Source of the DNA: a virus
Taxonomy: Duplodnaviria > Caudoviricetes
Reading direction: 5' to 3' (one strand)
Length of the DNA: 30,631 nucleotides
IMG/VR virus record: IMGVR_UViG_3300014879_000004
Span: 1 to 30,631 of that record
The position numbers were made by a program, and so were the translations under genes. This document shows positions 1-30,631 of the stretch, piece by piece; positions within the stretch are counted from its first letter, which is position 1; each line of letters begins with the position of its first letter. The notes beneath the pieces are model-generated. The model was given only the letters and a program-made list of their open reading frames with translations. It had not been told where the DNA came from and did not search any database.

Positions 1-317
1 CTGATCTGCGTCCAGCTCACGCGGCCAGCCGCGAGCTGGGGATAATACCCCACCGCGTAGCGCCCGTAGCCATTCGTCAGCATGGCTTGCTCCTCATCCC
101 AGGCCCACGCCTCCAACGCCTCTTCTGCGTCATCAAAGAGCAGCGGGGCAGCATACTGCCCGCGTGGTTCGACCATATCGATCTCGTACTGCCGATACAC
201 CGCCCGCCAGGTCGAGCCGCACGCGAAGCAGGACAGCGCCACATGGACGGCCAGGCCGGGGGCGGTCTCCACGGCGTCTTCGAGGACGCGGGGATGGGTA
301 CAGACGGGGCATACCAT
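1..317 (-). CDS. Zinc-ribbon-like hypothetical protein, partial (runs off left edge; not in ORF track)
   Basis: Hand translation MVCPVCTHPRVLEDAVETAPGLAVHVALSCFACGSTWRAVY... with two CxxC motifs; AAGGAG RBS before ATG 317; promoter at 371-399. Confidence 0.75.
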   Translation of the reverse strand, partial: MVCPVCTHPRVLEDAVETAPGLAVHVALSCFACGSTWRAVYRQYEIDMVEPRGQYAAPLLFDDAEEALEAWAWDEEQAMLTNGYGRYAVGYYPQLAAGRVSWTQI

Positions 318-370
318 CGGGATCTCCTTGTGTGAGTGGGTGGCTGCGTCATCGCAACCGCTATACTAAT

Positions 371-399
371 ATTTTATCCTATTCAAAATGGATAGTCAA
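371..399 (-). promoter_or_regulatory. Sigma70-type leftward promoter TTGACT-N17-TAAAAT
   Basis: -35 at 399-394, -10 at 376-371, 17-nt spacer; the -35 contains the HTH stop codon. Confidence 0.75.
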
Positions 400-408
400 T
401 CCATTTTG
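384..408. promoter_or_regulatory. Operator-like inverted repeat CAAAATGGAT-N5-ATCCATTTTG
   Basis: Perfect 10-bp IR straddling the -35; same half-site recurs at 610-645. Confidence 0.7.
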
Positions 409-593
409 CTAACTTTCTTCGCTCTGCGCTGTAAAATCACATTCCTCACCAGTTTCTCAAGGCGTTGCGTGATCGGGACATCGCCGCGTTCCAGCCGAGA
501 GATGTAATTAGCCGTATAGCCCAACAATTCCCCCATCTGGTGTTGTGTCAGATCGTGGTCTTTGCGTATCTGGCGTAATTCTCCTGGTGTCAT
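396..593 (-). CDS. XRE-family helix-turn-helix regulator (65 aa)
   Basis: MTPGELRQIRKDHDLTQHQMGELLGYTANYISRLERG is a typical HTH_3 pattern; GGAGAGGAAAG RBS supports ATG 593 rather than 656. Confidence 0.9.
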   Translation of the reverse strand: MTPGELRQIRKDHDLTQHQMGELLGYTANYISRLERGDVPITQRLEKLVRNVILQRRAKKVSKMD

Positions 594-609
594 GGCTCGC
601 CTTTCCTCT

Positions 610-656
610 CCAAAATGGATATAATATTGTAAGTATACATTTTGGCGTGTTATCAT
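610..656. promoter_or_regulatory. AT-rich divergent control region: IR CCAAAATGGATA-N12-TATACATTTTGG and candidate rightward promoter TTGTAA-N18-TATCAT
   Basis: 11/12 IR at 610-621 and 634-645; TGn-extended -10 at 651-656. Confidence 0.6.
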
Positions 657-671
657 ACAAGGAGAAGACTG

Positions 672-890
672 GTGTCAAAGACAGGAGGGACGCTCTACGC
701 GATGAGGGCAGAAGGCACTTCGTTGGTCAAAATTGGTTTTACTACAAGGCCAGTACAAGAGCGTCTCAAGCTTTTGCAGACAGGCCAACCCTTCCCGTCA
801 ACGCCAACGCAAGGAGGACACCCATGGACAGCCATGAGTATGACGCCATTCTCCGCAGCCTGGCTGCCACGATGGCGCAGCACGACGTGA
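672..890 (+). pseudogene. Truncated GIY-YIG-like (T5orf172/MUG113-type) remnant
   Basis: AAGGAG RBS + GTG 672; LYAMRAEGTSLVKIGFTTRPVQERLKLLQTGQPFP matches the family N-terminal pattern, similarity stops at about 797. Confidence 0.7.
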
Positions 891-1087
891 TCAATGACGA
901 TATGCGCGCCTTTATGGCCCAGCAAACCGTGATGAATGCCACCATGCAAACCTTCATGCTGCGGGTCGAGACCACTTTTGCGCGGGTGGAGACGACGCTT
1001 GCCAAGGTAGACACCACGCTCCAGGCCGCCACGCGCGTGCTCGAAGGCCTCCTGCCACGCCAGGCGAACGGCCACCCAACCCCCTAG
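824..1087 (+). CDS. Small coiled-coil hypothetical protein (87 aa)
   Basis: AAGGAGG RBS before ATG 824; heptad-like RVETTFARVETTLAKVDTTL. Confidence 0.8.
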   Translation: MDSHEYDAILRSLAATMAQHDVINDDMRAFMAQQTVMNATMQTFMLRVETTFARVETTLAKVDTTLQAATRVLEGLLPRQANGHPTP

Positions 1088-1096
1088 GAGGACGCT

Positions 1097-1318
1097 ATGC
1101 CCCCCCTCGCACTTCCCTTGTGGGCGATGGTGCTGCTCATTGGTATGCCGTGTGCCACGCTCCTGAGCACGGTGGCGCTCTGGTGGCATGGCCTGCGGAC
1201 CCTCGCGCGATACCACCAGGAGACGAGCAAGGCCCTCAGTGACATCACGGCGATTGCCCAGACCATCACGGCGCAAAACCGCGACGTACTGCGCCGCCTG
1301 GAGGAGATGGGACCCTAG
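1097..1318 (+). CDS. Small single-TM membrane protein, paralog of 11225..11464
   Basis: AGGAGG RBS; hydrophobic N-terminus, then WW..L.R.H.ET..AL..Q.I.AQ..LRR. Confidence 0.8.
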   Translation: MPPLALPLWAMVLLIGMPCATLLSTVALWWHGLRTLARYHQETSKALSDITAIAQTITAQNRDVLRRLEEMGP

Positions 1319-1337
1319 GAGCATCAGGGCGCGGACG

Positions 1338-1374
1338 GGATCTCGTGGATCTCTGAGATCCACCGTGCTACCCT
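1338..1374 (+). promoter_or_regulatory. Palindrome GTGGATCTC-T-GAGATCCAC plus extra GGATCTC copy and extended -10 TGcTACCCT
   Basis: Perfect 9-bp IR 1345-1363; third GGATCTC 1338-1344; -10 ends 6 nt before ATG 1381, which has no SD. Confidence 0.55.
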
Positions 1375-1380
1375 TCCCGC

Positions 1381-1566
1381 ATGAAAACCAGCGACCCGAA
1401 ACCCGGTCCCATGCCGCACGGGTACGTGGACATCCACATCGATCTTCCCCGCTTCTTGCGCGACTGGGCGAAGCGCCAGCCCGAAGGCGTCTCGGCGCTG
1501 GTGCGGCGCCTGCTCACGGCGGAGCAGCAGCGGCGCACGCGGCGGCACGCGGACGCCAGCCCTTGA
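1381..1566 (+). CDS. Ribbon-helix-helix (CopG/Arc-like) DNA-binding protein, probably leaderless
   Basis: YVDIHIDLP strand followed by two helices RFLRDWAKR and VSALVRRLL. Confidence 0.6.
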   Translation: MKTSDPKPGPMPHGYVDIHIDLPRFLRDWAKRQPEGVSALVRRLLTAEQQRRTRRHADASP

Positions 1567-1642
1567 CAGGCGGCGGGGGCGGGTGGCATGCTCCCTGGGC
1601 GTGCCAGGCGGGTGGCGCCTGTGTTCTCAAGGGCACAGGCGC
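1563..1642 (+). promoter_or_regulatory. Candidate packaging-operon promoter TTGACA-N18-CATGCT with strong leader hairpin 1615-1642
   Basis: TTGACA overlaps RHH stop; GCGCCTGTG pairs with CACAGGCGC; no U-tract. Confidence 0.5.
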
Positions 1643-1671
1643 GTGCGGCGTGAGACACATGGAATGAGACA

Positions 1672-2253
1672 GTGGCAAATCGTCGGCCGCGGACCGCGAC
1701 ACATGACCCTGCGCCCGTGATGGCGCATCGCCAGCGCCTGGTCGCCCAGTTGCGTGTCCAGGGCTATAGTATTCGCGACATCACCCAGGCCCTGGAGGAG
1801 CACAAGGAAGTCAATCCGGCGACGGGCCAACCCTGGGGCCAGGCGACTGTCGCGCGCGACGTCACGCTCCTGCTCGCCGATTGGAAACGCGACGCGGCGC
1901 GGGACACCGCCAGCCATCAGGCGCAGCACCTCGCCGACCTGCGGGCGGTGCGCAAGGCCGCGTGGGGGGCCGGGGAATGGGGCGCCATTTTGCGCGCGCT
2001 CAAACAAGAAAGTGAGCTGCTCGGGCTCAACGCCCCGCAGAAAGTCGCCCCCACGACACCGGCCGGCGACAAGCCCTGGCAGCCGGACACCACAGGGGCC
2101 ACCGATGCCTTCCTCCACGAAGTCGCGACCCTCCTCGCCCAGTTCGGCGGCGCTGGCACGGACGAGGCTCTTCCAGGGTCTCCGGCTCAATCGCTATCTG
2201 CCCTACTTCCCGACGCCGAAACAGGCCGCGTTTCTCCTCCTCCCGCATCGTGA
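1672..2253 (+). CDS. terS: Terminase small subunit
   Basis: HTH-like N-terminus (LRVQGYSIRDI...ATVARDV), LLGLNAPQKV motif, position before terL. Confidence 0.8.
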   Translation: MANRRPRTATHDPAPVMAHRQRLVAQLRVQGYSIRDITQALEEHKEVNPATGQPWGQATVARDVTLLLADWKRDAARDTASHQAQHLADLRAVRKAAWGAGEWGAILRALKQESELLGLNAPQKVAPTTPAGDKPWQPDTTGATDAFLHEVATLLAQFGGAGTDEALPGSPAQSLSALLPDAETGRVSPPPAS

Positions 2254-3421
2254 AGCCCTGTTTGGCGGCGCGGCCGGTGGGGGCAAGTCGATTGCCCTGC
2301 TCATGGGTGCCCTGCAGTACGTCGATGTCCCAGGGTACGCGGCGCTCCTGCTGCGGCGGCACTACACGGATCTCGCCCTGCCGGGCGCGCTGATGGACGT
2401 CGCGCACGGGTGGCTCGACACGACGGAGGCGCACTGGAACGGCGCCGACCACACGTGGACCTTCCCCACCCGCGGCCGTCCTGCCACCCTCTCGTTTGGC
2501 TACCTGGCCACCGTGAATGACCAGTATCGGTACCAGAGCGCGCAACTCCAATTCGTCGGCTTCGACGAGCTGAGCCAGTTCCGGGAGTCGCAGTACCGCT
2601 ACCTCTTCTCGCGTCTCAGGCGGCCGCTCGGTCTGCCCGTGCCGTTGCGCATGCGGAGCGCCAGCAACCCCGGCGGGACCGGCCACGGGTGGGTCAAGCA
2701 GCGCTTTCTCACCGAAGGCCTGCCCGAGGGCCGCCCCTTCCTGCCCTCGCGGCTGGCGGACAATCCACACCTCGACCAAACGGCGTACATCGCCACCCTG
2801 GCCTACCTCGATCCGCTGACGCGCCAGCAGCTCCTCGAGGGCAACTGGGACGCCGAGGTGGAAGGCGAGCTGTTTCGCCGGGAGTGGTTTCAGGTGGTCG
2901 AGCATGGTCCGCGCGAGGGCCGTGTGGTACGCTATTGGGACCTGGCGGCGACGGCGCCGCGGCCGGGTGCCACCGACCCCGACTGGACCGTCGGCGGCAA
3001 GGTCCGTGCGCAGCGTGGCCAGTATTGGGTGCTCGATGTGCGGCGTATTCGCACCACCCCGAAGGGCGTGGACGACCTGGTGGCGCAGACGGCGAAGGAG
3101 GACGGTCCTGGCGTCGAGATTCATATCGAACAGGAAGGCGGTGCCAGTGGCAAGCTGGTGATCGACCGTTTTCAGCGCGCCGTGTTACCAGGCTATACGG
3201 TGTATGGGCATCCACCCTCGGGCGACAAGGTCACGCGCGCGCGGCCCGCGTCGAGTGCCGCCGAAGCCGGGAATGTGGTGCTGGTCCGTGGGCCATGGAT
3301 CACACCATTCCTCGATGAGCTTGGGTTGTTTCCCTACGGCGATCACGACGATCAGGTCGATATGCTCTCGGGCGCCGTGGCAGTACTGACCCAGGAGCCG
3401 CGCCGTATCCGCGCCTGGTGA
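2105..3421 (+). CDS. terL: Terminase large subunit
   Basis: PTPKQ motif, Walker A GGAAGGGKS, Walker B FVGFDE, SASNPGG, nuclease YWDLA and HDDQVD; ATG 2105 chosen as the likely start (uncertain). Confidence 0.95.
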   Translation: MPSSTKSRPSSPSSAALARTRLFQGLRLNRYLPYFPTPKQAAFLLLPHREALFGGAAGGGKSIALLMGALQYVDVPGYAALLLRRHYTDLALPGALMDVAHGWLDTTEAHWNGADHTWTFPTRGRPATLSFGYLATVNDQYRYQSAQLQFVGFDELSQFRESQYRYLFSRLRRPLGLPVPLRMRSASNPGGTGHGWVKQRFLTEGLPEGRPFLPSRLADNPHLDQTAYIATLAYLDPLTRQQLLEGNWDAEVEGELFRREWFQVVEHGPREGRVVRYWDLAATAPRPGATDPDWTVGGKVRAQRGQYWVLDVRRIRTTPKGVDDLVAQTAKEDGPGVEIHIEQEGGASGKLVIDRFQRAVLPGYTVYGHPPSGDKVTRARPASSAAEAGNVVLVRGPWITPFLDELGLFPYGDHDDQVDMLSGAVAVLTQEPRRIRAW

Positions 3422-3430
3422 GGAGGTCTC

Positions 3431-3622
3431 ATGCGACTCAGGCAGACCCACACGTACGTGATCGTGCCGCTCAGTCCGGCCGCCTACCGCGAGATCCGCG
3501 CCACGCTTCTTGATGCCGGGTACCGCCACGCCTGCCTTGCCGTGGGCACCCCCGAGGAAGTGATCGACATGCACGGCCTGGCGGTGCAGCGCGTGCCAGA
3601 GGAGGAAGGGGACGATGGCTGA
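3431..3622 (+). CDS. Small phage hypothetical protein
   Basis: GAGGAGG RBS; fills the terL-portal gap and overlaps the portal start. Confidence 0.75.
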   Translation: MRLRQTHTYVIVPLSPAAYREIRATLLDAGYRHACLAVGTPEEVIDMHGLAVQRVPEEEGDDG

Positions 3623-4964
3623 CACGAACGGTCATACCCCCACGCCCGGGCTGCTGCGCCAGTTCGCCGCGGCAACGTCCCGCACGCTGCGCGAGGCCCT
3701 GGCGCCCTGGCAGTTCGCGCCAGGCCGCCGCAACCTCGCGCATATCCTCGGCTATAAGCCTGAACTCACCTACGCCGATTACAAAGCGTGCTACGAACGC
3801 CGCGACCTGGCGCATCGCTTGATCCGCGCCTACCCCGAGGCGACGTGGAGCCAGCCGCCGACGGTGCAGGAAGACGATCAGGAGGCCGTGGAGACGCCGT
3901 TCGAGGTCGCCTGGCAATCGCTCGTCATGCGCCTGGGCGTCTACGCCAGGCTGGTGCGCACCGACGTGCTCGCCAACCTGGGCCAATACAGCGTGCTGCT
4001 CCTCGGCCTCCGCGGGCAGCCCGATCTGGCGGCGCCGGCGCGGCCGGTGCGCAGTCCGGACGATGTGCTGTTTTTGGCGCCGTACAGTGAGGAGTTTGCC
4101 GAGATTGAACAGTTCGAGACCAACCCGGCGTCGCCGCTGTTTGGCCAGCCGTCGCTGTACAAAGTCAATTTCAACCGCAGTACCACGTCCTCCAGCCGCA
4201 CGCTGCCGCGCAAGATCGGGTTCGTGCACGGCAGCCGCGTGCTGCACGTCGCCGAAGACTGCCTCGACGATGACGTGTACGGCATTCCACGCCTGAAGCC
4301 GGTCTTTGACCGTCTCGATGACTTGCTCAAGGTCGTTGGTGGATCGGCAGAGTTTTTCTTTCGCGGGGCGCAACGGTTGATTGGGTTAGAGGGGCTCCCC
4401 GATTACCAGTTGCAGCCCGCAGATGAGGCGGCCTTCAAAACGTCTATCGACGAGTTTCAGCATCAGTTGAAAGATTACATCCGGGTCGAAGGGGCCACCA
4501 TCAAAGAACTCAGTGGCACGGCGTCGAGCCCGCGCGATCATTTCGACGTGCTCATTGACCTGATCGCAGGGACAACGGGCATTCCCAAGCGCATCCTGAC
4601 GGGCAGCGAAAGAGGTGAATTAGCGAGCAGTCAGGACGAACAGGCCTGGTTGCAAAGGATTAATCGGCGCCAGCAGACGTTTGCCGAGACGGGCCTGCTG
4701 CGGCCGCTGATCGATCGCCTGCTCCTGCTGGGCGCCTTGCCACCGCCGGCGCAACCGTACACGGTCGCGTGGGAGAATTTGTTCGCCTTGTCAGAAGAAA
4801 AGCAAGCGGTCGTCGCGAAGGACATCGCCACTGCAGCGAATACGCTGTCGCCGGGTATGGCGGAGCGGGTCATCCCGATCCCAGAATATCGTGAAAAGTA
4901 TCTCGGCTTGCCGCCGGAGCCGGATGTGGAGACGGTGGACGTGAACCCAGGGGAGGACCTCTAG
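3615..4964 (+). CDS. Portal protein (DUF1073-like)
   Basis: 449 aa after terL; motifs YERRDLAHRLI, VHGSRVLH, YGIPRL, GIPKRILTGSERGELAS. Confidence 0.9.
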   Translation: MADTNGHTPTPGLLRQFAAATSRTLREALAPWQFAPGRRNLAHILGYKPELTYADYKACYERRDLAHRLIRAYPEATWSQPPTVQEDDQEAVETPFEVAWQSLVMRLGVYARLVRTDVLANLGQYSVLLLGLRGQPDLAAPARPVRSPDDVLFLAPYSEEFAEIEQFETNPASPLFGQPSLYKVNFNRSTTSSSRTLPRKIGFVHGSRVLHVAEDCLDDDVYGIPRLKPVFDRLDDLLKVVGGSAEFFFRGAQRLIGLEGLPDYQLQPADEAAFKTSIDEFQHQLKDYIRVEGATIKELSGTASSPRDHFDVLIDLIAGTTGIPKRILTGSERGELASSQDEQAWLQRINRRQQTFAETGLLRPLIDRLLLLGALPPPAQPYTVAWENLFALSEEKQAVVAKDIATAANTLSPGMAERVIPIPEYREKYLGLPPEPDVETVDVNPGEDL

Positions 4965-4967
4965 CCC

Positions 4968-5915
4968 ATGCCGCTCACCATCCTCGTCGCCGCCAGACCC
5001 GCCCAGCGCCGTTTTGTCGAGACGCCGTCGCGCGTCGAAGCCTGGCAGCTCCTGCACCGCGAAGCCGACCGTGCCTATCCGCAGCTCCGGGAACTCTGGC
5101 AGGTGGTGTTCAGCGACTATCGTGACGCCGTGGACACGGACGCCATGCGTGACGCGTTGCGCCGCCGGAGCATCCTCGACGTCGAGCGGCTCCTCGCGCC
5201 GGCCTGGCAGGAGGTGAGCAGCGAGGCCCGGCTGCCGTTGCAAGCGCTCCTGCGCGAGACCGCACAGCGCAGCGCGGAGGCCGTCCTGCCCGCCACTGAG
5301 GCGGCGCTCGGGGCCGAGATCGCCGTGCAGTTTGGCGTCGTCGTGCCGCAAGCGCTCACCGCCATCGAGACCTACGTCGGGACACAGATCGTCAGCATTG
5401 GCGAGACGACGCTGCAGAGCGTACGCGCGGTGATCCGGAGCGGCTTTGCGCAAGGCCGCAGCATGACCCAGATGATGCGCGACCTGGAAGCCTTCGTCGG
5501 CCTCACGCCGCGCCAGACACAGGCCCTAGAGACCCTGCGCCAACGCCTCCTTGACGCCGGCCAGACGCGGGCCCAGGCGCAGGCGCAGGTGGCGCGGGCG
5601 GCGCGGCGGGCGCTCCAGTTGCGGGTGGAGAGTATCGCACGGACGGAATCGATCTACGCGAGCCTGGAAGGCCAGCAGCAACTGTGGCAGGAAGCGCAGC
5701 GCCAGGGGACGCTCGATCCGGAGCGCTTTCGCCGGACATGGCTCGTGACGCCGGACGATCGACTGTGCCTGACCACCTGCGCGCCGATTCCCGGCATGAA
5801 CCAGAACGGCGTGCGCCTGGGGGAGCCGTTCCAGACGCCGGTGGGACCGGTGATGCATCCACCAGCACATCCGATGTGCCGCTGTGCGGTCAATGGGAGG
5901 GTCATAGATGCCTGA
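4968..5915 (+). CDS. Minor head morphogenesis protein (Mu gpF/SPP1 gp7-like)
   Basis: IARTE, W...DDR.C..C and PPAHPMCRC motifs. Confidence 0.9.
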   Translation: MPLTILVAARPAQRRFVETPSRVEAWQLLHREADRAYPQLRELWQVVFSDYRDAVDTDAMRDALRRRSILDVERLLAPAWQEVSSEARLPLQALLRETAQRSAEAVLPATEAALGAEIAVQFGVVVPQALTAIETYVGTQIVSIGETTLQSVRAVIRSGFAQGRSMTQMMRDLEAFVGLTPRQTQALETLRQRLLDAGQTRAQAQAQVARAARRALQLRVESIARTESIYASLEGQQQLWQEAQRQGTLDPERFRRTWLVTPDDRLCLTTCAPIPGMNQNGVRLGEPFQTPVGPVMHPPAHPMCRCAVNGRVIDA

Positions 5916-6159
5916 CAGTGCGCTCTCGCTTCTGGCCATCTTGCAACGCCATGGCGTGACGCGTGAGGTACTTGAATTCTGGGTGCACGTCCTGGAAAGC
6001 CGCACCAACGGGTCCGTGACGTTCCACCACAACGGGCAGGGCTATCTGGGGAAGTGCGAACTGCGGCTCGCGGGGCAGGCCGTCGAGATGGACAGCAGTT
6101 TACGTTTGACAAATCTGTTGACGTCGCCGATACTTCGCCAAAATTGTCGCTCCTCTTAG
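5908..6159 (+). CDS. Small hypothetical protein, tentatively DUF2292/YezD-like
   Basis: Overlaps upstream stop; helix then GSVTFHHNGQG hairpin pattern; family call is by eye and weak. Confidence 0.6.
   Translation: MPDSALSLLAILQRHGVTREVLEFWVHVLESRTNGSVTFHHNGQGYLGKCELRLAGQAVEMDSSLRLTNLLTSPILRQNCRSS
6106..6134 (+). promoter_or_regulatory. Sigma70-type promoter TTGACA-N17-GATACT inside the 83-aa ORF
   Basis: Consensus -35 6106-6111, 17-nt spacer, -10 6129-6134. Confidence 0.7.
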
Positions 6160-6185
6160 GAGTGGACGCGCCTCTGGAACGCACT

Positions 6186-6230
6186 AAGCGCCACTGTCCC
6201 AGATGATCTCTGGGAGGTGGCGCTTTTTTT
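6186..6230 (+). terminator. Rho-independent terminator within attenuator-like leader
   Basis: AAGCGCCAC/GTGGCGCTT and TCCCAGA/TCTGGGA stems, TGATC loop, T7 run 6224-6230. Confidence 0.85.
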
Positions 6231-6243
6231 GTTGGAGCACGGC

Positions 6244-7833
6244 ATGCCCTGGGTCCCCGCCGACGCGCACCGCCACAAGCGCGGCCTTAGCGCTCGGCAA
6301 GCCCGGCAGTGGGCGCGCGTGGCCAACTCTGTTCTTGCCAGATGTCTTGCTGATGGCGGTTCGCAAGCGCCATGCGAAGCACGAGCTATGCGCGGCGCGA
6401 ACTCTGCCGTAGGAGACCCGGAATTGTCCACACAACGGCGTCTCACCATCCAAACCGCCCTGACGGTCCCGCCTGCTCGTCTCACGCTCAACAACCGCGA
6501 TTACCTCACCGCGCCGGCTGTGCTGATTGTCCAAGGGGTGCTCAACGGCGGCTATATCGACGCCAGTGAACTGCATCCGACGGATTGGAATAACGTCCCG
6601 GTCGTGATCAATCATCCGCTCGACAGCCAGGGCGCACCCATGAGCGCGCGCACGCCCGAGGTCCTCGCGACGTCTGGCGTCGGGCATCTCTATCATGCGC
6701 GCCTCGGCACAGGGTCGCGCCAGGGGCATCCGGTGACCAGCTTACAAGCCGAGCTATGGCTTGACATTGCGCACGTGCAGACGGTCGGTGGCGAAGCCGT
6801 GCAGGCGATGGCGATGCTCGAAGCGCAGACGCCTTTAGAGCTGTCGACCGGCTTTTACTCGCAGGCCGAAGCGACACACGGACAGTTTTATGGCGTGCCG
6901 TATGAGGAAGTGCACCGCGACCTGCGGCCTGACCATCTCGCCCTCTTACCCAACGGCGTCGGCGCCTGCGACTGGCAGAGCGGCTGCGGCTCGCCGCGCC
7001 TGCATCAGCACTGCCCCTGCCATGAGGAGACGTCTATGGAGCATCCCCCCGCGCGCGGCTGGCGCGGCTTTGTCTCGACGCTCAAGACCTTCGTGCATCA
7101 CGCCGAGGAAGGTCTGGCAATCAACCAGACGGATGCCGATACGCGCGAAGCGCTCTACGGCGCCCTGGCGCGCGAGATGGGCGTGGACGTCACGCCGATC
7201 TTTCTCGATGCGCTCGATATGGAAGCGCAGACGTTTACCTATCGTCAAGGGGAGCGCTTGCTGCAGCGGTCCTGGACGGAGGAAGGCGGCCAGATCATGC
7301 TCACGGCCGATACGCGCGACGTGCAGCGGGATACCCGGTATATCCCCGTGACGCAAGAACAGGAGGATTCTATGCCCCCGAGTGCGGCAGTCAACGCGCG
7401 GGTGACTGCGCTGATTACCAATGACCAGACCCCATGGGGCGAAGCGGACCGGCCCCAGCTCGAGGCCATGACGGAAGCGCAGCTCCAGCGCTTCGAGCCG
7501 ACGCCACCAGCGGCGGCGCCCGCCACATTTGACGAAGCGATTGCGACCCTCCCGGCGCATCTGCGGGCGTCCGTCGGGCAGATGGCGCGCGAGCATGACA
7601 CGCGCAAGCAGGCCGCCATCACGGCGCTCGTCGCCGCCAAATATCCCCTCAGCGAGACGCGGCTGACGGCACTCGATCTGGACGAACTGGAGCGGCTCGC
7701 GGCCCTGACCGCAGATCCAGGCACCTCCTACGCCGGCCAGGGACTCCCCCATGTGCGACCGCAGGACGGCGGCGAGGAGAGCTGGCAGCCGTTGTCCATC
7801 CTCACGAAGAAGGAGGAGCGCCGTGGCCAATGA
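6244..7833 (+). CDS. Prohead protease (DUF2213-like) with N-terminal ChaB-like domain and C-terminal scaffold
   Basis: VPVVINHP, ELSTGF, PDHLALLP..GAC motifs; GGAG RBS before ATG 6244; in-frame internal RBS+ATG at 7036 and 7372. Confidence 0.85.
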   Translation: MPWVPADAHRHKRGLSARQARQWARVANSVLARCLADGGSQAPCEARAMRGANSAVGDPELSTQRRLTIQTALTVPPARLTLNNRDYLTAPAVLIVQGVLNGGYIDASELHPTDWNNVPVVINHPLDSQGAPMSARTPEVLATSGVGHLYHARLGTGSRQGHPVTSLQAELWLDIAHVQTVGGEAVQAMAMLEAQTPLELSTGFYSQAEATHGQFYGVPYEEVHRDLRPDHLALLPNGVGACDWQSGCGSPRLHQHCPCHEETSMEHPPARGWRGFVSTLKTFVHHAEEGLAINQTDADTREALYGALAREMGVDVTPIFLDALDMEAQTFTYRQGERLLQRSWTEEGGQIMLTADTRDVQRDTRYIPVTQEQEDSMPPSAAVNARVTALITNDQTPWGEADRPQLEAMTEAQLQRFEPTPPAAAPATFDEAIATLPAHLRASVGQMAREHDTRKQAAITALVAAKYPLSETRLTALDLDELERLAALTADPGTSYAGQGLPHVRPQDGGEESWQPLSILTKKEERRGQ

Positions 7834-8263
7834 GCAGATCATGCGCTGGGGGCCCTGCACCCAGGCCCATGCCACCGCCCAGGCGGCCATCACGCCTGGC
7901 GACCTGATTGAAATCATCCCCACCGCCGGGGCCGACAACGGCAAAGTGCGTCCGCACAGCACGGCGGCGGCGCGGGCGGCGCCGCTCTTTGCCGACGGCA
8001 ACTGGCAATTCGGCAAAGGCCAGGACGATGCCTACGCCGCCGGGGAGACGGTGCCGACCCTGGCGCCCAGCGCGGGGGCGCGCATCTATGCCAGATGTGC
8101 CTCGGGCACGGCGATCACCGTCGGCACGGCGCTTGAATCGGCTGGGGCAGGCCTGCTCCGCGCCGCCACCACCGGCGTCCCCGTCGCGGAAGCGATGGAG
8201 GCGGAACTCGCCACGGGCGACCCGACGCCAGGCCGGATACTCGTGCGCATCGTGGCGCAATAG
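7823..8263 (+). CDS. Head decoration/cement protein
   Basis: AGGAGG RBS + GTG 7823; AITPGDLIE...G..LESAGAGLLR; between protease and MCP. Confidence 0.75.
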   Translation: MANEQIMRWGPCTQAHATAQAAITPGDLIEIIPTAGADNGKVRPHSTAAARAAPLFADGNWQFGKGQDDAYAAGETVPTLAPSAGARIYARCASGTAITVGTALESAGAGLLRAATTGVPVAEAMEAELATGDPTPGRILVRIVAQ

Positions 8264-8274
8264 AAAGGGCTCTG

Positions 8275-9276
8275 ATGACCGTTGCTCTCGAAACCCAGGC
8301 CCTGCGCGGCGGGCCACCGGCGTCGATTCTCTCGCCCGCGGGCATTGCCCACTTGCGCGTGCAGGCCGCCCGGCAGCGCCAGGCGCAGCTCTATACGCAT
8401 GCCACGCTGCTGCGCGAGCAGTGGCTCGAAATCGACAATCTCTGGCTGCGCGTGGCGGATCAGTACATGGGCGCCGTGCTCGATCTCACCAGCCGGGGAC
8501 TGACGCAGACGATTCCCTCGCTCGGCGTGGCCGCCTCCCAGTATGCGGCCATCGGGCGCATGGAACCCGCGCTGACCGACATGCGCGCCTCGGCCGCGGG
8601 CAACAACCAGCGCTTGACGGTGACGCCGCATCTCATTCCGCTCCCGTTCGCGTTTGAGGATTATGAATTCGACATCACCGAACTCGAAGCCGTGCAGCGT
8701 TTAGGAGGCACGCTCGATACGGCCTACGCGGAAGAAGCCATGCGCAGCGTCTCGGAGACGTTCGAGTCGTGGCTGGTGAACGGGGCGTCCGCCTTTCAGG
8801 TCGATGGCAACACGATCTATGGCTACCGCACGCATCCGAACCGCGTCATCGGTGCAGGCACCTCGTGGGCGACCGCCGACAATATCTATCCGACCGTGCT
8901 CAAGATGTACACGGATATGCTCACGCTGCGGCGTCCAGGCCCGTACGGGCTCTATATGAACGTGCTGCAATTTGGCCAGATGCACGCCGAAGAAGGCGTC
9001 GACCGGGCCTGGAACGTGTACCGGCGCATTGTCGAGTCGTTTCCGCAGATCGTCTCGATCAAACCATCGTTCGCCGTGCCTGCGGGCGAACTCCTGCTCG
9101 TCGAGCTGCAACGGCGCACCGTTGATGTGGCGGTGAAAATGGACCCGGCCAACGTGCCGTGGGAAATCATGGGCGGGCTGGCGCAGCACGTGCGCGTCAT
9201 CGGGTCCCTGGTGCCCCGCATCAAGGCGGATGGCGAGAACAAGGTGGGCCTTGTGCACTATACGGGCGTGGCCTAA
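8275..9276 (+). CDS. Major capsid protein (HK97 fold, Linocin-M18/encapsulin-like type)
   Basis: 333 aa; LLREQWLEID, IPLP, IYGYRTHPNR, GPYGLY motifs and position. Confidence 0.9.
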   Translation: MTVALETQALRGGPPASILSPAGIAHLRVQAARQRQAQLYTHATLLREQWLEIDNLWLRVADQYMGAVLDLTSRGLTQTIPSLGVAASQYAAIGRMEPALTDMRASAAGNNQRLTVTPHLIPLPFAFEDYEFDITELEAVQRLGGTLDTAYAEEAMRSVSETFESWLVNGASAFQVDGNTIYGYRTHPNRVIGAGTSWATADNIYPTVLKMYTDMLTLRRPGPYGLYMNVLQFGQMHAEEGVDRAWNVYRRIVESFPQIVSIKPSFAVPAGELLLVELQRRTVDVAVKMDPANVPWEIMGGLAQHVRVIGSLVPRIKADGENKVGLVHYTGVA

Positions 9277-9289
9277 AGAAAGGGTTGCT

Positions 9290-9502
9290 ATGGCTGAGAC
9301 CATTGGGCCGCATCGCTTGCTGTCTCCCATCTCGCGCGTCGAGCCCGACGCGGAAGGCAAGCCACAGACGAAGCAGTACCAGGCGGGCGACGTGATTACG
9401 CCCACGGAGGCCGAGCTGGCGGCGTTTGGCGACCGCCTGGAGCCGGCGCCCGACGCGGCCGCGCCGGCACCCGACGAACCGACGACGCGCTCGCGGCGCT
9501 AG
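9290..9502 (+). CDS. Small post-capsid protein
   Basis: AAAGGG RBS + ATG 9290; YQAGDVITPTEAE followed by Pro/Ala tail. Confidence 0.7.
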   Translation: MAETIGPHRLLSPISRVEPDAEGKPQTKQYQAGDVITPTEAELAAFGDRLEPAPDAAAPAPDEPTTRSRR

Positions 9503-9601
9503 GTCCTGCGGACGGCTGGATAGAGCGCGCCAGTTTGGCGCGAATGGTGGTTGCAGCAGGCATCTCGACCTCTGTGCGTTCGAAGGAGAGTGGAGCCAAA
9601 A

Positions 9602-9955
9602 ATGCCGCAACGGGTGAGCGACGCGGACGTGAAGGCCATTTTCCCGACGGCCATGAACACGCAGCCGTTTATCACCACGGCGAGCGTGTACGTGGACACG
9701 TACCTGGCCGGTACCGGCACGCCGGAAGGCGTGCTGCGGGAAATTGAGCTGTACCTGGCGGCGCACTTCGCCTGCTGTGCCGACCCGCGTGCGACGGACA
9801 TCGGCGACGGCGATACGCGCGTACGCCTGCAACGTGGGCAGGACGGCACGGGCTTGGCCTCGACGCAGTACGGGCAGGCGGCGCTGGCGCTCGACGGCAC
9901 CGGGACGCTGCGAGCGCTGGGCACGCGCAAGCGGACGGTGATCACGCTCTATTGA
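9602..9955 (+). CDS. Head-tail adaptor
   Basis: IELYLAAHF and STQYGQ motifs; GGAG RBS; position. Confidence 0.75.
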   Translation: MPQRVSDADVKAIFPTAMNTQPFITTASVYVDTYLAGTGTPEGVLREIELYLAAHFACCADPRATDIGDGDTRVRLQRGQDGTGLASTQYGQAALALDGTGTLRALGTRKRTVITLY

Positions 9956-9965
9956 GGAGTGCGAG

Positions 9966-10310
9966 ATGTTGTCACAAGCCGTGATGGACCAGCTCGGTCG
10001 CCACGCGGTGCAGATGTACGGCGCGCTCATGGAGCCGCTCACGTATCGCCACCGCAGCGCGCCGAACGCCACACCGGTCGTGTATCCGAACGTGTGTGCG
10101 CGGCTCAAGCACTTTCGGGCAGGCGAGATCGACCTGGAGCAGATCCTGCGCAACGATCTGGAATGCCGCCTCCAGACGTGTCTCGTGACCTGGACGCCGA
10201 CGCGCTATGACGACTTCGACCGGGAGGATGGCACGACCTGGCAGGTGCTGAACATCGCCTTGGGGAAGGGGCATCCGTGGTACAAGCTGCAAGTGAGGCA
10301 GGTAGGGTAG
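9966..10310 (+). CDS. Head closure/head-tail joining protein
   Basis: 114 aa beta-rich, follows adaptor, GAGGAG RBS. Confidence 0.6.
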   Translation: MLSQAVMDQLGRHAVQMYGALMEPLTYRHRSAPNATPVVYPNVCARLKHFRAGEIDLEQILRNDLECRLQTCLVTWTPTRYDDFDREDGTTWQVLNIALGKGHPWYKLQVRQVG

Positions 10311-10314
10311 TGCT

Positions 10315-10533
10315 ATGTGGGATGATCGCAACTTTGGCCGTGATGATGGTATCCGCTGCGAGTGTGGCGGCAAAACCTACCTCGTCGATGATCAGGGGCA
10401 TGGACTGATCAGCTATCAGTGTGAGCGGTGTGAGGAGCCTGTACAGATCCAATACGACTGGGATGACGAGAGCGACGAGGACGAGGCGTGTTGGGAGATG
10501 CCTGACGACGATTGGAGACCCGCTCATGGCTGA
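10315..10533 (+). CDS. Zinc-ribbon protein with acidic tail
   Basis: CECGG...CERC then YDWDDESDEDEACWEMPDDDW; overlaps next start. Confidence 0.65.
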   Translation: MWDDRNFGRDDGIRCECGGKTYLVDDQGHGLISYQCERCEEPVQIQYDWDDESDEDEACWEMPDDDWRPAHG

Positions 10534-10729
10534 CAATCGTCCTCCGTTCCCGAATGTCCAGACAGACATCACGGATCTCCAGCGCCGCATGGACGAGCAG
10601 GCGAAACATTTCCATACCGTGCGGCAAGCCTTCCAGGCCAGGATCGAGACGCTCGAAGCCGAGCTGAAAGCGCTGAAGGCCCTCGTCGAGCGCCAGGCGC
10701 GTCACGAGACAGGAGCCCCACGTGGCTGA
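10526..10729 (+). CDS. Small coiled-coil protein
   Basis: GGAG RBS + ATG 10526; RIETLEAELKALKALVE heptads. Confidence 0.7.
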   Translation: MADNRPPFPNVQTDITDLQRRMDEQAKHFHTVRQAFQARIETLEAELKALKALVERQARHETGAPRG

Positions 10730-11228
10730 ACCCTTCATCACGTACAAGCTGACCGTGCCGCCGATTCCCTTGCTCAACCCCGAGCAGAGCCGGGCCATTC
10801 TCTTTCGTGAGGCCAGCGCCGCCGTGCAGACGATCGTGGAGGATATCGCGAAAGAGGCGCGCAGCCGCACCCCCGTGGGCGTCAGCGGCCTGCTGCGGGC
10901 CTCGATTTACACCGATGTGACGACGGGCACGTCGCTCAGCGCCGCCATCCGGGGGACCGTGTTCACCGGAGCCCAGGTGCCCTACGCGCGGTACGTCGAA
11001 GAAGGCACGGCGCCGCACTGGGCGCCCATCGGGCCGCTGCTCCTGTGGGCGCGGCGGGTGCTGGGCGACGAACGGGCGGCCTACCGCGTGCAGCGGGCGA
11101 TCGCCCGGCGGGGCACACGGGGGCGGCATATGTTTCGCGATGCCATGACCGCCGTGAGACCGCAGATGCAGGGGATACTCCAGCAGGCGATGGCGCGGGC
11201 GGCCAGGATGCTCCAGGGAGGGCGTTAG
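10722..11228 (+). CDS. HK97 gp10-like tail completion protein
   Basis: TPVGVSGLLRASI, YARYVEEGT, IARRGT motifs. Confidence 0.85.
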   Translation: MAEPFITYKLTVPPIPLLNPEQSRAILFREASAAVQTIVEDIAKEARSRTPVGVSGLLRASIYTDVTTGTSLSAAIRGTVFTGAQVPYARYVEEGTAPHWAPIGPLLLWARRVLGDERAAYRVQRAIARRGTRGRHMFRDAMTAVRPQMQGILQQAMARAARMLQGGR

Positions 11229-11464
11229 GGGCTGGTGCGCCGGAGCAGTTCAGCGGTCTGCGCGACGATGGCCTGTGACGTCGCCTGCATGGCGGCGAGG
11301 GCGGTCCGGGTTTCGTCATGGCGCCTGTCGAGACGGACAGAAAGTCGCCACCAGACGAAACAGAGGCCGCTGAGATAGACGAGCGCGGCGCCGACCGTCC
11401 AGGTATAGGTAATTTGCTGGTTCTGGGCAATCGTGTTGAGCGAGGCGAGTAGTTGCGGGTCCAT
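11225..11464 (-). CDS. Small single-TM membrane protein (antisense moron), paralog of 1097..1318
   Basis: AGAGGAG RBS; TM segment then WWRLSVRLDRRHDETRTALAAMQATSQAIVAQTAELLRR. Confidence 0.8.
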   Translation of the reverse strand: MDPQLLASLNTIAQNQQITYTWTVGAALVYLSGLCFVWWRLSVRLDRRHDETRTALAAMQATSQAIVAQTAELLRRTSP

Positions 11465-11491
11465 ACGACATCTCCTCTATGATGTGTGGCG

Positions 11492-11550
11492 GACCAGGCG
11501 TCAGAGTAGAGGCTCCGACCTTGCGAGGGTTAGCTAGACCCTACCCGGCC
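11492..11550 (-). ncRNA. Candidate structured leader RNA (three-way junction, c4/CI-like architecture)
   Basis: GGCCGGGU/GCCUGGUC closing stem; AGGGU-CUAGCUA-ACCCU; GUCGGAG-CCUCUA-CUCUGAC; the G-U pairs form only on the minus strand. Confidence 0.6.
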
Positions 11551-11557
11551 AGGAGCC

Positions 11558-11587
11558 AATGTAGCACGATGCTACAGAGAAAGTATA
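11558..11587 (-). promoter_or_regulatory. Extended -10 TGcTACATT overlapped by palindrome TGTAGCA-CGA-TGCTACA; second -10-like TATACT
   Basis: Perfect 7-bp IR 11560-11576; predicted start about 11551 coincides with the RNA 5' end. Confidence 0.55.
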
Positions 11588-11622
11588 CCTCGTATATTGT
11601 GACCTATGCTAGGAATGTCGCT

Positions 11623-11871
11623 ATGCATCTACGCTGCTTTGTGGGTCTGGCATCCGTGCTCGATATCCTCGCCGAACCGCAGGATCTGCCACGCGTAGGG
11701 GAATCGTGCATCCTGCCCGTGCCGGACGGACCGCAGCGCTTTCGCGTCGAAGGCCTCCTGCGCACGTACAGCTTTGCCCGTGCGCTCGCAGGGATCGATA
11801 GGCTCGATCTCGAGACCGTGCATCTCATGCTGGTGCCGGAAGCAGGTGGAGAGCCGCATGCCGCTCAGTGA
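11623..11871 (+). CDS. Hypothetical protein (82 aa)
   Basis: AGGA RBS + ATG 11623; LPRVGESCIL..FRVEG beta pattern; overlaps next start. Confidence 0.6.
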   Translation: MHLRCFVGLASVLDILAEPQDLPRVGESCILPVPDGPQRFRVEGLLRTYSFARALAGIDRLDLETVHLMLVPEAGGEPHAAQ

Positions 11872-12784
11872 CATTCTGACCGCCCTCCTGACGCCGCTTC
11901 AGGCCATCTCCGACATCGGCCACGTCTACCCCTACGACCGCATTGCCCTTGACCCGACGGCCCTGAACGGCACCGTGGGGCCGCTCAGCACGCTGCGCTT
12001 CTGGTGCCTATCGCGGGCGGCGACGCAGGAAGTCTGGCGCGGCAATGCCAGCGTCGAGCGTCTGCACCGGCTGCGGCTGCGAGGGTATCTGGCGCTGGAC
12101 GACCCGCAGGCCTCAGAACGCATGTATCAGGACCTGCTTGATGAGGTCCTCACCACGCTGAGTGACGTCATCACCGTGCCAGGGAGTGCGGAGTACCTCA
12201 CGGCGCCGCTTCTGGAGCGTCAGGAAGCCCGCATGCTGGCCGAGACGGTGCCCGTGCACTTCAGCGAGACGTTCGTGGTGGCGTCTGAGTATCTCAGTGT
12301 CACGCCTGTGGACGTGCCAGGTGGGACCATTGAGGACTACCGCGACCTGGCAGATTGGCTCACGGCGCAGCTCCTGACCATCCCCGCCATCGGCACCGTG
12401 CACCCCTATGAGCGGCTGACGGTGGAGCCGGATCTCGCGCCGGCGGTGTTCGGCAACCCACAGGCCATCCGGGCCTGGACGCTGACGCGGGAAAGCGTGC
12501 AGAACGACCGCAACCCTGGCCTGGAACACCGCGGGCAAGAGCGGCTGGTGCTGCGGGGCTATCTTAGCGTGGATGACAGCCAGGCGAGTGAGCTGGTGAT
12601 GCAGGACCTGCTTGAACAGATCGCTGCGCTGCTGCGGCCGTCGCATACGGTGGGGACGTTTGACCGGGTGGGGCCGCTGCAGATCGAACAGGTGGCACAC
12701 AGCATGGTCGGGCAGACGCACCTGTGTCATGTCGCGCAATGCGCGCTGCCGGTGGAGGCGTGGGCGCTGGCGTTGAGCGCATAA
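11858..12784 (+). CDS. Tail terminator-like protein made of two tandem homologous domains
   Basis: IGHVYPYDR..W.L.R..LRLRGYLALDDPQASE..QDLL repeated as IGTVHPYER..W.L.R..LVLRGYLSVDDSQASE..QDLL; lies just before the tube gene. Confidence 0.75.
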   Translation: MPLSDILTALLTPLQAISDIGHVYPYDRIALDPTALNGTVGPLSTLRFWCLSRAATQEVWRGNASVERLHRLRLRGYLALDDPQASERMYQDLLDEVLTTLSDVITVPGSAEYLTAPLLERQEARMLAETVPVHFSETFVVASEYLSVTPVDVPGGTIEDYRDLADWLTAQLLTIPAIGTVHPYERLTVEPDLAPAVFGNPQAIRAWTLTRESVQNDRNPGLEHRGQERLVLRGYLSVDDSQASELVMQDLLEQIAALLRPSHTVGTFDRVGPLQIEQVAHSMVGQTHLCHVAQCALPVEAWALALSA

Positions 12785-12802
12785 TCACAAGGAGATTCAC
12801 CT

Positions 12803-13987
12803 ATGGCCGTACCGCCGAGCATCACCTCTATCGGTTACTTAACCCGTATCGGCGTGGGCGAGCAGGCGGCCATCGGCACGCCTATCCTCACCACGCAAGT
12901 GCTCCCGAGCGTCAGCGAGTCGCTCAACGACGTCTATGCCGAAATCCCTGACGAGTCGTTGCAGGGCAGCCCCATCGTCGATACTCCTGAGCAAGGAAAC
13001 TTCAGTGCGACTGGTGACATGCTTGTCCCGATGCGCTATCTCAACGAGTTCGTGTTGCTGAAGCATTTCTTTGGGCAGTTTGCCACGGGGCGCTACGATC
13101 TCCTGCCATCGATTCAAGGCAAAGCCCTGACCGTCAGCATCGACAAGCAAGTGCAAGGCGTCTGGGACTATACCGATACGAAAGCGACCCAGATCGTCTG
13201 GACGAGTAACGCGGATGGCGTCAATCTCCAAACGTCCATGATTCCTGGCGCGCTGACGCTGAACTCGACGCTCAACACGCATGCCCACCTGGTCGGGCTG
13301 CTGCAAGATGCCAAGCGCGTGCTGCATCACCATCTGCGCTTGCTGGTCGGCACGCAGGATCACGCGCTGACGCATCCCGCCGACGATCTCTGCCTCAGTG
13401 AATTGACCCTTACTCTTAGTAGACCTATGGCAATAGACTACACGAACTGCGCCCAGACGCCCATGGAGCCGATTGAGAACGCCTTCTTGTCCTTTCGTCT
13501 GGCAATGACGTTCCCACGATTCCGCACGGAAGAGGAGCAAATCATCACCTGGCGCAAGAACTATACGCGCTTGCAGGCGAGCCTGGTCTATACACATCCG
13601 GTCACGGGCGACACCAAGACGATCATCATTCCGAACCTGGTCTTTGTGACAGCGACCGCGCCAACGGCGGGCCCTGGCCCGCGCGTGCTCACGACCGAAG
13701 CGGCGATCTCGCAGGGCAAGGACGTGACCACGAGCGCGCAAATCGCCATCACCGCTACGGGGAATGCGCTCGCGATCACCGGGGGCACGTTCCCCTTTGT
13801 GGCGGCCGGGGCGCAAGTCACGATCAGCGGCGCGGCCACCCCGGCCAATAATGGCACCTTCACGGCCGCCGCCTGGACGCCGCTGACGCTGACGCTGGCG
13901 ACGCCGCCGGCGCTGACCGATGAGGCGGCGGGGGCGTCGATCACGGTGAGCGTCAGTAATCCACCGATTTACATGTTAGAGACGTGA
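12803..13987 (+). CDS. Major tail tube protein with C-terminal accessory beta domain
   Basis: AAGGAG RBS; tube-like SESL..ES..G...GD and LSELTLTL segments; GAQVTISGA..NNGTFT insert. Confidence 0.75.
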   Translation: MAVPPSITSIGYLTRIGVGEQAAIGTPILTTQVLPSVSESLNDVYAEIPDESLQGSPIVDTPEQGNFSATGDMLVPMRYLNEFVLLKHFFGQFATGRYDLLPSIQGKALTVSIDKQVQGVWDYTDTKATQIVWTSNADGVNLQTSMIPGALTLNSTLNTHAHLVGLLQDAKRVLHHHLRLLVGTQDHALTHPADDLCLSELTLTLSRPMAIDYTNCAQTPMEPIENAFLSFRLAMTFPRFRTEEEQIITWRKNYTRLQASLVYTHPVTGDTKTIIIPNLVFVTATAPTAGPGPRVLTTEAAISQGKDVTTSAQIAITATGNALAITGGTFPFVAAGAQVTISGAATPANNGTFTAAAWTPLTLTLATPPALTDEAAGASITVSVSNPPIYMLET

Positions 13988-13990
13988 CGC

Positions 13991-15109
13991 ATGGCTGCAC
14001 CAGTCTCCAGTGGCACGGCGACCATTGCCGGCTTTGCCGTCGAGTCCGCCACCGACGGCTCGCAGTGGCCGGCGATCGCCGCCGCCCAGGTCACCGAGCG
14101 CTGGCCCATTGTCAGCGCCGATTTCGACCCTGGCATGAGCCAGGCGCCGGTGGTCACGCGTGCACAGACCCTGGGACCGACCGGCGTAGACGTGGTGAGC
14201 CAGGCCCCGAGCGTGCGGGTGGCGTTCAGGTGGCGGTACCAGGGACTCGATTCATTGCTCGCGTGTGCCCTCGGCTACATGCCGGCGGCGCTGCCGACGC
14301 CGCTCGGCACTACTGCGTACCGGCATCTGTACGAGGTGAGTGCGGACCTCGAGGCAACACCATGGCCCACGGCCGATGCCCAGCCGCCAACGACCCGACT
14401 GGTGCGAAGGGGAACGTTCGCAGCGTGGCGCCAGGTGTCCACATGGGAGGTGCTGTCCTGCATGGTGCAGTCCCTGGCGCTGGTCAGTGACGGCGAGCGG
14501 GTCACCGGTGCGGTCACGCTGGTCGGCGCCGGCCTGTCGCAGGTCTCGACCGTCAACACTGCTGCCGCCCTCCAGGCCCTCCCGGGCTGCGGCTGGCCGC
14601 TGCTGGGCGTGCGGCACGGGCGGTTGCGGCTGGGTCTCGCGAGCCCCACCACGCCGCTGTCGAGTGCCAACGACGTGTGCTACAGCACGTGCGCGGTGCG
14701 GCTGGACAACCAGCTTGCGGCGTCTTACGGCCCGCGGACTGGGCTGGCGCCGGAGCAGTACGGCCGGACCACACCGCCAGCCCTCACGTTGACGTTCGAC
14801 ACGCCGCGGTATCTGTCCGATGCCTGGCTGCAGACATGGCAGGCGCAGACGACCCTCATGGGCGAGCTGCGCTTCCTGGGGCCGCAGGTAGGCGGCAGTG
14901 GGCAGGCGTATCAGCTCACCTGGTACCTCCCGGCGCTGCGCCTGACGGACGTGCGGCCCTCGCCGGTGCAGGTGGGGCTCCCCAGCGTGCGGCACGTGCT
15001 CCAGGCGGAGGTGCCGGCGCAGCCGGCGGCCGGCATGCCGGCGACGGCGCAGCCGGGGCCGGTGGGGGTCGAGGTCGTCTCTGGCGCGCGCCATCATCCA
15101 CTCCTTTAG
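13991..15109 (+). CDS. Second tail-tube-like protein
   Basis: Same layout as the previous gene (GFAVES; LRLG..TTPLSSANDVC vs LRLLVG..HALTHPADDLC; TFDTPRY vs TFPRF; LPALRL vs IPNLVF). Confidence 0.65.
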   Translation: MAAPVSSGTATIAGFAVESATDGSQWPAIAAAQVTERWPIVSADFDPGMSQAPVVTRAQTLGPTGVDVVSQAPSVRVAFRWRYQGLDSLLACALGYMPAALPTPLGTTAYRHLYEVSADLEATPWPTADAQPPTTRLVRRGTFAAWRQVSTWEVLSCMVQSLALVSDGERVTGAVTLVGAGLSQVSTVNTAAALQALPGCGWPLLGVRHGRLRLGLASPTTPLSSANDVCYSTCAVRLDNQLAASYGPRTGLAPEQYGRTTPPALTLTFDTPRYLSDAWLQTWQAQTTLMGELRFLGPQVGGSGQAYQLTWYLPALRLTDVRPSPVQVGLPSVRHVLQAEVPAQPAAGMPATAQPGPVGVEVVSGARHHPLL

Positions 15110-15117
15110 GAGATTCT

Positions 15118-15579
15118 ATGGCAGAAGACAGTTCCAATGGGCAAGCGGCACTCTCGCCTCCGGGGAAGCGGCCTGTCTTTCTCATCACCGACAAGGAACG
15201 ACTGAGCTTTCTGGTGGATGATGCGCGGTTCTATTATCGACGCTTACCGCCATCAAAGCGGCACGAATTGCTGACCGTGCATGCAAGCCGGGGTGTCTTT
15301 GATCTGCAGGGCGTCGCAGGACTCCAGCTCGCCATCGCCACGTACTGTATTCGTGGCTGGGAAAACGTCCTGGATGCCACCATGCAACCCGTACCATTTC
15401 TGGAAGAGGTCATTCCGTATCTGCCCTGGGCAGTGATTCAGCGCATCGATGAGCTGGCGATGCAGGGATCCCCTGAGGAGCTGTTGGAGAGGTACACGGC
15501 TTTTTTGACAGCCGCTTCGCCCTCCTCTCTCCCACAACCGGCATGCCCATCACCTGCTGGACCTGTCGGGCACAACTAG
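15118..15579 (+). CDS. Tail assembly chaperone (gpG-like)
   Basis: AGGAG RBS + ATG 15118; CIRGWENVLD motif; slippery site near 3' end. Confidence 0.8.
   Translation: MAEDSSNGQAALSPPGKRPVFLITDKERLSFLVDDARFYYRRLPPSKRHELLTVHASRGVFDLQGVAGLQLAIATYCIRGWENVLDATMQPVPFLEEVIPYLPWAVIQRIDELAMQGSPEELLERYTAFLTAASPSSLPQPACPSPAGPVGHN
15501..15507 (+). other. -1 programmed frameshift heptamer T TTT TTG
   Basis: X XXY YYZ in the gpG frame; the -1 frame is open FFDSRFALLSPTTG-MPITCW through to 15857. Confidence 0.85.
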
Positions 15580-15857
15580 GCGAGGAAGGCGAGGCGATTC
15601 CCTGCGACACCGGCGGCCTGGCGGCGTGCTACTTCTGGCGCACGCATGGGTACTCACCTGGCACGCCGGTACATGCAGATGACCTGCAGGCGTGGGAGAT
15701 CTACTGGCAGGTGCAAAGAGTCGGCTGGGAGACAGTACGGACATTGCGCCAGCTCGACCAGCTTGACGCCTACGACGCGGACTGGCTGTTAGTACGGCTC
15801 GTGACGTTGCAGGATTACGTGCAGGCGCAGCAACGTGAGGCGCAAGAACAGCGCTAG
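15501..15857 (+). CDS. gpT-like portion of G-T frameshift fusion
   Basis: Reached by -1 shift; no clear SD before ATG 15543; ends before TMP. Confidence 0.75.
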   Translation, partial: FFDSRFALLSPTTGMPITCWTCRAQLGEEGEAIPCDTGGLAACYFWRTHGYSPGTPVHADDLQAWEIYWQVQRVGWETVRTLRQLDQLDAYDADWLLVRLVTLQDYVQAQQREAQEQR

Positions 15858-15869
15858 GAGGGAGCACTT

Positions 15870-18800
15870 GTGCCACCAGTCGTTTTGGAAATACTGGTAG
15901 ACGCAGACAAGGGCATCGTTGCACTGCGGCAATTCGATAAAGCCGTGAGTGATACCGCCAAGACGACGCAGCAGACCAGCCAGGCCCAACACCAGGCGGC
16001 GCAGAGCACCACCTCCTTCGGCGCCAGCCTGGCGGCGACGACGAAATCCGCCATCGGCCTGTCCCTGGGCTTCGCCGGCGTGGCCGGTATCGCCACGACG
16101 CTTGGGGCAGCGGCGACAGCGGCGACGGGGTTCGAGGCGGCGCTCAACAGCATCAACGCCCTGGGGACTGTCAGTGCGAGGCAACTGAGTACGCTGCGTG
16201 AGCAACTGCTGGCACTGCCGCCGGCGCTGGGTTCCTCGACCGAACTCGCCAAGGGGCTCTACGACATTCTGGGTGCCAACGTCCCCGCTGACAACGCCAT
16301 CACTGTCCTGACCCGCTCCGCCGAACTGGCGAAAGGCGGCCTGGGCAACCTCGATACGGCCATTAACGCGGTCACCAAATCCGCCGCCGCGTTTGGTATC
16401 CCGCTGGAACAGGCGCAGTTTGTCACGGATGTCTTTACCCAGACGGTCATCCGTGGGCAAGGGCGCCTCGAGGAATTCGCGCAGGCCTTCCCGCAAGTCG
16501 CCGCCACCGCCGCCGCCACGGGGGCCTCGTTCATCGACACGAACGCCGCCATCGCCGTGCTCACCCAGACCTTCAAGAACGCCGATACGGCCGCCACTGG
16601 CCTGAATTCCTTTTTCCAGCAACTCATTCAGAACAGCGCCAAGTTTGCTGCTGAGGGGATTAACGTTAAGCAGGTCCTGGCTGAAGAAGGCTTAACGGGG
16701 CTCTTTCGGCGCTTGAACGAGGTTACAGGGGGGAGTGCCGAGCGGCTCAAGGAATTGATTAACGATTCCGAGGGCTTTCGGGCCGCCCTCACGCTGACGG
16801 GCAACCAATTCAACACGTTCAACGAGACGGTCGGCTCCTATGCCAACGTCACCGGCCTGGCGCAGCAAGCGGCCAGCAAGAACCTGGCAGATGCCGGGGC
16901 CGCCTGGCAGACGTTCATCAACACGCTCGACCGTCTGGTGCAGGAAGTCGCCCCACCGCTCCTGGAAGTATTTACCAACATCACGCGGGCAGCGAGCGTG
17001 CTTGCCGCTGATGTCACCAAGCTCTACCGCGCCTTTGCGCAGAGCGAGACGCTGCGCACGATGGTGGCGGATTTCGAGCAGTTCTTTCAGGTCATCGGGC
17101 AATCCGCTGCCTTCCAGACGCTGAACGCGAACCTTCTGACGACCACCGGCAACACCACGGACACGTACAACGCCTTTGTCATCCTCGACGAACTCCTGAA
17201 GGGCAATGTTCGGCCCAGTATCGACTTTGTGACGGCCGGCTGGGACCTGCTCAACGCCGCCTTTGACTACACGGCGGCTGGCGTCATCAAGCTCGGGCAG
17301 TATCTCATTGACGGACTGGTCACGCCGCTGGCGCAGGTCTTCACGGCCCTCGACCAGGCAGCAACCGCGCTCGGTATTTCTGATGGGCGCTTCAGCCAGC
17401 TTGCGGCCACGAGTCAGCAACTCAGTGCTGACCTGGCTCTGGCAAGCGCCACGTTCCAGGGCATGGCCGATGAGTTTGTGCTGGGCACGAACCGCATAGG
17501 CATGGCCCAGGACGGCGCCAGCAAGGCGGTGGCGACGACGACAGCGGCGGTCAACGCGCAGAGCACGGCGCTGCCCCAGCAAGGCACCGCAGCGGCCGCA
17601 GCGGCCGCTGGGACTGCCCAACTCACGGAAGCGCAGCAAAAGCTGAAGACAACACTGGATGATGCCAATGATGCCGCAAGCACCTTGCAAGGCACGCTCG
17701 ACAAATTGAAACCGGGGGATGCATTCAAGGCTATCTCGGCAGATGAGCTGACGCACACACTCGGGACCGTGACCGCGAAACTCATCGAGATGGAAAAGGC
17801 TGGCACGTTCACGGCGCGGGAAATTTCCCGCGCGTATGACGAGGCTGCGGCAGTGCTACGTGAGCGTTTTGGCGTCTTGCCTGATGCCTTTCAACGCGCG
17901 TTCGATGCCATGCGCGCCAGAGCGAGTACGACAGCGGATGGCATTGCGCTGGCGTTTGAACGTATGGGTCTGCAAACCCGTGATGCCTTGCAGCGGACGG
18001 CCACCGATGCCCTGGCAGACTTTCAGGCCATCGAAAAAGCCGGGACCGCCTCACCGCGCGCCCTGCTGGACGCCTGGCTTGACGTCGTTGACCAGATCGA
18101 CAAGGGCGCGTTCAAGATCCTGCCCGAGGGGTTCCAGGCCTCAAGCACGCGCATGCAGGAGATTGCCAGGAAACTCGGCGTCGAGTTACCCCAACCCATC
18201 GTGAACGCCTTTGGCGAGATAGCCGTTGCCGGGCAAAGCGCTGCCGAGGCAATCGACACCTCCTGGCTGCAAACCCGTGGCGCCCTGGAGCGGGCGAGCC
18301 AGGCGACCACGGACCTTGGCCGGCGCACGGACGAGGCCGCGAAGAGTACGAAAGCCTTGACGGAGGAGGAGAAACGGCTGGGCTTTACCCTGGACGAGAA
18401 TGGCGAAAAGATCAAGAAGGTGGTGTCAGAATGGGACAAGCTCATGAGCCTGAAGATCCTTCCCATCGAGATTCCCTTCGCCACGGAACTTGCCGGGCTC
18501 CAGGAGCAGCTCGCCAAAGCCTATAAGGATCTCAACCTCCTAGGCTACGGTGCCACCGGGCTCGGGGTGGACAGCATTCGGCGTGAGCAGGGCGAACTCC
18601 AGAAGCTCATCACAGAGCTGGAAAAACGCATTGCCGACCTCAAGCAGCAGACGGCGGCGTCCACCCCCGGCACCCCCGGCACCCCCACCCCCGGCACCGG
18701 CACCGGCACCCCCGCCACCGGCACCGGCACGGGCGCCACCGGCGGCGGGACCACGGCGGCGCCGCTGGCGTCCAGCGCCCCCACCGCCGGCAGTGGCGGT

Positions 18801-19175
18801 CTCGGGGTCTTCAGTCCCACCTCCCCGACGCTGACGCAGCGTCCTGGCGCGCCGGGCATGGGCCCGGGCGGCGGGGGCGGCCTCAGCCCGACCTCGCCCG
18901 GGGCGCTGCAACGTCCGGGCGCCCCGCTGGCGCCGACCGGGCCGCTCGTGGGCGGTGGCTCCGGCTCCCTGGTGGTCGGCGGCGGCAGCGGCGGGGGGCA
19001 ACCGCCCGGCTTTCCCGTCATCGGTGGCACGGTGCCGACGCTGGCGCCGACGCAGCGCACCATCGTGTATAACCTGACGGTCCACACGCAGGCGCAGGAC
19101 GCCGCCACGCTGGCGCGGGACCTGGTGCCCTACTTGCGCCAGGCGGATCTGTCACAGCGACCATTGGGAGGCTAG
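15870..19175 (+). CDS. Tape measure protein (TP901-like core)
   Basis: 1101 aa Ala-rich helical; FEAALNSINAL..ELAKGLYDIL..AELAKGG core; GGAGG RBS + GTG. Confidence 0.92.
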   Translation: MPPVVLEILVDADKGIVALRQFDKAVSDTAKTTQQTSQAQHQAAQSTTSFGASLAATTKSAIGLSLGFAGVAGIATTLGAAATAATGFEAALNSINALGTVSARQLSTLREQLLALPPALGSSTELAKGLYDILGANVPADNAITVLTRSAELAKGGLGNLDTAINAVTKSAAAFGIPLEQAQFVTDVFTQTVIRGQGRLEEFAQAFPQVAATAAATGASFIDTNAAIAVLTQTFKNADTAATGLNSFFQQLIQNSAKFAAEGINVKQVLAEEGLTGLFRRLNEVTGGSAERLKELINDSEGFRAALTLTGNQFNTFNETVGSYANVTGLAQQAASKNLADAGAAWQTFINTLDRLVQEVAPPLLEVFTNITRAASVLAADVTKLYRAFAQSETLRTMVADFEQFFQVIGQSAAFQTLNANLLTTTGNTTDTYNAFVILDELLKGNVRPSIDFVTAGWDLLNAAFDYTAAGVIKLGQYLIDGLVTPLAQVFTALDQAATALGISDGRFSQLAATSQQLSADLALASATFQGMADEFVLGTNRIGMAQDGASKAVATTTAAVNAQSTALPQQGTAAAAAAAGTAQLTEAQQKLKTTLDDANDAASTLQGTLDKLKPGDAFKAISADELTHTLGTVTAKLIEMEKAGTFTAREISRAYDEAAAVLRERFGVLPDAFQRAFDAMRARASTTADGIALAFERMGLQTRDALQRTATDALADFQAIEKAGTASPRALLDAWLDVVDQIDKGAFKILPEGFQASSTRMQEIARKLGVELPQPIVNAFGEIAVAGQSAAEAIDTSWLQTRGALERASQATTDLGRRTDEAAKSTKALTEEEKRLGFTLDENGEKIKKVVSEWDKLMSLKILPIEIPFATELAGLQEQLAKAYKDLNLLGYGATGLGVDSIRREQGELQKLITELEKRIADLKQQTAASTPGTPGTPTPGTGTGTPATGTGTGATGGGTTAAPLASSAPTAGSGGLGVFSPTSPTLTQRPGAPGMGPGGGGGLSPTSPGALQRPGAPLAPTGPLVGGGSGSLVVGGGSGGGQPPGFPVIGGTVPTLAPTQRTIVYNLTVHTQAQDAATLARDLVPYLRQADLSQRPLGG
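18661..18735 (+). repeat. C-rich ACCCCCGGC/ACCGGC tandem repeats encoding TPG/TG in TMP
   Basis: Directly visible imperfect tandem array. Confidence 0.8.
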
Positions 19176-19178
19176 GAC

Positions 19179-19553
19179 GTGTATCCGCAATTCGTGAAAG
19201 CCGGCGTACCGACCGTCACGCTGACGAGAGGCCAGAGCTGGCCGGCGCAGACGAGTATCGAGACCGGGCAGGTCGTCGCGCTGAGCGATGGCACGGCGGC
19301 CCTGGCGCTGAAATTCGCCGCGGCGCGCGCGCGCTACACCGTGCAGCTCACGGGCCTGTCGCAGAGCGCTTTCGATGCCCTGTGGGCCTTCCTGTGGCAT
19401 CCCCGTATCGACGGCGGACAGCAGCCGTTTACGTGGGTGGATGAGCTGGGCGTCAGCCGGGAGGTGCGCTGGCTGCTTGACAGCGCGTTTACCTGGCAGG
19501 AGACGTCTGCTGGCCGCCTCGATGTGACCCTTATCTTGCGCGAGGAGAGCTAA
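19179..19553 (+). CDS. Distal tail protein (Dit/gpM-like)
   Basis: 124 aa directly after TMP; GGQQPFTWVD motif. Confidence 0.7.
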   Translation: MYPQFVKAGVPTVTLTRGQSWPAQTSIETGQVVALSDGTAALALKFAAARARYTVQLTGLSQSAFDALWAFLWHPRIDGGQQPFTWVDELGVSREVRWLLDSAFTWQETSAGRLDVTLILREES

Positions 19554-19556
19554 CGC

Positions 19557-22500
19557 ATGCGGGACGTCTCGGCAGCCTGGGCGCCGCTGGTGGCAGCCTT
19601 TCGCCAGGGCGTGGGTGTCGAAGACTACCTGGCGGTGCTGATTCCACGCCGCAACCTGGCGCTCACGGCGCGTCCCTGGCCCGAGGGCTGGCTGCCGTCC
19701 GGCATCGTCGTCTATCCCTTCCTAGCGCCCACGGGGACAGGCCTCGGCGCCATCAGCATTGAACTGGCTGATGACCGCTCGTCGCGTCTGGGGAACGTCG
19801 CCTGTCAGGTGCGCGTGCTGGCCGGACAGGTCGGGACGGTGCTGGACCAGGTGCAGCAGCAACTGTTAACGATTGCGCAGCAAGAGGCGGTGGTCTGGGG
19901 CGGCTTCCTGGGCGGCGCGCTCCGTGACCAGAGCGAGATCCTGACGCTCTTTCGTGGGCGGGTGGCCCAGCCGCGCCTGGCGCGGGGCGTGCTCACGTTT
20001 ACCATTGTGGACGGTGCCAGTGAAGACCACCGCGACATCGAGATCCCAGTCGGCGCCAGCGTCTTCCCTGGCAGCCCGCTGGCGGCACGCGGCATCGCCG
20101 TGCCGCTGATTATTGGGACAGCCCTGGGGCTTGAACCGCTCCTGGTCGCAGGCATCTCCAATGGCACGTTGGCGACCGCGCTGCCGGCGGCGGATGTCGA
20201 GACCATCGACCTCGCGGAAATTAACGCCGGGTTTGGTGCTGGGGGGTCAGTCCTCGTGGGCGGCACCGAAGAGATTTTCTATGACGGGCAGCGTGTCGGG
20301 CTCCTGCTCGATGGCAGTACCGCCCTCCAGCTCCTGCGCCCGCTGCGCCACGCGCCGGCGGTCCACGCGGCTGCGACCGTGGTCCAGACGGCGCCGCCGA
20401 TTCAGTACCGCTACCTCGTGGGTATCGGGCTGCCGGGCCTCCAACTCCTGGCGGTGCGGGACAAGGACGGGCCGATTGCCAATTATCAGTTCGACACGAA
20501 CCTGCCTACTCTGCCACCCGGGACAGCGGTCCTCAACCTCGCAGAGGTGCACGAGGGCGTCAGCGTCGACGTGCAGGCCATCCCTGACCCGCCCCCGCCG
20601 CCGCTGATCAACGGCGGCTTCGAGACGGGAGCGCTGTCGCCCTGGGTGGCGCTGCCGGGCTCGACCGTGGCCGTCACCCCACAAGCGGCGCAGACCGGCA
20701 ACTATAAGCTGCAAGTGCAAGACGTGGGACCAACGGTCGTCGGGGCCTACCAGCAGGTTGCCGTGGTCGTGGGAAAGCGCTACACGCTGCTCCTCAACTG
20801 GCGCACGCCGCTTCTCCAGCAAGACAATACGGTGGACAACGGGGATTTTACGGCACCGACGCTGGGGAACTGGCAGATCAGTACGTTTACGTCGGTGCCA
20901 GGGCAGTCTGTGACGTCGGACTACCGACCAGGGAGTGGCACGGACACGGGGCAGGTCGCGTTCACCATCCCGAGCGCCTCGGTGGTCCTCCCACCGCAGA
21001 ATCCCCTGGGACCACCAGAGTTCATCCGCGTCGCGACTGATTATGCCTCGTACCGCATCGAGATGCGCCAGGACGCGCCGACGCCGCTTACTCTGACGCC
21101 GGGGGTGCTGACGACGTTCGATGTCCGTGTGCGCGCGTTTCTCCTCACGTCCATCCCAGGGATGCACTACGCGCTGGCGGGTGGCGGAGGCCCCTCGGGG
21201 GTCTCGGGCAGCCTGGGCGTCTCGGTGCCAGTCCTTCCACCGCTCTCCGAGGTGCAGGTGCGCGTGGGCCTGGCCTCGCTGGCGACGCCGGATGAGGAGT
21301 TTGTCTGGAATCTCCAGCCCGATCAAGCGGCGACCACCCAGGGCACCGTGGCCGAATTTCGTCTCCAGGATATCAACCGCGCCTTCACACCGACCGACAC
21401 CACCTATCGCCTGGTCATCACCATTCAAGGCCGCTACATCGGGAAGATTCAGCCCATCGAAGTGCTCAGTGCCGTGGTGGCTGCGACACCAGCGGCCCCG
21501 GAAGACCCTCCGGAGGACGTGGTACTCCAGGGCACCGGCCTGCTTCAGCTCGGCACACCGACCAACCCGGCGCGCTATACGACGCGGGAGCTGACCGGTC
21601 CCTCCACCTGGCAACAACTCGTGGTGCCGTTCGTGGCGGTGGAGACGACCGTGCGTATCTCCTTGCTTGGCCAGGCCGCGCAGGGACCGGCGACCGTGGA
21701 GTATGACGGTCTGCGTTTTCTGCCTCCAGGCCGCAACCCGGTGCTCGTCATGGCGCAGGTCTTTGCGCAATTTCTGCCGCATCTGACCCTCAACCAGACG
21801 AGCGTGCAGACGGCCGCCAACCGGCGCAACGAATGGCTCTTTAATGGCTTTATACCCGATCCTGGCAATACCAGGGACCTCCTCGTCAAGATGTCCCAGG
21901 AATGCTGGTGTACGGTGTATAAAGACGTGACAGGCGTCTACCAGATCACCGCCGATGATCCCGACCTGCTGCCGGTCCTCTGGCTCGACAGCGCGCAGGA
22001 CGTGTACCGGGATTCACTCGACATCCAGTCATTGCCGATGGCGCAGGTGTCTACCGATTTTTACCTGTGGTACCAGCGCGTGAGCACGCAGGTGACGACG
22101 ACCAAAGCCGGGCAATACGCGGCGGTCCTGTTTGTCACGCCAGACCAGTCAACCAGTCAGTACCCCGAACTCCAAACAATCTGCTCGCAAGCGCAGGCCA
22201 GCGTCAACACGCGCCAGCGCTTTGATTTCTTTGCCGACTTCATCGCGGACCCGGCGACGGCAGACTTGCTCCTGTCACGCCTGGTGCGGCAGCGCGGGGT
22301 GATACGCCAGGATGTCAGCCTCCAGGCGGCGTTGCCGGCCGTGCCGCTCTCGCTGACGGATCATGTCGCCGTACGGGCGCCGCTGTTTGGGCAGCGGCCG
22401 TTTGTTGGCGAAGTGCGCCGGGCCGCCTTCAGCGTCTCGCCCGCGGCGCCTGGCCTGGCGGTGGCGCTGACGCTGCGCTCCTCTGGGACGCTGCGGGGCG

Positions 22501-22640
22501 TATGGGAAACCTGGGACTATGCCATCAGCACCGGAGCCGTACGGGTGAACGAGGGATGGGAGCCGGGCTGGGTAGCGCCGTTTGAATACGTGCCTCCGGT
22601 ACCGCCAGAGCCGTACTGGGTGGCACCCTTCGAGGCATAA
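19557..22640 (+). CDS. Baseplate hub/Tal-like protein with inserted carbohydrate-binding-like domains
   Basis: LFRGRV..LTFTIVD and VPLIIG hub motifs; LINGGFETG and VDNGDF domain starts. Confidence 0.75.
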   Translation: MRDVSAAWAPLVAAFRQGVGVEDYLAVLIPRRNLALTARPWPEGWLPSGIVVYPFLAPTGTGLGAISIELADDRSSRLGNVACQVRVLAGQVGTVLDQVQQQLLTIAQQEAVVWGGFLGGALRDQSEILTLFRGRVAQPRLARGVLTFTIVDGASEDHRDIEIPVGASVFPGSPLAARGIAVPLIIGTALGLEPLLVAGISNGTLATALPAADVETIDLAEINAGFGAGGSVLVGGTEEIFYDGQRVGLLLDGSTALQLLRPLRHAPAVHAAATVVQTAPPIQYRYLVGIGLPGLQLLAVRDKDGPIANYQFDTNLPTLPPGTAVLNLAEVHEGVSVDVQAIPDPPPPPLINGGFETGALSPWVALPGSTVAVTPQAAQTGNYKLQVQDVGPTVVGAYQQVAVVVGKRYTLLLNWRTPLLQQDNTVDNGDFTAPTLGNWQISTFTSVPGQSVTSDYRPGSGTDTGQVAFTIPSASVVLPPQNPLGPPEFIRVATDYASYRIEMRQDAPTPLTLTPGVLTTFDVRVRAFLLTSIPGMHYALAGGGGPSGVSGSLGVSVPVLPPLSEVQVRVGLASLATPDEEFVWNLQPDQAATTQGTVAEFRLQDINRAFTPTDTTYRLVITIQGRYIGKIQPIEVLSAVVAATPAAPEDPPEDVVLQGTGLLQLGTPTNPARYTTRELTGPSTWQQLVVPFVAVETTVRISLLGQAAQGPATVEYDGLRFLPPGRNPVLVMAQVFAQFLPHLTLNQTSVQTAANRRNEWLFNGFIPDPGNTRDLLVKMSQECWCTVYKDVTGVYQITADDPDLLPVLWLDSAQDVYRDSLDIQSLPMAQVSTDFYLWYQRVSTQVTTTKAGQYAAVLFVTPDQSTSQYPELQTICSQAQASVNTRQRFDFFADFIADPATADLLLSRLVRQRGVIRQDVSLQAALPAVPLSLTDHVAVRAPLFGQRPFVGEVRRAAFSVSPAAPGLAVALTLRSSGTLRGVWETWDYAISTGAVRVNEGWEPGWVAPFEYVPPVPPEPYWVAPFEA

Positions 22641-22642
22641 AC

Positions 22643-23272
22643 GTGGCATTCTTTCAGTGGGAATTTCTGAAGGCTTTTTCGGCACAGCAAGCCTACGTCG
22701 ACCTCACCGCACCTGTGGTCGGCAACGGTTCGCTGCGCCTGGTTGGCGCTGCCGCCGGCACGGGAGCCGTGCAGGGCCGCTGGGCGCAGGCGTCGAATCG
22801 AGGCTTCAGGCAAGGGCGCGTCACGACGCTGGTGCAGCCGTTGGCTGGCGTCGCCGTGCAGGATATGTACGGCGTGTACGGGGCGACGTCCCAGAGTAAC
22901 CTGACGGGCACCACGGGGACGTGTTATGCGGCACTGCTGGTCGTCGGAGGCATCCCCACGGCCTGGAGCGTGAACCTCGTCAAAGTGACGGCAGGGTTTG
23001 GCTCTGCACTGACGGTGCTCCAGACGCATGTGATCCCGATGGCCTTTGGCCAACCCTTCGGGATCCAGCTCCAGTGGCTCTCGGACCCGCAGATCGGCAC
23101 GGCGCTGCGGCTGGCGTTTGGCACGGCGCTCGATTTGAGCGACCTGGTGGAGCAGCCGGTGGTGCAGGAGCCGAGCGTGTTTCTGAGCGCCTCGCAGGGC
23201 GAGGGACCACTCGCCTCTCTCACCGCGAACGGCGATGTGCGCTTCGATCAAACCAGTACGGAAGAAATCTAA
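22643..23272 (+). CDS. Beta-sandwich (lectin-like) tail-tip protein A
   Basis: Beta-rich; paralog of next gene ([43 protein letters not shown]). Confidence 0.7.
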   Translation: MAFFQWEFLKAFSAQQAYVDLTAPVVGNGSLRLVGAAAGTGAVQGRWAQASNRGFRQGRVTTLVQPLAGVAVQDMYGVYGATSQSNLTGTTGTCYAALLVVGGIPTAWSVNLVKVTAGFGSALTVLQTHVIPMAFGQPFGIQLQWLSDPQIGTALRLAFGTALDLSDLVEQPVVQEPSVFLSASQGEGPLASLTANGDVRFDQTSTEEI

Positions 23273-23284
23273 GGAGGCGGGAAG

Positions 23285-23932
23285 GTGGCCCAGGAGACGC
23301 TGCTGTTTACGGACTTCGACGTTGTGATGAGCAGTGTGCAAATCAACGCCATCCTCAACACGACTGCGTTGGCGCTGGTCGACGACGCGTCTTTGCAGAT
23401 TTACCGCGTCAGTGGCGGGAGTGTGTCCACCCTCACCATGGCCCCCAAAGCTGGCAAGCGTCAGGCGACGACCATCGGCCAGTTGCGCGTGCTGCTCAAG
23501 CACACCGTTGGCGGCTCGACGAGTCAACAATTTGGCCTGGTCTGCATGCAATCGCAGCGCAATATACAGACGACGGGCAGTGCGTACCTGCTCAGGGTGC
23601 GTGGCGAGAATCTGGACCTGTGCAAATTGAACGGCACGGGGCTCATCGGCAGCCCTCCAAGTCAGCTCGCGACCGCTGCTGGCGTGGTGCCATTCAATAC
23701 GACCCATGCCATACAACTCCAGTGGACGCTCGATCTGGCGCAGTTGGGCGGCGTGCAACTGCGCGCCTGGCGTGGCAGCGCGCTCGACTATAGCAACCTG
23801 ATCGAAGTCGCGGCCTATACAGATCTGGTGTCGCCGCTCACGACGACGGTCACCGAAGGGGTCTTCGCCATCGAGGGCTTTGGCGGCGCGTTTACCGTGC
23901 TGATGGACATGCTCAGCCTGGAGGGTATTTAA
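23285..23932 (+). CDS. Beta-sandwich (lectin-like) tail-tip protein B
   Basis: AAGGAGG RBS; paralog of previous gene. Confidence 0.7.
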
Positions 23933-23933
23933 C

Positions 23934-25088
23934 ATGGCACCGCTCACCATCCAACGCCCGACCCTGCCCAACCCGCTCACGCTCGCCCGCGGCGGCACCG
24001 GCGCCACCACGGCGGCGGCGGCGCGTTCGGCGCTGGGGCTGGTGCCTGGCACCGACGTGCAGGCGCAGGACGTCGAGTTGCAGGCCCTCGCCGGCCTCAC
24101 CTCTGCCGCCGACCGCCTGCCGTACTTCACGGGCGCCGGCACGGCGGCGCTGGCGACGTTCACGGCGGCCGGGCGCACGCTGGTGGCCGGCGCCGACGCG
24201 GCGGCGCAGCGCACGGCGCTGGGGCTGGGGACGCTGGCGGTGCTCAATACGCCGCTGGCGGTGTCGGTGGGCGGTACCGGGGCGACAGACGCCGCCACCG
24301 CCCGCAGCAACCTGGGGCTGGGGACGCTGGCGACGCAGAACGCGGGCGCGGTGGCGATTACGGGGGGGAATGTCACGGGGCTGAGTGCCATTAGCGTGAC
24401 TGGTACCGCGAATTTTAGTGCGGGGGTCAATGCGCAGAATTACGCCGGGAGCAGCGTCTACGGTTTTGTCTCGTATATTGCGGCAGCAGGCGGGGCGGAG
24501 CGCTGGTCCTTCTATTGTACCAGTGACGCGCCGAGTCATTTTGGCGGGGTAGTGGACACTCCTTCGCAAGTACGTATTGGCAGCGGCACTCCCATTACGT
24601 TCAATAACAAGCAGGTGCTCTGGTATGCGAAGCAGACGCAGGATTGCATAGTGATTATGCCAAACGATAATGATACTGGACTAGGGAGTGCGGTCTTGTT
24701 CCGCAACAGTGGAACTGCGGTGGTCGGCTCGATTACCACCACCGCCTCCGCCACCGCCTACAACACCTCCTCCGATGTCCGTCTCAAATACGCCATGGCG
24801 CCCCTCGCCGGCGCCCTCGACGTCCTCCGTGCGCTGCGTCCCGTCAGCCACCGGTGGCAGGCGGATGGCTCGCCTGGCGTCGGCTTCCTGGCGCACGAGC
24901 TGCAGCAGGTGATTCCTGACGCCGTGACGGGCGAGCCGGATGCCATCAACGACGATGGCTCCATCCGTCCGCAACAAGTCGATCATAGCAAACTCGTGGT
25001 GTGGCTCACGGCTGGTCTGCAAGAGTTGCTCGCGCAGGTCGAAACGCTCAGGACCCGTGTCACTGCGCTGGAAGGAGGCGCACTATGA
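23934..25088 (+). CDS. Tail fibre 1 with C-terminal Peptidase_S74 intramolecular chaperone
   Basis: GGTGAT..AAR.ALGLG repeats; [25 protein letters not shown]. Confidence 0.9.
24312..24344 (+). repeat. 33-bp direct repeat CTGGGGCTGGGGACGCTGGCGACGCAGAACGCG (second copy 25280-25312; 21-bp partial 24219-24239)
   Basis: Identical copies in both fibre genes just before their variable domains. Confidence 0.85.
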
Positions 25089-26047
25089 GCGTTGACCCGT
25101 ACCCCGGCCTCGCCGCCGCGCAACCCTTCGACGCCACCCTGCAGGCCCTCGCGGCCTTAGCCACGAGTGCCGACACGGCGCCGTATTTTACCGGCGTCGA
25201 CGCAGCGGCGCTGATGACGATTACGCCGTTTGCGCGGACGTTACTGGACGACGTCGACCAGGCGACGGCGCGCACGACGCTGGGGCTGGGGACGCTGGCG
25301 ACGCAGAACGCGAACGCGGTGGCGGTGACGGGGGGGAGCGTGACGGGGCTGAGTGCGCTGGAGGTGCCTGAGCGCAGTGGCAGCAATCAATATGGCCTGC
25401 TGCTGCGACTCGTGGCGACTGGAGGAACGCAGCGTTGGAATCTCTTTGCGGATGGCCTGGCGCCGAACTATCTCGCGGGACAGGTGGGGGTCGGCACGAC
25501 GAACCTCCTCGCCCAGCTCACCGTTGGCAATAGCGCCTATATTCAAACGGGTCTCGGCATACGCATCGCGCCCATGGCGAATGTCAGTGCCTATGTCGGC
25601 TATTCGAAAGCGACGAGTAATGCGGGGATTCTCCTGGTGACGCAGGATAATGATACCGGATCGGGCGCGGCCATTCAGTTTTCCAATCTGGCCCAGGCGA
25701 TCGTGGGGACGATTGTGACGACGGCAAGCGCGACCACCTTTAACACGAGTTCTGACGCACGGCTCAAGCACGCGATTGAGACGCTCACGGACGCGCTGGA
25801 GAACGTCCGGGCGTTGCGGCCTGTGACCTTCCGGTGGAATGTCGACGACAGCCCGGATGAAGGCTTCCTCGCCCACGAACTGCAACAGGTCTTGCCGCAT
25901 GCCGTGACCGGCGAGTCCGATGCCGTGAACGACGATGGCACGATCCGCCCGCAACAGGTGGATCATAGCAAACTGGTGGTGTGGCTCGTCGGCGCTGTGC
26001 AAGCCCTGCTGGCACGTGTCGAGGCCTTAGAAGCAGCACCAACATAG
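25085..26047 (+). CDS. Tail fibre 2 with C-terminal Peptidase_S74 chaperone
   Basis: AAGGAGG RBS, ATGA overlap with fibre 1; [25 protein letters not shown]. Confidence 0.9.
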
Positions 26048-26060
26048 AAAGGAACGTCCT

Positions 26061-26348
26061 ATGCCTATGAGTACTCTGGAACGCGATACCTTGGCGAAAT
26101 CATTTGCGGTCTGCAAACAACTCTTGCTCGACGTTCAGCCGAAGCTCGCCGGCCTGGCGCAGATTTACGACAGCGCCGGCGGCGTCAAGACCACGCTGAC
26201 GCAGGAGGAACTGGATGAAGTGGCGGAGCTGTCCGGCCTCACGAAAACGCAGGTGGATGACGGCCTGTATGTGCTCACGACCCTGCTGCTGCCGGCCATC
26301 CAGCAGGGCTATCCGGCGCTCGCACAGCTCGCGGCGAGATTCCTATGA
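26061..26348 (+). CDS. Hypothetical helical protein
   Basis: AAAGGA RBS; ATGA overlap with next ORF. Confidence 0.75.
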   Translation: MPMSTLERDTLAKSFAVCKQLLLDVQPKLAGLAQIYDSAGGVKTTLTQEELDEVAELSGLTKTQVDDGLYVLTTLLLPAIQQGYPALAQLAARFL

Positions 26349-26620
26349 CCCGCCCAGGCGCCCTCGCCGCGTGCGTGGCGGCGGCGTGCGGCGGCGGCGT
26401 GACGCCGGCGGCGCTGGAGACCCGCCTGCAGGCGCTGCGCCAGGAGCTGTACGCCGGGCAGCAGGCCCTGGCGCTCCTGGAGCAACGCCGCGCGTCTCTC
26501 ACCGAGACCCTGCTGCGCATCAGCGGCGCCGTGCAGGTCTTAGAAGAACTGCTCGCCAGTCCGCAAGAGGAGGACGTATGCCAGACCCCATCCGCGGCGT
26601 CGCCTACGACTTTACCCTGA
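26345..26620 (+). CDS. Small coiled-coil protein (start may be GTG 26399)
   Basis: LETRLQALRQEL..LTETLLRISGAVQVLEELL heptads. Confidence 0.7.
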   Translation: MTRPGALAACVAAACGGGVTPAALETRLQALRQELYAGQQALALLEQRRASLTETLLRISGAVQVLEELLASPQEEDVCQTPSAASPTTLP

Positions 26621-28344
26621 CCCTGATCGACGCTGCCACCGGCGCCCTGCGCGCCAATCCGACGCTGGCAGCCGGCGACTTTCAGGTGAGCCAGGACCAC
26701 GGCGCTCTGGTGAACCTCGCCACCCTGCCGACCGTGGCACCGGCCGGCTCCGCCCTGGTGCGCGTGCAGCTCAGCGCCACGGAAATGACCGTGACGCAGC
26801 AGGTGGACGTCGTGGCGCATGATCCGGACGGGCAGTGGGATGACGTCACGGTGCAGATCCAGCCGACGCGGACACTGGGCACCGACTTCAAGACGCTGCT
26901 CTCTGCGGATGCGCAGACCGGCGTGGTGCTGCCGCGCGTCACCCTCGCCGACACCATCACGGCGTACACCGGCGACACCCCTCAGAGCGGTGACGCCTAC
27001 GCCCGGCTCGGGACCCCCGCCGGCGCCAGCGTCAGCGCCGACGTCGCCGCCGTGCATGCGGACACGGGGACACTCACGACGCGGCTGACAGCGGCCAGGG
27101 CGGCCTATCTCGACACCCTGAACGTGGGCGGTCCCGTCGCGAGCCGGGCCGACGTCGAGGCGCTGAACCAGTCCGCCAGTCGCCGCCTGGTCCTCACGAC
27201 CGTGCAGCAGTTCGAGCGGCCCGAGACCGGGAGCGTGCTGTATACCGTCGAGCTGCGCACCTATGACGGTGATGGGGCAGCGGTCAACGCCGACACACCG
27301 CCGACACTGACGGCGACCGGCTCACTCAGCGGGGATCTCTCCCTCGCACTCTTCCCGGTGGCGCAGCCGGCGCTGGGGGTCTCCCGCTGGATGTACACCG
27401 TATCGAGTGTGGCCACCCTGGAGCAGATACGCTTCGACGTCAGCGCGCTGCTGGGCGGGAGCACGTTTACTCTGTCGGCCTACGCCCAGGTCCTCGACGT
27501 CGTCTCTGCCACCTGGAGCACCACCGATGCGGCGCATCTGACGGCGGTCTTTAACAAGCTGCCCAGTAAAAACTATCTCGTCGGTACCGCCAATCCGGAC
27601 GGCGACGTGCAACTCGACGAGGCTACCGGCGCCGTGGCGCGCGTGACGCTCACCGACACGGTGACCACCTACACGGGCAATACCCCGCAGACCGGGGATG
27701 CCTTTGTCAGGCTCGGGGCGCCAGCAGGCGCGAGCGTCTCTGCGGATGTCGCCGGCGTGAAGACCGATACGAATGCCCTTCTTGCACGCCTGACGGCTCT
27801 CAGAGCTGGCTTTCTCGACAACCTGGGCATTGGTGACCTGGTGGCGTCGCAATCGACTGTGGACCAGGTAAAGGCCAAAACCGATGCCTTGCCGCCTGAC
27901 CCAGCAGATGCCTCAGTGCTTGCCGCGTCGTTCAGTGCCCTCAGTGCGGAGCTGGCGACGATTGCCGGGTATATCGACACAGAGGTGGCAGCGATCAAAG
28001 CCAAGACGGATAATCTGCCGCCGCAACCGGCCGCCGTCGGCTCGCCGATGACGCTGGCGGCAAACGCGGTGACGGCGGTGGCGCTGGCGGCGGCGGCGTG
28101 CGAGAAGATGGCCGACATCTTGGCGCGGCGCCACACCAGCGCCATCGAGGCGAGTCCCGACGGCGAGGCCTTAGCCATCAACTCACTCTATGGGCTCATG
28201 GCGATTGGCAGCGGACATCGCAGAGATACCACCTCGCATCAGGGCTCTCTCACGGTCTACCGGGTGAATGGCACCACGGAATTAGCCCAGATTCCTTTAG
28301 TCATGGATGACGCGGCTGAGCCCATCGTGTCAGCAGGGGGGTAA
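26578..28344 (+). CDS. Putative virion fibre/structural protein with internal ~70-aa repeat
   Basis: GAGGAGG RBS + ATG 26578; RVTL.DT.T.YTG.TPQ.GDA..RLG.PAGASVSADVA twice. Confidence 0.75.
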   Translation: MPDPIRGVAYDFTLTLIDAATGALRANPTLAAGDFQVSQDHGALVNLATLPTVAPAGSALVRVQLSATEMTVTQQVDVVAHDPDGQWDDVTVQIQPTRTLGTDFKTLLSADAQTGVVLPRVTLADTITAYTGDTPQSGDAYARLGTPAGASVSADVAAVHADTGTLTTRLTAARAAYLDTLNVGGPVASRADVEALNQSASRRLVLTTVQQFERPETGSVLYTVELRTYDGDGAAVNADTPPTLTATGSLSGDLSLALFPVAQPALGVSRWMYTVSSVATLEQIRFDVSALLGGSTFTLSAYAQVLDVVSATWSTTDAAHLTAVFNKLPSKNYLVGTANPDGDVQLDEATGAVARVTLTDTVTTYTGNTPQTGDAFVRLGAPAGASVSADVAGVKTDTNALLARLTALRAGFLDNLGIGDLVASQSTVDQVKAKTDALPPDPADASVLAASFSALSAELATIAGYIDTEVAAIKAKTDNLPPQPAAVGSPMTLAANAVTAVALAAAACEKMADILARRHTSAIEASPDGEALAINSLYGLMAIGSGHRRDTTSHQGSLTVYRVNGTTELAQIPLVMDDAAEPIVSAGG

Positions 28345-28345
28345 C

Positions 28346-28609
28346 ATGCCCGCTGGCGATCTGCGCAGCCAGGTCCTCGGCCTGGGGATCGGCGTCTTTC
28401 GCCTGGGCCGGGGCACCTACGCGTCGGTGCCGCGTCGCATCGCCATTTGCGGCATGATCGACGTCGTGCCCGTGATTGGCTGTGCCGCCGTGGAGGTCAC
28501 GCCAGCGGTGACGGGCGTGGTGGTATGCGGTCCACGTATCGGTGTCGGACAGGTCACGACGACGTGTCCGGCTCAGGAGGTCTGCGGATGTCCGGTTTAC
28601 TCTTCTTAG
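28346..28609 (+). CDS. Hypothetical Val/Cys-rich protein
   Basis: ATG 1 nt after the previous stop; operonic position. Confidence 0.55.
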   Translation: MPAGDLRSQVLGLGIGVFRLGRGTYASVPRRIAICGMIDVVPVIGCAAVEVTPAVTGVVVCGPRIGVGQVTTTCPAQEVCGCPVYSS

Positions 28610-28923
28610 ATAACGATAGCCTTCTCCGCGCGCGGCAGCTCTCGACCATTGATCAGACCGGCGCCGTCGTCTATCTCACCTCGGCAGCCACCGTGCAGTA
28701 CACGCTCACCGATAGCGCCGGCGTGGCGCTGGGTGGGGAGACCTGGCCGCAAGCACTGGCCTATGTGCCTGGCTCGCAGGGGTTCTTCCAGGGCGTCATC
28801 CGCGACACGGTCGTGCTGCCGCCGGCCGGCAGTACGGTGCTCGCGACGCTGACGGTGGACAACGGGGCGGATCAGCGCGGGACCCTCACCGGCCGGCTGA
28901 CCGTGCAGGAACGCACCTGGTGA
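28588..28923 (+). CDS. Ig-like (BppU N-terminal-like) structural protein
   Basis: AGGAGG RBS + ATG 28588; all-beta pattern ATVQYTLTD..G.F.G.I. Confidence 0.65.
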   Translation: MSGLLFLDNDSLLRARQLSTIDQTGAVVYLTSAATVQYTLTDSAGVALGGETWPQALAYVPGSQGFFQGVIRDTVVLPPAGSTVLATLTVDNGADQRGTLTGRLTVQERTW

Positions 28924-28934
28924 AGGAGTCCCCC

Positions 28935-29075
28935 ATGCTGACGGTCCAGATCCTCCTCGCGGTCGCAGCATGTGTCGTGACGATCGTCCACGCCATGGGC
29001 AAGTGCATGCTCTGGCCGGCTGTATGGCTCCTGGCAATCATTGCATTCCTGCGCGCTGTCCCGCTCGGCCGCTGA
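28935..29075 (+). CDS. 46-aa two-TM membrane protein, holin candidate (not in ORF track)
   Basis: AAGGAG RBS; MLTVQILLAVAACVVTIVHAMGKCMLWPAVWLLAIIAFLRAVPLGR. Confidence 0.7.
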   Translation: MLTVQILLAVAACVVTIVHAMGKCMLWPAVWLLAIIAFLRAVPLGR

Positions 29076-29078
29076 CTG

Positions 29079-29525
29079 ATGGTGTCCGTGGTGGTCAGCC
29101 TCGCCCTGCTCCTGGCCCTGCCGGTCTGGGCCCAGGAGCCGGCGGCGATTGGCCTGGTGAAGTCCACGTCGGGCGTCGTGACGCTCCTGCGGTCGCAGAC
29201 GTCCCAGCCGGCCACTCCTGGGATGGTGCTGCACGAGGGGGATAGTCTCATGACCGGCGACAAGGCGAGTAGTGTCGCGGTCACACTGGTCGATGACACC
29301 CGCCTGGCGCTTGGTCCCAGGAGTCGGCTGGTGCTGCGCCATTTTTCGTGGGATGCCACGAGGCAGACAGGCCAGATGCGCGCTGAGTTGCCGGCGGGCA
29401 CGCTCGCCGTGCAGTCAGGGCTGCTCGGGAAGCGCGAGCGTGGCAACAGCCTGGCCGTGACGACACCGAAAGCGACGGTGCGGGTGAGCGATGCGCAGGT
29501 GGGGATTCGCGCCGGAAAGGAGTGA
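29079..29525 (+). CDS. Secreted FecR-domain protein
   Basis: Signal peptide ending VWA-QE; IGLVK..G.V, GD.LMTG, DDTRLALGP.S, VTTPKATV motifs. Confidence 0.85.
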   Translation: MVSVVVSLALLLALPVWAQEPAAIGLVKSTSGVVTLLRSQTSQPATPGMVLHEGDSLMTGDKASSVAVTLVDDTRLALGPRSRLVLRHFSWDATRQTGQMRAELPAGTLAVQSGLLGKRERGNSLAVTTPKATVRVSDAQVGIRAGKE

Positions 29526-29526
29526 G

Positions 29527-30108
29527 ATGCGTCTGTCTGCCCTGGTGAGTCTGTGTCTCCTCCTCGCAGCGTGCGCCACTCCGGACCTCGTCACGCTGGT
29601 GCGCAGCCTGTCCGACACGCCGGCCGAGGTGACGGTCGAGAGCGCCAGCGAGACGCGCACCCTCCGCGAGCCGCTGCAGACCGCTGATCTGCGCGGCACG
29701 GGGGTGCAGCTCCGCAGCAGTACGCCGGCGGAGGTGCAGGCGGTCTTTGGGACGGTGCTCGAGGCGACGCCGGCGGCGTCACGCACCTATACCATTCTCT
29801 TTGCGACGGGCGCACAGGCCCTCCCGCTCGAGGCCGATAGTACGGTGACGGCGTTGCTGGAGGACGTCAAGGCGCACCAGATAGTCGAGGTGCAGATTAC
29901 CGGCCATACGGATCGCAAGGGCTCACTGGAAGCCAATGACCGTCTCTCGAAAGAACGGGCCGTCGCGGTACGGGAGGCGCTGCTGCTCCGGGGGCTGCGG
30001 GCCTCGCTCATTCGGGTCGTTGGGCGGGGGGAGCGGTCGCCGTTGGTGCCCACGGCGGACGAGGTGGCGGAACCGCGCAACCGACGCGTGGAGATCGTGG
30101 TGAGGTGA
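29527..30108 (+). CDS. OmpA-family (OmpA_C) lipoprotein
   Basis: Lipobox LLLAAC; ITGHTDRKGS..NDRLSKERA..V; NRRVEI. Confidence 0.92.
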   Translation: MRLSALVSLCLLLAACATPDLVTLVRSLSDTPAEVTVESASETRTLREPLQTADLRGTGVQLRSSTPAEVQAVFGTVLEATPAASRTYTILFATGAQALPLEADSTVTALLEDVKAHQIVEVQITGHTDRKGSLEANDRLSKERAVAVREALLLRGLRASLIRVVGRGERSPLVPTADEVAEPRNRRVEIVVR

Positions 30109-30118
30109 AGGAGGCAGG

Positions 30119-30631
30119 GTGGCAGAGCCTTCAAAATGGTACCACTGGGCACTCCTCTACCCTGGCCTCATCCTGTCGCTGGGTGGCTCCGTCCCGACCG
30201 TCTGGAATGAAATCAAAGCCTGGCGCCTGGGCGTGCAGTCGCAGCAGGTGCAGCAGGTGCAGGAACAACAGCGGCTCTGGGAAAAGAACCTGCCGTGTCT
30301 GCGGCTCAAGCCCGTCTACGCGGTCACGCTCGCAGACGGCGTCGAGGTTGGCGTGACGCTGTGCGAGTCAGGCGATGCGCTGCTGAAATACCAGCGCGCC
30401 AAAGACGTGGTGAGCTTCACGTGGATACGCTATCCGGAGCATGGTCGCGCCTCCGAATCGCAGCACTCCGACGCCGGCGATGTGCTCACGCCGCAGACGA
30501 CGGTGGTCGTCGGCGGGACGCGCTGTGTGGTGCTCCAGGGCACGGTCGTGCTGTGGGTGCTGTACGACGACGACACGCAGGCGCACTGCCATGTGGACTA
30601 TGTGACCACCGTGCGCGGCGTGCTGCTGCGC
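30119..30631 (+). CDS. Membrane-anchored Cys-containing hypothetical protein, partial (not in ORF track)
   Basis: AAGGAGG RBS + GTG 30119; MAEPSKWYHWALLYPGLILSLGGSVPTVW...EQQRLWEKNLPC..VTLCESGD, open to the window end. Confidence 0.75.
   Translation, partial: MAEPSKWYHWALLYPGLILSLGGSVPTVWNEIKAWRLGVQSQQVQQVQEQQRLWEKNLPCLRLKPVYAVTLADGVEVGVTLCESGDALLKYQRAKDVVSFTWIRYPEHGRASESQHSDAGDVLTPQTTVVVGGTRCVVLQGTVVLWVLYDDDTQAHCHVDYVTTVRGVLLR

Follow-up and report, generated by a model that had tools for sequence, protein, structure and literature searches.

A covarying three-way-junction RNA leader with a loop code matching the Shine–Dalgarno hairpin of the next gene, found on an optional phage cassette

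The window analysed here is the whole of a 30,631-base virus record. Its gene content is that of a tailed-phage late region (terminase, portal, capsid, neck1, tape measure and fibres), and the closest isolated phage is distant, with a best terminase match of 49% identity. A 390-base antisense insert separates neck1 from an 82-aa plus-strand ORF; it holds promoter-like boxes, an RNA and a 79-aa gene whose stop codon overlaps that of neck1. This locus raises the question of what the RNA is and how it acts on the gene that follows it. A sequence-only reading had described it as a three-way-junction leader, and every element of that description was verified in place on the minus strand. Elsewhere in the window, the terminase ORF (1754-3421) has ~140 aa ahead of the part matching known terminases, its top matches being methanogen phages (48–49%), and two tail-fibre-like genes with similar C-terminal matches stand in succession at 23934-26047.

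The whole RNA is ~90 bases long, and the model search found one copy in the window. It consists of P1, P2 and P3 arranged round a junction and then P4, a hairpin that was missing from the earlier description. P4 has a weak stem of 4–6 bp whose 3' arm contains the SD core, and its loop (L4) carries a variable hexamer. L4 contains UAGAGG (11479-11474), the complement of the P3 loop (L3) CCUCUA, and the SD AGGAG lies at 11476-11472. The target of L3 had been taken for a free single strand; it is in fact the loop of this fourth hairpin (11485-11468). The features are as follows, in the order of the minus-strand transcript.

11623..11871, plus strand: 82-aa ORF, outside the cassette; directly after neck1 in L193; no family
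11590..11622, plus strand: conserved cassette end toward the late genes; in 7/7 distinct cassettes, absent at the empty site L193
11582..11587, minus strand: distal -10-like hexamer TATACT, putative in function; a like hexamer at equal distance in 7/7 distinct same-site cassettes
11560..11576, no strand assigned: inverted repeat over the proximal -10; a similar repeat of altered sequence in same-site cassettes
11558..11566, minus strand: proximal extended -10, TGc-TACATT; predicted start ~11551, the first base of the fold
11557-11552, minus strand: GGCUCC, upstream of P1
11543..11550, minus strand: P1 5' strand (closing stem); two-sided change in 6/8 pairs, 97% of cells paired
11526..11542, minus strand: P2 hairpin, loop L2 CUAGCUA with the palindrome UAGCUA; two-sided change in 6/6 model pairs
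11520..11525, minus strand: junction strand CGCAAG (consensus CGYAAG); absent in L002 and the second L006 copy
11500..11519, minus strand: P3 hairpin, code loop L3 CCUCUA at 11512-11507; two-sided change in 7/7 pairs
11492..11499, minus strand: P1 3' strand, pairing with the 5' strand 11550-11543
11468..11485, minus strand: P4 hairpin with the ribosome-binding site; two-sided change in 4/4 pairs, 87% paired
11225..11464, minus strand: cargo gene, 79 aa; one moderately hydrophobic segment, then an amphipathic helix; no known family
10722..11228, plus strand: neck1/tail-completion gene, left flank (phrog_5, E 1.4e-15); stop overlaps the cargo stop

The inverted repeat at 11560..11576 is a putative operator or divergent promoter, and the cassette end at 11590..11622 would supply an SD, perhaps also a promoter, to the next plus-strand gene. 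Near the left end of the window, the minus strand at 300-480 is AT-rich and carries -10-like boxes, a small hairpin and an SD ahead of a 91-aa ORF (77-352); its model score is weak (E 1.1).

Homologues of the leader were collected along several routes. The cargo-protein search gave 9 loci, 5 of them distinct besides the window's own sequence, and the fold stood upstream in 5/5. In L005 and L006, the fold precedes a different first gene. Further copies came from pattern scans and from the neck1 search. A model built from 10 homologues with the window left out (R1) detected the window at 47 bits (E 4e-7), and 25 distinct copies were found. A second model (R2) added the weak copy L189 and then gave 5 matches in 150 bacterial genomes, taken from the phylum of G009 (Dehalococcoidia). 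Of the resulting 31 RNA copies, 5 are from bacterial genomes and the other 26 from phage or metagenome contigs. Seven of the 25 copies were first noticed with a loop-complementarity filter, the other 18 and the last 5 without it. BLAST of the leader against phages and plasmids gave no match, and the L134 leader gave four short chance matches. Alignment of the cargo to genome contigs yielded 126 candidates, none confirmed, and a pattern scan of genome contigs yielded 49 matches, the best at no more than 25.2 bits. Pattern hits in two phyla (6/251 and 2/301 genomes) were at the level of the reversed-pattern control, and a looser viral pattern returned 72 matches, among them 63 new loci with no model hit. 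At L256:990-1075, below the model threshold, P1, P2 and the junction strand are kept but neither the code loop of P3 nor the SD hairpin survives, which looks like a decayed copy. The 3' part of an RNase P RNA (L307:1-198) and a tRNA-like end that may mark an integration site (L308:1217-1275) lie upstream of two bacterial copies.

The single-sequence fold was unexceptional, both for 11464-11587 alone (z -1.37, 20/200 shuffles equally good) and for the core alone (z -0.91, 35/200), and the case therefore rests on the homologues. Among 26 aligned copies, 91.1% of 642 cells were standard pairs and 23/25 pairs showed two-sided change, figures biased toward the structure by the relatedness of the copies and by the fitting of the alignment to the model. 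None of 500 shuffles reached the observed stem pairing, a significance that the shuffles overstate because of the same relatedness, and slid controls gave 38–48%. The proposed stems of the three-way junction thus covary in homologues, and on this comparative evidence the RNA family is genuine. Equilibrium folding predicted that P1 is kept in 20/25 leaders, and in 13/25 with 15 coding bases added. The window was among those losing P1; its P1 3' strand can alternatively pair over the start codon once coding sequence is included. The junction elements GGU, CGYAAG and a U-G junction pair are conserved across phages and bacterial elements, the conservation of CGYAAG being partly built in, as many copies came from a pattern containing it. 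By eye, P2 was also considered as a tRNA lacking the D arm or as a T-loop and rejected (no CCA end, no loop consensus), and a tRNA search at the leader found none.

The pairing between L3 and L4 also covaries. A Watson–Crick run of at least 6 bp was present in 23/25 cognate pairs compared with 6.7% of 600 non-cognate pairs, and no permutation among 100000 reached the observed sum. The two exceptions are L134, with one G-U, and L139, with one mismatch. All 18 copies found without the complementarity filter reached 6 bp. Moreover, the 5 later bacterial copies match their own L4 by 6, 6, 6, 7 and 5 bp, three of them with new codes, and 19/20 of their cross-pairs stay below 6 bp; the model that found them does not encode the kiss. 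We grouped the loops into ~15 codes among 25 copies, and in both contigs that carry two copies the codes do not match between copies (3–4 bp). Counted by column, the kiss was paired in 69.8% of cells, a figure kept low by loop registers that shift in the alignment, and the cognate-run count is the better measure. L4 is 6–10 nt long, and this length together with the P4 covariation is what a loop–loop kiss needs.

The sequence-only reading had called L3 an anti-SD loop. The CCUCUA/UAGAGG match is exact, but a general anti-SD loop is not what the other copies show. Among 24 copies (L139 was left out because its run is broken), L3 pairing overlaps the SD in 22, mostly by 1–3 bases (3/5 in the window) and by 4–5 bases in 4/24, as scored with the familiar anti-SD motif. 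The complementarity thus adjoins the SD core more than it covers it. The linker from P1 to P4 is 2–3 nt in 5/25 copies. The path to the target is at least 16 nt in all copies, and its length correlated weakly with that of P3 (rho 0.40, p 0.025, n 25; 0.27, p 0.13, after dropping 7 near-duplicates), with automatic helix-length calls partly wrong for L185, L007 and L008.

The RNA travels with an insert that is not always present. The neck1 search gave 18 loci, of which 14 at 74% identity or above collapse to 9 distinct sites. The cassette is present in 7/9 (the window, L002, L005, L007, L008, L195 and L205) and absent in 2/9 (L193 and L203/L204). The RNA-headed insert is an optional cassette, and its cargo varies between sites. 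A census of 25 first genes counted 8 nucleases (6 over the Pfam HNH cut-off, a truncated HNH and an endonuclease VII), 2 replication-initiator-like proteins, 11 small hydrophobic proteins and 3 without family. The hydrophobic class was defined as below 100 aa with a hydropathy peak of at least 1.6, and the window protein falls under this bar, with a peak of 1.41 against 1.74–2.19 in its homologues. The 79-aa protein counts 20 homologues, itself included, at 59–100% identity; it matched no PHROG, Pfam DUF4381 stayed below cut-off and all Atlas leads were below 0.9. The 4 readable bacterial cargo genes gave no family above cut-off. Among the bacterial copies, L304 follows or lies near an integrase and L307 precedes HTH_17 and DUF3854 genes. 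Because the cargo is so varied, the RNA is a part of the cassette rather than the partner of one protein. The earlier description as the leader of an antisense membrane-protein gene is thus right about its place upstream of the 79-aa gene, but the leader is not tied to that gene. As regards a type I toxin–antitoxin arrangement, no separate antitoxin gene was identified, and the cargo is of no family.

Several observations concern the surroundings of the cassettes. No terminator was seen 3' of the cargo, the only terminator-like match lying inside the cargo gene at chance level; with the stop overlap, this means that transcription of the cassette could continue into the head genes in the antisense direction. 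An orientation away from a virion gene is likewise seen in several homologous cassettes. At L182:1289-1516, the HNH cargo ends after 76 aa, with leader and code intact. L195:983-1075 is a long, near-perfect hairpin matched by many sub-threshold microRNA models, and L036:2409-2917 holds two group I introns over the Rfam cut-off in a capsid-gene region adjoining a leader cassette.

The loop of P2 had been proposed to support dimers through a kissing contact. L2 is a perfect hexamer palindrome in 14/31 copies, with four different sequences. The first 26 copies include 10 perfect palindromes (three sequences), 3 with one central mismatch pair and 1 wobble palindrome; the later bacterial copies are perfect in 4/5 and add the fourth sequence. 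Only the central GC is kept in 12/26, a share inflated by the search patterns. The proposal accordingly fits part of the family: shifts among the four palindromes suggest selection for self-pairing in that subgroup, not universally.

A -10-like hexamer lies 5–12 nt before P1 in 18/25 copies, which puts the probable start of the RNA at the fold; a strict promoter scan of the window gave no full promoter. It had further been suggested that the distal promoter adds GGCUCC to the transcript, which would open P3 and release the gene. In the window, transcripts starting at or before 11557 are indeed predicted to fold GGCUCC onto GGAGCC with a probability of 1.0, and the long transcript loses the junction (P1 probability 0.30). 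The extension weakens P1 in 4/7 same-site copies, and -10 boxes commonly stand in tandem. However, 31/100 shuffled extensions equalled the effect in the window (6, 11 and 12 of 100 in L195, L205 and L028), and L002, L007 and L008 were unaffected. In addition, the GGCUCC pairing lacks compensatory change, and P4 forms in both folds. The switch was thus rejected as a conserved feature, and we regard a two-promoter mechanism as improbable.

Our preferred reading, to which we assign a probability of roughly 55%, is that the leader is a portable translational brake in which L3:L4 pairing locks P4 and lowers cargo translation. The cassette would be a portable expression unit made of a promoter, the three-way-junction RNA, the SD hairpin and interchangeable cargo. 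Judging from promoter spacing, transcription would start at the first base of P1. The weak P4 stem, shown by covariation, would bury the SD core; the ~6-bp kiss of L3 with L4, likewise shown by covariation, would stack on P4 and presumably lock it, leaving the cargo poorly translated. The kiss may be at least partly intermolecular, as for c4, with untranslated RNA trimmed to the stable junction or leaders dimerising via L2. A cell already holding the RNA would then silence genes of the same loop code, and a fresh copy in a naive cell would give a short burst. As the L3 code matches the SD-hairpin loop of the next gene, the leader most likely keeps the protein of that gene scarce, irrespective of what the gene encodes. 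In favour of the brake, the cargo (the 8/25 nucleases, 2 initiators and 11 small hydrophobic proteins plus the window's) is of a kind usually kept low. Whether the kiss acts in cis or in trans is about even. A trans action is supported by the free drift of the code, the different codes per contig, the palindromes and the 2–3 nt linkers; a cis action is supported by the match of every copy to itself, by a path of at least 16 nt throughout and by the weak rise of path with P3 length, which loses significance without near-duplicates.

A contrary point is that L3 mostly covers 1–3 SD bases, an arrangement also found in the activating pseudoknot of ColIb-P9, and the sign of control cannot be given by sequence alone. 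Activation is the main rival, given a target placed immediately 5' of the SD as it is in ColIb-P9. Within one molecule, L3 would reach its target only by pulling P4 open and thereby free the SD core. Translation would then depend on the pairing, and blockers of L3, such as antisense readthrough from the late operon or a second leader, would switch it off. The target reaches up to the 5' edge of the SD, and in most copies ~4 bases of the SD are left out of the pairing; a linker of 2–3 nt (5/25) is, by geometric estimate, short for a cis kiss of intact hairpins. The layout resembles that of ColIb-P9 rep, where loop pairing just 5' of the SD induces translation according to the sections available of PMC4705826, and timP likewise requires a pseudoknot, as stated in an excerpt of PMC11228461. 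However, the complementarity lies mostly within the P4 loop and leaves the 5' arm uninvaded (exceptions are the second L006 copy and L186), the SD overlap reaches 4–5 bases in 4/24 copies, and no conserved leader peptide or trigger is evident in the 90-nt leader. Activation is therefore possible but, in our judgement, rather unlikely. Similarly tentative is a self-counting, address-coded switch, in which a lone leader would open the SD in cis by pairing L3 with its target and accumulated copies, meeting through the palindromic L2, would kiss each other's P4 shut. If true, the 6-base code would make cassettes orthogonal and provide a one-piece burst-then-silence circuit for any cargo, with code-specific silencing of incoming relatives by neither a protein nor a separate antisense gene. 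We find it much harder to believe that the conserved junction and L2 bind a ligand or protein controlling the kiss. The conservation of GGU, CGYAAG and the U-G pair in phages and bacterial elements would suit such sensing, but it is partly due to the search patterns, the cargo shares no common pathway and two copies have no junction strand. Least probable is that the structure acts as DNA or merely marks the cassette end; it does travel with mobile cassettes, yet G-U pairs are kept on one strand and the structure invariably has a promoter-like box on one side and a start codon on the other.

Known systems were compared with the leader. Rfam returned no matching family at the leader in the window or in the 13+12+5 loci, including none for P4 CI RNA or IsrK, and thus gave no hit that would remove novelty. 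Likewise, no description of the motif was found in literature searches whose coverage included PMC2864571 and the accessible text of PMC5737381 and PMC10690425. The RNA family is uncatalogued, and it is probably one of self-targeting control at the ribosome-binding site. A prior unnamed listing is possible, as the accessible part of PMC10690425 includes several unnamed candidates upstream of HNH genes. The motifs of the EGFOA/manA assemblies, as far as the available text of bioRxiv 10.64898/2026.07.01.735769 presents them, are unrelated and were set aside.

The earlier reading had named a c4-like RNA, and the layout bears this out. As in P1/P7 c4, the transcript opens with a three-stem junction, the last hairpin carries a loop that pairs at the RBS of the small gene that follows, and promoters are in tandem. 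The P1 b2 target (record AF234172) sits between CCU and AGG, flanked as P4 is here, and the c4 b' loop partly occludes the RBS according to the portion available of PMC5320573. The differences are considerable. The leader has a single antisense loop and lacks the a' arm, the a1/b1 sites and icd/ant; its closing stem is 8 bp instead of 17 bp, J2/3 is 6 nt, the P2 loop is palindromic instead of a UUCG tetraloop, and there is little or no 5' leader. That it is a diverged true c4/CI member, matured by RNase P and bearing two antisense arms, is very unlikely. The satellite-like setting of bacterial copies (the integrase of L304, the HTH_17 and DUF3854 genes of L307) speaks for membership, as do the junction, the anti-RBS loop and the flanking of the target. 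On the other side, no C4 (RF01695) match was found at any leader, in the window or in the 13+12+5 loci; in 5 records none passed the cut-off and the sole weak match lies away from the leader. The leader model in turn misses P1 c4 at E 10. J3/1 is 0–1 nt, a complement of L2 lies downstream in 2/26 copies, an upstream copy of the target occurs in 3/26 (within 150 nt, one row not evaluable), and promoter spacing leaves almost no 5' leader. No icd/ant-type family was present among the 25 cargo proteins. The likeness therefore stands for the layout and loop–RBS pairing, but not for a C4 match, a second antisense arm or upstream target copies. By analogy, the leader may work like the b'/b2 half of P1 c4 grafted onto a T-even-type SD hairpin.

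Other systems share single traits. The available portion of PMC4825925 describes P4 CI and Gifsy-1 IsrK as short RNAs from an mRNA 5' end that act on the same mRNA; CI represses and IsrK activates, so this precedent cuts both ways. In that account, CI differs by termination via seqA/seqC and IsrK by a terminator and long duplexes, neither of which was seen here. T-even endonuclease genes are repressed by SD hairpins, as reported in the accessible part of PMC2988022. There, as with P4 here, the SD of a nuclease or other accessory gene is sequestered in a hairpin, but the T-even hairpins are single and bypassed by an internal late promoter (PMC2988022), whereas the leader adds a junction with a coded loop–loop contact and has promoter-like boxes seen only upstream of P1. 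In ColIb-P9 rep/Inc, an upstream loop also pairs just 5' of a buried SD, and replication initiators are among the cargo here; there the pairing is activating, extends over ~100 nt and depends on a leader peptide as well as a counter-transcribed antisense RNA, according to the parts available of PMC4705826. By name, int-alpA (RF02996) is an orphan motif of integrase/alpA loci, and some copies here lie near an integrase or HTH_17; at E 10, it matched 0/5 records, and none of 5 bacterial loci.

The leader illustrates how translational control can travel together with a selfish or accessory gene to any site of insertion. Nucleases, replication initiators, small hydrophobic proteins and integrated-element genes all stand behind one 90-nt fold, and at one phage site this fold is found in some genomes and missing from others. 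It would represent a stripped-down c4-like design with a single natural, freely variable 6-base code, and, if it acts in trans, its ~20 natural codes would offer a ready-made collection of orthogonal translational regulators.

The palindromic P2 hairpin was also seen apart from the leader. In L013, L017, L019, L026 and L029 (1501, matched strand), GGGT-CTAGCTA-ACCC tips a different conserved two-hairpin leader, which precedes a gene in another phage group and, in L013, has no Rfam match. The same palindromic hairpin stands in long stems in unrelated contexts, with no model hit, in L011, L014, L016 and L025, in L015 and in L021. This hairpin may be a reusable self-pairing module.
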